Below are positions 1 to 64,000 of a stretch of 64,000 nucleotides of DNA, piece after piece. A program made the translations under genes and the position numbers. Within the stretch, counting starts at the first letter, position 1; every line of letters starts with the position of its first letter. Under the pieces are notes generated by a model, which was not told where the DNA came from, did not search any database, and saw only the letters and a program-made list of their open reading frames with translations. Source of the stretch: Anaerolineales bacterium (GTDB lineage Bacteria; Chloroflexota; Anaerolineae; Anaerolineales; UBA4823). The stretch covers positions 128,445 to 192,444 of the forward strand of contig PQAL01000002.1 in NCBI GenBank assembly GCA_003105035.1, given 5' to 3'.

Positions 1-11
1 CATTCCCCGTT

Positions 12-605
12 CTATTTCCCTGCCGCCAGGCGGGCTTCCAGTTTTAGCCTGACCGCAGGCCATTCCTGCGGGATCAGGCTGTAAATCACCGAATCACGGA
101 TGTGCCCGTCAGGGAGAATCATATGGTTGCGTAAGACTCCCTCTTTAACCGCTCCCAGTTTTTCGATGGCGCGCTGTGAGCGCAGGTTGCGTAGGTCGGT
201 CTTCAGCCACACACGGATGCATCCCAATTCCTCGAAGGCGTGCCTGAGCAGCAAATACTTGCATTCGGTATTAACCAGTGTCCCCTGGTAATCCAACCCG
301 TACCAGGTGCCGCCGATTTCGAGAGAACGGTCTTCTATCTCAATATGCAAGTAACGCGTGCAACCCACGGCTGCACCACTCGCCTGGTAAATGACCGTGA
401 AAGGCAAGTCAGTACCCTGGGCTTGCTCCTTAAGGATATCCTGTACCCACTCAGTCAGCTGTTCGACAGTCTCAACCTTCCCATAACGCATGTATCTCCA
501 GATCTTGGGTTCCAGGCCAACCTTCGCCAGACTTGGAATATGCTTCAGGCTGAGGGGTTCAAGCCGCACGGATTTACCAATGAGGGTGGTTGGTTCAATT
601 TGCAT
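12..605 (-). CDS. GNAT family N-acetyltransferase (RimJ/RimL-like)
   Basis: Complete 197-aa ORF. The translation has the GNAT acetyl-CoA-binding region ('NLRSQRAIEKLGAVKEGVLR') and the overall RimJ/RimL-like layout. Confidence 0.8.
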   Translation of the reverse strand: MQIEPTTLIGKSVRLEPLSLKHIPSLAKVGLEPKIWRYMRYGKVETVEQLTEWVQDILKEQAQGTDLPFTVIYQASGAAVGCTRYLHIEIEDRSLEIGGTWYGLDYQGTLVNTECKYLLLRHAFEELGCIRVWLKTDLRNLRSQRAIEKLGAVKEGVLRNHMILPDGHIRDSVIYSLIPQEWPAVRLKLEARLAAGK

Positions 606-806
606 TTTTAATTCTCACTGGTTCTATGGATGTACCGCCTTGGATATCTGCGGTTCACCGCCGAAGTTTTGCGATCTATTTCAGAAAATCAAGGTCACCC
701 GGCGATTAGCCCAGGTATTATATATAACCAGGATGCGCGCATCTTCAGGCTCAAGTGAATTTCCTTGTTGAGACTGGCCTACCAGTTCTTGTCAAGCAGG
801 TGGAGA

Positions 807-2099
<1,293 letters not shown>

Positions 2100-3062
2100 C
2101 TATGATTTCAACAACTTGTCCAGCTGCCCATGATCAGTGAAGTGCTTCCGAAATCGGGTGACAAATTCCGTGAGCGTGTAGCAATGCCCTTGTGTACCTT
2201 CACATTCCAGGCAGTAGGTGGCAGCCAGGGTCCCCATCTGCCCGCAGATCTGCGGGTCGAGCCCATGGCTGAACCCGGTCAGGAAGCCTCCCCGGTAAGC
2301 ATCCCCCACCCCTGTGGGATCGACGATTTTCTCCGGCGGTACCACAGGGATGAAATATTGGTCATCCCTGGAATATACCGTTGAGCCTTTGCTGCCTGCA
2401 GTCACCACCATGAATTGAAGGTGTTTCATCAGGTCACTGGCTGACATTCCGGTCATCTTTAGCACCAGACCGAACTCATAATCGTTAACGAACAGTGCCA
2501 GGGCTCCTTCTATACCCATTCGCAGCTCGCCCCCGGTCAATCTGACAATCTGCTGGCTGGGGTCGTAAAGGTAAGGGATACCCAGCTCACGGCATTCAGC
2601 CACGTGCTGTTTCATCGCCTCAGGGTCATTGGGGCTGATGACCACCAGATCTGGTAGTGGTCCTTGCCAACTGCGAAAGCTCAGCTGTGCGCCATAACTC
2701 ATCGCTCCTGGATAGAAGCTGGCGATCTGGTTGTTTGCCCGGTCGGTGTTGCAAAAGAATGAGGCCGTTACTTCACCAGGGATAACTTTCATCAGTGTGG
2801 TGTCAACGCCATTGCTCTCCAACCATTTCCGGTATTCCTCGAAATCCTCACCCACGGTAGCCATGATGTGCGGTCGCTCTCCCAATAAGGCCAGCGTATA
2901 GGCAATGTTGGGGGCGATGCCTCCGCGCCGTTTTCGATAAGAATCAACCAGGAAGCTAAGGCTGATTGAATCCAACTTGTCGGGAAGGAAATGATCCCGG
3001 AAGTATCCTGGAAAGGTCATCAAATAATCGAATGCTACCGAGCCGGTAAGGATGATATTCAT
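2100..3062 (-). CDS. PfkB-family carbohydrate/nucleoside kinase (probable adenosine kinase)
   Basis: The ORF track extends to 3149, but family-like sequence starts at the internal ATG 3062 ('MNIILTGSVAFDYLMTF'). PfkB C-terminal signature 'DPTGVGDAYRGGF' is present. The stop lies 33 nt upstream of ahcY. The adenosine kinase role is inferred from context. Confidence 0.8.
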   Translation of the reverse strand: MNIILTGSVAFDYLMTFPGYFRDHFLPDKLDSISLSFLVDSYRKRRGGIAPNIAYTLALLGERPHIMATVGEDFEEYRKWLESNGVDTTLMKVIPGEVTASFFCNTDRANNQIASFYPGAMSYGAQLSFRSWQGPLPDLVVISPNDPEAMKQHVAECRELGIPYLYDPSQQIVRLTGGELRMGIEGALALFVNDYEFGLVLKMTGMSASDLMKHLQFMVVTAGSKGSTVYSRDDQYFIPVVPPEKIVDPTGVGDAYRGGFLTGFSHGLDPQICGQMGTLAATYCLECEGTQGHCYTLTEFVTRFRKHFTDHGQLDKLLKS

Positions 3063-3250
3063 TAAAATTTCTAGCCTACACAAAAAGACGCCCTCGTGCG
3101 AGAGCGCCGGGATGTGGTGAAGCGCATAGAGTTTAACATGGGACGGCATGTTTGGGAAGGGGATTGTGTGCCCAACCCAAACAATATCCAGGCCGCAAAT
3201 CAGACAAAATTGGGTATAATTGCGTTGCTTAGTTCGAAAAGAGGGAGATC

Positions 3251-3892
3251 ATGAGCGACTTACACGATTTTTATCAGATAAACGATTACCTTTCCGCCCT
3301 GGTACCCGAACGCTCGGAAGAGATGCGGCAAATGGAGACTTACGCTGAGCAAAACAATTTTCCCATCATCGGCCCAGTGTGCGGGTACTTATGTTACCAA
3401 ATTGCCCGTATGGTCGGGGCGCGGGCGGTGTTTGAAATGGGTTCAGGCTATGGATACTCAACGGCCTGGTTCGCAAGGGCCGTGGTGGAGAACGGAGGCG
3501 GCAGGGTGCACCATACCGTATGGGATGAAAAATTATCCCAGGAAGCCCGGGTTCATTTAGAGAAGCTGGGATATGCAAGTTTTATCGAGTATCATGTGGC
3601 CGAAGCGATCGATACCCTGGAACATACCCTTGGACCCTTTGATTTAATCTTCAATGACATCAACAAGGAATGCTATCCCGAGTCTGTGCCGATGATCCGC
3701 CAGAAGCTGCGCCCAGGAGGTGTGCTGATCGTAGACAATCTACTTTGGGGTGGACATGTATTTGAGCAGAACAGAGGCGATGCCAGCACCGAGGGGGTTC
3801 GTGAATTCACCCGCTTGCTGACTACAGATCCGGATTGGATTTCTACGATTATTCCCATTCGGGATGGGATGCTGCTGGCTTTCCGTTGCTGA
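3251..3892 (+). CDS. Class I SAM-dependent O-methyltransferase (family 3, caffeoyl-CoA OMT-like)
   Basis: 213-aa ORF with SAM-binding 'VFEMGSGYGYS' and 'GGVLIVDNLLWGG' blocks. An SD-like 'gagggag' precedes the ATG. Confidence 0.8.
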   Translation: MSDLHDFYQINDYLSALVPERSEEMRQMETYAEQNNFPIIGPVCGYLCYQIARMVGARAVFEMGSGYGYSTAWFARAVVENGGGRVHHTVWDEKLSQEARVHLEKLGYASFIEYHVAEAIDTLEHTLGPFDLIFNDINKECYPESVPMIRQKLRPGGVLIVDNLLWGGHVFEQNRGDASTEGVREFTRLLTTDPDWISTIIPIRDGMLLAFRC

Positions 3893-3915
3893 TCCGTTGC
3901 CACCGTCAAGGCCTC

Positions 3916-3943
3916 TTGAAATCCGGAGAAAGAGTAGTATAAT
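3916..3943 (+). promoter_or_regulatory. Sigma70-like promoter for the thrS leader
   Basis: TTGAAA (3916-3921), a 16-nt spacer, then TATAAT (3938-3943). Confidence 0.5.
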
Positions 3944-3949
3944 TCAGCA

Positions 3950-4202
3950 ATTCATCATATCGCGTTGACCGGGACGAGTATCTGGCAGGTATCCGTCAGA
4001 GATGGGAGACCAGTGGCTGAAAATCTCCCTCGGTAAGTACCAGAGAAAACCTCCCGCGAGCGTAAACCCCAAAGACGCAGGTCCAGTAGGGTAAACGGCT
4101 GACCCCGTTATCGGTCTAAAGAGATGTGCCAGATAATCTGGCATAAATCTGGGTGGAACCGCGTGAGACATCTCTCGCCCCAGTTGGGCGAGAGTTTTTT
4201 TT
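3950..4202 (+). promoter_or_regulatory. T-box leader (tRNA-Thr-responsive riboswitch) of thrS
   Basis: T-box core 'GGGTGGAACCGCG' at 4151-4163 lies directly upstream of the terminator hairpin. The Stem-I-like region (3961-4058) has AGAGA/AGTA motifs. A candidate ACC (Thr) specifier sits at 4049-4051. The downstream gene is thrS. Confidence 0.8.
4172..4202 (+). terminator. Intrinsic terminator of the T-box leader
   Basis: Stem 'ctctcgccc' (4172-4180) pairs with 'gggcgagag' (4186-4194), followed by a run of 8 T. Confidence 0.8.
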
Positions 4203-4299
4203 ATTGTCAGTGTGAGGAGCGATTGGTTCAACGAAGCAGTCTTCATCATGAATATTACAAGAACAGATTGCTTCGGGGAAGAACACCCCTCGCAATGAC
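4203..4299 (-). repeat. Hairpin repeat element (same family as 24609-24882), inverted orientation
   Basis: The reverse complement reads 'gtcattgcgagg...gaagcaatct...gaagactgcttc...cgctcctcacactgaca'. This aligns with 'gtcattgcgagg...ggcaatct...gaagactgcttc...cgctccttacagtgaca' at 24744-24882. Confidence 0.6.
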
Positions 4300-4322
4300 G
4301 TTAAAATAAGAAGGAGGCACAA

Positions 4323-6134
4323 ATGGCAGAGACAAAGAAAGAACGTTATGAAGATTCAGATCTGTACCGCATCCGGCACTCAGCCGCCCATGTGATGGCA
4401 GAGGCCGTGCTTGAGTTTTTCCCGGAGGCCAAGTACACCATCGGGCCACCCATTGAGAACGGCTTCTACTACGACTTTGACCTGCCGCGGCCGCTGACCC
4501 CTGAAGACCTGGAGAAGATCGAGAAACGCATGCGCCAGATCATCGCCGGTCATCATAAATTCGTCCGGCAGGTGGTTTCAGCCGACAAAGCCCGTCAGAT
4601 TTTTAAGGACCAGCCGTATAAGCTGGAACTGATCGATGGGCTTGAGCAGGGCGGTTACGATGAATATGGCAATCCTCTGGAGGGCAAGCCGGAGATATCC
4701 CTGTATACCTCCGATACCTTCATCGACCTGTGCCGCGGCCCGCATGTGGATAATACCGGGCAGATCAACCCTTCTGCGATCAAGCTGCTCAGCTCATCCG
4801 GAGCATACTGGCGCGGCGATGAGCACAACCCGATGTTACAGCGCATCTACGGCACAGCCTGGAAGACATCCAAAGAGCTGGAGGAATACCTGTGGCAAAT
4901 CGAAGAGGCCAAGAAACGTGACCACCGCAAGCTGGGAAAAGAGCTGGAGATATTCACATTTGATGAAGAAGTTGGTCCCGGACTGCCCCTCTGGTTGCCA
5001 CGCGGTGGGGTAATCATCGATGAGTTGGAAAAGCTGGCCAAGGAGCTGGAAGACCGGGCAGGATACCTGCGAGTGCGCACACCGCACCTGGCTAAGGAAG
5101 ACCTATTCCTGCATTCAGGCCATCTGCCTTATTATGCTGAGAGCATGTACCCGCCCATGGAGCTCGAAGGCGTGAAGTATTACGTCAAGCCGATGAACTG
5201 CCCCATGCATCACAAGATATTTGGCTCAAAACCACGCTCCTATCGCGACATGCCCATCCGCCTGGCGGAATATGGTACCTGCTACCGTTATGAGAAGAGC
5301 GGCGAGCTGTTTGGGTTGATGCGCGTGCGCTCGATGCAGATGAATGATGCCCATATGTATTGTGCGGAGGACCAATTCGAGCAAGAGTTCATGGGCGTGA
5401 TCGACTTGTATCACCAGTATTTCGATATCTTCGGCGTTGAGAAATACATTATGCGCCTGAGCACGCACCACAAAAGTGGCCTGGGCAAGAAATATGTGGA
5501 CAACGAGCGCTTGTGGCTGAAGACAGAAGAGATGGTACGGCGTGCCATGGATAATGGCGGTGTTCCCTATGAAGAGGTGCCGAACGAAGCGGCTTTTTAC
5601 GGCCCCAAAATCGACGTGCAAATCTGGTCAGTGATCGGGAAGGAGTTTACTCTGGCCACCAATCAGGTGGACTTTGCTGTTCCACCTCGTTTCAACCTGA
5701 CCTTCATCAACCGGGATGGCCAGGAAGAGACACCCCTGTGCATCCACCGCGCTCCTCTCAGCACGCACGAGCGTATGATCGGGTTTCTCATTGAACACTA
5801 TGCCGGGAACTTCCCGGTGTGGCTCTCCCCCGACCAGGTGCGAGTGATCCCCATCACCGACGTGCACAACGACTACGCCTTGCGCCTGGTTAGCCAGATG
5901 AAGGAGCTCGGCATCCGGGCAGAAGCCGACCTATCCAATGACCGCATGAACGCCAAGATCCGCCAGGCGCAGCTCTTCAAGGTGCCTTACATGCTGGTGG
6001 TGGGCGAGCGTGAGATGGCGGAGGGCACCGTCTCGCTGCGCAAGCGGGATGGCTCCCGCCAGGACGGTATGCCGGTGAATGGATTGATCGATCTGGTAAT
6101 AGATCGGATCAAGAGTCGTTCACACGAGTTGTGA
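4323..6134 (+). CDS. thrS: Threonine--tRNA ligase (short form lacking the N-terminal TGS domain)
   Basis: 603-aa ORF with ThrRS sequence throughout ('RIRHSAAHVMAEAV', 'HRAPLSTHERMIGFLIEHY'). SD 'aaggagg' lies upstream of the ATG. Confidence 0.95.
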   Translation: MAETKKERYEDSDLYRIRHSAAHVMAEAVLEFFPEAKYTIGPPIENGFYYDFDLPRPLTPEDLEKIEKRMRQIIAGHHKFVRQVVSADKARQIFKDQPYKLELIDGLEQGGYDEYGNPLEGKPEISLYTSDTFIDLCRGPHVDNTGQINPSAIKLLSSSGAYWRGDEHNPMLQRIYGTAWKTSKELEEYLWQIEEAKKRDHRKLGKELEIFTFDEEVGPGLPLWLPRGGVIIDELEKLAKELEDRAGYLRVRTPHLAKEDLFLHSGHLPYYAESMYPPMELEGVKYYVKPMNCPMHHKIFGSKPRSYRDMPIRLAEYGTCYRYEKSGELFGLMRVRSMQMNDAHMYCAEDQFEQEFMGVIDLYHQYFDIFGVEKYIMRLSTHHKSGLGKKYVDNERLWLKTEEMVRRAMDNGGVPYEEVPNEAAFYGPKIDVQIWSVIGKEFTLATNQVDFAVPPRFNLTFINRDGQEETPLCIHRAPLSTHERMIGFLIEHYAGNFPVWLSPDQVRVIPITDVHNDYALRLVSQMKELGIRAEADLSNDRMNAKIRQAQLFKVPYMLVVGEREMAEGTVSLRKRDGSRQDGMPVNGLIDLVIDRIKSRSHEL

Positions 6135-6150
6135 TTAAACAAACAGCGAG

Positions 6151-6185
6151 ATTGGGGCAGGCCACAAGCCTGCCCCAATTTGCTT
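6151..6185 (+). terminator. Hairpin terminator after thrS
   Basis: 'attggggcaggc' (6151-6162) pairs with 'gcctgccccaat' (6168-6179), followed by 'ttgc'. The T-tract is short. Confidence 0.6.
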
Positions 6186-6329
6186 CACAGCGCCATGATA
6201 AACATTCATTCTGTAAAGACACCGAACAAAGGTGTCTTCCATGAAATGCGGGCCAATTTACAATCAGACGGGTAATTATTAATCTTTAACAGACTGTTTC
6301 GAGGATAGTTTCTTGTTATTATGATCACA

Positions 6330-6482
6330 GGATGGTGTTCCACCGGGTTGGGATGCTCATCCTCAGGCAATTGTGCCTCATTCTTGCACGTACGCTTGCG
6401 TGATTACCGCCGCTGGTGGGGACGTGGGAATGCGGAAAGCCACTACCGTAGAAGCGCTCTGTATGAGCGCTTCTACCGTTTT
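6330..6482 (+). promoter_or_regulatory. Candidate structured leader/attenuator upstream of infC-rpmI-rplT
   Basis: GC-rich stretch with several local stems, ending in a 12-bp hairpin (6448-6459 pairs with 6465-6476) followed by 'cgtttt'. The position matches L20-type leaders of this operon in other phyla. No family consensus was recognised. Confidence 0.3.
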
Positions 6483-6504
6483 GAGGGCTATTTTCTCAAA
6501 AATG

Positions 6505-6534
6505 TTGACGATTATGATAAACTCATGGTATTAT
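6505..6534 (+). promoter_or_regulatory. Possible sigma70-like promoter upstream of infC
   Basis: TTGACG (6505-6510), an 18-nt spacer, then TATTAT (6529-6534). Confidence 0.35.
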
Positions 6535-6601
6535 CGGGCACGTTAAATACAAAAATACGGTATTTAGCGTAATTAATTGTTTATATTGAAAGGAGCGACA
6601 T

Positions 6602-7126
6602 ATCAGCGCGACCCAATATAGAATCAACGAGGCTATTCGAGTCAAAGAAGTCCGCCTCATTGGCGCCAATGGTGAAAACGTAGGTGTGGTACCCATCCAA
6701 GAAGCCGTGCGGTTAGCCAACGAAGCCGACCTGGACCTGGTAGAGGTAGCCCCGAATTCCGAACCACCCGTTTGCCGGATTATGGATTTCGGGAAGTTCC
6801 TCTACGAGAAGACCAAGAAAGAACGCGACGCGCGCCGGGCACAAACCAAGATCGAAGTTAAAGAGATCCGCCTGAGACCCAAAACCAATATCTACCACCA
6901 GGGCTTTAAGGTCCGTGATGCCCGCGGTTGGCTGGAAGAGGGGAACAAGGTGAGAGTGCGCATCCGTTTTCGTGGTCGTGAAATAGACTATGTTGACCTT
7001 GCGCTGAATGACCTGAAGAAAGTTGCAGAAGAGCTGGCCGATGTCTCGGCGATCGAACAAGCACCCATGATGGAGGGTCGCAGTGTAGTCATGGTTCTGG
7101 CACCTTCCAAGGCGAAAAAGAAGTAA
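6602..7126 (+). CDS. infC: Translation initiation factor IF-3 (non-canonical ATC start)
   Basis: The ORF track starts at GTG 6686. However, the conserved IF3 N-terminus ('RINEAIRVKEVRLIGANGENVGV') is encoded in-frame upstream. There is no ATG, GTG or TTG between the in-frame stop (6587-6589) and 6686. ATC at 6602 lies 6 nt after SD AAGGAG (6590-6595). Confidence 0.88.
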   Translation: MSATQYRINEAIRVKEVRLIGANGENVGVVPIQEAVRLANEADLDLVEVAPNSEPPVCRIMDFGKFLYEKTKKERDARRAQTKIEVKEIRLRPKTNIYHQGFKVRDARGWLEEGNKVRVRIRFRGREIDYVDLALNDLKKVAEELADVSAIEQAPMMEGRSVVMVLAPSKAKKK

Positions 7127-7164
7127 ACCAATTTTATAAGCAGAAATTATCCCGCGGGTATGAG

Positions 7165-7209
7165 AGCGCAAGCCTCACAGGCTTGCGCTTGTGCCCCCTA
7201 CGGGGTTTT
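7165..7209 (+). promoter_or_regulatory. Two hairpins between infC and rpmI (possible attenuator or L20 site)
   Basis: A 10-bp perfect stem (7165-7174 pairs with 7180-7189), then 'cccc'/'gggg' (7194-7197 and 7202-7205) followed by TTTT (7206-7209). Confidence 0.3.
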
Positions 7210-7230
7210 GTGTGAGAAGGAGTGAATGAA

Positions 7231-7467
7231 GTGCCTCGCAAGCAAACAACCGAGAAGTACAAACTGAAAACCCATAAGGCGACCTCGAAACGTTTCCGTG
7301 TCACTGGGACGGGCGTGGTGGTACGCACCAAGGGTGGCAAGAGCCACCTGCGTCGGCGCACCCCCAAGCGCGTCAAGATGTTATTGGCGGAAATGGTCCC
7401 GGTCAAAGGACGCGGAATTGTTAAGCGCGTCCATCGCCTGGCACCCTACCTGAAAAAGGCAGAGTAG
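7231..7467 (+). CDS. rpmI: 50S ribosomal protein L35
   Basis: 'KLKTHKATSKRFRVTGTG' is typical of L35. GTG 7231 is preferred over the track start at 7222, which lies inside the SD 'gaaggag' (7215-7222). Confidence 0.9.
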   Translation: MPRKQTTEKYKLKTHKATSKRFRVTGTGVVVRTKGGKSHLRRRTPKRVKMLLAEMVPVKGRGIVKRVHRLAPYLKKAE

Positions 7468-7560
7468 CTTATCCTATCCACCTGTATAGTGCGGCCGTTG
7501 GGTGCACACAACTGGTAGAGCTGTTCTACCGGCGCCCAGGGGTTCGCAGGAGAGAAAACA

Positions 7561-7911
7561 ATGGCTCGTGTAAAAACTGGTCCTTATCGACACCGTCACC
7601 ACAAGAAAATCCTCAAGATGAATGCTGGCCAATTTGGCACACGCCACCGCCTGTTCAGGCGCGCCAATGAAGCCATGCTCAAGTCATTATGGTATTCCTA
7701 TCGTGACCGGCGCCAACGCAAACGCGATTTGCGCCACCTATGGATCGCCCGAATCAACGCGGCAGCCCGATTAAACGGCCTGTCCTACAGCCGCCTGATC
7801 CACGGCATGAAAACCGCCAATATCGCCATCAACCGCAAAATGCTGGCTGACCTGGCAGTGCGAGACCCGCAGGCTTTTGCTGCGGTGGCAACCCAGGCGA
7901 AAGCCGCCTGA
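7561..7911 (+). CDS. rplT: 50S ribosomal protein L20
   Basis: 116-aa ORF. '[19 protein letters not shown]...[12 protein letters not shown]' is typical L20 sequence. Confidence 0.95.
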
Positions 7912-7942
7912 GTTCTCCCAACCTTCACACAAAACTCACCCA

Positions 7943-7975
7943 ACCCGCTCTCACCTCGAGAGCGGGTTTTGTTTT
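7943..7975 (+). terminator. Intrinsic terminator after rplT
   Basis: 'acccgctctc' (7943-7952) pairs with 'gagagcgggt' (7958-7967), followed by 'tttgtttt'. Confidence 0.8.
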
Positions 7976-7989
7976 AAAAGATAAAGAAA

Positions 7990-8176
7990 ACCTCTAAGGA
8001 CTCAAAGGACCCAAAGGGAAAAAATATATATATACCTATCTTTATTCCTTCGTGAATTATTATGGGCACCTGTATGGTCGTGATACGGTTCTTTTATTTC
8101 TCCTTTGTGGATATTATCTATTCTTTTACCTTAATTATTTGCCTTTCCTTTGTGAACCTTAGTGTCCTTGGTGGTT
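7990..8176. repeat. AT-rich ~190-bp block with imperfect terminal inverted repeats and a CCTTYGNG motif array
   Basis: The left arm 'cctctaaggactcaaaggacccaaaggg' matches the reverse complement of the right arm 'cctttgtgaaccttagtgtccttggtgg' at roughly 70%. Three internal direct copies of 'YCTTYGTGRA..ATTAT' lie at about 8045, 8098 and 8144. A (TA)n run sits at about 8026. Confidence 0.3.
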
Positions 8177-8232
8177 AATTCTTTATAATCCAGCTTGCTG
8201 AGGTAAAATGAGGACTGCAGATAGGACCTTCC

Positions 8233-8805
8233 ATGAATCCGACGATAGAATCCCACCAATTTTCCTCCGGGCAATGGCTGGAAATTGCCCAGGGGGACAT
8301 CACGGCCGAGAACACCGATGCAATTGTCAACGCCGCCAATCGCTACCTGGAACATGGAGCCGGGGTGGCAGGCGCTATCGTCCGCAAAGGTGGCCCGCAG
8401 ATCCAGTCTGAGAGCCGGCAGTGGGTGCTGGAGCATGGCCTGGTCAGCCATGCAGCGCCGGCTTATACCCATGCGGGGAACCTGCCCTGCCGCTATGTGA
8501 TCCATGCTGTTGGGCCGGTGTGGGGTGAGGGCGATGAAAGCAACAAGCTGGATGCCGCAGTGAATGGATGTTTAGAAGTAGCAGAGCGGCTTGGCTTGAG
8601 CTCAATTGCCTTTCCTGCCATCTCCACGGGTATTTTTGGCTTTCCAAAACAGGAGGCGGCCAGGGTGATGCTCAAAAGTATCCATCATTACATAGTGACC
8701 AACCCCACCTCCAGCCTGAAGCTCATCCGCTTAGTGCTGTATGACGAGGCTACCCTGCAGGTATTCAGTGACACGTTGGAGCACGATGATCATCTCCATA
8801 CATAA
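8233..8805 (+). CDS. Macro domain protein (ADP-ribose binding / O-acetyl-ADP-ribose deacetylase-like)
   Basis: 190-aa ORF with macro-domain motifs 'IVNAANRYLEHGAGVAGAI' and 'AFPAISTGIFGFP'. Confidence 0.85.
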   Translation: MNPTIESHQFSSGQWLEIAQGDITAENTDAIVNAANRYLEHGAGVAGAIVRKGGPQIQSESRQWVLEHGLVSHAAPAYTHAGNLPCRYVIHAVGPVWGEGDESNKLDAAVNGCLEVAERLGLSSIAFPAISTGIFGFPKQEAARVMLKSIHHYIVTNPTSSLKLIRLVLYDEATLQVFSDTLEHDDHLHT

Positions 8806-9568
8806 TCCCAGGGTGCAGGAAGTCCGGAAATTATTAACCCAGGCTAAAGAACGACGCGAACAGGGTGCATTTGTCGTTGAGGGGGTGCGCCTGACGGAAG
8901 AAGCCTTGCGGGCAGGTTGGAAAGCCCGGCTGGTTTTGTATACCGCCAGGCTTGACGAGCGAGGCATGCACGTTGTTCATAGCTATGCCTCACTTGGCTT
9001 GCCTGTTGAGGAAGTAAGCGAAGGTGTGATGAAGTCCGTCAGTGAGACAGAATCTCCTCAAGGATTAATGGCGGTCTTAGAACAGAAGACACAGCCCAGC
9101 CCGCCCGCTTTGGATTACGTGCTGATCCTGGATGGCATGCGGGACCCGGGCAACCTGGGTACAATCCTGCGGACTTCGGCTGCAGCCGGAGTGCAGCTCG
9201 TATTGCTCGCTCCCGGGTGTGTGGATGCCTGGTCTCCGAAGGTGCTGCGCTCCGGGATGGGCGCTCACTTCCGCCTAGCCCTCCAAAGCCATGATTGGCA
9301 GGCAATTAAAAGGATGATAAAAAGCTCCAGGCATGGGGTAAGGGTCTATCTGGCCGATGCTGCCGGAGAAGTTCAATACACACAGGCGAATTTTCGAGAG
9401 CCGCTGGCAATCATCGTGGGGGGAGAAGCAGCTGGTGCAGGCTCTGAATCTGCTGCCCTGGCCGATGAGAAGGTATATATCCCCATGCCAGGCGGCAGCG
9501 AGTCGCTTAATGCAGCCGTTGCGGCGGGAATTCTCCTGTTTGAGGTTGCCCGTCAGCGCCTGGGATGA
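8786..9568 (+). CDS. TrmH/SpoU-family RNA 2'-O-methyltransferase
   Basis: Family-like sequence starts at ATG 8786 ('MIISIHNPRVQEVRKLL'). SpoU motifs 'DPGNLGTILRTS' and 'IPMPGGSESLNAAVAAGILLFE' are present. It overlaps the macro gene by 20 nt. Confidence 0.85.
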   Translation: MIISIHNPRVQEVRKLLTQAKERREQGAFVVEGVRLTEEALRAGWKARLVLYTARLDERGMHVVHSYASLGLPVEEVSEGVMKSVSETESPQGLMAVLEQKTQPSPPALDYVLILDGMRDPGNLGTILRTSAAAGVQLVLLAPGCVDAWSPKVLRSGMGAHFRLALQSHDWQAIKRMIKSSRHGVRVYLADAAGEVQYTQANFREPLAIIVGGEAAGAGSESAALADEKVYIPMPGGSESLNAAVAAGILLFEVARQRLG

Positions 9569-9597
9569 TTATGTGTAACAAGTTATGTTAAAATTGG

Positions 9598-10053
9598 TTG
9601 GTAATGAGCATCCCTAAAAATTTCCCTCCTGAGCGCAACTCCCTGGTGCATGCCGAACACCGGCGTGAAGTGAAGCGCCAGATCTATATTCCGGTAATTA
9701 TCGGGCTGCTGGTGATTTTGGCAGGAGTCATTGCGATCATCGTATATGGCCTTCAGGCCGGGGCAAATTTGCGTAGATGGGCGGATGTCTCGATTATCTG
9801 GCTGATCATCCCTGCCATGTTTATGGGATTGCTCCTTGTGTTGGTAGTAATGGCTGCTTTGTATGGCATCACACGGTTGTTGGGCATCCTTCCGGGCTAT
9901 TCTAAGATCGTCCAGGATTATTTTGATCAGGTAGGCGCGAAAGTATCCCAGGTCACCGATGGTGTTGTCGAGCCGTTTTTGAAAGCGCGCAGTACGTGGG
10001 CTGTCGTCAAACGTAGGGACCGAATATTATCCCCTCGTGATCACGACAGGTGA
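9598..10053 (+). CDS. Hypothetical membrane protein (2-3 TM)
   Basis: 151-aa ORF with clear hydrophobic helices. The start could be TTG 9598 or ATG 9604. No family was recognised. Confidence 0.55.
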   Translation: MVMSIPKNFPPERNSLVHAEHRREVKRQIYIPVIIGLLVILAGVIAIIVYGLQAGANLRRWADVSIIWLIIPAMFMGLLLVLVVMAALYGITRLLGILPGYSKIVQDYFDQVGAKVSQVTDGVVEPFLKARSTWAVVKRRDRILSPRDHDR

Positions 10054-10112
10054 AGTTTCTGGAAAAGGCTGTATCCTTATAAAAGTCATTCATTTCAAGA
10101 AAGGAATCATCC

Positions 10113-10364
10113 ATGGATGCTCAGGATAATATCATTGCTGAACAGAACCAGCTCACAGAGGTCGATACCGCCTGGACCGGGAAAATCCTGGCTATTGGCG
10201 GGGTGCTTGGGGCACTGACCGGCCTGGCTGCAGCCTACTTGCTGGTTCAACGGTCCAAGAAAATGGGTGAGCGGCCGACTCTGGAATTAGGTGAGGGTAT
10301 CAAGCTGGGGGTCTTGTTGTTTGGCTTGCTGCGCAACATCGCCTTGCTTGGCGATCGCGAATAA
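10113..10364 (+). CDS. Hypothetical small membrane protein
   Basis: 83-aa ORF with one or two hydrophobic segments. A terminator hairpin follows it. Confidence 0.5.
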   Translation: MDAQDNIIAEQNQLTEVDTAWTGKILAIGGVLGALTGLAAAYLLVQRSKKMGERPTLELGEGIKLGVLLFGLLRNIALLGDRE

Positions 10365-10387
10365 GCAATTCAGCTCCCAACATCAAT

Positions 10388-10414
10388 CCCATAAGGCTCG
10401 CCTTATGGGATTTT
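10388..10414 (+). terminator. Intrinsic terminator
   Basis: 'cccataagg' pairs with 'ccttatggg' around a 4-nt loop, followed by 'atttt'. Confidence 0.6.
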
Positions 10415-10427
10415 AATTTAAACCTGC

Positions 10428-10469
10428 TTGACAGGTTCATAGAACGGATTAAAATATGAACGATCGTTC
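10428..10469 (+). promoter_or_regulatory. Promoter plus palindromic operator of the TetR-efflux operon
   Basis: TTGACA (10428-10433), a 16-nt spacer, then TAAAAT (10450-10455). A perfect 12-bp palindrome 'gaacgatcgttc' (10458-10469) lies at about the transcription start site. Confidence 0.5.
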
Positions 10470-10492
10470 GTTTTATTCAGGGGAGGCCCGGT

Positions 10493-11107
10493 ATGGCTGC
10501 TTCTGCTCTGCCACGCGGCGAGCTAACCCGTAACGCTATCTTGCAAGCTGCCCATGACCTGTTCATCCGGCAGGGATATCATGGCACTACCATGCGCCAG
10601 ATCGCCCAAGGGGCTCATCTGGCCCTGGGTGGTCTCTACAACCATTTTCCCTCCAAGGAGAAGGTATTTGAGGCGGTATTTTTAACCTTTCACCCCTATC
10701 ATGAAGTCTTGCCATTGATTGCCGCAGCCCGGGGTGACGACTTGGCGCAGCTGGTGCAGGATGCCTTCCAGCGCATGCGCCAGGCTTTCAAGGATCGGCC
10801 TGATTTCATGAACTTGATGTTCATCGAGATGGTCGAGTTTAATAGTATCCACGCCAGGCAGCTTTACGGCCAGCTTTTTCCTCAGGGCGTGCAGATCATG
10901 CAGCGGCTCACCAGTGCATATCCAGAACAATTGCGCCATATTTCGGCACCCATGGTGGTACGCACCTTTTTAGGTGTGTTTTTTGGTTATTACCTTACGG
11001 AAACAGCCTTCACTCCGGCAGTTCCGCTGGCATTTCAAGAGAATGCCATGCAGTTCTTTGTGGATATCTACCTGCATGGCATCCTTGCTGCAACTGATGT
11101 AAGTTGA
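10493..11107 (+). CDS. TetR/AcrR family transcriptional regulator
   Basis: N-terminal HTH 'GYHGTTMRQIAQGAHLALGGLYNHFPSKE'. 204 aa. Confidence 0.9.
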   Translation: MAASALPRGELTRNAILQAAHDLFIRQGYHGTTMRQIAQGAHLALGGLYNHFPSKEKVFEAVFLTFHPYHEVLPLIAAARGDDLAQLVQDAFQRMRQAFKDRPDFMNLMFIEMVEFNSIHARQLYGQLFPQGVQIMQRLTSAYPEQLRHISAPMVVRTFLGVFFGYYLTETAFTPAVPLAFQENAMQFFVDIYLHGILAATDVS

Positions 11108-11140
11108 CCGATTCTCGCGCACAGTTATAAAGGCGATACT

Positions 11141-12274
11141 ATGTTCAACTCACGGCTCCGTTCTCTCATCCGCAAAGAATTTATCCAGATTCGGCGCGAC
11201 AAACGCACCCTTATCCTGGTGCTGATCATCCCGATTATGCAGTTATTCCTGATGGGCTACGCAGCTACCAATGACGTACGCAATGTGCCGCTGGCAGTAT
11301 TTGATCAGGATCGCGGCTCAGAAGCCCGCTCCCTGCTGGATGCTTACCGCGCTGCCGACTATTTCACCATCACCTATGAAGCGGGTTCCGAAGATGAGTT
11401 GCGTGACCTGGTGGATCGTGGTAAAGCGCGCGCCGGGTTGATCATTCCTCCCAATTACTCCGACAAAATCCAGGCAGGTGAGACAGGCCAGGTAATGTTC
11501 GTCCTGGATGGTTCGGACCCGACCATAGCTTCCACGGCCCTTTCGTCAGCCCGGCTGATTGGCCAGGCATATTCAACCCAGATCCTGGAAGATCGCCTCG
11601 CCGCGCGTGGTCAGGCAGCCGCAATCCAGCCACCCGTACAGGCGAATACCACCGTGTGGTACAACCCCGATCTGGTCAGTGCGTACTTCATGATCCCGGG
11701 TGTGATCGGGATGATCCTGTTTGCCCTGACGTCGATCCTAACCGCCAGCGCCATTGTGCGTGAGCGCGAGCGCGGCACGATCGAGCAGCTCATTGTGACC
11801 CCCATTCGTCCCTGGGAGCTGGTGGTGGGCAAACTATTGCCTTACGTAATCCTGGCTTTTGTGAATGCATTCGAAGTGATGGCATTGGGGCATTACTGGT
11901 TCAAGGTGCCTAATAACGGTAGTTTGCTGCTGCTATTCGGGGCTTCGCTCTTGTTCTTGTTATCCAGCCTGGGGATCGGTCTGCTGGCATCCACCATCGC
12001 GAACACCCAGCAAGAAGCGATGCTGACCGTCTGGATGCTTTTGCTTCCCAGCATCTTCCTGGCTGGCTTCTTTTTCCCGCTGCAAGCCATGCCGAAGGTC
12101 TTACAGTGGATCTCGTATATTTTCCCCTTGCGTTATTATCTGGTGATCATCCGTTCCCTAATGATCAAAGGTGCAGGGCTTTCGGCATTTCGAGCAGACC
12201 TGATTGCCCTGGCGGTTTTTGGGGTTGCCATCATGAGCCTGGCCGCGATGCGCTTTCGTAAAAGGCTGGATTAA
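11141..12274 (+). CDS. ABC-2 type transporter permease
   Basis: 377 aa. One N-terminal TM, a large extracytoplasmic loop and a 5-TM C-terminal half, as in the YbhS/YbhR/YhhJ-like ABC-2 family. Confidence 0.85.
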   Translation: MFNSRLRSLIRKEFIQIRRDKRTLILVLIIPIMQLFLMGYAATNDVRNVPLAVFDQDRGSEARSLLDAYRAADYFTITYEAGSEDELRDLVDRGKARAGLIIPPNYSDKIQAGETGQVMFVLDGSDPTIASTALSSARLIGQAYSTQILEDRLAARGQAAAIQPPVQANTTVWYNPDLVSAYFMIPGVIGMILFALTSILTASAIVRERERGTIEQLIVTPIRPWELVVGKLLPYVILAFVNAFEVMALGHYWFKVPNNGSLLLLFGASLLFLLSSLGIGLLASTIANTQQEAMLTVWMLLLPSIFLAGFFFPLQAMPKVLQWISYIFPLRYYLVIIRSLMIKGAGLSAFRADLIALAVFGVAIMSLAAMRFRKRLD

Positions 12275-12297
12275 TGGACTGTGTTTAGGAGGTTATT

Positions 12298-13680
12298 ATG
12301 AAAGTTGGACGCATTGTTCTACTCATCCTTGTCATTGCAGCGATCGTGGTGGCCGCTTACTGGTATGTGACCACCCAAACTTCCCCGGCAACCATCACCG
12401 CCCTTACCGGCTCGGGCACAGTTGAGACCACTGAGGTGGCAATCTCGCCTGAGATCAGTGGAAAAGTAGTGGACGTTATGGTTAAAGAAGGTGATTCAGT
12501 AAAGACTGGCGAGACCTTGTTCAAGCTGGATGACACCTTGCTGGCTGCCCAGCGTAAACAAGCCCAAACCAACCTGGAAGCTGCTCAGGCTAGCCTGGAT
12601 GCCGCCGACACCGCTCTGACCGCCACCCAGGCAGGGGTCACCACAGCCCAAGCTCAGTATGATCTGGTGCTGGCGAATGCCCGCCTTCAAGCTCAACCCG
12701 CCCAAAACTTGTCGTGGGTTCAGCCACAGCCTTCCGAGTTTGACCAGCCTGTTTGGTATTTCACCCATACTGAGGAGATTTCTGCTGCCCTAAAAGAGGT
12801 CAATACTGCTTCGGATGCTTTGAATACTGCCAAAACGAATTTCAGCTCGATGTTGTCAGGTGGTGTGTACACCAACCTTACAGCTGCAGAAGAGCGCCTG
12901 GCACAGGCTCAGAGTACTTTCCTGGATGCTAAAACTGTACGTGATCAAGCCCAGGCACAAAATAACCAGTCATTACACGATGTTGCCAAGCAAGCTTACG
13001 AATCTGCCAAGGCAGAATTGGAAGCTGCTCAACAGTCTTACGATGATCTACTCACCTCTCAGGAGGCTTCAGACGTGCTGGAAGCCCGTGCCAAGCTGGC
13101 TTCTGCTCAGCGGCGCTATGACACCGCCGTCAATCGCTATAACTCGCTGCTCACCGGTGAATATTCTTTGGCGGTAGAGGTTGCTGCAGATACCCTGGCT
13201 CAAGCCCAGGCGAATGTAACGGCCGCTGAATCAAAGGTCACGCAAGCGCAGAAGGCGATTAATCAGGCCCAATCCGCCATTGACCTGATCGATGCCCAGC
13301 TTGGAAAGTTGGTGGTTACGGCTCCTCAGGATGGTGTGGTCCTGACCCGCAGCATTGAGCCTGGTGAAGTGGTCGTTGCAGGTGCAGCTGCTCTTACCCT
13401 TGGCCAGCTGGATAACCTGAAAATCACTGTCTACATACCCGAGAACCGCTATGGCGAGATCAGGTTAGGTGATACCGCCGATGTAAAAGTTGATTCCTTT
13501 CCCAACCAGACCTTCACCGCAATCATTAACCGCATAGCCGATCAAGCGGAGTTTACCCCCCGCAATGTCCAGACCGCGGAGGGACGTCAGACCACAGTCT
13601 ATGCGGTTGATTTGGCTGTCAAGAACCCGGCTGGCCAGCTTAAACCAGGCATGCCGGCGGATGTGGTTTTCAATCCATAA
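12298..13680 (+). CDS. HlyD-family periplasmic adaptor / membrane fusion protein
   Basis: N-terminal TM, lipoyl-like 'GKVVDVMVKEGDSVKTGETLFKLD', a long Ala/Gln coiled coil, and a C-terminal beta-barrel ('PGMPADVVF'). Confidence 0.85.
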   Translation: MKVGRIVLLILVIAAIVVAAYWYVTTQTSPATITALTGSGTVETTEVAISPEISGKVVDVMVKEGDSVKTGETLFKLDDTLLAAQRKQAQTNLEAAQASLDAADTALTATQAGVTTAQAQYDLVLANARLQAQPAQNLSWVQPQPSEFDQPVWYFTHTEEISAALKEVNTASDALNTAKTNFSSMLSGGVYTNLTAAEERLAQAQSTFLDAKTVRDQAQAQNNQSLHDVAKQAYESAKAELEAAQQSYDDLLTSQEASDVLEARAKLASAQRRYDTAVNRYNSLLTGEYSLAVEVAADTLAQAQANVTAAESKVTQAQKAINQAQSAIDLIDAQLGKLVVTAPQDGVVLTRSIEPGEVVVAGAAALTLGQLDNLKITVYIPENRYGEIRLGDTADVKVDSFPNQTFTAIINRIADQAEFTPRNVQTAEGRQTTVYAVDLAVKNPAGQLKPGMPADVVFNP

Positions 13681-13701
13681 CACTATCATTTTCGTAAACT
13701 T

Positions 13702-14667
13702 ATGCCCCCCCATATCCTGGTCTCGCACCTCTCCAAATCTTTCGGCAGCACACATGCCGTCGATGACCTTAGCTTGCATGTGGAAGCGGGTGAGATTTTT
13801 GGGTTGATTGGTCCGGATGGGGCTGGGAAAACCACCACCATGCGCCTGCTGTGTGGTGCCTTGCTGCCCGATAGCAAGCAAGATAGAGCGCAGGCGCTGA
13901 TCCATATCGTGGGGGTAGACATATTTCGCCAAACTGACCAGGCGCGTGCCCAGTTGGGCTATCTTCCTCAACGCTTCTCAATGTATGAAGAGCTGACCGT
14001 GTTGGAAAACCTGCGTTTCTTTGCGGAGGTGCGCGGCCTTTCGGAATCTGACTGGAAACCACGCTGTATGCAGATCCTGGAATTTGTCGGGCTGGCAGAT
14101 TTTATTAACCGCCGTGCGGGGCAGCTTTCAGGCGGGATGCGCCAGAAGCTGGGGCTGGCTGCCGCGCTGGTTCATTCACCCAGGGTGCTACTGCTCGACG
14201 AACCCACCACTGGGGTTGATCCGGTCACCCGCCAGGATTTCTGGCAGCTCATCATCCGCCTTGTTGCGGAAGGGAGTGTCGCCGTATTGGTCAGCACCCC
14301 GTATATGGATGAGGCTGGGCGCTGTGCCCGGGTGGGGTTTATGCGCCAGGGGAAGATCCTGCTTGAAGGTAAGCCTGATGAGCTTCGCGCTAAGTTGGAT
14401 GGGCGCATTATCGAGGTGCATGGAGAGCCGCTCCAGATATTGCGAGAAATAGCCCGTTCAGATCCTCGCGTAGAAGATGCCCAGATGTTTGGCGACCGGC
14501 TGCACCTGCGTGTGCAGCCTGGTTCTACCCAGGCAGTGATGGAAAACCTGCAGGTAGTCATCCCTACCAGAGGTGGTCGTCTCAGCATGCTGCGCTCAAC
14601 CACCCCTCAATTGGAAGACGTTTTTATTGATCTGCTTGAAGGTCAGTCGGCCCAGGGGCTTGGTTAA
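13702..14667 (+). CDS. ABC transporter ATP-binding protein
   Basis: Walker A 'GPDGAGKTT', signature 'LSGGMRQK', Walker B 'LLLDEPT'. Confidence 0.95.
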   Translation: MPPHILVSHLSKSFGSTHAVDDLSLHVEAGEIFGLIGPDGAGKTTTMRLLCGALLPDSKQDRAQALIHIVGVDIFRQTDQARAQLGYLPQRFSMYEELTVLENLRFFAEVRGLSESDWKPRCMQILEFVGLADFINRRAGQLSGGMRQKLGLAAALVHSPRVLLLDEPTTGVDPVTRQDFWQLIIRLVAEGSVAVLVSTPYMDEAGRCARVGFMRQGKILLEGKPDELRAKLDGRIIEVHGEPLQILREIARSDPRVEDAQMFGDRLHLRVQPGSTQAVMENLQVVIPTRGGRLSMLRSTTPQLEDVFIDLLEGQSAQGLG

Positions 14668-14682
14668 AAGGAGCGGTGAGGC

Positions 14683-15621
14683 GTGCCAGATGAAGTGATC
14701 ATTGCCCATAATCTCACAAAGCGGTTCGATGGCTTCACCGCGGTTGACCACATATCTTTCAGCATCAAGGCTGGTGAGGTGGTGGGCTACCTGGGCCCTA
14801 ATGGGTCGGGGAAGACCACTACCATGCGCATGCTGTTGGGTCTGTTGCTTCCCAGTGAAGGTGATGCTTCGGTGCTTGGTTATGATATTGTGCGACAATC
14901 TGAGCAGGTACGCGCCAACGTCGGCTATATGTCTCAAAAATTTGCTTTGTACCACGACCTGACGGTTGGGGAGAACCTGGCATTTTATGCTGGTGTATAC
15001 GGGGTCAATCAACCCACCCGTTTGGCTGAAGTGCTGGATCTGATCGGATTGAAGGCTCAGCAATCTGAAATGGTCAGCGACCTGTCCACGGGCTGGAAGC
15101 AGCGCCTGGCACTCGGTACGGCTATTGTCCACAAGCCGCGCTTGTTGTTTTTAGATGAGCCCACCTCCGGGGTTGACCCAACCGCCCGGCGTGCATTTTG
15201 GGATCTAATTTACACAGTTGTGGCTGAGGGAGTGACGGCCCTGGTGACCACCCACTACATGGATGAAGCCGAATATTGCGGTAGGGTGGGAATCATGCGG
15301 GACGGCCAGCTATTGGCAATGGACAGCCCTTCTGCCCTCAAGCGTAGTGCCTTACCAGGGATAGCCTGGGATGTGTTTGCCACACCGCTTCTACCTGCCT
15401 TGGATGCTCTCGAGCACTGTCCATGTGTGCTGCGCGCTGGCCTCACTGCTGATCACCTGCGAGCTATCACGGCTCACGATATAGATGCTACTATTTTGCA
15501 GCGTACCCTGTCTGAGGCGGGCATTCAGGTAGAGCGCCTTGAGCCGGTGGAACCCACGCTGGAGGACGTCTTCCTGGCCTTGGCGGATATTAAAGTCGAC
15601 GGTCCCGCTGCCCCGAGCTAA
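14683..15621 (+). CDS. ABC transporter ATP-binding protein (second, separate ATPase)
   Basis: GTG start 8 nt after SD 'aaggag'. Walker A 'GPNGSGKTT', signature 'LSTGWKQR', Walker B 'LFLDEPT'. Confidence 0.95.
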   Translation: MPDEVIIAHNLTKRFDGFTAVDHISFSIKAGEVVGYLGPNGSGKTTTMRMLLGLLLPSEGDASVLGYDIVRQSEQVRANVGYMSQKFALYHDLTVGENLAFYAGVYGVNQPTRLAEVLDLIGLKAQQSEMVSDLSTGWKQRLALGTAIVHKPRLLFLDEPTSGVDPTARRAFWDLIYTVVAEGVTALVTTHYMDEAEYCGRVGIMRDGQLLAMDSPSALKRSALPGIAWDVFATPLLPALDALEHCPCVLRAGLTADHLRAITAHDIDATILQRTLSEAGIQVERLEPVEPTLEDVFLALADIKVDGPAAPS

Positions 15622-15646
15622 ATTTCCTGTGGCATTTCGCCCATAA

Positions 15647-15748
15647 TTGAATAATATTAAATCGATACTTGAATATATTCAATTTTTATATTGAATATAT
15701 TAATATAATTGTTGACAATATTCAATTATTGTGTATAATATTGAATAG
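15647..15748 (+). promoter_or_regulatory. Operator array (five TTGAATAT-type sites) overlapping a near-consensus promoter
   Basis: Sites: 'ttgaataatatt' 15647-15658; the perfect palindrome 'ttgaatatattcaa' 15669-15682; 'ttgaatatattaa' 15691-15703; 'aatattcaa' 15717-15725; and 'taatattgaata' 15736-15747. Promoter: TTGACA 15712-15717, a 16-nt spacer, then TATAAT 15734-15739. Confidence 0.55.
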
Positions 15749-15783
15749 AAACAGACAGCGTATACTCGCCAAAGGAGGCTGTT

Positions 15784-16020
15784 ATGTTTGAGATGATGAT
15801 AGCTGAAAAATTGGTCATGGAAATAAAAAGTTCTCGCACCATTGTTGAATCGGAGCATTTGTTGGGCAAGCCGATGCGAATCAAGGCATCTCTAACCGAT
15901 CGCTTTCTTTCCAACCTCGGTCGGGTAATGGTTGATCTTGGATTCAGGCTGATCGATCGCTCCTGTGCCACGAAGGCGGCCGAGCCAGCGCCTGCTCCGA
16001 ACTTCCTGATCATGCTGTAG
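15784..16020 (+). CDS. Hypothetical 78-aa protein (first gene of the operon)
   Basis: A strong SD 'aaaggagg' lies 5 nt upstream of the ATG. No recognisable family and no shared helical tag. Confidence 0.5.
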   Translation: MFEMMIAEKLVMEIKSSRTIVESEHLLGKPMRIKASLTDRFLSNLGRVMVDLGFRLIDRSCATKAAEPAPAPNFLIML

Positions 16021-16082
16021 GCTGGGAGAGAGAAACTGCCGATGGACAACATTCAAAAAGTATCCTTTGGAGGTGAATTGAG

Positions 16083-16469
16083 ATGAATACATTACCTACG
16101 CGCTGCCCGCTTTGTGGCGGTGAACTCACCGTGACGCGCATCTACTGCCAGGATTGCGATACCACCATCGAAGGACGCTTCACGGGAGGTCCGTTCTCAC
16201 AGCTCACCCAGGAACAGCTTTCCTTCGTCGAAACATTTATGCGTTGTGAAGGCAAGATAACCCGCATGGAAGTTGAGCTAGACCTTTCATATCCTACGAT
16301 CCGCAACCGCCTCCATGAGGTCATCCGTGCCTTGGGGTATGAGCCGGGTGGTGAGGAGCCTATCACCGGGTTGAGCGACAAGGAACGCCAGCGCATCTTA
16401 GAAGATCTTGACCAGGGTGTCATCAGCGCTGAAGAAGCCATGCGTTTGTTACAAGAAAGTGAGAAGTGA
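16083..16469 (+). CDS. DUF2089-like Zn-ribbon + HTH protein with a C-terminal SHOCT-like helical tag
   Basis: 'CPLCGGEL...YCQDCDT' zinc ribbon. 'LTQEQLSFVETFMRCEGKITRMEVELDLSYPTIRNRL' HTH. C-terminal 'KERQRILEDLDQGVISAEEAMRLLQ'. SD 'ggaggtg' is present. Confidence 0.8.
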   Translation: MNTLPTRCPLCGGELTVTRIYCQDCDTTIEGRFTGGPFSQLTQEQLSFVETFMRCEGKITRMEVELDLSYPTIRNRLHEVIRALGYEPGGEEPITGLSDKERQRILEDLDQGVISAEEAMRLLQESEK

Positions 16470-17737
16470 CCATGGACAAGCAATTTACCGCTACCAGTGC
16501 TTCACCTCATGTGGTGCTCAACATCAGTGGAGACCTGCGCCTCAAAGGGCAGGATGCCTCTGAGGTCGTGGCAAAGTCCGAGGATCCGGAAGCTCTTTCC
16601 ATGGAGGTCAATGGCGATCAGGTGGTTATCCGCAGTACCAATGACTGCACCGTGCGTGTCCCACGTTCTGCGGTAGTGGAAGTCCAGGCAGTCCACGGGG
16701 ACGCCACCATAAAAGCATTGGACGATGGTTTGTCCATCGATGCAGTTGATGGGGACCTGGAGCTGCGCAACGTGGGTACCACCCAGATCGGTAGGCTAGC
16801 CGGCGACCTGGCTGCCAAGAATGTGGATGGCAATCTTATCATCGACAATGCGATGGGAGAGGCAACCTTGCGGAGTATCCAGGGAGACTTTACCACGACC
16901 GGGCGCATCTACGGCAACCTGACCCTTAAAGATGTGGGGGGGAGTGCCAAAGCCGCCTCGAACGGAAACATCATGCTACACCTGGACCCCGCGCCAGGCC
17001 ATGTATACGAATTCGACTGTTTTGGCAACCTGTTCTGCCGCTTACCCACCGATGCCAGCGTTGAGATCAGTGTACCCAAGGCTGCTCAGGTGATGGTCAG
17101 CCTCCCGGGAATCCATGCTTTAGCTCCGGTGCAAGCCCCATATGCCCTCACCCTGGGTGAGGGAGATGCCCAGCTGACCCTGACTGCCAAAGGAAACCTC
17201 ACCCTAGACACCCATGCCCCTGACTGGGATATGGAGGATTTTGATATCGATGTAGACAGTGAAGTCAATGGCATGGCCGATGCAGTCAGCCAGCAGATTT
17301 CCCAACAGGTTGACTTGCAGGTCCGCATGATTGAAGACCAGCTCAATGCTCAGTTATCCAGCCTGAGCATGCGGCTGAGCGGAGCAAAATTGAGTGAAAA
17401 TCAAGCCCGACGGATCGAAGAGCGTGCCCGTGAAACCAGCCAGCGGGCTGCTGAGCGTGCCCAGGAGCGCGTCCGCCGGGCACAGCAGAGAATGGAACAA
17501 AAACTTGCAGCCGCCCAACGCAAGATGGAGATGAAAGCTCAGGCTCATGAGCGTGCTGCTCGCCATAACCGGGGTGGTTGGACTTTTAGCATTCCAACCC
17601 CACCTGCCCCACCTGCTCCACAAAGTGACCCGGTGACTGAAGATGAGCGCTTGATGATCCTACGCATGCTTGAACAGAAGAAGATCGGCATGGAAGAGGC
17701 TGAGCAGTTGCTGAATGCATTGGAAGGTAAATCATAG
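16466..17737 (+). CDS. Beta-helical repeat (DUF4097-like) + coiled-coil protein with a C-terminal SHOCT-like tag
   Basis: GTG overlaps the upstream TGA (GTGA); ATG 16472 is an alternative start. About nine 'G-D/N-hydrophobic-x-hydrophobic' repeats ('GDLRLKG', 'GDLELRN', 'GNLIIDN'...). Then an Arg/Gln/Glu coiled coil, 'PPAPPAP', and the C-terminal 'EDERLMILRMLEQKKIGMEEAEQLLNAL'. Confidence 0.75.
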   Translation: MTMDKQFTATSASPHVVLNISGDLRLKGQDASEVVAKSEDPEALSMEVNGDQVVIRSTNDCTVRVPRSAVVEVQAVHGDATIKALDDGLSIDAVDGDLELRNVGTTQIGRLAGDLAAKNVDGNLIIDNAMGEATLRSIQGDFTTTGRIYGNLTLKDVGGSAKAASNGNIMLHLDPAPGHVYEFDCFGNLFCRLPTDASVEISVPKAAQVMVSLPGIHALAPVQAPYALTLGEGDAQLTLTAKGNLTLDTHAPDWDMEDFDIDVDSEVNGMADAVSQQISQQVDLQVRMIEDQLNAQLSSLSMRLSGAKLSENQARRIEERARETSQRAAERAQERVRRAQQRMEQKLAAAQRKMEMKAQAHERAARHNRGGWTFSIPTPPAPPAPQSDPVTEDERLMILRMLEQKKIGMEEAEQLLNALEGKS

Positions 17738-17787
17738 CACGTCGAGTCTCCCGCACCCTGTCCATTCGTTGGACCATGCGGTGAAAG

Positions 17788-18474
17788 GTGAACGAGAAAA
17801 TGCCGAACGAAGTTGAACGACTACAAATCTTAGAAATGATCGAGAAGGGCGTCATCACGGCCGAAGAGGGCGTCAGGCTGCTCAACTCGCTCCAAGATGA
17901 ATCGGAAGGAGCGGAGACGCCAGAAATGCCTGCTTCCGTTTCTTCTGTAAACGAGCCTTTGCCCGAGCCTGACGTCACCGTGGAGGAACCCAGGCCGGAG
18001 ACGCAGAGATCAACCGTCACAACCGATTTTGCCAGCGAGACCCGCAAATGGCGCCGTTGGTGGTGGATACCGCTCAGCATTGGGATTGTCATCACCGTAG
18101 TTAGCGGTTTACTCATGTACACAGCCTACCAGAATAGCGGGTTCGGCTTTTGGTTTGCCTGCTTATGGTTTCCCCTCCTGCTTGGTGTGATCATTATCAG
18201 CCTGGCCGCCACCAGCAGGACGACACGCTGGCTGCATGTCAGGGTCCACCAGGAACCCGGGGAATGGCCGCGCACGATTGCCATCAGTCTGCCGATCCCC
18301 ATCCGCTTCACTGCCTGGATATTGCGGCTTGTCAAACCACATATCGATAACTTTGATAATGCCAACCTGGATGAGTTAGTCCTTGCCCTCGAAAAGACTT
18401 CGCCAGAACAGCCAATTTACGTCAAAGTGGACGAGGGCGATACTGGTGAAAAAGTGGAAGTGTACATCGGATAA
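17788..18474 (+). CDS. Membrane protein with an N-terminal SHOCT-like tag, an acidic linker, 2 TM and a C-terminal small domain
   Basis: 'VERLQILEMIEKGVITAEEGVRLLNSL' at the N-terminus. TM helices 'WWWIPLSIGIVITVVSGLLMY' and 'FACLWFPLLLGVIIISLAA'. The C-terminus 'IYVKVDEGDTGEKVEVYIG' is homologous to the end of the next gene. The start could be GTG 17788 or ATG 17800. Confidence 0.7.
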   Translation: MNEKMPNEVERLQILEMIEKGVITAEEGVRLLNSLQDESEGAETPEMPASVSSVNEPLPEPDVTVEEPRPETQRSTVTTDFASETRKWRRWWWIPLSIGIVITVVSGLLMYTAYQNSGFGFWFACLWFPLLLGVIIISLAATSRTTRWLHVRVHQEPGEWPRTIAISLPIPIRFTAWILRLVKPHIDNFDNANLDELVLALEKTSPEQPIYVKVDEGDTGEKVEVYIG

Positions 18475-18534
18475 AAAGCACTGATTGGACTTGGTTATTT
18501 TATTCAGCTGTCATGATCTAACAAGGAGGTCGGA

Positions 18535-18909
18535 ATGGCCACAACAGAAGAACGAATGAGAATATTGCGAATGATCCAGGAAGGGAAGATTACCGCTGAG
18601 GAAGGTGCCAGATTGCTTTCAGCCTTGCGGGACAGCCGCAAAGAAGCCCGCCCGGTGGTAACCACCAGTCGTTCCGGGAAGGGCATGCTGCGCGTACGTG
18701 TCACCGACATGATCACCGGTAAAGCCAAGGTCAACGTGAACCTGCCCCTGGGCCTGGTGGACGCGGGCATGAACATCGCCAGCCAGTATGCGCCAGACGT
18801 GAACTTCAGCCAAATTGCGGATGCCATCCGTTCAGGGCAGATGGAAGGAAAGATCGTGGATGTGGTGGACGAGGAAGACGGAGAGCATATCGAAGTCTTC
18901 ATCGACTAA
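18535..18909 (+). CDS. Small soluble protein: N-terminal SHOCT-like tag + domain shared with 17788-18474
   Basis: Strong SD 'aaggagg'. 'TEERMRILRMIQEGKITAEEGARLLSAL' at the N-terminus. C-terminal 'KIVDVVDEEDGEHIEVFID'. Confidence 0.75.
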   Translation: MATTEERMRILRMIQEGKITAEEGARLLSALRDSRKEARPVVTTSRSGKGMLRVRVTDMITGKAKVNVNLPLGLVDAGMNIASQYAPDVNFSQIADAIRSGQMEGKIVDVVDEEDGEHIEVFID

Positions 18910-18953
18910 ACCAAAACCAGGGCTTCATAGTATGACTATATGTGGAGATCAAT

Positions 18954-19955
18954 ATGTCCGACGAAACCATTGATAAAACCTTTCAAGTAACCGACCCCGC
19001 CCGGTTCGTAATCTCCAACGTGCGTGGCCTGATCACTATCCAACCTGGCGAGGCAGGTTCGATCCAGGTCAGAGCTGAGCTGCATAGTAGCGTGGACAGC
19101 GATAAGAATTACGTGGAAATGATCCAGGATGCCGATGGAACCGTCAGGGTTGAAACTCGTTCATCCACAGGCTTCTTTGGGTTCCATTCTCACCACCCCC
19201 GGGTGGATTATTTCGTCCGGGTTCCTCAAGGTATTCATTTGGAAGCATCCTGCGTGAGCAGTAATCTCAAGGTAAGTGAGCTGGAAGGTGCTTTTAAGCT
19301 GAAGACGATCAGCGGAGATATCGACTTGGTCGGGATCAGCGGTCCCCTAAAGCTTGGTGCAGTGAGTGGTGATATCACCGGCTCACGCTTGAGTGGTGTG
19401 CTCGATTTGGATACTGTCTCGGGCCGTGCGCGCCTGACTGACTCGAGTTTCCCTTCTGCCGATGCCTCTACGGTGAGTGGCGACCTGCTCCTGCAAACCG
19501 CCATTTCCGAAGGTCCCTACCTGTTCAGCTCGGTTTCAGGCGATGTAAAGATGATTGTGCCTCCTGATTCGCGTTGCTCCGTAGAGCTGAACAGCGTCAG
19601 TGGCAGCATCCGTTCTTCCCTGCCTGCCACGGCTGCCCGTATGGGGCATGGATTGAAAGTCACGCAGATACAAGGTGGTGGAACCAGCGTGCGCCTCAAA
19701 AGTGTCTCGGGGGGTGTCTCCATTGAGACTGAAGGCGTTCCTGCGACAGCTGTGCCTTCTACAGAGCCTGCCATGGAAAGCACTTTCCCTTCAATTCCAC
19801 CCATTCCTCCCATCCCTCCGATTCCTCTCGACCCTGGCCAACCAGCTCCAGAACCACCTGCTGAGCAGCTAAGCACCTCGGAGATCCTGCAGCGCATCGA
19901 GCGCGGTGAATTGACCGTTGATGAAGCGATCGAACTAATGAAAGGCGACTCATAA
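18954..19955 (+). CDS. DUF4097-like beta-helix protein (LiaX/YvlB/LiaG-type repeats) with a Pro-rich linker and a C-terminal SHOCT-like tag
   Basis: Repeated 'SGDIDLVG', 'SGDITGSR', 'SGDLLLQT', 'SGDVKMIV', 'SGSIRSSL'. Linker 'PSIPPIPPIPPIPLDPGQPAPEPP'. C-terminal 'SEILQRIERGELTVDEAIELM'. ATG 18954 (SD 'tggag') is preferred over the track GTG at 18942. Confidence 0.8.
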   Translation: MSDETIDKTFQVTDPARFVISNVRGLITIQPGEAGSIQVRAELHSSVDSDKNYVEMIQDADGTVRVETRSSTGFFGFHSHHPRVDYFVRVPQGIHLEASCVSSNLKVSELEGAFKLKTISGDIDLVGISGPLKLGAVSGDITGSRLSGVLDLDTVSGRARLTDSSFPSADASTVSGDLLLQTAISEGPYLFSSVSGDVKMIVPPDSRCSVELNSVSGSIRSSLPATAARMGHGLKVTQIQGGGTSVRLKSVSGGVSIETEGVPATAVPSTEPAMESTFPSIPPIPPIPPIPLDPGQPAPEPPAEQLSTSEILQRIERGELTVDEAIELMKGDS

Positions 19956-19976
19956 CCACATCATTCTAGTAATTAC

Positions 19977-20012
19977 AACGCCCCATAGGTTATAATTCGG
20001 GGCGTTTCTTGT
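19977..20012 (+). terminator. Intrinsic terminator closing the operon
   Basis: 'aacgcccc' (19977-19984) pairs with 'ggggcgtt' (19999-20006), followed by 'tctt'. The loop is 14 nt. Confidence 0.6.
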
Positions 20013-20015
20013 TAA

Positions 20016-21584
20016 GTGAGTACGTTACTTCCTATGAGCCTCCCACCAACCCATCCTGAACAGTCTGCTTCGAATCGCCCTGGGGGTATGTTTGGCTTTA
20101 CCATCGTCTGGATTGGCCAGATCATCTCCTTACTTGGCACCAGCATGACTGGTTTTGCCATGACCATCTGGGCATACCAGAAGACGAATTCAGCCACTGC
20201 TTTGGCTATGGTCGGGTTCTTCTTCGTTGCTCCCATGCTCATTGCCTCACCATTTGCAGGTGCCCTGGTGGACCGCTCCAACCGCAAGATGATGATGATG
20301 GTGAGTGATGTCGCCTCCGGGATAGCCACGATCATTATCCTCATACTGTATACAACTGGTCGCCTGGAGATCTGGCACCTGTTTATCACCAGTGCCTTCC
20401 AGGGTGTGTTCCAATCCTTCCAGTGGCCGGCTTATTCGGCTGCCATATCCACCATGATCCCCAAGAAGCAGTATGGGCGTGCCAATGGCATGCTCTCGCT
20501 GGCCGACACTGCTTCAAATATCTTCGCCCCTATCCTGGCCGGCGCATTGATCGGGATCATCGGCGTGAGTGGCATCCTGTTGATCGATATCGTCACTTTT
20601 TCCCTGGCCATTAGTGCCCTGCTGCTGGTGCATATCCCTCAACCCAAAATTACCGCGGAAGGTCTTAAGGCCCGTGGCAGCATCCTGAAAGAAGCGGCTT
20701 TCGGGTTTGTCTACATCTGGAACCGGCCCTCGTTGCTGGCCCTTCAGATTGTCTTCCTGATGGGTAATTTCTTTGTTGGTATTCCCGGGGCAGTTGAGGC
20801 CGCCATGATCCTTGCCAACACCGGCAGCAACGAAAAAGCCCTGGCTGCAGTAAATTCGGCCGGCGCGATCGGAGGCGTGATCGGTGGCCTGGTGATGAGT
20901 GCCTGGGGAGGTCCAAAACGGCGCGTGCACGGGGTGCTGTTGGGCTGGTTCGTTGCCAGCCTGTTAGGCAGCGTGCTGATGGGCTTCAGTCGCACTATTC
21001 CATTTTGGGTCATTTCAGCCTTTCTGGGGATGTTCTTCGCACCCATCATCAATGGTTCCAACCAGGCCATCTGGCAAGCCAAGGTGCCTCCCGACCTGCA
21101 GGGAAAAGTATTTTCAATTCGCCGGCTGATCGCCTGGTTTGTCAGCCCCCTGGCTATGCTGATCGCCGGTCCTCTGTCGGATAAAGTACTTGAGCCGGCC
21201 ATGCGCGATCCCCAAAGCACTCTGGCCACTTCGGTAGGCTGGGCTGTAGGCATCGGCCCTGGGCGTGGGATGGCGCTGCTATTTATTATTGGAGGAATCA
21301 TTGCTGCTTTGGTTGGGTTAAGTGGCTACGTTTTCCGCAACCTGCGCGATGTCGATACCCTGATGCCCGATCATGACACCCTGCCTGAGGTGATTCCTCC
21401 CGACACGCGTTTGCCCCGCTTGCAGCAACTGCTGGAGGAGCGCAATCAATGGGTACTCCAGCCCGCTTCACCCGAGCGCGAGCTGGCCCTGAAAGCAATT
21501 ACCAGCTCCTTGCGCCAGCTTGGTCAAGGCCAGGCTGGGCAGTTGGTTGGGAATTACGACCCACTAAGCGGGGAGGACGCTTAA
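20016..21584 (+). CDS. MFS transporter (EntS/macrolide-efflux-like) with a ~100-aa C-terminal cytoplasmic tail
   Basis: 522 aa with about 12 hydrophobic helices. 'PFAGALVDRSNRKMMMM' is an MFS loop 2-3-like motif. Confidence 0.85.
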   Translation: MSTLLPMSLPPTHPEQSASNRPGGMFGFTIVWIGQIISLLGTSMTGFAMTIWAYQKTNSATALAMVGFFFVAPMLIASPFAGALVDRSNRKMMMMVSDVASGIATIIILILYTTGRLEIWHLFITSAFQGVFQSFQWPAYSAAISTMIPKKQYGRANGMLSLADTASNIFAPILAGALIGIIGVSGILLIDIVTFSLAISALLLVHIPQPKITAEGLKARGSILKEAAFGFVYIWNRPSLLALQIVFLMGNFFVGIPGAVEAAMILANTGSNEKALAAVNSAGAIGGVIGGLVMSAWGGPKRRVHGVLLGWFVASLLGSVLMGFSRTIPFWVISAFLGMFFAPIINGSNQAIWQAKVPPDLQGKVFSIRRLIAWFVSPLAMLIAGPLSDKVLEPAMRDPQSTLATSVGWAVGIGPGRGMALLFIIGGIIAALVGLSGYVFRNLRDVDTLMPDHDTLPEVIPPDTRLPRLQQLLEERNQWVLQPASPERELALKAITSSLRQLGQGQAGQLVGNYDPLSGEDA

Positions 21585-22124
21585 CTTCCGCTCGAGCACC
21601 ACTGCGGCGGTCGTGTCGTCAGCATGCACCGTATCGCCTTCATAGTGTACGATCGTGCGCCAGCCCATGTCGATCCAAAACCTCAGGGCTGGCCAGTTTT
21701 TTAAGCATACCTTCAGCCAGATGGCTTCATATTCCCCCAGCTGTTTGAACTGGTCCCAGATTCCATAAGCCAGTTCCGAGCCGTAGTGGTTCTTTTGGAA
21801 ATGCGGGTGGACCACGAACATCGATATCCATACCCGGTGCGGCATGGGAGCGTCGTGGAAAAGGTGAAAATACCCGATAATATCCTTGCCCCCCCGCAGA
21901 AACACGCTTTGCATTTTGAATATATCTTTGGCTGTGTGATTTAACCCCAGGCTTTTCGATACCAGCTTGATAAATGCTTCCTCAGTTTCTTCGTAGAAAC
22001 TGCTGTCCCATGCACCCACATATGAACACGCATTGAATACATTTTGCAGGTGGGGGACGTCTTCCATGTTCGCATCTCTTACCGTTAATCGTTCGGTTCC
22101 CCAGCTTGCCGGTAAAACTTTCAT
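21564..22124 (-). CDS. GNAT-like acetyltransferase
   Basis: 186 aa. 'WISMFVVHPHFQKNHYGSELA' resembles GNAT motif A. Its 3' end overlaps the MFS gene convergently by 21 nt. Confidence 0.6.
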   Translation of the reverse strand: MKVLPASWGTERLTVRDANMEDVPHLQNVFNACSYVGAWDSSFYEETEEAFIKLVSKSLGLNHTAKDIFKMQSVFLRGGKDIIGYFHLFHDAPMPHRVWISMFVVHPHFQKNHYGSELAYGIWDQFKQLGEYEAIWLKVCLKNWPALRFWIDMGWRTIVHYEGDTVHADDTTAAVVLERKLSVLPA

Positions 22125-22233
22125 GCTCCCATCCCTCTAAAGCATTTTTATGGAATTAGCTTTTTATTTCTGCATTGCACACCACTTCACGTGTCATTGT
22201 ATACCAAGATGCTTAAAATAATCTGTAAAATAG

Positions 22234-22671
22234 TTAAACCTTTTTCGCAACATCCATACGGCACCAGGCATATAAGGCATCATATACATCAAACTGGTGG
22301 GCCAGGTTTTCATTATCTTCGGGGAAACGCAGGCTGAAGCCGCTGGCGATCGCTTCCAGCCCGCGGGCGAGCGGGTCTGTGTCAATATCCTCACTGATGT
22401 CGGCTGCATGCACGATTTTCGCCAGCCTGAGCAGCCCTGGCTCTTTGAGCCCATATTTCAAGATGATGGACTCGAACGAACATCTGCCTTCGTGATGGCC
22501 AAGTTCTACCCCCGGTGCATCGAAGGGGATTGCATCCATCTCAGCAACCACCTTCTCAATCTGGCTTGTGGGTACAAATAAGAAGTCTGCTTCGCTATCA
22601 ATGAAGCGCGTGACCAACCACGGGCAGGCTATGCGGTCAACATGAACGTGTGAACGGGTTACCCAAAGCAT
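22234..22671 (-). CDS. ChrB C-terminal-domain protein (chromate-resistance family, stand-alone)
   Basis: 'VTRSHVHVDRIACPWLVTRFIDSEADFLFVP...PGVELGHHEGRCSFESI' matches the ChrB C-terminal domain as I remember it. Confidence 0.7.
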   Translation of the reverse strand: MLWVTRSHVHVDRIACPWLVTRFIDSEADFLFVPTSQIEKVVAEMDAIPFDAPGVELGHHEGRCSFESIILKYGLKEPGLLRLAKIVHAADISEDIDTDPLARGLEAIASGFSLRFPEDNENLAHQFDVYDALYAWCRMDVAKKV

Positions 22672-22792
22672 GGTAAACTTCCTCTCTTTTCTAGTAATTA
22701 TACACTCCCCATTTTAATCATCGCAGCCTATAATGATTTTTACTTCAGCCTGAGCGCTGGAGATAATTTTTATTGTTAGTTAGGAGCTAGAT

Positions 22793-24574
22793 TTGACCCC
22801 CATTCAGCTCGTATTATCATACGCAAAGCGATATAGGCTGGTGCTTACCATCACGATCCTCAGCACCTTGTTGCTGGTAGCTGTGCAGCTGGCTGTGCCG
22901 TTGATCATCCGTAGCCTGATCGCGGATGTCACCAACACAAACATCACTCCGGCATCCTATACACTGATCACTGCACTGGCGTTGGCTGCGCTAGGCGTTT
23001 ACATTCTTCGAGGCCTCATGCAGTTCTTACGGTCGTACATGGCCCATCTGGCGGGCTGGGGGGTGGTGGCTGATGTACGAAAGCACATCTACGAACACCT
23101 GCAGGCCCTCTCTTTACGGTATTACGAAGACAAGCAGACTGGCCAGCTGATGAGCCGGGTGATTAATGATACCGAACTGTTCGAACAGCTCATCTCGCAT
23201 GCCATCCCTGATGTGATTGTCTCCGTCATCACCCTAGTGGGTGTGACGGCGGTGATGATGACCATGAACTGGCGCCTGACCTTACTCTCCATGATTCCCA
23301 TCCCGTTGGTTCTGCTTTCCTTAAGGATCTACGCCCGCTATGTACGCCCGGCTTTCCGCGAGCGACAGAAAGAATTAGGAAACCTGAATGCCATCCTGAA
23401 TGATTCCATCTCTGGCATCCGTGAGGTCAAAGCCTTCACCCGCGAAGAGGAAGAAATGAAGCGCGTCGATCAAGGCATCAACCGCTACCGTACCAGCCTG
23501 CTCGGGGCGCTTAAGCTGATGGCCATCTTCCAGCCCTTCATCGAGTTTACCTCCTCGATGGGTGTGCTGATCGTGATCTATTTTGGTGGCAGACTGGCTC
23601 TCCAGGGCATTCTTTCTGTAGAAGACCTGGTAGCTTTCTTCCTGTACCTGGATATTTTCTACCAGCCGGTGCGTAACCTGAGCAACGCCTGGGAACAAAT
23701 CCAGGGATCGCTGGCAGGTGCTGACCGTGTCGCTGACTTGCTGGCAGAGCGACCCGAGATCATGAACTCCACAGAAGCCATGTCTTTGGAAGGGCGTGCG
23801 ATTGGGAACATCTCCCTCCAAAATGTGAACTTCGAGTATTCGCCCGATACACGCGTGCTCGAGGATATCAACCTGGAAATCCTTGCTCACCAGGTGGTGG
23901 CACTGGTTGGTCCAACTGGTGTAGGCAAGTCTACCCTGGTTAGCCTCATCCCGCGTTTCTATGACGTCACTTCCGGCTGCATCACTCTGGATGGCGCTGA
24001 TATCCGCAGCTATACACTGGAAAGCCTGCGCCAGCAGGTCAGCATAGTCCTGCAGGATGTGTTCCTGTTCCACGGCTCGGTGCGTGAGAATATCCTGTTT
24101 GGGCGTCCGAACGCATCTGAGCAGGAAGTCATCGCCGCAGCGAAGGTCGCCAATGCGGATGGTTTTATCAACGAGCTCGCCGATGGTTACGATACTTTAG
24201 TGGGGGAACGCGGGGTGAAACTCTCTGGGGGGCAGAAGCAGCGCCTTTCCATCGCCCGCGCCGTGCTCAAGGATGCCCCCATCCTGATCCTGGATGAGGC
24301 CACCTCTTCAGTGGATACGGAGACCGAGCTGCTCATCCAACAAGCCCTGGAGCGCTTAATGGTCGGTCGCACAACCATCATCATCGCTCACCGGCTATCC
24401 ACCATCCGCAACGCTGATAAGATCGTGGTGCTGGAAGGACGGCAGATCCAGCAGGTGGGCACGCATACCGAGCTGATGGCTCAAGACGGCCTCTACCGCC
24501 GCTTGAATACTGTCCAGAACCAGCTTGAGGCCCCTGATAAGCTCATTGAGCCTTACGCTATCTCCGCTTCTTGA
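22793..24574 (+). CDS. ABC transporter permease/ATP-binding protein (MsbA-like type I exporter half-transporter)
   Basis: TTG start. A 6-TM domain followed by Walker A 'GPTGVGKST', signature 'LSGGQKQR' and Walker B 'ILILDEATS'. Confidence 0.95.
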   Translation: MTPIQLVLSYAKRYRLVLTITILSTLLLVAVQLAVPLIIRSLIADVTNTNITPASYTLITALALAALGVYILRGLMQFLRSYMAHLAGWGVVADVRKHIYEHLQALSLRYYEDKQTGQLMSRVINDTELFEQLISHAIPDVIVSVITLVGVTAVMMTMNWRLTLLSMIPIPLVLLSLRIYARYVRPAFRERQKELGNLNAILNDSISGIREVKAFTREEEEMKRVDQGINRYRTSLLGALKLMAIFQPFIEFTSSMGVLIVIYFGGRLALQGILSVEDLVAFFLYLDIFYQPVRNLSNAWEQIQGSLAGADRVADLLAERPEIMNSTEAMSLEGRAIGNISLQNVNFEYSPDTRVLEDINLEILAHQVVALVGPTGVGKSTLVSLIPRFYDVTSGCITLDGADIRSYTLESLRQQVSIVLQDVFLFHGSVRENILFGRPNASEQEVIAAAKVANADGFINELADGYDTLVGERGVKLSGGQKQRLSIARAVLKDAPILILDEATSSVDTETELLIQQALERLMVGRTTIIIAHRLSTIRNADKIVVLEGRQIQQVGTHTELMAQDGLYRRLNTVQNQLEAPDKLIEPYAISAS

Positions 24575-24608
24575 CTTTTTTGCCATTGCAAGGCTTGTTA
24601 TCTAAGCT

Positions 24609-24882
24609 GGCTGTGACAATTTTCTCCATACAACATCGCTCAATTATGTATCGGATGTCAGCTGGGCAATCTTGTGATAGGAAGATTGCTTTGTCGTTCG
24701 GTCAGAAAATCATTGACCTCACTCCCCGCAAAGATACGCGGCTGTCATTGCGAGGCCGGCGGTTTTTGCCGGCCGTGGCAATCTCCTCTATAGAACATTG
24801 CTCAATTATGAATAGCACATCGGTTGGGCAATCTTGTTACAGGAAGACTGCTTCATCGCAGAAACCGCTCCTTACAGTGACA
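24609..24882 (+). repeat. Tandem pair of ~75-100-nt hairpin repeat units separated by a GC-clamp hairpin
   Basis: Unit core 24623-24691 aligns with 24782-24852 ('tctcc.ta.a.aacat.gctcaattatg...gggcaatcttgt.a.aggaaga.tgctt'). Central hairpin: 'attgc' and 'ggccggc' (24747-24760) pair with 'gccggcc' and 'gcaat' (24768-24782). Confidence 0.65.
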
Positions 24883-24888
24883 CCAGCA

Positions 24889-25950
24889 TCACTCCGTCCG
24901 GGTCACCTTGTGCAAAGCCCGGGGTTGGTCGGGGTCGAATCCACGCGCGATGGTTAAGTGATAAGCTAGCAGCTGCCCGGGCAGGATGGCTGGGATGGGG
25001 CTGAGCCACTCGGGAAGACCTTTGGGTACAGGGATGAAGGTATCCTGGCCTGGTTGGTGCCCTTCTAGGGGAGCGTCGCCGATGGTGACCAGCCGGGCAC
25101 CTCGAGCGCGCAGGGTGGCACCCAATGCAGTCAGCTCTTCTCTGAAGGTATCTCCGATGGAGATGATGTTCACCGGGAAGCCTTCATCCACGATGGCGAT
25201 CGGGCCGTGTAAGAAATCAGCCGAAGAGTATGGTTCAGCCTGGATGTTAGCCAGCTCCTTGCATTTCAATGCAATCTCATGAGCTGTAGAATAGTTAAAT
25301 CCTCGCCCGATAAAGATCGTATGGTCTGATGCTGCGAGGACTTGAGCTGCTTCACGCGCCTGCGCCTCGGATTTTAGCGCCTCAGCCAGCGCTCCTGGGA
25401 CTGCTTCCAGCAGGCCGAGCTGGTTCGGAGTGCCTTTCAGGCACAATGCCAGCATGGCCAGGGCGGCCAGCTGGGCTGTGTAGGTTTTCGTGGCTGCCAC
25501 GCTGGTCTCACGGCCCACCCCCAGACCGATTATATATTCAGCCGTCTGTGCCAACGGCGAGTCCAGATCATTGGTGATGGCAATGGTCGGAACTCCCTGG
25601 CGGTGGCCTTCTTCGAGCACACTGACGATATCCGGCGACTGGCCTGATTGCGATATGCCGATCACCAAAGACCCTGCCAGCCGAGGTGGAGATTGGTAAC
25701 GCGTGAATAGCGAAGGTGCTGCCAGAGCCACCGGAAGGCAGTTGAGCGCCCCCAGGATGTATTGGCCGTAGCGTGCAGCGTTATCAGATGTGCCGCGCGC
25801 CGCCAGCAGGGCATATGAGAAGCTGCGCGGCGAGAGCTGCTGGGAGATGCGCGTCACACGCTCCGCCTCGGTTTCCAGCATGCGTTGGATGGCTGCCGGC
25901 TGTTCATAGATTTCTTTGAGAAGCTGCGATTTTAGGGAAAGGGCGGTCAT
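24889..25950 (-). CDS. SIS-domain sugar-phosphate isomerase/deaminase (GlmS isomerase-domain/AgaS-like)
   Basis: 353 aa with two SIS repeats. 'GISQSGQSPD' and 'SVAATKTYTAQL' are present. Confidence 0.85.
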   Translation of the reverse strand: MTALSLKSQLLKEIYEQPAAIQRMLETEAERVTRISQQLSPRSFSYALLAARGTSDNAARYGQYILGALNCLPVALAAPSLFTRYQSPPRLAGSLVIGISQSGQSPDIVSVLEEGHRQGVPTIAITNDLDSPLAQTAEYIIGLGVGRETSVAATKTYTAQLAALAMLALCLKGTPNQLGLLEAVPGALAEALKSEAQAREAAQVLAASDHTIFIGRGFNYSTAHEIALKCKELANIQAEPYSSADFLHGPIAIVDEGFPVNIISIGDTFREELTALGATLRARGARLVTIGDAPLEGHQPGQDTFIPVPKGLPEWLSPIPAILPGQLLAYHLTIARGFDPDQPRALHKVTRTE

Positions 25951-25951
25951 T

Positions 25952-27277
25952 TTATGATCTCATGCTGGGGGTGGCTGCCCAGTTTTTCCAGAACTGTGGC
26001 AGGTAAATCCGGTTGGTTACCAGCATGTCATCCAACACAGCCTGGACGCAGTCAGCGGAGGGCCCCAATGGATGGGCAAGCAGGGCCTTGAAGGCTGCAG
26101 ATCTGTCGCCGTGAACGGCGGCTTCCACGGTGAGCAGCTCGTAAGATTTGACCTGTGCCAGCAGACCAAAGCATACCTCGGGCAGTGGTTCGGTTGGCAT
26201 GGGATGGACACCGCTTTTATCCACCAGGCAGGGCATCTCCAGCACCCAATCTTCCGGCCAGCCTTTCACCGTGCCGCGGTGGGCAGTATTAACAATGTGG
26301 GTTTCACTCAGGTTGTTATGATGGGCGTTCAATAACTGGGTGGCGACTGTGGAATAATATGCCCCGCCACGCTGCAATAAATCGGCTGGTGGAGAGGTGA
26401 GAGATGGGTCGGCATACTGCCTGAGCAAGTCCTTTTCAATCTTGAGTACTTCTTCGCCGCGTGACGGTGGCCATTTTTGCTGTTCTTTGAGCTTATGGTC
26501 GGTAAAGTAATAATACTGCAGGTAATAGTTGGGTAGCATCCCCAACACCTCGATGGTGCGAATGTCCCACTCCGCTTCTGGGTCGGAGCGTAGCTTTTCC
26601 AGAGTGGCTTCAATTACCTGCGGCCAGATCTCCTGGCCGTCAATGGTGAAGCCCCGGTGCCAGGAGAGGTGGTTCAGGCCGAGCGTGTTCAGCTCTACCC
26701 GTTCGGGGGGGACGTCGCTGCCGACCACCTGCTTCAATTCTTCCAGAATGGCCATCTTCGTGGTGATGGCCACGTTGCATACCCCCACCGATGGGACATC
26801 AGGTGCGAATTTTTGTATCGCCTGCGTGACGAGACCGGCCGGGTTGGTGAAGTTTACCAGGAGCGCTCCCGGCTTCGCATATTGGCGTATGTCTTCGGCC
26901 ACACTTAAGATGACCGGGATCGTGCGCAGCGCCTTGGCCATCCCACCTACGCCAGTGGTCTCCTGGCCGATCAAGCCGTTACGCTGACCCAGGTACTCAT
27001 CCGCCACGCGGGCGGGCATCTGCCCTACCCTGAGCTGGGTGATGACATAAGAGGCATCCGTTATCGCTGCCTGCTGGTTGGTGGTTAGCATCACCTTGAA
27101 CGGCGCACCCCTTGCCTGCACCATGCGCTGGGCGAAGCCACCCACGATGGACAGGCGCTTCTGGTTGATGTCCATCAGACACAGCTCGCTGACCGGCAGC
27201 GTGGCGGTGCGCTCAAGGAAGCCATTGACCAGCTCAGGTGTATAAGTAGATCCGCCACCAATGACGGAGATTTTCAC
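25952..27277 (-). CDS. GH4 family 6-phospho-beta-glucosidase (ChbF/LicH-like)
   Basis: 'MKISVIGGGSTYTPELV', 'TQLRVGQMPARVADE', 'GQETTGVGGMAKALRTIPV' and 'NFTNPAG' align with ChbF-type enzymes. Confidence 0.9.
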   Translation of the reverse strand: MKISVIGGGSTYTPELVNGFLERTATLPVSELCLMDINQKRLSIVGGFAQRMVQARGAPFKVMLTTNQQAAITDASYVITQLRVGQMPARVADEYLGQRNGLIGQETTGVGGMAKALRTIPVILSVAEDIRQYAKPGALLVNFTNPAGLVTQAIQKFAPDVPSVGVCNVAITTKMAILEELKQVVGSDVPPERVELNTLGLNHLSWHRGFTIDGQEIWPQVIEATLEKLRSDPEAEWDIRTIEVLGMLPNYYLQYYYFTDHKLKEQQKWPPSRGEEVLKIEKDLLRQYADPSLTSPPADLLQRGGAYYSTVATQLLNAHHNNLSETHIVNTAHRGTVKGWPEDWVLEMPCLVDKSGVHPMPTEPLPEVCFGLLAQVKSYELLTVEAAVHGDRSAAFKALLAHPLGPSADCVQAVLDDMLVTNRIYLPQFWKNWAATPSMRS

Positions 27278-27327
27278 CAGTTAATTCCTTGTGAATCGAA
27301 AGTAGTTATCTACTTATTAATTATTGC

Positions 27328-27552
27328 TTATTGCACGTTCAAGTATTTGAGTAGCTCATAAACCAAGAAAATAGGCCACACGATGCCCTTCAAGAATCCC
27401 AGCACACCGAGCCAGAATGTGGTCGCCTGGCCAATGAAATATATCCAGGCTCCGATCAGCCCCAGCCCATAGACTGCGCCACCGCCGCCATCACGGTAGA
27501 TCACCTTAGGTTTTTCGCGGATGATTTGAATAGGGGTGTTGTCTGTGGTCAT
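27328..27552 (-). CDS. Hypothetical small membrane protein
   Basis: 74 aa with two hydrophobic helices. SD 'aggagg' lies upstream. Confidence 0.55.
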   Translation of the reverse strand: MTTDNTPIQIIREKPKVIYRDGGGGAVYGLGLIGAWIYFIGQATTFWLGVLGFLKGIVWPIFLVYELLKYLNVQ

Positions 27553-27685
27553 TTTAACCTCCTGATTTGATTTTCCTTCTCATAGAATGTATACGGTTAT
27601 AAGCCCTGAAGGTTACATGAGCATGCTTTTCCATCCCTGTAAAAGTTCCAAAGGGAATCACCGTTCTATCCTTGCTGGTTCTGAT

Positions 27686-28357
27686 TTACTTAAATTTTAG
27701 ATACTCCATCCTTGACCTGGACAAATCCGCATATATCCCCCGATATTTTTCCGGCATTACCATGGCCAGCTGGTACATCATTTCATCCATGATTCGCTGG
27801 CGTACCTTTTTGGTCACCTGCTCACCCCGGGTATCCAGGTAGAATGGTTTGCCAACCGTCAGGTGAAAATCAGTGCGCTTCAGTTTACGCAGGTTAGCCG
27901 TGTAATTTTCTGCACCGAAATACCCCACGGGAATCAGTGGCGCCCCACTATGCAGTGCCAGCAACACCACACCTGGATGGGCACCTTGCAGCTGGCCATC
28001 GTGACTGCGGGTGCCTTCTGGTGCAATGATGAGCATCTCACCCCTCCCGAGGGCCTCGAGTCCCATGCGGATGGCTGGCAGATCAGCCTCGCCGCGGTGC
28101 AAGGGGATGGTCTCAGTCACGTCGAATACCCAATTCATCACCGGGATCTTCCACCGCTCCGCCAGCAGCATGCCATGTACCTTGCGTGGTTGCAGGTGGG
28201 TGTAGATGATGGGGATCTCGAGGACATTGACGTGGTTGGTGTAGATGATGAGTGGTCCGTGTGCTGGGATGCTGTACAGCTCCTGATCGTGAATTCGACA
28301 GATCAGGTTGGTGAGCCCTTTAAAGAAGATAACGACAGAGTGCTGAGAGATGCTCAC
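27686..28357 (-). CDS. Lysophospholipid (1-acyl-sn-glycerol-3-phosphate) acyltransferase family protein
   Basis: 'YTNHVNVLE' (a variant of the H-x4-D/E box) and 'IAPEGTRS'. The GTG start overlaps the upstream TGA (GTGA). Confidence 0.8.
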   Translation of the reverse strand: MSISQHSVVIFFKGLTNLICRIHDQELYSIPAHGPLIIYTNHVNVLEIPIIYTHLQPRKVHGMLLAERWKIPVMNWVFDVTETIPLHRGEADLPAIRMGLEALGRGEMLIIAPEGTRSHDGQLQGAHPGVVLLALHSGAPLIPVGYFGAENYTANLRKLKRTDFHLTVGKPFYLDTRGEQVTKKVRQRIMDEMMYQLAMVMPEKYRGIYADLSRSRMEYLKFK

Positions 28358-29295
28358 GCGGCTGCCTGGGGTGGTTTGTAAATGATCTCCAACTGGCGTG
28401 GCAGGACTTCAATCTCCAACCGGGTGCCTGTTTCGCTGATGATCTCCCCGTCTGTCTGGGCTGGCAGAGGTCCGTCCTGGGCGGTGATGGTAATCCGCTT
28501 TGCCTGCCCGGTCTTAATCGTTGGCTGGGTGGCCTGGTCGCCCTTGGTGAAGTGCGGGATCATCTTGATCACGTTCAGAGAGCTCATCTGCTCGGCTATG
28601 CACAGGTCGAACAAACCGTCATCCGGCTGCGATTTGGGAGCCATGAGGAAACCTCCACCCAACCGGCGCCCGTTCATGATCGAGATCAGTAACGAGCGTT
28701 GGGTGATGGTGCTCCCGTCGAACTCGATGGCAGCCAGGGGGGCTTTGTTGTACAAGAATACGGTTTTAAGCACAGCTGCCATGAATGCCAGGTAACCTCC
28801 CCAGCGGGGAAGCCTGTGTACTTCAATGGTGGTAATGGCATCAAAGCCAACGCCCACGCAGTTGCAGAAGAAGCGCCCTTCCGGCACCAGGCCGCCCGAG
28901 ACTCGGCCGATATCCACGATGCGCCGCTGATCAGCCAACAGGGCCTGGAGTCCGCCAGCCAGGTCCTCAGGGATGCCCACGCTGCCTGCAAAATCATTCC
29001 CTCGCCCCACGCACAGCACACCCATGGGAGGAATGGCCTGGCCTTCAAGCTTGCATTGCATCAGTCCATTGACCACCTCATTCACCGTGCCATCTCCACC
29101 TGCGGCAACAACCGCCCCGCAGCCTTCCTTCACCGCCTGGCGGGTCAGTTCAATACCGTGCCCGATGCCTTCCGTGAGGGTAAGCTGATAACTTACCTTA
29201 GTTTGCTTGAGTAGCTCTTCAAGCTGGGGCAGGGATTTTTGTCCGTTGCCGTTGCCTGCGGTAGGATTCAGGATGATCTTGTAGGTTTTGGTCAT
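28354..29295 (-). CDS. Diacylglycerol/lipid kinase family protein (YegS/DagK-like)
   Basis: 'VVAAGGDGTVNEVVNG' and the overall DAGK catalytic and accessory domain layout. Confidence 0.9.
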   Translation of the reverse strand: MTKTYKIILNPTAGNGNGQKSLPQLEELLKQTKVSYQLTLTEGIGHGIELTRQAVKEGCGAVVAAGGDGTVNEVVNGLMQCKLEGQAIPPMGVLCVGRGNDFAGSVGIPEDLAGGLQALLADQRRIVDIGRVSGGLVPEGRFFCNCVGVGFDAITTIEVHRLPRWGGYLAFMAAVLKTVFLYNKAPLAAIEFDGSTITQRSLLISIMNGRRLGGGFLMAPKSQPDDGLFDLCIAEQMSSLNVIKMIPHFTKGDQATQPTIKTGQAKRITITAQDGPLPAQTDGEIISETGTRLEIEVLPRQLEIIYKPPQAAA

Positions 29296-29379
29296 TCGCC
29301 GATTATATCAACCTCCCGGTGTTTAGCTATAAGAATTTCTTGCCTTCGCAGGCGTTCGGTAGTAAATTTAGACATCCGA

Positions 29380-30174
29380 ATGAGAACGTGGAGTTTTACA
29401 TTGAATAACACCCATATGCCAGTTTTGTTTCTCGGGCATGGCAGCCCCATGAATGCCATCGAAGATAACGAGTTCAGCCAGGCCTGGGAGCAGGTAGCTA
29501 AGCAAATCCCACGGCCTGAAGCCATCCTGTGCATCTCCGCCCATTGGGAAACCCGCGGCGCCCAGGTCACTGCCATGGAAAACCCCCGAACTATCCACGA
29601 TTTCTACGGTTTTCCGGATGAACTGTTCCGTAAACAGTATCCTGCTCCGGGCTCGCAAGCCCTCGCTGAACAGATTATCCAGTTGTCAGGTACCTCGAAG
29701 GTGGAGCGTGACCATAACTGGGGGTTGGACCATGGGACGTGGTCGGTATTATGCCGCATGTATCCCGCCGCCGATATACCCGTGGTGCAGCTAAGCCTGG
29801 ATCGCAACCTCGAACCTGCCGATCACTACCAGCTCAGCCGATACCTCAAGCCTTTACGGCATGCAGGGGTACTGGTGGTGGGGAGTGGAAATATCGTTCA
29901 CAACTTGCGCGTGCTGGTGTGGGAAGACAGAGCTTTTGATTGGGCGGTTGAGTATGACTTGAAAGTAAAGCAGTGGATCCTGGAAGATGACCATGAATCG
30001 GTGATCCATTATGAGAAATATGGCCAGGCAGCTCTCCTGGCGGTGAATTCAGCTGAACACTACCTGCCCTTGCTTTACACCCTTGGGTTAAGAGAAAAAG
30101 GCGAGCCGGTCAGTTTCTTCACTGACAAGGTCACCTATGGCTCACTTTCAATGCGTTGTATACGCATCGGGTAA
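29380..30174 (+). CDS. 4,5-DOPA dioxygenase extradiol-like (YgiD family)
   Basis: 'MPVLFLGHGSPMNAIEDN', 'ISAHWET' and 'NWGLDHGTW'. The track N-terminus (29239) is an antisense extension. The start is ATG 29380 or ATG 29416. Confidence 0.85.
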   Translation: MRTWSFTLNNTHMPVLFLGHGSPMNAIEDNEFSQAWEQVAKQIPRPEAILCISAHWETRGAQVTAMENPRTIHDFYGFPDELFRKQYPAPGSQALAEQIIQLSGTSKVERDHNWGLDHGTWSVLCRMYPAADIPVVQLSLDRNLEPADHYQLSRYLKPLRHAGVLVVGSGNIVHNLRVLVWEDRAFDWAVEYDLKVKQWILEDDHESVIHYEKYGQAALLAVNSAEHYLPLLYTLGLREKGEPVSFFTDKVTYGSLSMRCIRIG

Positions 30175-30297
30175 AAAGGCTGTACAAAACCGCACAGCCA
30201 CCACTCAGCTAACCCATGCATTTTGATATGGTGCAGATGACATAAATGGGAAGCGAACATCATGCACAGCCGATCTATATGACGCCGGAGGTTTGAT

Positions 30298-30621
30298 ATG
30301 TTGTACTGGTTCTATCTACTGATTGCCATCCTGACCGAAGTGATCGGCACAACGATGATGAAGGTTTCACAAGGGCTGACAAAGCTGCTGCCTTCGGCGC
30401 TGATGTTTGCCATGTATATCATCAGCTTTGTTTTCATGGCTTTCGCACTCAAGAAAATTGAGGTGAGCACCGCTTATGCCATCTGGTCCGGGTTGGGCAC
30501 TGCCCTGATCGCCACAATCGGCATCCTGGCCTTCCGCGAATCGTTTACCATTCCCAAGCTTGCAGGCATCGTATTGATTATCGGTGGCGTGGTATTGTTG
30601 AATCTAAAGGGAGCTGGGTAA
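30298..30621 (+). CDS. SMR family multidrug efflux transporter (EmrE/QacE-like)
   Basis: 107 aa with 4 TM. The conserved membrane Glu is in 'ILTEVIGTTMMK'. Confidence 0.9.
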   Translation: MLYWFYLLIAILTEVIGTTMMKVSQGLTKLLPSALMFAMYIISFVFMAFALKKIEVSTAYAIWSGLGTALIATIGILAFRESFTIPKLAGIVLIIGGVVLLNLKGAG

Positions 30622-30625
30622 AACA

Positions 30626-31191
30626 GTCAGAACCACTGATTACACTGATTTTGGGATTACACAGATAAAAAGATTGATTTATCTATGTAATCCATCAGTA
30701 GGAACGTAACCTTTTACTATTTATTAGACGCCGAAATTCAAGGCTTTTTGCACCAAAATTAAGCAGTAACCCTATCTGTAGCTGGTATGCCTCAAGATAG
30801 TTTATTGCCTGTGCCAGATGAACATCCTCAAGCAAAATAATAGCCTTTATCTCCACCATTACTTTATCTTCTACCAAAAAATCCACCCTGCGTGTACCAA
30901 TCTCCTCACCATCATAATGGATGGGCATTTCAAGTTCTCTCTGAAATGACAATCCTTCCTTACTCATTTCTAGCGCCATCGCACGCTGGTAGATCACCTC
31001 TTGGAAACCATTACCCAATGTGGAATGTACTTTCATCGCTGACCCGATGATCCTCTTTGTAATGTCTGAATATTTATAATTTGGGTCACTCATTTATTGG
31101 TACTATTAAGTTGACTTTTATGAATAGACGGTTCAAAAATGCTGATATTAATTTGCGTAATCCAACAATCAGCTAAATCTGCGGTTCAGAC
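30626..31191. mobile_element. AT-rich cassette carrying the GxxExxY gene, bounded by imperfect 15-bp inverted repeats and GATTACRC motifs
   Basis: IR-L 'gtcagaaccactgat' (30626-30640) matches the reverse complement of IR-R 'atctgcggttcagac' (31177-31191) at 12 of 15 positions. 'GATTACAC(T/A)GAT'-type motifs lie at 30639, 30655, 30681 (reverse complement) and 31151 (reverse complement). The cassette is visibly AT-richer than its flanks. Confidence 0.35.
30695..31093 (-). CDS. GxxExxY protein (PD-(D/E)XK nuclease superfamily)
   Basis: 132 aa. 'GNGFQEVIYQRAMALEM' is the GxxExxY motif. 'VDFLVEDKVMVEIKA' is the D..E.K core. C-terminal 'LLLNFGAKSLEFRRLI'. Confidence 0.85.
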   Translation of the reverse strand: MSDPNYKYSDITKRIIGSAMKVHSTLGNGFQEVIYQRAMALEMSKEGLSFQRELEMPIHYDGEEIGTRRVDFLVEDKVMVEIKAIILLEDVHLAQAINYLEAYQLQIGLLLNFGAKSLEFRRLINSKRLRSY

Positions 31192-31806
31192 TTCTCTCTC
31201 CACCGCTTGTCTCCCCTGCTCAAACGCTTGGCGGTTCAGCTCCGCATACTTGGGCGGCACCCTGCCGATGATAACCTTTAGCCAGGTATCGGCGGAAAGC
31301 TCGTCGCCGGACAGCCCCTCCCGCTCCATGAGCGCCGAGAGCGCTCCGAGCAGCACCACATTTGCTGCGCGGATATTGCCCAGCGACTGGGCGATGGCTT
31401 CTCCATCCACATAAACCACCTGGGCAGTAACCTCAGCGATCTTCTGGTGCAGGGTGGCATCATCCGGGTAGGATTGACCTCCGGAGGTGACCGTCACCGG
31501 CTCAATAGCTGCCAGGTTGACCAATGCCAGAGCCCCCATTCGTAATTGGCACAGGTTGCGCAGGGCTTCGGCTTTCTCAAAGGCTAAAAAGACATCTACT
31601 TCGCCTGCCCCCACCAAAGGAGAATGTACTGTGCGGCCCCAGCGTACGTAGCTGGTCACGCTACCGCCGCGCTGCGACATGCCATGTACTTCAGCCTGCT
31701 TGGCCTGCAGGCCTGCTGCCAACCCCACATTGACCAGTACATCGGAGGCCAGGATGGTGCCCTGACCGCCGACACCTGCCAGGAGGAAGTTGATTGAATC
31801 TCTCAT
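31186..31806 (-). CDS. iorB: Indolepyruvate ferredoxin oxidoreductase subunit beta
   Basis: Family sequence begins at ATG 31806 ('MRDSINFLLAGVGGQGTILAS'), 1 nt after the iorA stop. The track extension to 31899 overlaps iorA. Confidence 0.85.
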   Translation of the reverse strand: MRDSINFLLAGVGGQGTILASDVLVNVGLAAGLQAKQAEVHGMSQRGGSVTSYVRWGRTVHSPLVGAGEVDVFLAFEKAEALRNLCQLRMGALALVNLAAIEPVTVTSGGQSYPDDATLHQKIAEVTAQVVYVDGEAIAQSLGNIRAANVVLLGALSALMEREGLSGDELSADTWLKVIIGRVPPKYAELNRQAFEQGRQAVEREV

Positions 31807-31807
31807 T

Positions 31808-33607
31808 TCACACCTCTTCCATTTCCACAGGCCTGAACGTGATTGCATCGCGCGGGCAGAGTTGGGCACACACCTCACACCCGGTGCATAATGTGGCATC
31901 GATCAGTGCTTTCGGGCGCTGTAGACGGGCATCCAGCTCATCACTCTTCAGTATGGCCGGGCAGCCGATACGGAAGCACAAAGCACAGCCGTTGCATTGA
32001 TCCGACAGGACCTCCAGCGGCACCCAGCGCTTGCGCACTTCAGGTAGCAGCACGCATGGTTCCAGTGTAATCAATACCGCCGGCTCGTCCTGTTTGATAT
32101 ATTCCTTCAGCGTGCTCTCAATTTCTTCCACGTTATACGCCGGCACCGTTTTCACATGTCTTATACCCAACGAACGCACCAGCGGCTCAAGCTCGATCAC
32201 GGTAGTCGGTTTGCCCTGTAATGTAAAGCCGGTACCTGGATTCTGCTGGTGGCCGGTCATTCCGGTTACCCGGTTATCCATGATAATGGTGATGACCGGG
32301 CTCTGGTTGTAGACGGTGTTGATCAAAGCGGGGATGCCGGTATGGAAGAAGGTCGAATCACCAATGACCGCCACATGATGTTCCGGGCTGCCGGCTTTGG
32401 CTGCACCGTGAGCTACGGCGATGCTGGCCCCCATGCACCCGCAGGAGTGGATGGCACTCAGCGGTGGGATCAACCCCAGGGTATAACAGCCAATATCCCC
32501 GTTGACCGGCACCTTGAGCTTATTGAGCACATAGAATACACCGCGGTGAGGACAACCTGGGCAGAGCACTGGCGGTCGGGCTGGCAGGGGTCCAACCTCT
32601 ACTTCTGGTAGCGCGACGTGCTGATTAGCAGGTAACAAACCCGCCTGGATGGCTGCCTCACGCACCACGCGTGGGTCCAGCTCGCCCATCAAGGGGAAAA
32701 TACTCTTGCCTTCCACTTCGATGCCCATCAGGCGGATGGCTTCCTCCAGGAACGGATCGAGCTCTTCAATGACGATCAACCTCTTCACTGAAGCTGCGAA
32801 CTTCCGAATCATTTGATCGGGGATCGGCCAGGTCATCCCCAAGTGCAGGATGGAAGCGTGCGGGAACACTTCCTTGGCGTACTGGTAGGCCACACCGCAG
32901 GTGATGATACCCAGGCTGGTATCATCCATTTCAACGTGGTTATAAGGAAAAGTCTCGGCAAAAGCAGCCACGTCGCGCATGCGTTGTTCGATTACCGGGT
33001 GGCGCTTGACCGCGTTACCCGGCACCATCACATATTTGCTCGGGTTGCGCGGGAATGGTTTGGGTTCGCTCGAAGCTGGCTCCACGCGCTCGCCCAGCTC
33101 GACCGCGCTGGTGGAATGGCAGATGCGGGTGGTCAGGCGCAGCAATACCGGGGTGTCGAAGCGCTCGCTCAGACCGAATGCTGCAATGGTCAGATCCTTA
33201 GCTTCCTGGCTGTCGGATGGCTCCAGGCAAGGCACGCGCCCAAACTTGGCAAATGTGCGGTTGTCCTGCTCGTTCTGGCTGGAGTGCATGGCCGGGTCAT
33301 CCGCGGTGACGATTACCAGCCCGGCTTCCATGCCCGTCATGGAGGCGTACATGAAGGAATCTGCTGCCACGTTCAGCCCGACGTGCTTCATAGCTGCCAG
33401 GCCTCTCTTCCCGGCATAGGCAGCCCCAATAGCCACATCCACGGCCACTTTTTCGTTGGGTGCCCATTCCGTGTACACGTTGGGATAATGCACCAGGTCT
33501 TCCAAGATTTCAGTGCTGGGTGTGCCAGGGTAGGCCGAAGCCACAACAACCCCGGCTTCCCAGGCACCACGCGCAACTGCTTCATCCCCTGAGAGCATCT
33601 TGATCAT
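31808..33607 (-). CDS. iorA: Indolepyruvate ferredoxin oxidoreductase subunit alpha
   Basis: 599 aa. TPP-binding 'GDSTFFHTGIPAL'. Two ferredoxin-type clusters, 'CNGCALCFRIGCP' and 'CTGCEVCAQLCP'. Confidence 0.9.
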   Translation of the reverse strand: MIKMLSGDEAVARGAWEAGVVVASAYPGTPSTEILEDLVHYPNVYTEWAPNEKVAVDVAIGAAYAGKRGLAAMKHVGLNVAADSFMYASMTGMEAGLVIVTADDPAMHSSQNEQDNRTFAKFGRVPCLEPSDSQEAKDLTIAAFGLSERFDTPVLLRLTTRICHSTSAVELGERVEPASSEPKPFPRNPSKYVMVPGNAVKRHPVIEQRMRDVAAFAETFPYNHVEMDDTSLGIITCGVAYQYAKEVFPHASILHLGMTWPIPDQMIRKFAASVKRLIVIEELDPFLEEAIRLMGIEVEGKSIFPLMGELDPRVVREAAIQAGLLPANQHVALPEVEVGPLPARPPVLCPGCPHRGVFYVLNKLKVPVNGDIGCYTLGLIPPLSAIHSCGCMGASIAVAHGAAKAGSPEHHVAVIGDSTFFHTGIPALINTVYNQSPVITIIMDNRVTGMTGHQQNPGTGFTLQGKPTTVIELEPLVRSLGIRHVKTVPAYNVEEIESTLKEYIKQDEPAVLITLEPCVLLPEVRKRWVPLEVLSDQCNGCALCFRIGCPAILKSDELDARLQRPKALIDATLCTGCEVCAQLCPRDAITFRPVEMEEV

Positions 33608-33751
33608 GTTACCTCCGAAAATCGCTTGAATTACTGACGGCTTTGCTGGTAATTTTACCTCGTAAGCTCGGATATTTATTATCCGCTAGATGGAGGTGGG
33701 TTTATAGTGATGAATATCAGGAACATGTGGGTATTTATTCACCTGGGTATT

Positions 33752-33782
33752 ATAAAAAAACTCCCGTGAGATTATCACAGGA
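33752..33782 (-). terminator. Intrinsic terminator after the cytochrome c gene
   Basis: The minus strand reads 'cctgtga-taatc-tcacggg' followed by 'agttttttta'. Confidence 0.6.
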
Positions 33783-33826
33783 CGTGAAATTTCTACGAGA
33801 ACCTATGATTACAAAGCAAGTACTGC

Positions 33827-34129
33827 CTATTTTCCGTAATTGGCTGCCAGGTAATTGACCACAGTCGTTTTTTCTTCTGAGGTGAGATTTGCGCCACGTG
33901 CGACCATCTGGTCAACCAATGCGCTCCATTCCGTCGCAGTCAGACGCATGCTCTCAACTCGCGACAAGGGGTGGCACACCGAGCAGCGTTCCTGCACAAG
34001 GGTTGCACCTTCTTGAGATGAGGTTGATGCAGGGGCGGACGTACTGTTAATTGTGCTTGAAGAGCAAGCACTTACGATGACCATGATTGCTACTAACACT
34101 ATTCCTATAAACATCAATGAGTTTTTCAT
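33827..34129 (-). CDS. Small lipoprotein c-type (monoheme) cytochrome
   Basis: Signal peptide with lipobox 'VSAC'. A single 'CSVCH' haem-binding motif. 100 aa. Confidence 0.7.
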   Translation of the reverse strand: MKNSLMFIGIVLVAIMVIVSACSSSTINSTSAPASTSSQEGATLVQERCSVCHPLSRVESMRLTATEWSALVDQMVARGANLTSEEKTTVVNYLAANYGK

Positions 34130-34578
34130 ATTGCCTCCTGGTGATTTATTTAATCACAGCAATTATACGCAGGTACTTGTGTAAATGCTAAGTCTGATTT
34201 TAAATTAGATTAGGAATAATCATTTGTTTAGCTCGGTTGGTTTTTTTGGCTATTAAAATTAATGCTATACTAATGTGGTCTCTTGTCCAGAATAAAAACC
34301 TAATATCATTTTCCCTTAAAAAAGCCGTTATTCAGGTTGGTTACTAGAAGCCCATCTTGATCAGAGTGAATTCTAAGGAGCGAATCCGGAGGAGGAAATA
34401 TACGGGAAACCTAAGTCGATTATCTAACGGGACAGATCGATTGCTTTTGCATTATCGCAGAGCGTAATATCATCAGGCGAGAACTTTGCTAAGCCTTAAT
34501 CATTATATTCGAGGAATTCACTAGCACCCGTCAATCGATCAGCTGTTGGGGTGATCATCTGTCAGAAAGGGGCAAGCT

Positions 34579-35586
34579 ATGCCAGCGATTTTGGAAGTCG
34601 AGAATCTTGTCAAGAAATACGGAGATTTTGAAGCGGTGAAAGGGATCAGCTTCAGCGTTGAGGAGGGAGAAGTGTTCGGCCTGCTTGGGCCGAACGGAGC
34701 CGGAAAAACACAAACCATCTCCATGCTTACCGGCGTGATACCACCGACCTCAGGAACGGCGCGCATTGGTGGATACGACATCCATAAGGAAGCCAATCAG
34801 GTCAAGAAGATCAACGGGTTGGTGCCTCAAGACCTCGCCGTCTATCCAACGCTAAGCGCCCGAGCCAACCTGAACTTCTTTGGGCGTATCTACGGGCTGC
34901 ATGGCAAAGAGCTCAAAGAACGTGTTGATGACGTCTTGAGAGTGGTGGCACTCACCGAACGGGCAGATGGCGTGGTGGATAAGTTTTCAGGGGGGATGAA
35001 GCGCCGGGTCAACATTGCTGCTGGCCTGGTGCATCAGCCGCGTTTGCTCTTCCTGGATGAACCCACAGTGGGGGTAGACCCGCAGAGCCGCAACCATATC
35101 TTTGAGAGCGTGCAGCGCTTGAATCGCGAGCGCGGCATGAGTGTGGTTTACACCAGCCATTACATGGAAGAAGTGGAAACGTTATGCAGCCGGGCTGCCA
35201 TTATCGATGAAGGGCGGATAATTGCCCTCGACACGATTAAAAACCTGATCGGCTTGTTGGGCGGAGGCGTCGTCTATGTAGGCGTCAGCCAGCTTGACGA
35301 TGCCATGTTAGCCCAGATTGGTAGTCTCCCGGCTGTAAGAGAAGCCTTGCTGGTTCCCCAACCGCCCGCCCCACCAGCCCCGGAAGGCAAGGAATCCACG
35401 TTGGAAGCCAAACCGGTCATCGCCAGCCCGGTGGTCAAGATCGTCGCCGAGCAGAACCAGCAGGCCGTGGTGAATGTGTTGGGCTATCTGAATGAGCATG
35501 ATATCGCTATCACCTCCCTTGAGATCATGCAGCCCAACCTGGAAAGTGTTTTCCTGCACCTCACCGGTAAAAAGCTCAGAGAATAG
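34579..35586 (+). CDS. ABC transporter ATP-binding protein (ABC-2/DrrA-like) with a C-terminal extension
   Basis: Walker A 'GPNGAGKTQ', signature 'FSGGMKRR', Walker B 'LFLDEPT'. Confidence 0.95.
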   Translation: MPAILEVENLVKKYGDFEAVKGISFSVEEGEVFGLLGPNGAGKTQTISMLTGVIPPTSGTARIGGYDIHKEANQVKKINGLVPQDLAVYPTLSARANLNFFGRIYGLHGKELKERVDDVLRVVALTERADGVVDKFSGGMKRRVNIAAGLVHQPRLLFLDEPTVGVDPQSRNHIFESVQRLNRERGMSVVYTSHYMEEVETLCSRAAIIDEGRIIALDTIKNLIGLLGGGVVYVGVSQLDDAMLAQIGSLPAVREALLVPQPPAPPAPEGKESTLEAKPVIASPVVKIVAEQNQQAVVNVLGYLNEHDIAITSLEIMQPNLESVFLHLTGKKLRE

Positions 35587-35603
35587 CCAGGGGAGAAACG
35601 ACC

Positions 35604-36848
35604 ATGAAAATACTGAGTATTGCCGGCAAGGACCTTCAGATATTATTCAAAGACCGTGGGTCTATCTTCCAATTGTTTATCCTTCCCTTGCTATTTATTC
35701 TGGTGTTTAGTGGAGCCCTGGGGGCTATCGGGGAAAGTGAGGAAGTGGTGCTTCCAAAACTTGGCGTTGTCAACCTGGATAACGGCTCTGCAGCTCAGGA
35801 GCTGGTGGGTCGCATCCAGGCAGATGGAAAACTGACTGTGCTGCCTTACACTCTGGACGAGGCACAGGCGCTCCTCGATAAAAAAGAGTTGGATTTTTAC
35901 CTGGTCATACCGGCTGGCTTTACCACTTCGACCGAAGCTGGTCAGCCAGTGTCTCTCCGCCTCGTTACTGGCGCGAGTGCCAATAACCAGATGACAGAAG
36001 CAGCCCGGCTAGTGCTGGAGAGCGCTGCAGCCGACATGACCCTTGAGAGCCAGATCATTGCCAGCCTGAAACAGATGGGTGACATGCAAGCCGATTCGCC
36101 GACCGCCCAGCAGGTGTTCACCACTGAGCGTATCATTGCCCAGGCGCGTACCCAGTTTACCCGCGCCCAGGCGGAGCCATTGATTGTTATCGTCCAATCC
36201 ACGCCCAGGCAGGAAGCCAGTCAGCAATCCACCCCTGATCTCAGTCTATCCACGGTGCCCGGATTTGCTGTGCTGTTCGTCTTCATGACTGCCCAGGCCA
36301 CTGCCCATTCAATTTATGATGAGAAAAAAGTTGGTTCGTTTCGCCGGCTGACTGCGGCTCCCTTGAGCAAGGCTCAGCTGTTGATCGGCAAGATACTCCC
36401 CAATTTCATCATCGGGCTGGTGCAAATTGCCGTGATATTCGCTTTCGGGGCTGTGGGCTTGCGCCTCATTGGACTGACACCTTTACCAATCGAGAATTCA
36501 CCCCTCGGGGCTTTGCTTGTCGCCGTGATGCTGGCACTATGTTCCAGTGCCTTCGGGATCATGGTAGCTGCCCTGGCACGCACCGAGAACCAGATAGCGG
36601 GATTAAGCACCTTGTTGTTGTGGGGCATGGGTTTGCTGGGTGGCTGCCTGGTACCGCTGTTCGTGCTGGAGCGCTTCCTCGGCCCGATCCCGATGATCGT
36701 ACCGCATTACTGGGCTAACCGGGCCTTGGATGACCTGCTGATCCGTGGCCTTGGACCGTCTGTGATCGCCCTCGATCTGGCGGTGCTGCTCGGGTTCACC
36801 CTGCTCTTCTTTATCATCGGCTTGTGGCGTTTCGACTTTGAGCGCTAG
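35604..36848 (+). CDS. ABC-2 type transporter permease
   Basis: 414 aa. One N-terminal TM, a large loop and five C-terminal TM helices. Confidence 0.85.
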   Translation: MKILSIAGKDLQILFKDRGSIFQLFILPLLFILVFSGALGAIGESEEVVLPKLGVVNLDNGSAAQELVGRIQADGKLTVLPYTLDEAQALLDKKELDFYLVIPAGFTTSTEAGQPVSLRLVTGASANNQMTEAARLVLESAAADMTLESQIIASLKQMGDMQADSPTAQQVFTTERIIAQARTQFTRAQAEPLIVIVQSTPRQEASQQSTPDLSLSTVPGFAVLFVFMTAQATAHSIYDEKKVGSFRRLTAAPLSKAQLLIGKILPNFIIGLVQIAVIFAFGAVGLRLIGLTPLPIENSPLGALLVAVMLALCSSAFGIMVAALARTENQIAGLSTLLLWGMGLLGGCLVPLFVLERFLGPIPMIVPHYWANRALDDLLIRGLGPSVIALDLAVLLGFTLLFFIIGLWRFDFER

Positions 36849-36866
36849 GGAGAGAGGAGCATAATC

Positions 36867-38129
36867 ATGCAATTCATCAAATACACGTTATCCGTTACCT
36901 GGAAAGAGATCCAGCTCATCTCCAAGGAGAGAGCCTGGCTGGTGATCCTGTTCCTGCTGCCGCTGATGATCGGCGCTTTCTTCGGTGGTGGTAATTTGGC
37001 TATGAACAACCCAGACGCAGACGTCATCCTGCTCAATGTTGGCCTGGTCAACCTTGACCAGGGCGTTTTTGGGACTCAGCTGGCTAAGGTGGTTAAAACG
37101 ATTGACCAGTTAAATGTCACCGAATATCCGGATGCAGCCTCGGCAGAGCAACCGGTGGCGAATGGCAAAGCCGCGGCAGCCATCATCATCCCGCCTGATT
37201 TCAGCCAGAAGATTGACAGCTACATTCCTACACAATTACAAGTGATTGTCGATCCGGCTGAGCTTGAGAGCGGGAATATCGTGGCCGGGATCATGAACCA
37301 GGTGATCGCTGAATTTTCCTTGTGGGGTGAGGTCCAACATGGGGTGCGTACCATTATGGATGAGGCGGGAATCCTGGCGATGGCCAGCCAGGAGCAAGCC
37401 CGCGCCATCGAAGCCCAGAACCTGGGTGTAATCATGACACAAATCAATGAAATGCGCACCAACCCGGTCATTGTTGTGTCCGTTGAGAGCGCCCAGGGCG
37501 TGGAGAGTGGCCCCACACTGCAAGTTTTCTTCGCCTACCTGTTTCCTGGTCTCACCGTGATGTTCATCTATTTTATTGTAGGCATGTCGGGTGGCTCACT
37601 GCTTGTGGAGCGCGAGAATGGCACCTTACGGCGTTTGTTGACCGCTACGATTCCGCGTGGCGCCATCCTGGCTGGAAAAATGCTGGCCTACATGATGCTG
37701 GCCTGCGCCCAGGTGGTGGTGATGTTCACTGTCGCTGCGCTTATTTTCGGCACTCCGCTTGGGAGGTCGCCTCTTGGTTTAATCGTCATGACCCTGGTGG
37801 TGGCATTCAACGCTACAGCTTTGGGTATGCTGGTGGCAGCAGTATCCAAAACATCGAAGCAGGCTGACAGCCTCGGGGTGATCCTGGCTTTCGTTCTGGC
37901 TGGCATTGGTGGCGCGCTGGCCATCGGGACGACACCTTTCTACCGCCAGGGTGGAGTGGTAGGCTTTATTTCCAGCCTCACCCCGCAGAACCACGGTGTG
38001 GAGGGGTTCTACCGCCTGATGGGGGAAAACGCCTCATTTGTTCAGGTCCTGCCCCAAATTGGCATCCTTCTGGGAATGGGCTTGCTGTTCTTCCTGATCG
38101 CTTTGTGGAAGTTCAGGTTCGATAAATAA
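36867..38129 (+). CDS. ABC-2 type transporter permease (paralog)
   Basis: 420 aa with the same topology as 35604-36848. Confidence 0.85.
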   Translation: MQFIKYTLSVTWKEIQLISKERAWLVILFLLPLMIGAFFGGGNLAMNNPDADVILLNVGLVNLDQGVFGTQLAKVVKTIDQLNVTEYPDAASAEQPVANGKAAAAIIIPPDFSQKIDSYIPTQLQVIVDPAELESGNIVAGIMNQVIAEFSLWGEVQHGVRTIMDEAGILAMASQEQARAIEAQNLGVIMTQINEMRTNPVIVVSVESAQGVESGPTLQVFFAYLFPGLTVMFIYFIVGMSGGSLLVERENGTLRRLLTATIPRGAILAGKMLAYMMLACAQVVVMFTVAALIFGTPLGRSPLGLIVMTLVVAFNATALGMLVAAVSKTSKQADSLGVILAFVLAGIGGALAIGTTPFYRQGGVVGFISSLTPQNHGVEGFYRLMGENASFVQVLPQIGILLGMGLLFFLIALWKFRFDK

Positions 38130-38245
38130 TCGATTACTCTGGAAATCGTATGTGAGATGGTCATAGAGCGTAAGGTGGTGCAATTGTAATAACAGCTCAG
38201 TGATTTAACTTTCTACCACATCGTGCTAGATCACCTACTTGCAGG

Positions 38246-39010
38246 ATGGTAAGCATGCTGGCAACCCTGATAACCAAAGTTGTAATCGCCGCCATTGTGC
38301 TTATCATCCTACTTGCTTTACTGGGTAGGCGAATTTTACACTCAGGAATGTTCCTTTTAGTATTTTTCTTCGTTTACTTTGCTGACAACTTTCTGATGGT
38401 GGTGACCATCCAATACCCTTCCCTGCAGTTGATCCCCGCACGTACCTGGGAAGGTTACCTGGTCAGCAACTGGAGCGGGAAGCTCTTTAGTATCCTTTTT
38501 ACCCTTGTCCTGTTATATTTCAGCCGACGCATTCTATCCAGGGATGAAATTGGTCTGACGCTACGCCAAAAGGAAGGCTCGCTGCTGGCTTGCGGTCTGG
38601 TGATCCTTGTACTGGTTGGCTGGTCAACGATTGTTGGGATAAGCTCGCCGAAAGGCAAATTTGACATCCTTACCCTGGGCTATCTAGCGTTTATGCCCAG
38701 CCTGAACGAAGAGCTTGTCTATCGCGGCTGCCTCCTGGGTATCCTTAATAAGCTTTTGCCGAAAAAAATCAATTTTCTCGGAGCGTGGATGGGTTGGGGA
38801 GCGGTCATCACCTCACTCCTGTTCAGCCTGCTGCATGGCTTTGGCTTCAACAACGACCTGTCCATCCATATCGATGCGATCGCTCTGCGTAATTCGTTCA
38901 TTTCCGGCTTCATTTTTGCCTGGCTGAGGGAGCGGAGCGGGAGCTTGCTGATGCCTGTGATTGCCCATGGTATTGAGGATTTCTTTTTCTTCCTGCCGCG
39001 CATGCTCTGA
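38246..39010 (+). CDS. CPBP family intramembrane glutamic endopeptidase (CAAX protease/Abi-like)
   Basis: Motifs 'NEELVYRG', 'LLFSLLHG' and 'AHGIEDF' in a polytopic membrane protein. Confidence 0.85.
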   Translation: MVSMLATLITKVVIAAIVLIILLALLGRRILHSGMFLLVFFFVYFADNFLMVVTIQYPSLQLIPARTWEGYLVSNWSGKLFSILFTLVLLYFSRRILSRDEIGLTLRQKEGSLLACGLVILVLVGWSTIVGISSPKGKFDILTLGYLAFMPSLNEELVYRGCLLGILNKLLPKKINFLGAWMGWGAVITSLLFSLLHGFGFNNDLSIHIDAIALRNSFISGFIFAWLRERSGSLLMPVIAHGIEDFFFFLPRML

Positions 39011-39041
39011 TTTGACCACCATCAAATAAAAGGAGGAACAT

Positions 39042-39644
39042 ATGAAGAGGTTTCATCTTAGTTTTATCTCTGGAATTCTGGCCTGCGCATTCTATCTTAT
39101 ATTCACCCTGCTTGCTTATCTTCGTTATCCCCTACCATACTCCCCAATGGATAATTGGCTCAGTGATCTGGGAAATCCCGTGCTCAATCCGGGTGGGGCA
39201 CAAGTATATAATATTGGGGTTATCTTGACCGCAATCCTGATGATGTTGTTTTTTCTTAGCCTGGGGATCTGGGGGATAAATAATCATAAAGTGCAGAGGA
39301 TTATGCTACGCCTGACCCAGGGATTTGGGATTGCTGGATGCCTGGCCATGCTATTAAGCGCCATTTACAGCATAGACCAGTTCACGATCCATGCTTTCTG
39401 GTCCACCAGTCTATATATCCTGCTGTCAACCGCTTTTATCTTTTCCGCTGCAATGCTCCGATACCATCCCGGTGTGCCTCGTTGGCTGCTCGTCCTTGGC
39501 ATCTCGACTGCCGTGTTGGTCCTCCTGAGCAGTTTCTTCCAGCAGATCTACCTGCTTGAATGGATCACTGTCATTTTGTTCCTGGGTTATATCTTATTGC
39601 TGGCCATCAACTCACAGTCCGCAGGACATGCCATGTCTGGATGA
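39042..39644 (+). CDS. DUF998-like polytopic membrane protein
   Basis: 200 aa with about 6 TM. 'YSPMDNWLSDLGN' resembles the DUF998 N-terminal motif as I remember it. SD 'aaggagg' is present. Confidence 0.55.
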   Translation: MKRFHLSFISGILACAFYLIFTLLAYLRYPLPYSPMDNWLSDLGNPVLNPGGAQVYNIGVILTAILMMLFFLSLGIWGINNHKVQRIMLRLTQGFGIAGCLAMLLSAIYSIDQFTIHAFWSTSLYILLSTAFIFSAAMLRYHPGVPRWLLVLGISTAVLVLLSSFFQQIYLLEWITVILFLGYILLLAINSQSAGHAMSG

Positions 39645-39925
39645 TAGACCTGAGACTTTTTACAAGCTGAGGTACATGCCTGAGCTGGTAATAATATTTA
39701 CACTGTAGTAAAAGGTAACTTCCTTACGGGGAATTTTGATACTTGAACCAGTGTGGAAATTAATCTAAAATATTCATGTATCACTTTGTTTCATAATTTA
39801 TTGATATTCTTATCCGTGCCCCGGTAATCGTCCCACCCCTCTGAGGAATCCCGTAAAGCGGAGATTTTTCTAGAGGACCAATCAATTTGCTTCGCAGAGT
39901 TCATTGCTGGTTAGGAGGACTACCT

Positions 39926-40777
39926 ATGACACACATGCCGATTCGGGGCATATCGCTTCACGTGAAAGTCATCGGGCACGGATATCCGCTGGTGTTAATG
40001 CACGGTGGCCCTGGGGGAGACCTTTACACTTTATCGGCTTTTAAACCACTCAAAGATCAATTTACCCTGGTCTTCTATGACCACCGCTGCAATGGTCGCT
40101 CGATGGGACCGGATGTCACCACCATGACGATGGAGAACCTGACCGCCGATGCCGATGCCTTGCGTCAGGCGTTGGGCTTCAATAAATGGGCGGTACTCGG
40201 GCATTCCTTTGGGGGTAGTGTGGCCCTGGAGTATGCCTTGCGCTATCCCCAAAACCTGTCACATCTGATCCTGGTCAACTCAGGTGCCGATTACATCTGG
40301 CCGAGCCAAAAAGGTCCTGAGTTATTAGCTCAGCGTGGCTTCAGCCCTGAGATTGTGGAAGTTGCCCGTCGCCATTTTAACGGTCAGTTTGAACCGGACG
40401 AGATGTTTTCCAACCTGATGAAGTTAAGAAATGCCTATGATCCCTATATGAGCTTAATCCAGGCGCTGCCCATGCTTATCGAGGGTTTACAGTCGAAGCT
40501 GCGACCCGAAGCGTGTATCTTTGCCGAAACCACATATCTACAGGGCTGGACAGTCATGGATCGGCTGAGTGAGATCAAGATTCCCACCCTGGTGATGGCA
40601 GGACGTCAAGATTTCGTGTACCCAGAGGAGTCTCAGAAAGAGCTGGCTGCGGCAATCCCCAACGCGAGATTAGTGCTCATCGACAGAGCGGGTCATAATC
40701 CACACGATGAACAGAAGGCGGAAACCATTAAGGCAGTCAGGGAATTCATGGTAGAAGTTGCGCCTGGCTCCGCTTGA
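39926..40777 (+). CDS. Alpha/beta hydrolase (proline iminopeptidase-like)
   Basis: ATG 39926 follows SD 'aggagg'. 'LMHGGPGG' is the oxyanion motif and 'GHSFGG' the nucleophile elbow. Confidence 0.85.
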   Translation: MTHMPIRGISLHVKVIGHGYPLVLMHGGPGGDLYTLSAFKPLKDQFTLVFYDHRCNGRSMGPDVTTMTMENLTADADALRQALGFNKWAVLGHSFGGSVALEYALRYPQNLSHLILVNSGADYIWPSQKGPELLAQRGFSPEIVEVARRHFNGQFEPDEMFSNLMKLRNAYDPYMSLIQALPMLIEGLQSKLRPEACIFAETTYLQGWTVMDRLSEIKIPTLVMAGRQDFVYPEESQKELAAAIPNARLVLIDRAGHNPHDEQKAETIKAVREFMVEVAPGSA

Positions 40778-40834
40778 GATTTCTTTGTGCGTTTGCCAAA
40801 AAACCAATCGGTGAAATCCGGAGGAGGAAATCCG

Positions 40835-42352
40835 ATGAAAAATAAAAATCTCCTGATTGGATCAATAGCCATTGGTGCAGGCATCGCGATAAGCCGCTTG
40901 CTGTTCGCTAAACCCGCCTCGATAAAGTATTCTTCTTTACATACTAAATATGATTCCATCGATGATTACATAGAAAATCAGATGCGCCGCCTGCACATCC
41001 CTGGTGCCTCCCTGGCTATCATCGAGGGTGACCAGGTCGTGCACCAGCGCGGCTTTGGCCTGGCACGGCCGAATGGTGAAGTGCCCACTGCCCGCACCCC
41101 GTTCTTCATCGGCTCATTGACCAAGTCGTTCACTGCCCTGGCGGTGATGCAGCTTGTGGAAGCTGGCAAGGTCGAGCTGGATGCCCCCGTTCAACGCTAC
41201 CTGCCCTGGTTCCGGGTGGCTGACTCGCAGGCTTCCGCACAGGTTACCCTGCGGCACCTGCTCAACCAGACCAGTGGATTCCCCGCCATCGCTGGTGAGG
41301 TGGTGCTGGAAGATTATGGTGACGGTCCGGATGCCACCGAGCGCAAGGTGCGCGGCATGGCGACGCTCAAAACCAACCCTGTCGGAGAGAAATGCGATTA
41401 CTGCAACTTGAATTATGACGTTCTCGGTTTGATCATCGAAACCGCCAGCGGAGAGTCTTACCCCGATTACATCCAAAACCACATCTTTAAACCATTGGAG
41501 ATGGGCCACAGCTATACCACGCGCTCAGTTGCAAAGCAAAATAGCCTGGCGCGTGGTCACCGCCATTGGTTTGGCCATCCATTCCCCGCCCCCGACCTGC
41601 CGGTGCCTCGCGCTGCCCTCCCGTCCGGGTATCTCATCAGTTGCGTGGAAGATATGGCGCATTACTTGGCTGCCCATATGAATGCAGGCCGCTATAAGGA
41701 TGTACAGATCCTTTCCGCTCCGAGAATCGATGAGTTACACCAGGGTGTGCTGGAATACTTACCTATGGGTATGCCATCGGGAAAGTATGGCATGGGATGG
41801 TTCGAAATCGACCTGGGTGAAACGAAAACCTTTACCCACGGTGGGAATGTGCCTGATTTTTCTGCCTATATGGGATTTGTCCCTGCTCAGCGCAAGGGCC
41901 TGGTGGTCATGTTCAATGCCGACCCATACGGACTGCACCCCATCACCGAGGAATTCGGCATGGGTATGGTCGCCTTGCTGGCCGGGAAACAGCCTGAGCC
42001 GATCAAGTGGGGCTTCTTCCAGTGGATCTTCCGCCTCCTGCCGCTCCTCCCGTTGTTGCAGGTACTGGGCATCATCACCACCCTGCGATCCGCACGGCGA
42101 ATAAGCCAGGATTCCTCCCAACGCCTCCGCGGATGGCCATTATGGGGCCAGCATATCCTGCTCCCGCTCCTCCCCAAACTATCCTTTTCAGCTGCTCTGG
42201 TCTATTTACAATCCACCGGTACTCTCAAATTTTTCGAGTTCTTCATGCCCGATCTGGCTGCCATCGCTAAAGTCAGCGGCTGGTTGGGGGGCATTTGGTC
42301 AATTCTATACACCCGCATGCTGTTTGGCGCCTTGCGAAAACCTCGCCTCTGA
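40835..42352 (+). CDS. Serine hydrolase of the beta-lactamase/class C family with a C-terminal multi-TM anchor
   Basis: ATG 40835 follows SD 'ggaggagg'. S-x-x-K 'SLTKSF' and a Y-x-N-like 'YCN'. The C-terminal ~120 aa are hydrophobic. Confidence 0.85.
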   Translation: MKNKNLLIGSIAIGAGIAISRLLFAKPASIKYSSLHTKYDSIDDYIENQMRRLHIPGASLAIIEGDQVVHQRGFGLARPNGEVPTARTPFFIGSLTKSFTALAVMQLVEAGKVELDAPVQRYLPWFRVADSQASAQVTLRHLLNQTSGFPAIAGEVVLEDYGDGPDATERKVRGMATLKTNPVGEKCDYCNLNYDVLGLIIETASGESYPDYIQNHIFKPLEMGHSYTTRSVAKQNSLARGHRHWFGHPFPAPDLPVPRAALPSGYLISCVEDMAHYLAAHMNAGRYKDVQILSAPRIDELHQGVLEYLPMGMPSGKYGMGWFEIDLGETKTFTHGGNVPDFSAYMGFVPAQRKGLVVMFNADPYGLHPITEEFGMGMVALLAGKQPEPIKWGFFQWIFRLLPLLPLLQVLGIITTLRSARRISQDSSQRLRGWPLWGQHILLPLLPKLSFSAALVYLQSTGTLKFFEFFMPDLAAIAKVSGWLGGIWSILYTRMLFGALRKPRL

Positions 42353-42377
42353 AACCAACACTGAAGGGACCACACTG

Positions 42378-43196
42378 ATGGACACAAAAACCGCAGCATA
42401 CCACGTGGTGGACCTCACTCCCGGTCGCCGAATGATGATTAATATGCTTAGCCTGGGGGAGCCGAAGCACAGCATGGTTGGCCTGCTGGAGGTGGACGTG
42501 ACCGTGCCTCGGCAATTAATTGACCGATACAAACAGATACATGCAGAGACCTTATCTTTCACGGGTTTCCTGGCCCTATGCCTGGGACATGCCATTGAGG
42601 AGAATAAGGATGTTCACGCCTATCTGAGGGGAAGCAAACACCTGGTGGTGTTTGATGATGTGGATGTCGGCATCATGGTTGAGCATAAAGCTGGTGAGAA
42701 GCGTGGGTTGATGGGCCATGTGATCAGGGTTGCCAACCACAAGACTATCCAGGAGATCAACACTGAGATCCGCTCCGTGCAATCAGCACCACTGCCACCC
42801 AACCGGGGGCTGCCCAATTGGTTCCGTACAGCCATGCTTCTGCCAGGGCCCCTTTACAAGGTGTTCAGGGCGTTTATCCGTTGGGCCACGCGCCAGGATC
42901 CAACCATCCTCACTTCCATGGGGGGCACAGTCAGCATCACCTCCGTGGGGATGTTCGGTGAAGGCCACAGCGGCTGGGGGCTCTATCCTGTCTCTGAGCC
43001 GATTGGATTGGTGGTGGGGAGTATTGCCCAAAAGCCTGGCGTGGTGGAAGGCCGCATCGAGCCACGTGAGATCCTGCATCTCACCATGATGCTCGATCAC
43101 GATGTGATCGATGGGGCTCCGGCAGCCCGTTTTGTGCGTCGCTTGGTGGAGCTAATTGAAAGCGGATATGGATTGAGCGACATAGCTGCGCAGTAA
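42378..43196 (+). CDS. Stand-alone 2-oxoacid dehydrogenase E2-type acyltransferase catalytic domain (no lipoyl or subunit-binding domain)
   Basis: Catalytic 'DHDVIDGAPAARF' (the DHRxxDG-type motif). About 272 aa from ATG 42378. No lipoyl-lysine motif is present. Confidence 0.75.
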   Translation: MDTKTAAYHVVDLTPGRRMMINMLSLGEPKHSMVGLLEVDVTVPRQLIDRYKQIHAETLSFTGFLALCLGHAIEENKDVHAYLRGSKHLVVFDDVDVGIMVEHKAGEKRGLMGHVIRVANHKTIQEINTEIRSVQSAPLPPNRGLPNWFRTAMLLPGPLYKVFRAFIRWATRQDPTILTSMGGTVSITSVGMFGEGHSGWGLYPVSEPIGLVVGSIAQKPGVVEGRIEPREILHLTMMLDHDVIDGAPAARFVRRLVELIESGYGLSDIAAQ

Positions 43197-43225
43197 ATTT
43201 TTTTTGCTAATTGAAGGGTCACAGC

Positions 43226-44485
43226 ATGACTCAAAGTATTTCCCCCGATGATGCCCAATATGCTTTCAATGTCGTCAAAGCCATCTGCGACCAGGTCGGC
43301 CCGGGTGTGCCCGCCAGCACCCAGGAAAGAGAACGGGCAGAGTATATAAAAAAGGAATTGTCTGCACATCTCGGCCCTGAGAATGTAGTCATGGAAGAGT
43401 TCACCCTGGCACCTGGCACTCTTTTAAATACCTACCCTGGTGTAGCATGCATGCTGTTAGCAGTCTTGCTTAATATATTTGGAGGGTGCTTTGGCTGGAT
43501 TTCCCCCTGGATACCCGCCCTGCTTGCCTTTCTCTTTTCCCTCTTTATGCCTGTATCGTTTATCGTTGAATTCCTGCTTAGTCGCGAGGCTCTGGATTGG
43601 TTATTCCCAAAGAAAACCTCCATTAATGTCATTGGTAAGTTACGCCATCCGGGCAGTACAGACATCAAACGCCTGCTGATCATCAGCGGCCACCACGACA
43701 GCGCCCCTGAAAACACCTGGATCCGTTTTCTCGGTTTTGGGTTTTATATCTTTTCCGGTGTGTTTTTTATCGGGGCGGTACTTATAACAGTGATGTGCCT
43801 GTTCCAGTTATTGGGTGGGGTCTTTAGCAACCAGGCCCTGATAGACCTGGGGACCATCGGATGGGTCGTGTTGGTTTTCCCAATCATCCCTGCGATGATT
43901 TATGCCCTGTTCCTTACCAGAGGAAAGAAAAATGGTGGTGTAGTACCGGGTGCTGCCGATAACCTCTCGGCCTGTGGCGTGGTGGTAGCCATGAGCCGTT
44001 ACCTGGCTCAAAACCCTTCCGATATCCCCGCCGACATGGAGGTTTGCTTCATCACCTTTGGCAGCGAAGAGGTGGGCTTGCGTGGTTCTCGGCGGTATGT
44101 GGCTCGCCACCTGGATGAGCTCAGGCGCCTGGATGTGCGTGTGCTCAATTATGAGATTATTGCCTACCCCGAAATCTCCATTCTTGAAAAGGAAGTGAAT
44201 GGTACGGTGAAATGCACCCCCGAGGTGGTTAAAAGTGCCATGGCTGCCGCCCAGCGTGCTGGGGTTCCACATAAAATAGGCGCCGGGGGTCTCGGCGCGG
44301 GCAGTGATGCTGCCCCATTTCTGTGGGCAGGTTTAAAAGCCACTACCCTGCAGGGATTCAAGACACCCGAGCAGTTTCTTGCTTTCTACCATCAAGACCG
44401 GGATACTCCCGATGTCTTGACCATCGAGCCGCTGATGAACGTCATGAAACTTACACTCGAGTGGATCCGCGCTCGTGGAGAATAA
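43226..44485 (+). CDS. M28-family metallopeptidase with inserted TM helices
   Basis: 'LIISGHHDSAPE' and 'ITFGSEEVGLRGSRRY' zinc-ligand blocks. About 4 hydrophobic helices. ATG 43226. Confidence 0.75.
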   Translation: MTQSISPDDAQYAFNVVKAICDQVGPGVPASTQERERAEYIKKELSAHLGPENVVMEEFTLAPGTLLNTYPGVACMLLAVLLNIFGGCFGWISPWIPALLAFLFSLFMPVSFIVEFLLSREALDWLFPKKTSINVIGKLRHPGSTDIKRLLIISGHHDSAPENTWIRFLGFGFYIFSGVFFIGAVLITVMCLFQLLGGVFSNQALIDLGTIGWVVLVFPIIPAMIYALFLTRGKKNGGVVPGAADNLSACGVVVAMSRYLAQNPSDIPADMEVCFITFGSEEVGLRGSRRYVARHLDELRRLDVRVLNYEIIAYPEISILEKEVNGTVKCTPEVVKSAMAAAQRAGVPHKIGAGGLGAGSDAAPFLWAGLKATTLQGFKTPEQFLAFYHQDRDTPDVLTIEPLMNVMKLTLEWIRARGE

Positions 44486-44521
44486 CCTGGACATTTCCTT
44501 ATATTAACCGGAGGGTTGAGA

Positions 44522-45901
44522 ATGCTTAACGATGAAAAGGTTGTCAATCTCTTGAATTCTTATCGCCAGCAGATCATGGCCAAGAGCCCCAATTCGCTGG
44601 CGATCTGGCAGAAGAACCGGGCTGTCATGCCGGCTGGTGTGGGCAGCATGTTCCGTCTGGCCGATCCATTCCCCATGGTCATCCGGCGTGCAAAAGGTGC
44701 TCGGGTGTGGGATGCGGATGAGAACGAATACCTTGACTTCATGCTGGGCTTTTCCACCATGTTGCTGGGCAATGCGCCTGACGAGGTCGCACAGGCGATC
44801 AGTGAAGCTTTGCCACGCGGCACCTCCTATGGCAACTGCCATGAACATGAATACGAATTCGCCAAGCTGTTTTGTAATATGGTGCCCGGCGTGGAGCGGG
44901 TCACCTTTTGCAACTCGGGCACGGAGGCCACCATGTATGCAGTCAGGTTGGCGCGCGCCACTACCAAACGCCCTCTGATTGCTAAGTTTGAAGGTGGCTA
45001 CCACGGCACACATGACCTGCTGGCGGTCAGCTTTGGTCGACCCCGCCCGAACGCGGATGATTTTGGGCCTCTTGACGATCCAATCGCTATACCAGAGAGC
45101 CCCGGCCTGGCTGAAGGTGCTGTGAGGAATGTCATCGTCTTGCCGTTCAACCACCCGGCTGCGTTCGACAAAATTCGCAGGCACGCCTCCAGGCTGGCGG
45201 GGGTGATCATCGAGCCCGTGCAGGGCGCGGGTGGCACAATCCCGGCTCACAGGGAGTTCCTTGCCGAATTACGTAAGGTCACCCAGGAGATTGGTGCTTT
45301 TCTCATCTTCGACGAAGTAATCACCGGCTTCCGCTTGGCTCCAGGTGGCGGGCAGGAATATTACGGGGTCATCCCCGATGTGAGCACATTCGGCAAGGTG
45401 GCTGGGGGTGGGCTGCCGTTTGGGGCAGTGGGTGGGTCGGTTGAAGCCATGCGGCTGATGGAGTACGATACCGAGCCAGGCTCCATCCTCATGGCAGGGA
45501 CATTTAACGGAAATCCCCTGGTTACCGCCGCTGGGATGGCTGTGCTCAAGCGCCTCGACAGCGAGCCGCAGGTGTATGCCCATCTGAACGCCATGGGCGA
45601 CCGCTTTCGCAGCGAGATCAACCGCTTTGCCCAGGAGCAGGGCTTTCCCGCCATGGCTACAGGCGTCGGTTCCATGTTTTGGATGCACGCTGCTGCCGGG
45701 CCGATCAACAGCGTGCGTGATACCCGCCATGGGCACCGCTTCGCCAGCCCTGGTCTCAGATTGCTCTACCGCCTGAATGGCTTGCACATCCCGCCCAATC
45801 ACGCGTTCATGTGCACCGTCCACACCGATGATGATATCACCCGCCTGGTAGAAACCCATAAGGCTGCCATGCACGAGCTGCGCCTGCAGGGAGTGTGGTG
45901 A
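44522..45901 (+). CDS. Class III aminotransferase (glutamate-1-semialdehyde 2,1-aminomutase-like)
   Basis: 'FCNSGTEATMYAVRLAR', 'FDEVITGFR' and 'STFGKVAGGGLP' (PLP lysine). ATG 44522 follows SD 'ggaggg'. Confidence 0.85.
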   Translation: MLNDEKVVNLLNSYRQQIMAKSPNSLAIWQKNRAVMPAGVGSMFRLADPFPMVIRRAKGARVWDADENEYLDFMLGFSTMLLGNAPDEVAQAISEALPRGTSYGNCHEHEYEFAKLFCNMVPGVERVTFCNSGTEATMYAVRLARATTKRPLIAKFEGGYHGTHDLLAVSFGRPRPNADDFGPLDDPIAIPESPGLAEGAVRNVIVLPFNHPAAFDKIRRHASRLAGVIIEPVQGAGGTIPAHREFLAELRKVTQEIGAFLIFDEVITGFRLAPGGGQEYYGVIPDVSTFGKVAGGGLPFGAVGGSVEAMRLMEYDTEPGSILMAGTFNGNPLVTAAGMAVLKRLDSEPQVYAHLNAMGDRFRSEINRFAQEQGFPAMATGVGSMFWMHAAAGPINSVRDTRHGHRFASPGLRLLYRLNGLHIPPNHAFMCTVHTDDDITRLVETHKAAMHELRLQGVW

Positions 45902-45958
45902 GCCAGCCCTAACCGCGCAGTCAGTCTTAGAGACGGCTGGCATTTGAGGTGATTGAGT

Positions 45959-46771
45959 ATGAATAAACCAACCCCATCCTATCGTGTCGTAGATTTCCCC
46001 AAGGAGCGCAGGGGGATGGCGGCTTTCCAGGAGCTCAAAGCAGGCCGGCACAACATGTATGCCCTGCTGGAAGTGGATGTCACCGTTGCCCGGAAGTTCA
46101 TTGAAGAGCACAAAGCACAGACTGGGGAGGCTTTGTCCTTCACCGGCTACCTGATCTCCTGCCTGGCGCGGGCTGTAGATGGTGATAAAACCGTCCAATC
46201 ATATCGCAAAGGCAACCGGAAGCTGGTCATATTCGATGATGTGGATGTGGGGTTCATGGTCGAGCTGCAAAAAGGCGATAAAAAAGTGCTCACCGGTCAT
46301 GTCATCCGGGCTGCCAACCACAAAAGCTTTGGTGAGATTCACGAGGAGATTCGCTCTATCCAATCAAGTCACCAAGTGGCGAGCGGCGATAAGGTTGGTT
46401 GGTTCCGTTCGATGCTACTCTTACCCTGGCCTCTTTCGAACATATTCAGGGCCTTTTTCAGCATGATGTTGCGCCGCGATCCAACCATTGCCACCTCCAT
46501 GGCTGGAACAGTTGGTATCACCTCGGTGGGTATGTTTGGTAAGGGTCATTCTGGCTGGGGGATCTCCGTTGGTACTCACGTGCTCGATTTGGTTGTGGGG
46601 GGCACCGCGCCCAGGCTGATGAAAGTAGATGGGCAGATCGAGTCGCGTGAGGTGCTCAACCTGACGATCATTTTTGACCACGATGTCATCGACGGTGCTC
46701 CTGCGACCCGCTTCACCCGTAAATTAGTGGAGCTGATTGAGAGTGGCTACGGCCTGGATTTTGCAGCGTGA
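45959..46771 (+). CDS. Stand-alone E2-type acyltransferase catalytic domain (paralog of 42378-43196)
   Basis: Blocks shared with the first copy: 'LLEVDVTV', 'FDDVDVG', 'GHVIRAANHK', 'RDPTIATSMAGTVGITSVGMFGKGHSGWG' and 'FDHDVIDGAPATRF..LVELIESGYGL'. Confidence 0.75.
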   Translation: MNKPTPSYRVVDFPKERRGMAAFQELKAGRHNMYALLEVDVTVARKFIEEHKAQTGEALSFTGYLISCLARAVDGDKTVQSYRKGNRKLVIFDDVDVGFMVELQKGDKKVLTGHVIRAANHKSFGEIHEEIRSIQSSHQVASGDKVGWFRSMLLLPWPLSNIFRAFFSMMLRRDPTIATSMAGTVGITSVGMFGKGHSGWGISVGTHVLDLVVGGTAPRLMKVDGQIESREVLNLTIIFDHDVIDGAPATRFTRKLVELIESGYGLDFAA

Positions 46772-46785
46772 AAGCGTGAGCTTTT

Positions 46786-47676
46786 ATGGGTACTGATGTA
46801 CCATTTGACCTGGTCGAGCAAACCATCATCAACTGGGCTCAAGCGCAGAACCCTGTCCGCCTGGTGATGCTCACCAGCACACGCGCCATCCCCAAGGCGA
46901 AGCTCGATGCATTATCCGATTATGATGTCATTTTGATCTTAAGGGATATCCACCCCCTGGTGGCAGATCGGGCATGGCTGAATGTCTTTGGCGATGTTTT
47001 GATCGCCTATTGGGACCCCATCTATCCTGATCCAGTCTTTGGGATCGAGGTATGTGCCAATGTTGTCCAGTATTGCAGCGGGCTCAAGATTGATTTCACC
47101 CTATGGCCGGTCAGCATGTTTGCCCTTATCAAGGCTTCACACACTTTACCTGGCCAGTTGGATGCTGGTTATCGCATTCTGCTCGATAAGGATAAGCTGG
47201 CGCAAGGCTTGCTACCACCCAGCAGGAAAGCCTTCCTCCCCAAAAGGCCCGATCTGGCTTCATACCAGCTTTTGGTCAACGACTTTTTGTCGGATGTGCC
47301 TTATGTGGCTAAATGCTTATGGCGTGGTGAGCTCCTGCCTGCGAAATGGTGCCTGGATTACGACATGAAACATGTCTACCTGCGCCCACTACTGGAATGG
47401 CTGGTGGAGCTAGACCATGATTGGTCGATTCCGGTCGGGAACCTGGGCAAGGAATTGAGGAAGCTCGTACCCGCAGATATCTGGGTCGATTTGGAACGCA
47501 CTTATACTGGTGCCTCCATTGCTGAGAATTGGGAAGCATTGTACCTCACCTTGGACTTTTTCAAGCGGGTGGCGATCCAGGTTGGCGGTCGCCTGGGGTA
47601 CTCGTACCCCGAAGAGCTTCATCAGCATGTGTGCGATTATGTTACCCAGATCAGGGAGATGCCTCCCAACCTTTGA
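46786..47676 (+). CDS. Aminoglycoside 6-adenylyltransferase (ANT(6)/AadK) family nucleotidyltransferase
   Basis: 296 aa. Alignable by eye to AadK-type proteins ('VRLVMLTSTRA...SDYDVILI', 'KIDFTLWP', 'ILLDKD', 'FLSDVPYVAKCLWRGELL'). Confidence 0.75.
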   Translation: MGTDVPFDLVEQTIINWAQAQNPVRLVMLTSTRAIPKAKLDALSDYDVILILRDIHPLVADRAWLNVFGDVLIAYWDPIYPDPVFGIEVCANVVQYCSGLKIDFTLWPVSMFALIKASHTLPGQLDAGYRILLDKDKLAQGLLPPSRKAFLPKRPDLASYQLLVNDFLSDVPYVAKCLWRGELLPAKWCLDYDMKHVYLRPLLEWLVELDHDWSIPVGNLGKELRKLVPADIWVDLERTYTGASIAENWEALYLTLDFFKRVAIQVGGRLGYSYPEELHQHVCDYVTQIREMPPNL

Positions 47677-47815
47677 TGCTGGCCAATTTGCAAATTGTTG
47701 GCGACAATAATTGTTTCTAACTCCTTTTTCTCTTGCTTTATCATCTCACTTTCCAACCTAGACTATAATTCACAGGTAAGGTATGCCACTCGCATTACGC
47801 AGGAGGTTTAACCAT

Positions 47816-49909
47816 ATGCGTGAGTTCTTCTACCCTAATAGTGTTGCTGTCATCGGCGTTTCCGATAAACCCGATAACCTCGGCCGTAACATCGTCGGGA
47901 ACCTGGTCGAATTCGGCTTTGGCGGGATTGTCTACCCGGTCGGTCCCTCAGGCGGTTTCGTGCAAACCCACCGCATTTACCGCTCGATCTCCGACATCCC
48001 CGACCATATCGACCTGGCAGTGATCCTGACACCCGCCCGGACGGTCCCTCTGCTCCTCGAAGAATGCGGGCAAAAGGGCGTACGTTGGGCGATCATTGAG
48101 ACAGCCGGGTTCAGGGAGTACGGTGAGGAAGGCCTTAAGCTGGAAGAGCAGATCGTGCAGGTAGCCCGGCGCTACGGCATCCGCTTCATTGGCCCGAACT
48201 GCGTGGGGGTCATCAACGTCGATAATGGCTTCAGCGTGCCATTCCTGCGTTTGAAGAAACCATCCGAAGCCGGAGATGTTTCATTAATATCACAGAGTGG
48301 TGGGGTAGGTTTCTCCGTGCTTAACCTGATGACAAATGAGGGGATTGCCCCGAATAAGTTTATCTCGGTCGGCAACATGCTGGATGTGTCTGCTGAAGAT
48401 ATCCTGGAGTACATGCTGGAGGATCCCGGCACCAAGGTTATCTTTTTATATTTGGAAAGCCTGCGTGATGGCAGGCGCCTGATGGATATTGCCTGTCGTT
48501 CGGCGAAACCTATCCTGGTGTTCAAGTCCAATATCGGCAGCCTGGGCAAGGTCATCGCGGCTTCCCATACCGCAGCCCTATCTAGCGATGATAAAGTTGC
48601 TGAGGCCGCCTTTAAACAGGCCGATATCGTGCGTGTCCATGATGCTACCAGCCTGCTCAATAACCTGAAAGCCCTGCGTCTGCCTCCTATGCGTGGTAAA
48701 AAACTGGCGATCATCTCACGCTCAGGTGGGCACGCCGTGGTGGCTGCTGATTCGAGCGAGCTATCCGGCTTCGAGCTTGCCGATCTTCCCCGCTCCTTCT
48801 TGGAAGAGATCGAGAAGCATTTTCGCGCCTCGGTGATCAAGCTGACCAACCCGGTAGACCTGGGCGATTTATTTGATTGGGATGTGTACGCCCAAATCCT
48901 GGAAGGGGCTCTCAAGTTATCGAATGTGGATGGGGTAGTGTTTCTGCATACTGCTTCTGAACGGGAGATCGACGCCAGCCGCAGGCTGCTGGAACGGGTC
49001 ATAGCCTTAGGCAAACAATATGATAAGCCGGTCGCCTATTATGTTTCCACTTCAGCCCAGGAGGTTAACTACCTGCGCCAGACCTACGCCTTCCCCATCT
49101 TCACCGCTGTGGTTGAGACCATCCGCGCCCTGGAGATGAGTTACCGCCATTACAGCCGCATGCAGGAGATCCGCAGCGCTGAACAAACCCCTGAATTCGA
49201 GGTGGATCATGAAGCCGTGCGAAGGATGATTAACCAGGCCAGAGAAGAGGGACGCGACCTGCTGCTTTCTGAGTCGATGGAGGTGCTGGAACATTATGGC
49301 ATCCCCACTGCGGTTGGCGTGCATGCGTCCACCGTACAAGAAGCACGCCAGGCAGCTGAGAAAATGGGTTACCCCGTGGCGATCAAGGTTATTTCAGAGC
49401 AAATTTCCCATAAGTCTGATGTGGGTGGTGTGCAGCTTAACCTGCGCAACGGTCCAGCGGTGGAAGAGGCCTTTGAAGACATGTTGCGCCGTATCCATGC
49501 CTCCTACCCCGATGCCAGATTGGATGGGGTGCTGGTGCAGCCCATGGTGACGGGTGGACAGGAGCTGATCCTGGGTGGTCGACAGGACCCCAATTTTGGT
49601 CCCGTGGTGCTGATCGGCCTGGGCGGTATCTTCGTTGAAGTACTCGAGGAAGTCTCACTGCGGGTAGCCCCCATCACCCACCGCGAGGCCATGGAGATGA
49701 TCGATGAGCTGCGGGGTGCTCCCATCCTCAAGGGAGCCCGCGGCCATAAGCCTTCCGACTTGCTGGCGGTTGGTGAAGCTTTGCTACGCCTTTCTCAATT
49801 GTTGATCGACTTCCCCGAGATTGGCGAGCTGGATATCAACCCCCTGCGTGTCTTCCAGGATAAGGATGGCTGCCGGGCACTGGATGCCCGTATCATGCTG
49901 AGGTCCTGA
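47816..49909 (+). CDS. ADP-forming acetyl/acyl-CoA synthetase (fused alpha-beta, NDP-forming)
   Basis: ATG 47816 follows SD 'aggagg'. N-terminal CoA-binding 'VAVIGVSDKPDNLG', succinyl-CoA-synthetase-like ligase domains, and a C-terminal ATP-grasp ('YPVAIKVISEQISHKSDVGGV'). Confidence 0.85.
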   Translation: MREFFYPNSVAVIGVSDKPDNLGRNIVGNLVEFGFGGIVYPVGPSGGFVQTHRIYRSISDIPDHIDLAVILTPARTVPLLLEECGQKGVRWAIIETAGFREYGEEGLKLEEQIVQVARRYGIRFIGPNCVGVINVDNGFSVPFLRLKKPSEAGDVSLISQSGGVGFSVLNLMTNEGIAPNKFISVGNMLDVSAEDILEYMLEDPGTKVIFLYLESLRDGRRLMDIACRSAKPILVFKSNIGSLGKVIAASHTAALSSDDKVAEAAFKQADIVRVHDATSLLNNLKALRLPPMRGKKLAIISRSGGHAVVAADSSELSGFELADLPRSFLEEIEKHFRASVIKLTNPVDLGDLFDWDVYAQILEGALKLSNVDGVVFLHTASEREIDASRRLLERVIALGKQYDKPVAYYVSTSAQEVNYLRQTYAFPIFTAVVETIRALEMSYRHYSRMQEIRSAEQTPEFEVDHEAVRRMINQAREEGRDLLLSESMEVLEHYGIPTAVGVHASTVQEARQAAEKMGYPVAIKVISEQISHKSDVGGVQLNLRNGPAVEEAFEDMLRRIHASYPDARLDGVLVQPMVTGGQELILGGRQDPNFGPVVLIGLGGIFVEVLEEVSLRVAPITHREAMEMIDELRGAPILKGARGHKPSDLLAVGEALLRLSQLLIDFPEIGELDINPLRVFQDKDGCRALDARIMLRS

Positions 49910-50585
49910 GCCGGTAACCAACTCCCGGCTCGGTAATAATGAAGTGTGGTCGGGTCGGGTCGGGCTCGATTTTTCTCCGCAGGTTGCTCATATTTACCCT
50001 TAGCAGATGAGCTTCATTAACATAGGCACTTCCCCACACTTCATGAAGTAGCTGGTGATGGGTGAGCACCCGTCCCGCGTTTTGCACCAGGATGCGCAGC
50101 AAATCATATTCAGTAGGTGTGAGCATTACTTCTACGCCATTAACATGCACTTGCCTGCGAGTCAGATCTACCTTCAAACTATCCGATTCGAAGACTGGTT
50201 CGGTCGCTGCCTGGCTGGAATGGCGGAGTGCAGCCCGCATGCGTGCCAGCAGCTCCCCACTGCTGAAGGGCTTGGTCAGATAGTCGTCTGCTCCGGCATC
50301 CAGGGCATTGATTTTATCAATTTCTTGCTCGCGCACCGAGAGAATGATGATCGGGATGTGTGTCCACTGGCGTAATAAGCGAGTGACTTCCACTCCATCG
50401 ATGTCGGGTAATCCCAGGTCGAGGACAATCAGATCTGGCCGGTCGCTGACGGTTTTATCCAGGGCATCTTTACCGCTGCTTGCCTCATAAACCGTGTAGC
50501 CCTGAGCATTCAAGGCTGCGTGCAGGTAGCGCCGGATGGCACGCTCATCATCCACCACTAGTACCCGCAAACCAATTTCGTTCAT
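49893..50585 (-). CDS. kdpE: KdpE response regulator (OmpR family)
   Basis: REC domain ('VLVVDDE', 'DLIVLDLGLPDIDG') plus a winged helix. It overlaps kdpD by 4 nt. Confidence 0.9.
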   Translation of the reverse strand: MNEIGLRVLVVDDERAIRRYLHAALNAQGYTVYEASSGKDALDKTVSDRPDLIVLDLGLPDIDGVEVTRLLRQWTHIPIIILSVREQEIDKINALDAGADDYLTKPFSSGELLARMRAALRHSSQAATEPVFESDSLKVDLTRRQVHVNGVEVMLTPTEYDLLRILVQNAGRVLTHHQLLHEVWGSAYVNEAHLLRVNMSNLRRKIEPDPTRPHFIITEPGVGYRLRTSA

Positions 50586-53269
50586 TTCTTACCCTTCCAT
50601 TCCAGTGGCACACACACTGTGAAAACTGACCCTCCACCACGGCGGTTTTCCGCCATGATGCTGCCCCCGTGTGCTTCTACGATCCCCTTACTTATCGAAA
50701 GCCCCAGGCCAGTACCGCTGACGTTATCGGGTCGTTGCACCCGATAAAACTTGTCAAAAATGCGTTCGAGGTCTTCCTGCGGGATTCCCTCTCCGTGGTC
50801 AGCGATCTTTATCTCCAATCCCTGCTTTGTTTCATGAGCATGGACCTCGATGGGCTTATCCGGGGGTGAGTACTTCAGGGCATTATCAATGATATTCACC
50901 AGTACCCGGCTGAACAGCACAAAATCCAATGGCACCGGGGCTAGTTGTTCAGGGATATCTACCTTCACCTGGCGATCCTTGAGTCGCGCTCCGATTTGTT
51001 CCAAGGCTGACCCAACCAGTTCCTGAATATCACAAGCCTCGCGCCGAAGCTGGATTGGACCTGCTTCCAATCGGGTGATATCCAACAGGTTGCCCACCAG
51101 GCGGTTCAAACGGTCCGCCTCTTCACGTGCTGTCTCAATCAAGCTACGGCTCACATCTTCATCCAGGGCAGGGCCGACTTCTTCGAGACTGCTCAAAGCC
51201 CCTGTGATCGATACCAGTGGAGTTCTCAGGTCATGCGAGATGGAATTAAGCAACGCGGACTGTAATTTCTCGGTAGCTTCCATCAGTTCGGCCTGGTGGG
51301 CTTGTTCAACCAGCTGAGCACCTTCGATCGCCAAGGCTACCTGGTTAGTAAACGCTTCCAAGATACGCCGTTGGTCAGGATTCAAGTAGGAGCTGTTATT
51401 CAATGGTTTAATCCCCAATACACCGATCACACCCTGGGTTGTCTTAAGCGGTTGGTAAAGCATGGAAGCATCTGGCAGCGTATCGGTTCCGCGGCCTGCC
51501 TGCTGACGATGCTCGTAAGCCCATACGGCGACTGCTAATTCATTCTCTGTTACCTCCAGGCCCTGGGTACTTTTGTACAGGTATAAATCCCCAGCCTGGG
51601 GCAGGAAAATGGCTACATCTCGGCTGTAGGTTTGCCCGATATGGTCAACTACAGTTTTCGTAACAGCCTCTAAACCTACCGCGGCTGTCAGGTCATGACC
51701 TAAATCATACAAGGCCGCTGTTTGGGCCTCACGCCGCTGAGCAGCATCGGCTTGCTCCCGAACCTGGGCAGTTAAATAGCTGATGACTAGGCTCACCGCA
51801 AGTAAGCCAAAGAAAGTCAGGATGTATTCTGTGTCTGAAACAGCCAGGGTGAACTGGGGTGGAACGAAGAAATAATCAAAGGCCAGCACGCTCAAGATTG
51901 AGGTCATAATTGCTGGACCCCGCCCAAGAAATAGGGCTGCCACCACAGTTGCCAGTAAGTAAATGACGATTAGGTTGGTCGGTGAAATTAACGGGGCAAT
52001 CAGGTAGCCTATGGCAGTCGCCACCAACATCATGGCGAGGCCCCAGGCATACCGGCGTAACGGATGATGGGGCTGCCAGATGTGTTCTGCTTGGCTCTCT
52101 GGCGATTTTTCTGTACATTTCTCCTTGCTATTCACTGAGATCACGTCGATTGGACCGCTCCTGCGGATTAACTGGTCACCGATTGGCCTGCGGAACAGGT
52201 CAATCAGCTTCGACCGGTGTGATTTACCGATGATGATCTTCGTGATGTTCTGGTTCCGGGCATAGTTTGTCACAGTTTCGACAACTGAATGACCGGGTAT
52301 CGTGAGCGACCTGGCACCTAATTCCTCGGCTAGCCGCAGCATATGGTCAACCTTGTCACGCTGGCTGGCAGGCATACGCACATGCTGTGGGGTTTCAACG
52401 AATATCGCATACCACTCCGCTTTCATCTCATCGGCCAGACGGCGTGTAGTTCTAATGAGCCGCTCACTGCCAATCCCAGGACTGACGCATACCAGCAAGC
52501 GTTCACCGGCAGGCCACGGCCCAGGGATAGAACGCAGCCCCATATAATCGAGCATCTGGTTATCGACCCGTTCTGCAGCCCGCCGCATGGTTAGCTCACG
52601 TAGCGCAGTCAGATTACCCTGTCGAAAGAATTTTTCAATAGCCCGTTCAGCCTGTTCGGGGATGTAAACTTTTCCTTCCTTAAGGCGGTGTAACAGCTCG
52701 TCCGTGGGCAGGTCGACCAGCTCGATATCGGTCACCTCATCGATCACCCGGTCAGGAATGGTTTCTTGGACTTTTACGCCAGTGATCTGGGCGACTACAT
52801 CATTCAAGCTCTCCAGGTGCTGGATGTTAAGGGTTGTATACACATTAATACCCACCTCCAGCAGCTCTTCCACATCCTGGTATCGTTTCGCGTGCCTGGA
52901 GCCCGGAGCATTTGTGTGCGCCAGCTCGTCCACCAGCACCAAGTTGGGCTTTCGGGCAAGAACCTGATCGATATCCAGCTCGTGAAGCTTTACATTTCGG
53001 TAGTTTATGATTTTTGCAGGGACGATCTCTAGGCCGCGCAGCATGTTCTCTGTTTCAGCTCGTTGATGAGTCTCAACATATCCCACCACAACATCCACGC
53101 CTTCTGCTTTACGTTGGTGAGCAGCCTCCAGCATGGCATAGGTTTTTCCCACACCTGCCGCATAGCCAAAGAAGATCTTCAGATGGCCGCGTTTCTTTTG
53201 TTTGGCTTCTGATTGAACACGCGCCAGTAGCTCGTCTGGATCTGGTCGGATTTCAGCAAAAGCTCCCAC
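50582..53269 (-). CDS. kdpD: KdpD sensor histidine kinase
   Basis: 895 aa. N-terminal KdpD/Usp ('GYAAGVGKTYAML'), 4 TM, GAF, HisKA 'SHDLRTPL', and HATPase 'GTGLGLSI'. Confidence 0.95.
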   Translation of the reverse strand: MGAFAEIRPDPDELLARVQSEAKQKKRGHLKIFFGYAAGVGKTYAMLEAAHQRKAEGVDVVVGYVETHQRAETENMLRGLEIVPAKIINYRNVKLHELDIDQVLARKPNLVLVDELAHTNAPGSRHAKRYQDVEELLEVGINVYTTLNIQHLESLNDVVAQITGVKVQETIPDRVIDEVTDIELVDLPTDELLHRLKEGKVYIPEQAERAIEKFFRQGNLTALRELTMRRAAERVDNQMLDYMGLRSIPGPWPAGERLLVCVSPGIGSERLIRTTRRLADEMKAEWYAIFVETPQHVRMPASQRDKVDHMLRLAEELGARSLTIPGHSVVETVTNYARNQNITKIIIGKSHRSKLIDLFRRPIGDQLIRRSGPIDVISVNSKEKCTEKSPESQAEHIWQPHHPLRRYAWGLAMMLVATAIGYLIAPLISPTNLIVIYLLATVVAALFLGRGPAIMTSILSVLAFDYFFVPPQFTLAVSDTEYILTFFGLLAVSLVISYLTAQVREQADAAQRREAQTAALYDLGHDLTAAVGLEAVTKTVVDHIGQTYSRDVAIFLPQAGDLYLYKSTQGLEVTENELAVAVWAYEHRQQAGRGTDTLPDASMLYQPLKTTQGVIGVLGIKPLNNSSYLNPDQRRILEAFTNQVALAIEGAQLVEQAHQAELMEATEKLQSALLNSISHDLRTPLVSITGALSSLEEVGPALDEDVSRSLIETAREEADRLNRLVGNLLDITRLEAGPIQLRREACDIQELVGSALEQIGARLKDRQVKVDIPEQLAPVPLDFVLFSRVLVNIIDNALKYSPPDKPIEVHAHETKQGLEIKIADHGEGIPQEDLERIFDKFYRVQRPDNVSGTGLGLSISKGIVEAHGGSIMAENRRGGGSVFTVCVPLEWKGKK

Positions 53270-53284
53270 AATGATCTCCCCGTC

Positions 53285-53857
53285 TTATTTTATCGCATCC
53301 AGCGCAAGATTAAGCTCAAGCACATTGACTCGTGGCTCGCCCAGGATGCCGAAGGTCCGCCCTTGTGTATATTTTTCGACCAGGGCTTGAACCAGCTGCT
53401 GGCTTAGGCCGCGTAACCTGGCGACTCTGGCCACCTGGTAATTCGTTGCCGCCACGCTAATATCGGGGTCGAGACCACTGCCTGAAGAAGTGACCAGGTC
53501 CACTGGGATGGGCGCCGTGTTGGTAGGATCTGCTGCTTTTAAGGCGGCAATCCGAGCTTCTACTTCGCTGGTTAATGCCGGGTTGGTGGGTCCCAGGTTA
53601 GATCCCGCCGAGGCTGCTGCATTATACGGGTAGGGTGACGTGGCTGATAGGCGTCCCCAAAAGTAACGCGGGTCGTCGAACTGTTGTCCGATCAGCGCTG
53701 AGCCGACCGCCTCACCATTCTGGAAGATTAAGCTGCCGTTCGCCTGCCTGGGAAAGATAACCTGGGCAATCGAGGTGATCACCAGGGGGTAAATGACCCC
53801 GGTGATCAAGCTGAAAACCGCCAAAGACACCAACGCCGGTCTAAGATAAGCGCGCAT
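53285..53857 (-). CDS. kdpC: Potassium-transporting ATPase subunit C
   Basis: 190 aa. N-terminal TM with 'GSNLGPTNP' and '[10 protein letters not shown]' KdpC blocks. Confidence 0.9.
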
Positions 53858-53874
53858 TAGAATTTTCCACTTCT

Positions 53875-54615
53875 TTACCCGGCGTCAGCGTTTGCCAGCA
53901 CTTCGGCTTCAGCCAGCCTGGATCGTTCGAGCGCCTGAGCTGCCTGGATGGTGATGTTGTGCAGCAGGCGGCTACCTTCTTCCGGCAGCCACCCGTTTCC
54001 TTTCCAGATACGAATCTCACCTACCAGGCCGGGAAAAGCCAGGATAGGCAAAATTCGATCAGGCATTCCGCTCGCCTCACCTGCTGGTGGAGCTTTTGCC
54101 ATCAGCGATCGTTGCGACCCACTACACTCGACACATACTTCCACTAGTTGAGATTGAAACATGAATTGGATGTTATTGGCCAGTGCATGTACAACCGTTT
54201 CCTGGGTGCGCAGACCAGATAAAGCTGATGATAGCTCATACATGAACATCGCCTCTCGCTGGCTAGTTTGGGCCTTAGATAAGCCAGTCTGGATCCTCGC
54301 GATGACTACGATCGAAACTACCAGGAAGATTGCCAGCACCAGCCAGCCTTCCAGCCTGCCCACAGCAAAAGTATAGAATGGCGGAATGAAGAAGAAGTCA
54401 AATAGCAAAGCAGCAGTAACAGCCGCACACACCCCCGCTCCCTGGCCCCACTTGGCAGCGCACCAGCCTATCGGTACCAGATATAACAGCGCAATCACTG
54501 CCTCCCCGAGGGTTTCTCGCCCGATAAATAATAATGGAATCGTCGTTAGAGCTACGGTTAAAAAAGCGAAGATGCAGTTTATGAATGCGGTTGATGAAAA
54601 TATTTTTTTCTTCAT
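53875..54615 (-). CDS. Kinase-less KdpD-like membrane sensor module (DUF4118-type 4-TM + GAF-like domain)
   Basis: 246 aa, SD 'gagagg'. It aligns by eye to the TM/GAF part of the KdpD in this window: '[16 protein letters not shown]' with 'LAFDYFFVPPQFTLAV', and '[16 protein letters not shown]' with 'NQVALAIEGAQLVEQAHQAE'. There is no HisKA or ATPase domain. Confidence 0.75.
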
Positions 54616-54672
54616 AGGTTTCCTCTCAACATAACTCTGTCGTTACTTAATTTAAAACTTCCTTACTCAGTA

Positions 54673-56820
54673 TCATGCCAGATGTAACAACACCAGCAGC
54701 ATATCGATCATCTTGATCCCAATGAATGGAGCGATTAAACCACCCAGACCATAGATTAGCAGGTTGTCGCGCAATAACTGGGCCGCCCCTTTGGGGCGAT
54801 ACGGAACCCCTTTGAGAGCCAGTGGAACAAGGGCGATGATAATGAGTGCATTAAAGATCACTGCCGATAAGATGGCGCTTTCGGGTGTAGAAAGACGCAT
54901 TAAATTTAAGGCTCCAAGCTGTGGGTAGGTGCTGGCAAACGCGGCGGGAATGATAGTGAAATACTTTGAGACATCATTTGAGATACTGAACGTAGTGAGG
55001 GATCCGCGTGTCATCAGCAGCTGCTTGCCGATTTCCACGATCTCGATCAGTTTTGTCGGGTTGCTGTCCAGGTCGACCATATTGGCGGCTTCTCGGGCAG
55101 GTTGGGTACCCGTATTCATTGCCACCGCCACATCCGCCTGAGCCAGTGCCGGCGCATCATTGGTACCATCACCGGTCATGGCTACCAATCGCCCACCAGA
55201 TTGGTATTCACGGATTAGCTTGAGTTTGGTTTCTGGGGTAGCCTGCGCAAGAAAATCGTCTACCCCAGCCTCAGCTGCAATAGCGGCTGCGGTAAGTGGG
55301 TTGTCACCGGTAATCATTACAGTCTTGATCCCCATTTTTCGCAGGTGTGCGAAACGATCCCTGATTCCGCCTTTGACGATGTCTTTTAGGTGGATTACCC
55401 CCCAGGCTTCACCATTGCATGCCACAACCAGTGGTGTGCCACCCGACTTGGCAATCGATTCAACGACGTGCTCAAGCTCTGCTGGGATCGTATTCCCTTG
55501 TTGCCTGAGATAAGCCAGCATTGCGTCGGGTGCGCCTTTACGAATCGACGTGTCATCCATATCGACGCCGCTCATCCTTGTTTGAGCAGTGAAAGGAATG
55601 AAGTGTGCTCCAGATGGAGCATCCGGTCCAGAGCCAACCGTCCGACCACGCAAGCCAAATTTTTCCTTGGCGAGCACAACGATGCTGCGTCCTTCCGGAG
55701 TTTCATCTGCCAATGATGAGAGCTGGGCAACTTCTGCAAGTTCTTCTGGTTTAATCTTGCCTACAGGGATAAACTCAACCGCTTGGCGGTTGCCAAGTGT
55801 GATCGTTCCGGTCTTGTCTAGAAGAAGCACATCTACGTCACCAGCTGCTTCGACAGCTCGACCAGACATTGCGATCACATTGTGTTGGATCATCCGATCC
55901 ATCCCGGCGATGCCAATGGCAGATAATAATCCGCCGATGGTGGTAGGGATCAAACACACGAGCAGGGCGACCAACACGGTAATCGTGATGGGAGTACCAT
56001 GGCTTTCGGTTTGCACGCTGTAGAGCGAAAATGGTAATAAAGTGATACAAACCACAAGAAATATGAGTGTAAACGCTGCTAGCAGGATGTTTAGGGCGAT
56101 CTCATTGGGTGTCTTTTGCCTTTTTGCGCCTTCGATCAGGTTGATCATGCGATCGAGGAATCCTTCACCTGGGTTCGCGGTTACGCGTATAACCAACCAG
56201 TCCGATAGCAGGCGTGTACCTCCGGTCACTGCGCTGCGGTCACCGCCAGATTCGCGGATGACTGGGGCGCTTTCTCCAGTCACCGCGCTTTCGTCCACCG
56301 AGGCAATTCCATCAATGATTTCACCATCCACAGGGATGATTTCTCCAGCGGTAACCAAGAGATGATCATCCTTGTGAAGGGCTGTCGAAGGTACTGTATC
56401 GACTGCCGCCTCACGGTTGGGGGTGCGGAGTTTTTTTGCCATGGTTTCACGTTGGGTTTTGCGTAATGCTTCTGCCTGGGCTTTTCCACGGCCTTCAGCT
56501 ACTGCCTCTGAAAAATTAGCAAACAGCACCGTGAACCATAACCAGAGCGTTACCGTACCAATGAATCCAGCAGGTGCTTCACCATGACCAGTCATAGCTT
56601 GAACCAATAAGATTGTTGTTAGTGAGCTGCCAACTTCCACAACCATCATGACCGGGTTGCGTACCATGTGGCGTGGATCCAGTTTTTTAAATGCATCGAT
56701 CACCGCCCGTTCGTATAGCTGGCGCCGCTTCGATAGTGACTTTGAAGAGTGTACTACCATTCTAAGACCTGTTCTGGTTCTTGCCATACTTATTGAGCAT
56801 GATCCCTCGATTGTCACCAA
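54673..56820 (-). CDS. kdpB: Potassium-transporting P-type ATPase subunit B
   Basis: '[10 protein letters not shown]', '[10 protein letters not shown]' and '[15 protein letters not shown]'. The start is ambiguous: TTG 56820, GTG 56817 (GTGA overlap with the kdpA stop), ATG 56787 or ATG 56760. Confidence 0.95.
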
Positions 56821-58613
56821 AGCATTAAATGCTCAACAATTGGTCCCAATGCCAGGGCTGGGAAAAAGTTCAATGCACCCACAAGGATAACAACAGCGCT
56901 CAACCAGACGATGAATAATGGTGTGTGGGTTGGGAGGGTGCCAGCACTCTCGGGTGACTTTTTCTTCTTTACCAGCGATCCAGCTAATGCCAATGTCGGA
57001 ACAGCCAGGAAGAACCGGCCAATCAGCATTTCAATCCCACCAGTAATGTTATAAAACGGATTATTTGCCGCAATTCCTGCAAACGCGCTACCATTATTAT
57101 TCCCTTGCGAGGTATAGGCGTACAGGATTTCGCTGAAACCATGTGGGCCCGGATTGAGTATTGCAGCTTTACCTGGATTGGTAAGTACGGCGATTGCGGT
57201 AAATGTCAGCACGCTGATCGGCATGATCAAGATGAGCAGCGCCGCCATTTTCATCTCGTAGGTTTCGATCTTCTTTCCCAGGTACTCAGGCGTACGGCCT
57301 ACCATCAATCCCGCCACAAATACCGCTACGATCACAAAAACCAACATCCCATACAAGCCCGAGCCGACCCCGCCAAAAGATACTTCGCCCAACATCATCA
57401 TCCACATCATCGCCAGACCCCCCAGCGGAGTGTATGAATCATGCATGCTGTTTACCGAACCGTTTGATGCAGCCGTGGTTGCCGTTGCCCACAGGGCAGA
57501 ATTGACCGTCCCAAAACGGACTTCCTTGCCTTCCATGTTGCCACCGGGATTCGTTGTACTGCTCGTTTGGTCTGCCCCTAGGCTGGCTAAAGCCGGGTTG
57601 CCAGTCTGTTCAGCCGCGAAGGCAAGCCCAAGCCCTATCCACAGTAATACCAGCATGGCTGCCAGGATTGCCCAGCCCTGACGTGTAGATCCAACCATAT
57701 AGCCGAAGGTGTATGTAAGTGCTGCTGGAATGAGCAGGATGGATAGCATTTCCACAAAATTAGACAGGGGTGTTGGGTTTTCAAACGGATGGGTGGAGTT
57801 GGCATTAAAAAATCCGCCCCCATTGGTTCCCAGTTCTTTGATGGCGATCTGTGAGGCAGCCGGACCAACAGCCAATAGCTGGGTGGTCTGAGTGATAGTT
57901 TCTGTTAGCGAATTACCGCTGGCATCGGTGACGAGGTTACCCTTGGCATCCAGGATGGGCTGTTGAGATGTGGATGGTTGGACAAGCGAGACTTGTTTAT
58001 ACGGCGAGAATGTCTGTACCACCCCCTGGCTCACCAGGAATATAGCCAGGATCATCGCCATCGGCAGTAAGATGTATAACACCCCGCGCGTCATGTCGAC
58101 CCAGAAGTTACCAATCCTAGTGGTTTGTTTGCGGGTCAATGAGCGGATAAACGCCATCAGTACCGCCATGCCAGCCGCAGCTGACATAAAGTTTTGGACG
58201 GTTAACCCAACCATTTGGGGTAGATAGCTCAGTGTGTTTTCTCCGCCGTAAGCTTGCCAATTTGTGTTGGTGACGAAACTGATCGCTGTATTGAATGAAA
58301 GGTCTGGAGAGACTGCTCCAAGCTTCTGGGGGTTTAGTGGAAGCAGCCCCTGCAGTCGTTGGAGCAGGTATAGGGCCACGAAGCTGACCAGGCTGAAGAC
58401 CAGCAATGAGATGGCATAGACCTTCCAATCCATCTCGTCTTCCTCCCTGATCCCGAAAATTCGGTACAGGAATCTTTCCAGCGGGCGAAGGGGGCTATGG
58501 AGAATGGTGCTATCACCTTGATAAACCCGTGCCATGTATAAGCCTAGGGGTTTGACCAGCATGATCAGGATGATGAAAAAGATCGTCACTTGCAAAAAAC
58601 TATTAAATGTCAT
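56814..58613 (-). CDS. kdpA: Potassium-transporting ATPase subunit A
   Basis: 599-aa polytopic protein with KdpA sequence throughout ('[10 protein letters not shown]', 'GTNGGGFF'). Confidence 0.95.
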
Positions 58614-58632
58614 TCGCTGTCCAGTCCGCTTT

Positions 58633-58725
58633 TCAGTCGAACCACTCCGGTTTTAAGAGTGCGAGTAGTAAGTAGACCAATAGAGAAATCGAGATCAATC
58701 CCGTTAGGATATAGAAGATATCCAT
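58633..58725 (-). CDS. kdpF: Potassium-transporting ATPase subunit F (30 aa, below the ORF-track cutoff)
   Basis: Hand translation gives MDIFYILTGLISISLLVYLLLALLKPEWFD. The C-terminal 'VYLLxALLKPExF' is the KdpF signature. It sits 19 nt upstream of kdpA. Confidence 0.75.
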   Translation of the reverse strand: MDIFYILTGLISISLLVYLLLALLKPEWFD

Positions 58726-58726
58726 A

Positions 58727-58819
58727 TCACTCATCCATCAGGCCCTGGCATAGAGCGATCAAGCCCCAGCAGGCGATAAATACTACGGCAATCATCGCAA
58801 GGTAAAGTAGGTCCAACAT
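58727..58819 (-). CDS. Additional 30-aa hydrophobic peptide opening the kdp operon
   Basis: Hand translation gives MLDLLYLAMIAVVFIACWGLIALCQGLMDE. SD 'aggag' lies 6 nt upstream. Its stop is 1 nt before the kdpF ATG (TGATATG). Confidence 0.5.
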   Translation of the reverse strand: MLDLLYLAMIAVVFIACWGLIALCQGLMDE

Positions 58820-59038
58820 AAGCTGCTCCTGATTACATCCAGTCCAGCTTAATATAGTGTTTTTGAGGTCAAGTTGGTGGCAAGGTATTGAATAAATGGG
58901 TCAAGAAAAAATAAAAATCTCGCTAAAAATGTAATTGATCTGTTTTCTGGCCAGAAAAAAGCTGTAAATATTCTCCCCCATCCAAAATAAGTAATGACAT
59001 TCTTCGATCGCTAACTTGTGATTGGATATATATTGAAA

Positions 59039-59800
59039 TTATTCCAACAGCTGTTTTAGCCTGAGGGCATTGGCTGGTGCGTACCCTTCAAAGTCGTTAT
59101 TAAAAAATACATACACCTGCCTGGCCCCTTTTTTTGCTAAGTTTTGGGCGAGCCGGGCGATTTCTTCAAGCTCGGTATTTGAGTAGTTATATGAATACCA
59201 GTGGCCACGGCCGTGCATGCGCAGGTAGGCTCTCGTCGAGGTGAGATGATCGGTGAGCTTATGCTGGGGCGAATCTACATTGCAGAGTGTAGCTCCTAGC
59301 TCTTCCAACAGACGCATGGTGTCTTGGCCATACCAATCGGAACGCCGGAATTCGACCGCTGCCCGGGTGGGGTCAGGGAAAGCTGAAAGGGCTGTGCGCA
59401 AGCGTCCTGAGTCTATGGGCATATTAGGTGCCACCTGGAGCAGGATCATTTTGAATTTGTCTCCCAGCAGTGTGCACGAGCGATAAAAAGCCTGAATATC
59501 CTGCTCCACATCCAACAGGAACTTGCGATGGGTGATCAACTTCGGCGCTTTGAGCACGTAACCGAACCCTTCGGGAGCGCCCTGCCTCCAGTTCAGGTAG
59601 GTCTGGTCTTTAAACGTGCGGTAAAAGGTGGCATTGACCTCCACCGCTGAAAATTGGCTTGAGTAATGATCGAACCACTTCTTTTGAGGCAGTTCAGGTG
59701 GGTAAAAACGGCCTTTCCAGTGCTCATAGGTCCAACCGGATGTGCCGATGTAATAAATTGGCTGCTCAGCTGGCATTGCCAGGCGGTTTATTTTGTCCAT
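59039..59800 (-). CDS. DUF72 (YecE/UPF0759) family protein
   Basis: 'IGTSGWTYEHWKGRFYP' and 'FSAVEVNATFYR'. Confidence 0.85.
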   Translation of the reverse strand: MDKINRLAMPAEQPIYYIGTSGWTYEHWKGRFYPPELPQKKWFDHYSSQFSAVEVNATFYRTFKDQTYLNWRQGAPEGFGYVLKAPKLITHRKFLLDVEQDIQAFYRSCTLLGDKFKMILLQVAPNMPIDSGRLRTALSAFPDPTRAAVEFRRSDWYGQDTMRLLEELGATLCNVDSPQHKLTDHLTSTRAYLRMHGRGHWYSYNYSNTELEEIARLAQNLAKKGARQVYVFFNNDFEGYAPANALRLKQLLE

Positions 59801-59834
59801 GGATTATCCATTTTATTATTGCTCAGCCCCCTTA

Positions 59835-59875
59835 AATCAGAAGCGCCCTGCACGCTATTGCGCACAGAGCGCTTC
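59835..59875 (-). terminator. Candidate terminator hairpin after the MerR-vWA operon
   Basis: 'gaagcgc' (59840-59846) pairs with 'gcgcttc' (59869-59875), with 'tgattt' trailing on the minus strand. Two further hairpins lie at 59881-59896 and 59904-59920. Confidence 0.4.
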
Positions 59876-59975
59876 ACGACCAACCCCCTGGGGTTGAAAC
59901 CCTAATGCGTAGAACGCATTGTTTTATCTAAATCTTATTTTATCACCAGATTTCTTTAAAAATCATTAAAGTTGT

Positions 59976-61223
59976 CTAGTCTTCTTTGTGTTCTTTTTGA
60001 CGCTTCCGGTTGTAGCTCTGCCATTGTGAGTGCTTACGGTCGGCTTCATCCATGCCGCGTTTCATACGTGCAGACATATCTTCGTAGTTCGAAGAGTCCT
60101 GTGCTGAAACATACGGCCGGCTAAGGTTGATCTGTTGAGTAAGCAATTGATTGGCTGCTTCCCGTTCTCCCCGGCGCTCGAGCTTCAGGGCTTCTGTGGC
60201 AGCATCCGCCAGCTCGACCACGCTGAAACGCTGCATGACCTCCTGGTTTACCGCGGCTTCTTCCACTTCCTTCCCGCTCGCATACCTGAAGCTTGTCTCT
60301 GCCTGGCCTTCGAACACCTGCCCAGGTTGACCCTGGCTGAAGACCTTGGCGTTGAGCTTCAGTTCATCTGCAGCTGCCCCAGCCGGTACCTGCAATTTCA
60401 CGTAAAGATCCTGCAGCCTGCCTGAGAGCATGTCACCCAGGTAGATGTGCAGGCTGCCATCTTTATATTCAGCAGCCCAACCACCCAATACCTGCCAATC
60501 CATGCTCATCGGGAGGTCGATCTTCACTTCCACCTTACGCACCGTGATGCCGATCAATTCTTCAAATTCCTTCAAGAAAATCTTGACGATTCGCTCAGGC
60601 CGTTCAATGTAATAAAAGTTACCGCCACCCCGGTTAGCCATCGCTTCGAGAAGATGCTCATTAAACCCATGCCCAACACCGAAGGTCGAGGTGGAGATGG
60701 AATCCTTGTACAGCTCGAAGGCATGTTGCGCCAGGATTTCTGGGTCAGTCTGGCCCACGTTGGCCAGCCCATCCGTGAGCAGCATGGTGCGGTTGATGGT
60801 CCCCTCTCCGGCAGCTGCAGCGATTTCCCTGCAGCCGGTCAGCCAGCCATCGCGCAGGTTGGTCATATTTCCAGACGTGATGCTGGAGATCAGCTGTTTT
60901 ATCTCGAAGCGGTTGCCGTGGGTTACCTTCATGCTGTGCGCCAGCACCTGGATGGTGTCATCATATACCACCAGGGCCACTTGGTCTTGCGCTTGCAATT
61001 GTTCAAGCACGTGGCAGGCAGCCTGCTTCACATATTCTAGTTTTGCACCATTCATCGATCCGCTACGGTCGAGCACCAATGCCAGGTTGATATCCGGCCG
61101 CCGATCGTCTTTCGATGCCTCAGGAGCCTGTACCCGGATTTCCAGAATTCGTTGAGTGGTATTTTCCTTCGATATGAGGCTCTTGTCTGAATTTAATTGG
61201 ATGTTGAGTTTTTCCTGGTTCAT
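59976..61223 (-). CDS. Cytoplasmic von Willebrand factor type A (vWA) domain protein with a long C-terminal extension
   Basis: MIDAS 'DRSGSMNG...T...TDG'. No signal peptide or TM. The ATG overlaps the merR-like stop (ATGA). Confidence 0.85.
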   Translation of the reverse strand: MNQEKLNIQLNSDKSLISKENTTQRILEIRVQAPEASKDDRRPDINLALVLDRSGSMNGAKLEYVKQAACHVLEQLQAQDQVALVVYDDTIQVLAHSMKVTHGNRFEIKQLISSITSGNMTNLRDGWLTGCREIAAAAGEGTINRTMLLTDGLANVGQTDPEILAQHAFELYKDSISTSTFGVGHGFNEHLLEAMANRGGGNFYYIERPERIVKIFLKEFEELIGITVRKVEVKIDLPMSMDWQVLGGWAAEYKDGSLHIYLGDMLSGRLQDLYVKLQVPAGAAADELKLNAKVFSQGQPGQVFEGQAETSFRYASGKEVEEAAVNQEVMQRFSVVELADAATEALKLERRGEREAANQLLTQQINLSRPYVSAQDSSNYEDMSARMKRGMDEADRKHSQWQSYNRKRQKEHKED

Positions 61224-61846
61224 TTCGTTCCTCCTTGTAATTTTGTGCTAAAGATTTTCCTTGAGAAACTGAGCAGCTGCCTGACTCGATATTCCATTTC
61301 TGGTTGTATTGGGTGGCGAAGATGAAGCTCTACCCCGGTTGCCAGCTCAAATCTTTGCCACATGCCTTCGCTCTCGTCTGAATAGATATCCTGCAGGTTG
61401 CTCATTGGTGGCACCGCTAAATCGGATTGTCTTGTGATCCTTATCTGGTTTTTTTCCGTCGTTCCTTTCGTTTTATATCTGGATTGGTCTTCCATGATCT
61501 GGTCGATATATTGAAGTGCCTTTTCAGCGGGCCTGGCATTGGGTTGGGAAGGCATGGGTTGACCTTGGAACCGGGGAGTGGTGGCTGAAGGCTCGAGCAG
61601 TTTATGCTTAACCTCCTCATCCGATAGCGTGTTCATGATTTCCCGGATTTCACGCAGCGGCAGGTAGGATTCCTTCAGCCTGCGGATGAGCTCCAGCCTG
61701 TCCAGGTAGCTGGGTGAGTAGTAAGAATATTTCCCCTGGTAGCTAGGCTGGGGCAGGAGCCCTTCTTCGATGTAATAGCGTATCGTTCGAACGGATATCC
61801 CGGCCCGTTCTGCCAGCTCATGGATTAAAAATTCTTCTACAACCAT
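61220..61846 (-). CDS. MerR family transcriptional regulator with an uncharacterised C-terminal domain
   Basis: 'LAERAGISVRTIRYYIEEGLLP' HTH, followed by the 'YSPSYLDRLELIRRLKE' dimerisation helix. 208 aa. Confidence 0.9.
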   Translation of the reverse strand: MVVEEFLIHELAERAGISVRTIRYYIEEGLLPQPSYQGKYSYYSPSYLDRLELIRRLKESYLPLREIREIMNTLSDEEVKHKLLEPSATTPRFQGQPMPSQPNARPAEKALQYIDQIMEDQSRYKTKGTTEKNQIRITRQSDLAVPPMSNLQDIYSDESEGMWQRFELATGVELHLRHPIQPEMEYRVRQLLSFSRKIFSTKLQGGTK

Positions 61847-61893
61847 TTGGCACTCCTTGCTTCATTTTCTCTTTTCATTTGTCTGATAATAAC

Positions 61894-61922
61894 ATTATAA
61901 CAGTATTACGTAATAATGTCAA
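61894..61922 (-). promoter_or_regulatory. Consensus sigma70 promoter with a perfect palindrome in the spacer (candidate MerR operator)
   Basis: Minus strand: TTGACA (61922-61917), a 17-nt spacer, then TATAAT (61899-61894). The spacer contains the 12-bp palindrome 'tattacgtaata' (61904-61915). Confidence 0.65.
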
Positions 61923-62020
61923 CGAGGAGATGGATGATTCCACATTTTTCGTAAAGGGATATCATGTTGAGTTGAATTTATGGAGAAAAGTGTAAATTTG
62001 TGCCCGTAGAAAATAGGGGT

Positions 62021-62620
62021 TTACGCCAAGGAGTAAAGTATGGGTCGGATATTGCCATGCCCTGGGTATATGTGGCTGGCGCCTTTTTCCCTCAAATGCT
62101 GCCAGCTGGTCTTCACCAAATTTTCTGCTTCTCCCCAGGCGAGCTCCTCCGGTGTCAGGTCGCCGGTAAAGGCCGAGCCATCGTCCAGCAGTAAGGACAC
62201 GCTATCATCGGAGTGCCCTGGGGTGTGCAGGATCTCGCCTGGAATACCAGCCCTGGCCAGTAAGTCACGGCTCTCCGTGGTCGAAATGATCACATTTCCA
62301 TCCGACGCGATATCTACATAATGGTCTTGGGATTTGGTGAACTGCTTCATCAGCGGGATATGAGGCACTTGGATGTCGATGACAATCAACGCCACCCCTG
62401 CCAGCTTGAGCTCTTGGGCCAGCCCGGCATGGTCGATGTGATAGTGAGTAGCCAGGGCATAGCAGATCTCTTTGCGGGGAATGTCCATTTGGTGGAGCCT
62501 TTTACACATCGTCCCCATCGTGCCAGGGTAGCCCAGGTCTACCAGTATGCGGGAATTCCCCGCGCTGATTACCCAGTAGTTGGTGGACAGGTACCCGACG
62601 TTAACGATGGTGAGAGCCAT
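62021..62620 (-). CDS. MBL-fold metallo-hydrolase
   Basis: 'HYHIDHAG' (HxHxDH), 'HTPGHSDDS' and a C-terminal 'PGHG'. The likely start is ATG 62620 ('MALTIVNVGYL'); the track start is 62683. Confidence 0.85.
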   Translation of the reverse strand: MALTIVNVGYLSTNYWVISAGNSRILVDLGYPGTMGTMCKRLHQMDIPRKEICYALATHYHIDHAGLAQELKLAGVALIVIDIQVPHIPLMKQFTKSQDHYVDIASDGNVIISTTESRDLLARAGIPGEILHTPGHSDDSVSLLLDDGSAFTGDLTPEELAWGEAENLVKTSWQHLREKGASHIYPGHGNIRPILYSLA

Positions 62621-63047
62621 TGGCTTATGTATGGTCCTTCGAACCACTACCCTATTATGCCACAGGCCAGGAACCCGATTCACAGGGTTTGCAAAAAATC
62701 AGTGTGACCAAAAGCAGTGGACTCTGCTCCACAAACGGCGTTTTTTCGGGAAGATATTCCGCTCCTAGTGGTCATATTCTAGTTATGCCCTGTGTTCGAT
62801 CTTTTTCAAGAATTCATTTCAATGAATTATTGTTCGGTATAATAACAATATTTAATTAATCGGGCAATCATCGCGTTTCAGCTACTTCTTTGTGTTGTTA
62901 CAATTTATTTCCGATCAATCCGGGTCCTTAACATTGGTGATACAACTTTGCGGGGCCTTGGTCGAAGTTACACTTGATATTCTTTGCTGAGTTTCGTAAA
63001 ACCTCAGGAAACAGGAAGGATATTTTTTAAGTGATGAGATTAATCAC

Positions 63048-64000
63048 ATGAAACTTATTCGTTATTCAATCTTGCGGGATCAATACGACGTGATCGTGGT
63101 GGGAGCGGGCTTGGGCGGGCTATCGGCGGCCGGCCTGTTAGCAAAACGGGGTTTATCGGTGCTGCTCATCGACCAGCAGGACAAACCCGGTGGATCATGC
63201 ACGTCCTTTAAACGAGAAGACCATGTCTTTGACGTGGGCACTGCCATGTTGTATGGCTTTGGTGAAAAAGGTTTCCGCCCGTTTCGGTTCCTGATCAACG
63301 AGCTGGAAGCACCCATCGACGTGGTGGCCCATGAGACCCTGGCCCGCATGACCTTTGAAGGGCAGGAGATTGTGTTCTGGCCAGACATTGAGCGTTTCCT
63401 GCAGGAACTGTTTCGTTTATACCCGCAGGAAAAGGATGGCTTGCGAGCGTTCTATCAAGAACTCACCAGGATGTATGAGAATATCGTGGTCAAGAACGAG
63501 ATTGTCTCACCTCCGTCTGAGCTATCGCCCCGGCAGGCACTGCGCCAGCTGATGAGTGATCCCCTGGTCATCGTAAAAATGCAGAGGCTCCTCTCCATAA
63601 GCACCCTGGACTTGCTTAGAAAATTCTTCCATACCCCAGAGGTGATCGATTTTTTTGACAAGCTCTGTTCTGCCTATGCCTATACCACCGCAGCGGAAAC
63701 CCCTGCAGTACTGGCAGCAACGATGTTCATAGATAACCATATTGGTGGGGTTTATTTCCCTGCTGGCGGTGCGCAGATGCTCCCCAACACCATCGAGAAA
63801 GCCTTCGAGCGTTTTGGCGGTCAGACGCTCTATCGCCAGATGGTGGATGAAATCCTTATCAAAGATGGTCAAGCTTATGGCGTTCGCCTCAGCGATGGGG
63901 TTGAGATTCTCGCCGAGCGCGTCATCGCCAATGCCACGGTTTGGAACGTTTATGGCAAGCTGGTGAAGCCGGAGCACATCCAGCCAAAGCGGCTTAAGTG
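63048..64000 (+). CDS. FAD-dependent oxidoreductase, phytoene desaturase (CrtI/CrtN) family, 5' partial (runs off the window)
   Basis: Absent from the ORF track because there is no stop in the window. Hand translation from ATG 63048 gives 'MKLIRYSILRDQYDVIVVGAGLGGLSAAGLLAKRGLSVLLIDQQDKPGGSCTSF...', with a Rossmann GxGxxG motif. The frame stays open to 64000. Confidence 0.85.
   Translation, partial: MKLIRYSILRDQYDVIVVGAGLGGLSAAGLLAKRGLSVLLIDQQDKPGGSCTSFKREDHVFDVGTAMLYGFGEKGFRPFRFLINELEAPIDVVAHETLARMTFEGQEIVFWPDIERFLQELFRLYPQEKDGLRAFYQELTRMYENIVVKNEIVSPPSELSPRQALRQLMSDPLVIVKMQRLLSISTLDLLRKFFHTPEVIDFFDKLCSAYAYTTAAETPAVLAATMFIDNHIGGVYFPAGGAQMLPNTIEKAFERFGGQTLYRQMVDEILIKDGQAYGVRLSDGVEILAERVIANATVWNVYGKLVKPEHIQPKRLK

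Follow-up and report, generated by a model that had tools for sequence, protein, structure and literature searches.

The kdp operon of an Anaerolineales bacterium carries, between kdpB and kdpC, a gene (here called X) that encodes the transmembrane (TM) and GAF sensor core of a KdpD-type histidine kinase, with a reduced GAF domain and without the kinase. Genes of the same family lie with kdp genes, on the same strand, in divergent relatives, and this conserved co-location marks X as an accessory gene that has become fixed in the kdp operon. Its product is probably a non-catalytic regulator that is made together with the pump. The X family apparently represents an undescribed and widespread accessory gene of a well studied system in an uncultured lineage.

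KdpD/KdpE–KdpFABC is a model for bacterial ion homeostasis, but the site and manner of K+ sensing by KdpD have not been settled. The N-terminal domain of KdpD has been identified as a serine kinase that acts on KdpB, and the architectures of KdpD were classified in 5495 species in the same work (Silberberg et al., 2024; PMC11018627). The classes include full-length KdpD, KdpD/Usp-only proteins and a split form consisting of KdpD/Usp and TM/GAF/DHpCA proteins; the split form predominates in Chloroflexota, where 15 of 25 species have it, and proteins with TM/GAF only are not among the classes listed (PMC11018627). Extra variants were ignored where a species had a full-length KdpD (PMC11018627). 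X is a component that surveys of KdpD architecture would miss. [quoted passage not shown] A full-text search of open-access papers and bioRxiv found no description of a stand-alone DUF4118-GAF gene in kdp operons.

In the window, i.e. the whole stretch of 64,000 nucleotides that was analyzed, the genes follow the order kdpF-A-B-X-C-D-E, tightly spaced and all on the minus strand, with X placed 57 bp after kdpB and 17 bp before kdpC. The ORF of 246 residues with its own Shine–Dalgarno sequence between kdpB and kdpC, as given in a preliminary description of this DNA, was found at exactly those coordinates, with GAGAGGA 5 nt upstream of the start codon.

53875 to 54615, minus strand: gene X, 246 residues, ATG start; kinase-less KdpD-type module predicted to comprise DUF4118, a short GAF and a C-terminal helix (ORF, Pfam/NCBIfam, homologues, AlphaFold).
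54268 to 54573, minus strand: predicted DUF4118 four-helix TM domain of X, residues 15–116 (Pfam, family profile against 2ksf, secondary structure of the model).
53881 to 54267, minus strand: predicted juxtamembrane helix, shortened GAF-like domain and C-terminal helix of X, residues 117–245 (profile, Foldseek, alignment).
54621 to 54627, minus strand: Shine–Dalgarno-like GAGAGGA, 5 nt 5' of the ATG of X (direct sequence reading).
58633 to 58734, minus strand: kdpF, 33 residues (gene call, weak Potass_KdpF match).
56814 to 58613, minus strand: kdpA (Pfam KdpA, E = 2.2e-246).
54673 to 56760, minus strand: kdpB, 695 residues (Pfam E1-E2_ATPase and Hydrolase, gene call, motifs).
53285 to 53857, minus strand: kdpC (Pfam KdpC, E = 9.9e-78).
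50582 to 53269, minus strand: kdpD, 895 residues (Pfam domains, NCBIfam KdpD with 882.9 bits, motifs).
49893 to 50585, minus strand: kdpE, OmpR-type response regulator (ORF, Response_reg and Trans_reg_C).

An alternative, longer ORF of kdpB with a TTG start reaches position 56820. A consensus scan of the operon gave no internal promoter or terminator signals above chance around X (5 and 6 sites, where 9.0 and 8.7 would be expected), and the kdp genes and X are therefore regarded as a single operon. No riboswitch was found at threshold near the kdp operon, the sole Rfam match in the window being a distant T-box. The neighbouring KdpD is full length and contains the six canonical domains, namely KdpD_N, Usp, DUF4118, GAF_3, HisKA and HATPase_c; its match to GAF_3 in Pfam has an E value of 2.9e-12, and its residues 10–379 match NF038185, a model that comprises KdpD_N and Usp, with E = 6e-114. 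This KdpD retains its Walker motifs, and the KdpB of the operon retains both DKTGT and TGES, the motif with the regulatory serine.

The resemblance of the four TM helices and the following cytoplasmic region of X to the DUF4118/GAF segment of KdpD had been proposed by eye, and was confirmed by several methods. Residues 15–116 match DUF4118 (PF13493) with an E value of 1.8e-18 and 66.7 bits against a cut-off of 28.4, and this is the sole Pfam domain found in X. The NCBIfam model of KdpD (NF007793/PRK10490) is matched at positions 402–548 only (E = 3.2e-12), with a score of 45.3 bits that lies below the curated whole-protein cut-off of 1123 bits; the KdpD of the operon scores 882.9 bits. Residues 41–236 of X were aligned by BLASTP with residues 433–655 of the KdpD of the operon (22% identity, E = 9e-12), and this alignment covers both of the blocks quoted from inspection by eye. 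Furthermore, a family profile was built from 21 diverse members of the X family and used to search PDB sequences. It matched the NMR entry of the TM domain of Escherichia coli KdpD (2ksf) with E = 4.3e-11 and the crystal structure of the GAF domain of the same protein (4qpr/4y2f) with E = 3.1e-6, the latter match being split in two, with the central part of the GAF domain left out. With respect to the HMM searches recommended in the preliminary description, DUF4118 was thus recovered directly, whereas the Pfam models GAF, GAF_2 and GAF_3 gave no match to X at E ≤ 1, and the GAF part was reached through the family profile. The HMM and profile matches to the TM/GAF region of KdpD are significant, and on these scores the similarity between X and KdpD is far beyond chance.

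The remaining domains of KdpD are missing from X, as had been supposed. No match at E ≤ 1 was obtained with Pfam KdpD_N (PF02702), Usp, HisKA or HATPase_c, and there was no match to NF038185, the model for non-kinase sensors with KdpD_N and Usp. In the alignment, the C-terminus of X falls ∼15–20 residues short of the H-box (SxSHxLRTP) of the kinases, and its GAF domain is ∼20 residues shorter than that of KdpD. Judged from its sequence, X is incapable of phosphorylating anything. In published work c-di-AMP binds to the Usp domain of KdpD, a domain that X lacks, and no result of the analysis hints at c-di-AMP.

An AlphaFold monomer model of X was calculated from an alignment of 59 sequences and had a mean pLDDT of 84.4 and a pTM of 0.69. 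The TM helices of the model comprise residues 8–31, 38–56, 58–76 and 88 onward; only seven residues precede the first of them, and the fourth extends as a long juxtamembrane helix to residue 132. The cytoplasmic part is modelled as a helix (138–153), four strands (157–204) and a C-terminal helix of 30 residues (216–245). When two AlphaFold models of X, one of them earlier and weaker, were compared with the PDB using Foldseek, the top matches were GAF domains (probability 1.00, target-normalised TM-scores of ∼0.55–0.58), and among these the GAF domain of KdpD was the match with the highest sequence identity to X (23–25%). The GAF domain of X is thus modelled as a reduced one, with four strands only. 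Because the DUF4118 match, the alignment with KdpD, the family profile, the model and the Foldseek comparison agree, X is assigned as the sensor core of a KdpD-type kinase.

Among 5.8 billion proteins searched, 1599 homologues of X were retrieved at E ≤ 1e-3. The best 120 of these are all 240–270 residues in length, are 67–100% identical to X and contain DUF4118 only. These 120 are recorded under names such as 'DUF4118 domain-containing protein [Anaerolineae bacterium]' or 'KdpD histidine kinase'; the latter, a pipeline label, is wrong for X-type proteins and is corrected here. An exhaustive search of 1.84 billion cluster representatives returned 278 clusters at E ≤ 1e-10, 44 of them at E ≤ 1e-30; many are full-length proteins of ∼240–260 residues with 30–57% identity, and none of the best 150 cluster matches is a KdpD of ∼900 residues. 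Among hundreds of metagenomic homologues the identity within the family spans 30–80%. Pairwise dN is 0.18–0.36 with saturated synonymous sites, dN/dS is ∼0.06–0.11 where computable, and many positions are invariant across the family; the rate of divergence is approximately that of the TM and GAF domains of KdpD in orthologous operons. These values indicate that X is a real gene under purifying selection. At least three close metagenome-assembled genomes (MAGs) carry X, as found by a genome scan with narrowly specific patterns, and the few record names that give a taxonomy point to MAGs of Anaerolineae, Chloroflexi and Chloroflexia. One X lies on a 3.3 kb contig that was assigned, perhaps wrongly, to the bin of Candidatus Edwardsbacteria. 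No plasmid-borne relatives of X were found.

The genomic context was compared across 94 loci, comprising the contig of the window, three MAGs, 80 metagenome contigs (50–75% identity) and several distant members, and the flanking genes were scored by tblastn using the Kdp proteins of the window. The order kdpB-X-kdpC is the commonest, with both flanks present in 49 loci and a compatible arrangement in a further 12, giving 61. The order kdpC-X-kdpD was found in 11 loci and is compatible with 13 more (24 in total), kdpA-X-kdpB was found in two (L085 and L086) and X follows kdpE in one (L088). The six loci that are odd or too short include a tandem X-X (L047), kdpC-X-kdpC (L019) and X beside a type-II P-type ATPase (L016). 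Four kdp gene orders thus account for 88 of the 94 loci, and a kdp gene is close by in most of the six that remain. The linkage extends to subclades of X at 30–40% identity, and the order kdpB-X-kdpC recurs in a subclade that is ∼37% identical to the protein of the window (L087). The ORF is therefore conserved in related kdp operons. Its placement between kdpB and kdpC, the arrangement first described, holds for the majority of loci but is not a fixed slot; because several slots are occupied across the loci, X is tied to the entire kdp operon. Essentially all loci with sufficient flanking sequence also contain a full-length kdpD, and X is upstream of kdpD in nearly all loci. Where X follows kdpC, an ORF of 130–135 residues fills the slot between kdpB and kdpC. 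A KdpE-like regulator directly follows X, with no kinase in between, in L043, L045, L047 and L038.

The origin of X was considered with the aid of a group of DUF4118-GAF-HisKA-HATPase kinases of ∼490 residues, here labelled HK490, that are abundant in Anaerolineales. The HK490 proteins are the nearest relatives of X, to which they are 33–36% identical over ∼230 residues, and they are encoded elsewhere in genomes of the same kind. In a neighbour-joining tree of the TM-GAF regions the X family forms one clade, apart from the KdpD proteins of the operons and next to or among HK490; the shortened GAF domain and a GEIxxW strand motif are common to X and HK490 and are absent from KdpD in the alignment. 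Tree and alignment together place X as closer kin to HK490 than to KdpD. A recent duplication of, or derivation from, the adjacent kdpD is ruled out by the 22% identity, the separate clade and the derived features held in common with HK490. The ancestor of X would have been a short DUF4118-GAF-HisKA-HATPase kinase from which the DHp and catalytic domains were lost. No kinase-domain remnant or soluble kinase gene was found 3' of X in the loci checked, in which X follows kdpC. On one contig of 706 kb, X lies in a kdp operon; 147 kb away are an HK490 gene and the gene of its response regulator, followed by an unannotated gene pair present in two copies and by a type-II P-type ATPase. In L094, kdpE is immediately followed by an HK490 pair.

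The helix that joins the membrane to the GAF domain also differs. From FFxPP to YELS, the distance is constant at 48 residues in the matched KdpD (14) and HK490 (89) proteins, and it is 45 or 41 residues in X, corresponding to a deletion of three or seven residues in the TM4/juxtamembrane helix. The strict spacing for signal transmission in the kinases may therefore have been lost in X and the periodicity of helix pairing kept; deletions of three and seven residues are of sizes that a coiled-coil seam can tolerate, which would suit a paired helix freed from driving a DHp domain.

The reading that is preferred here, tentatively and at somewhat less than an even chance, is that X modulates KdpD-family kinases by forming mixed complexes with them, following a dominant-negative, feedback or connector logic. 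It is preferred because this is the activity that a truncated kinase paralogue has once its catalytic half is gone, and because X keeps the pairing and sensing parts of KdpD-type kinases, namely the four-helix bundle, the juxtamembrane helix and the GAF domain, together with the beginning of the signalling helix. X would be transcribed with the pump genes, and its amount would follow the induction of kdpFABC. In the membrane it would associate with a KdpD-family kinase, either KdpD itself or an HK490 paralogue, and the mixed complexes would signal not at all or differently. The kinase/phosphatase output would thereby be coupled to the level of expression of the pump operon, possibly in a K+-dependent manner through the TM/GAF part of X itself.

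Several observations are consistent with modulation of a kinase. X corresponds to the part of KdpD that has been proposed to sense K+ (PMC11018627), and the GAF domain of Sinorhizobium KdpD is a protein-docking site, to which PtsN binds (PMC9239096). The altered helix register of X (45/41 against 48), its descent from a kinase (tree, short GAF domain and GEIxxW) and the presence of X and HK490 in the same genome also support it, as does the conservation under selection of a kdp-linked gene with full-length KdpD in the loci with enough flank. However, X is only 22% identical to KdpD and 33–36% identical to HK490. The DHp domain is the main dimerisation element of histidine kinases, and X is devoid of it. 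Furthermore, X is mostly located among the pump genes and not beside kdpD, which suits a subunit of the pump at least equally, and the presence of kdpD in the same operon means that X and KdpD may rise together, weakening a simple titration. The binding of a ligand or K+ by the GAF domain is unsettled even for KdpD (bioRxiv 10.1101/2023.07.05.547876).

It is possible, if unlikely, that X is a sensor-only connector that is induced by KdpDE and pairs through its TM/GAF part with KdpD and/or HK490, thereby providing both feedback on Kdp and cross-talk between two K+-related two-component systems; HK490 would here be the putative controller of a separate, uncharacterised cation-transport gene set. 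If this were the case, a histidine kinase would be controlled by a paralogue that arose by domain loss, of which no description was found, and X, with its 246 residues, would offer a minimal object in which to find where KdpD-family proteins sense K+.

The main rival, a somewhat unlikely one, is that X is a regulatory or sensor subunit of KdpFABC, with its TM helices docked on KdpA or KdpB. The GAF domain would read cytoplasmic K+ or another signal, and would either gate the pump or recruit the serine kinase of KdpD to the TGES serine of KdpB. X is found among the structural genes in the A-X-B, B-X-C and C-X-D orders, tightly spaced and upstream of kdpD, and its occurrence in these three slots suggests that it is produced in step with the pump subunits. 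Other small genes also occupy the slot between kdpB and kdpC, namely a cyanobacterial gene of 90 residues and the ORF of 130–135 residues mentioned above, and post-translational control of the pump is plausible in that TGES of KdpB and the Walker motifs of KdpD are kept (PMC11018627). However, the literature yielded no case in which a DUF4118 or GAF module serves as a subunit of a P-type ATPase, and a new interface would have to arise in a truncated kinase. Also against such a subunit are loci in which X follows kdpE (L088), lies beside KdpE-like regulators without kdpD in between (L043, L045 and L047) or lies beside another P-type ATPase (L016).

It is distinctly improbable that X is an autonomous sensor with a partner encoded elsewhere, whether a soluble kinase or a PtsN-type GAF-binding regulator for which X would be a decoy. 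The loci in which X directly precedes a KdpE-like regulator (L043, L045, L047 and L038) mimic a kinase–regulator pair, and the binding of PtsN by the GAF domain of Sinorhizobium KdpD (PMC9239096) provides a model for a decoy. However, no candidate partner is conserved beside X across the loci, neither a remnant of a kinase nor a gene for a soluble kinase was found after X, and essentially every locus of sufficient length contains a full-length KdpD. The possibility that X is a functionless, decaying remnant of a duplicated kinase gene, which its truncated-kinase architecture and the pipeline names KdpD and DUF4118 might suggest, is effectively excluded by the intact ORFs of ∼240–260 residues in hundreds of clusters down to ∼30% identity, the dN/dS of ∼0.1 or less with many invariant positions, the lack of kinase-domain remnants downstream and an operon position held over deep divergence.

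A link to cyanobacterial kdpG had also been raised, a KdpABGCD system being named for Synechocystis (PMC13099474). In plasmid A of Trichormus variabilis the slot between kdpB and kdpC holds a hydrophobic peptide of 90 residues annotated as subunit F, which gave a BLASTP E value of 0.42 with X; the link was thus not upheld, and the equivalence of X, a two-domain protein of 246 residues, to a small subunit of the KdpG or KdpF type, which rested on the common slot, is refuted at the sequence level by the difference in size and the lack of similarity.

A widespread gene that is maintained by selection and encoded with the pump implies that the TM-GAF core does something in its own right, independent of phosphotransfer. 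In addition, X is small and occurs naturally on its own, which would make it useful in structural work and binding assays on K+ sensing.

Among known systems, X is most directly comparable to the sensor core of E. coli KdpD (2ksf and 4qpr/4y2f), with which it has in common, in the same order, the DUF4118 bundle with FDxFFxPP, the juxtamembrane helix with YELS/YDL and the GAF domain, together with the beginning of the signalling helix; X is also encoded in a kdp operon. It differs from KdpD in lacking both the serine-kinase half (KdpD_N/Usp) and HisKA/HATPase and in having a GAF domain shorter by ∼20 residues and a deletion of three or seven residues, and it is only 22% identical to the KdpD of its own operon. 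HK490 keeps the phospho-acceptor histidine, the ATPase domain and its own response regulator, whereas X stops before the H-box. HK490 is a candidate match for the TM/GAF/DHpCA half of the split KdpD, and the one HK490 examined adjoins other transport genes, not kdp. The KdpD-like non-kinase sensors of Deinococcus and cyanobacteria (KdpD_N and Usp; NF038185) serve the Kdp system without histidine-kinase activity (PMC11018627). X is likewise a natural fragment of KdpD without this activity; however, those sensors are the complementary soluble, N-terminal serine-kinase half and have no TM/GAF part. Small membrane proteins such as MgrB, SafA and MzrA modulate sensor kinases, PmrD is a connector protein, and all of these are unrelated in sequence to the kinases that they target. 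The logic proposed for X is similar, in that a non-catalytic protein induced by one two-component system would alter a sensor kinase by direct contact. Unlike these proteins, X belongs to the kinase family itself, as a paralogue that has lost domains, and is nearer in principle to the dominant-negative 'microprotein' regulators.

Among the loci carrying a homologue of X, the 246-aa kinase-less DUF4118 protein with a short GAF domain encoded between kdpB and kdpC in the window, several departed from the usual arrangement of genes. These were as follows.

L047 43-813 and 895-1641: tandem X paralogues of 256 and 248 aa, both with DUF4118
L018 876-2435 and 151-834, both on the minus strand: a 519-aa KdpD and its own KdpE-like regulator
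L019 23-568, 595-1356 and 1362-1556: kdpC, X and kdpC, with kdpC-like sequence on either side of X

Downstream of the tandem pair of L047 comes a KdpE-like response regulator, and no kinase gene separates it from the pair. The 519-aa KdpD of L018, which is divergent from kdpA, lacks almost the whole of its N-terminal half and consists of approximately 30 residues of KdpD_N followed by DUF4118, GAF_3, HisKA and HATPase domains; a full-length kdpDE is also present at the end of the operon. The order found in L019 may have arisen by rearrangement or be an artefact of assembly.

A kdpC, X and kdpD arrangement was also found at L092, a 3.3 kb contig (DATJQG010000304.1) of a MAG labelled Candidatus Edwardsbacteria (GCA_035506015.1), and either the X family reaches beyond Chloroflexota or this short contig was mis-binned. 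Two further short DUF4118-GAF proteins of ~245 aa in the representative library, P0156 and P0162, clustered in the tree with the HK490 kinases (the ~490-aa DUF4118-GAF-HisKA-HATPase relatives of X) rather than with the X clade, and both contain the FNYFF motif of these kinases. They may be kinase-less truncations that arose independently.

Two small ORFs were associated with the pump genes themselves. In operons of the order kdpA, kdpB, ORF, kdpC and X, the slot between kdpB and kdpC is filled by a conserved membrane ORF of 130-135 aa, which had no match in Pfam or NCBIfam and is related neither to X nor to the cyanobacterial gene of this slot.

L043 5719-6111, L045 2286-2678, L051 5937-6344, L068 776-1183 and L083 878-1270: 130-135-aa slot ORF

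The second lies directly upstream of kdpF in the window and overlaps its start.

58727-58819, minus strand: hydrophobic 30-aa ORF, MLDLLYLAMIAVVFIACWGLIALCQGLMDE

In the related operons L090 and L095, too, gene calling placed a small ORF shortly before kdpF or kdpA, and the 30-aa ORF may encode a second KdpF-like peptide. The T-box (RF00230) was the sole Rfam family above threshold in the whole window, scoring 98.6 bits where the gathering score is 93.

3956-4185, plus strand: T-box leader

A conserved gene pair, encoding a protein of ~356-377 aa and a multi-TM protein of ~606-611 aa, neither of which matched Pfam or NCBIfam, stands either after an HK490 kinase and its response regulator or after X and a KdpE-like regulator.

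L089 10259-16349, L038 2992-4812, L043 8864-11024 and L061 1802-3637: conserved gene pair

In L089 the pair occurs twice after the HK490 kinase and response regulator, followed by a type-II P-type ATPase. The pair is a candidate for an uncharacterised cation-transport module controlled by a KdpD-like two-component system.
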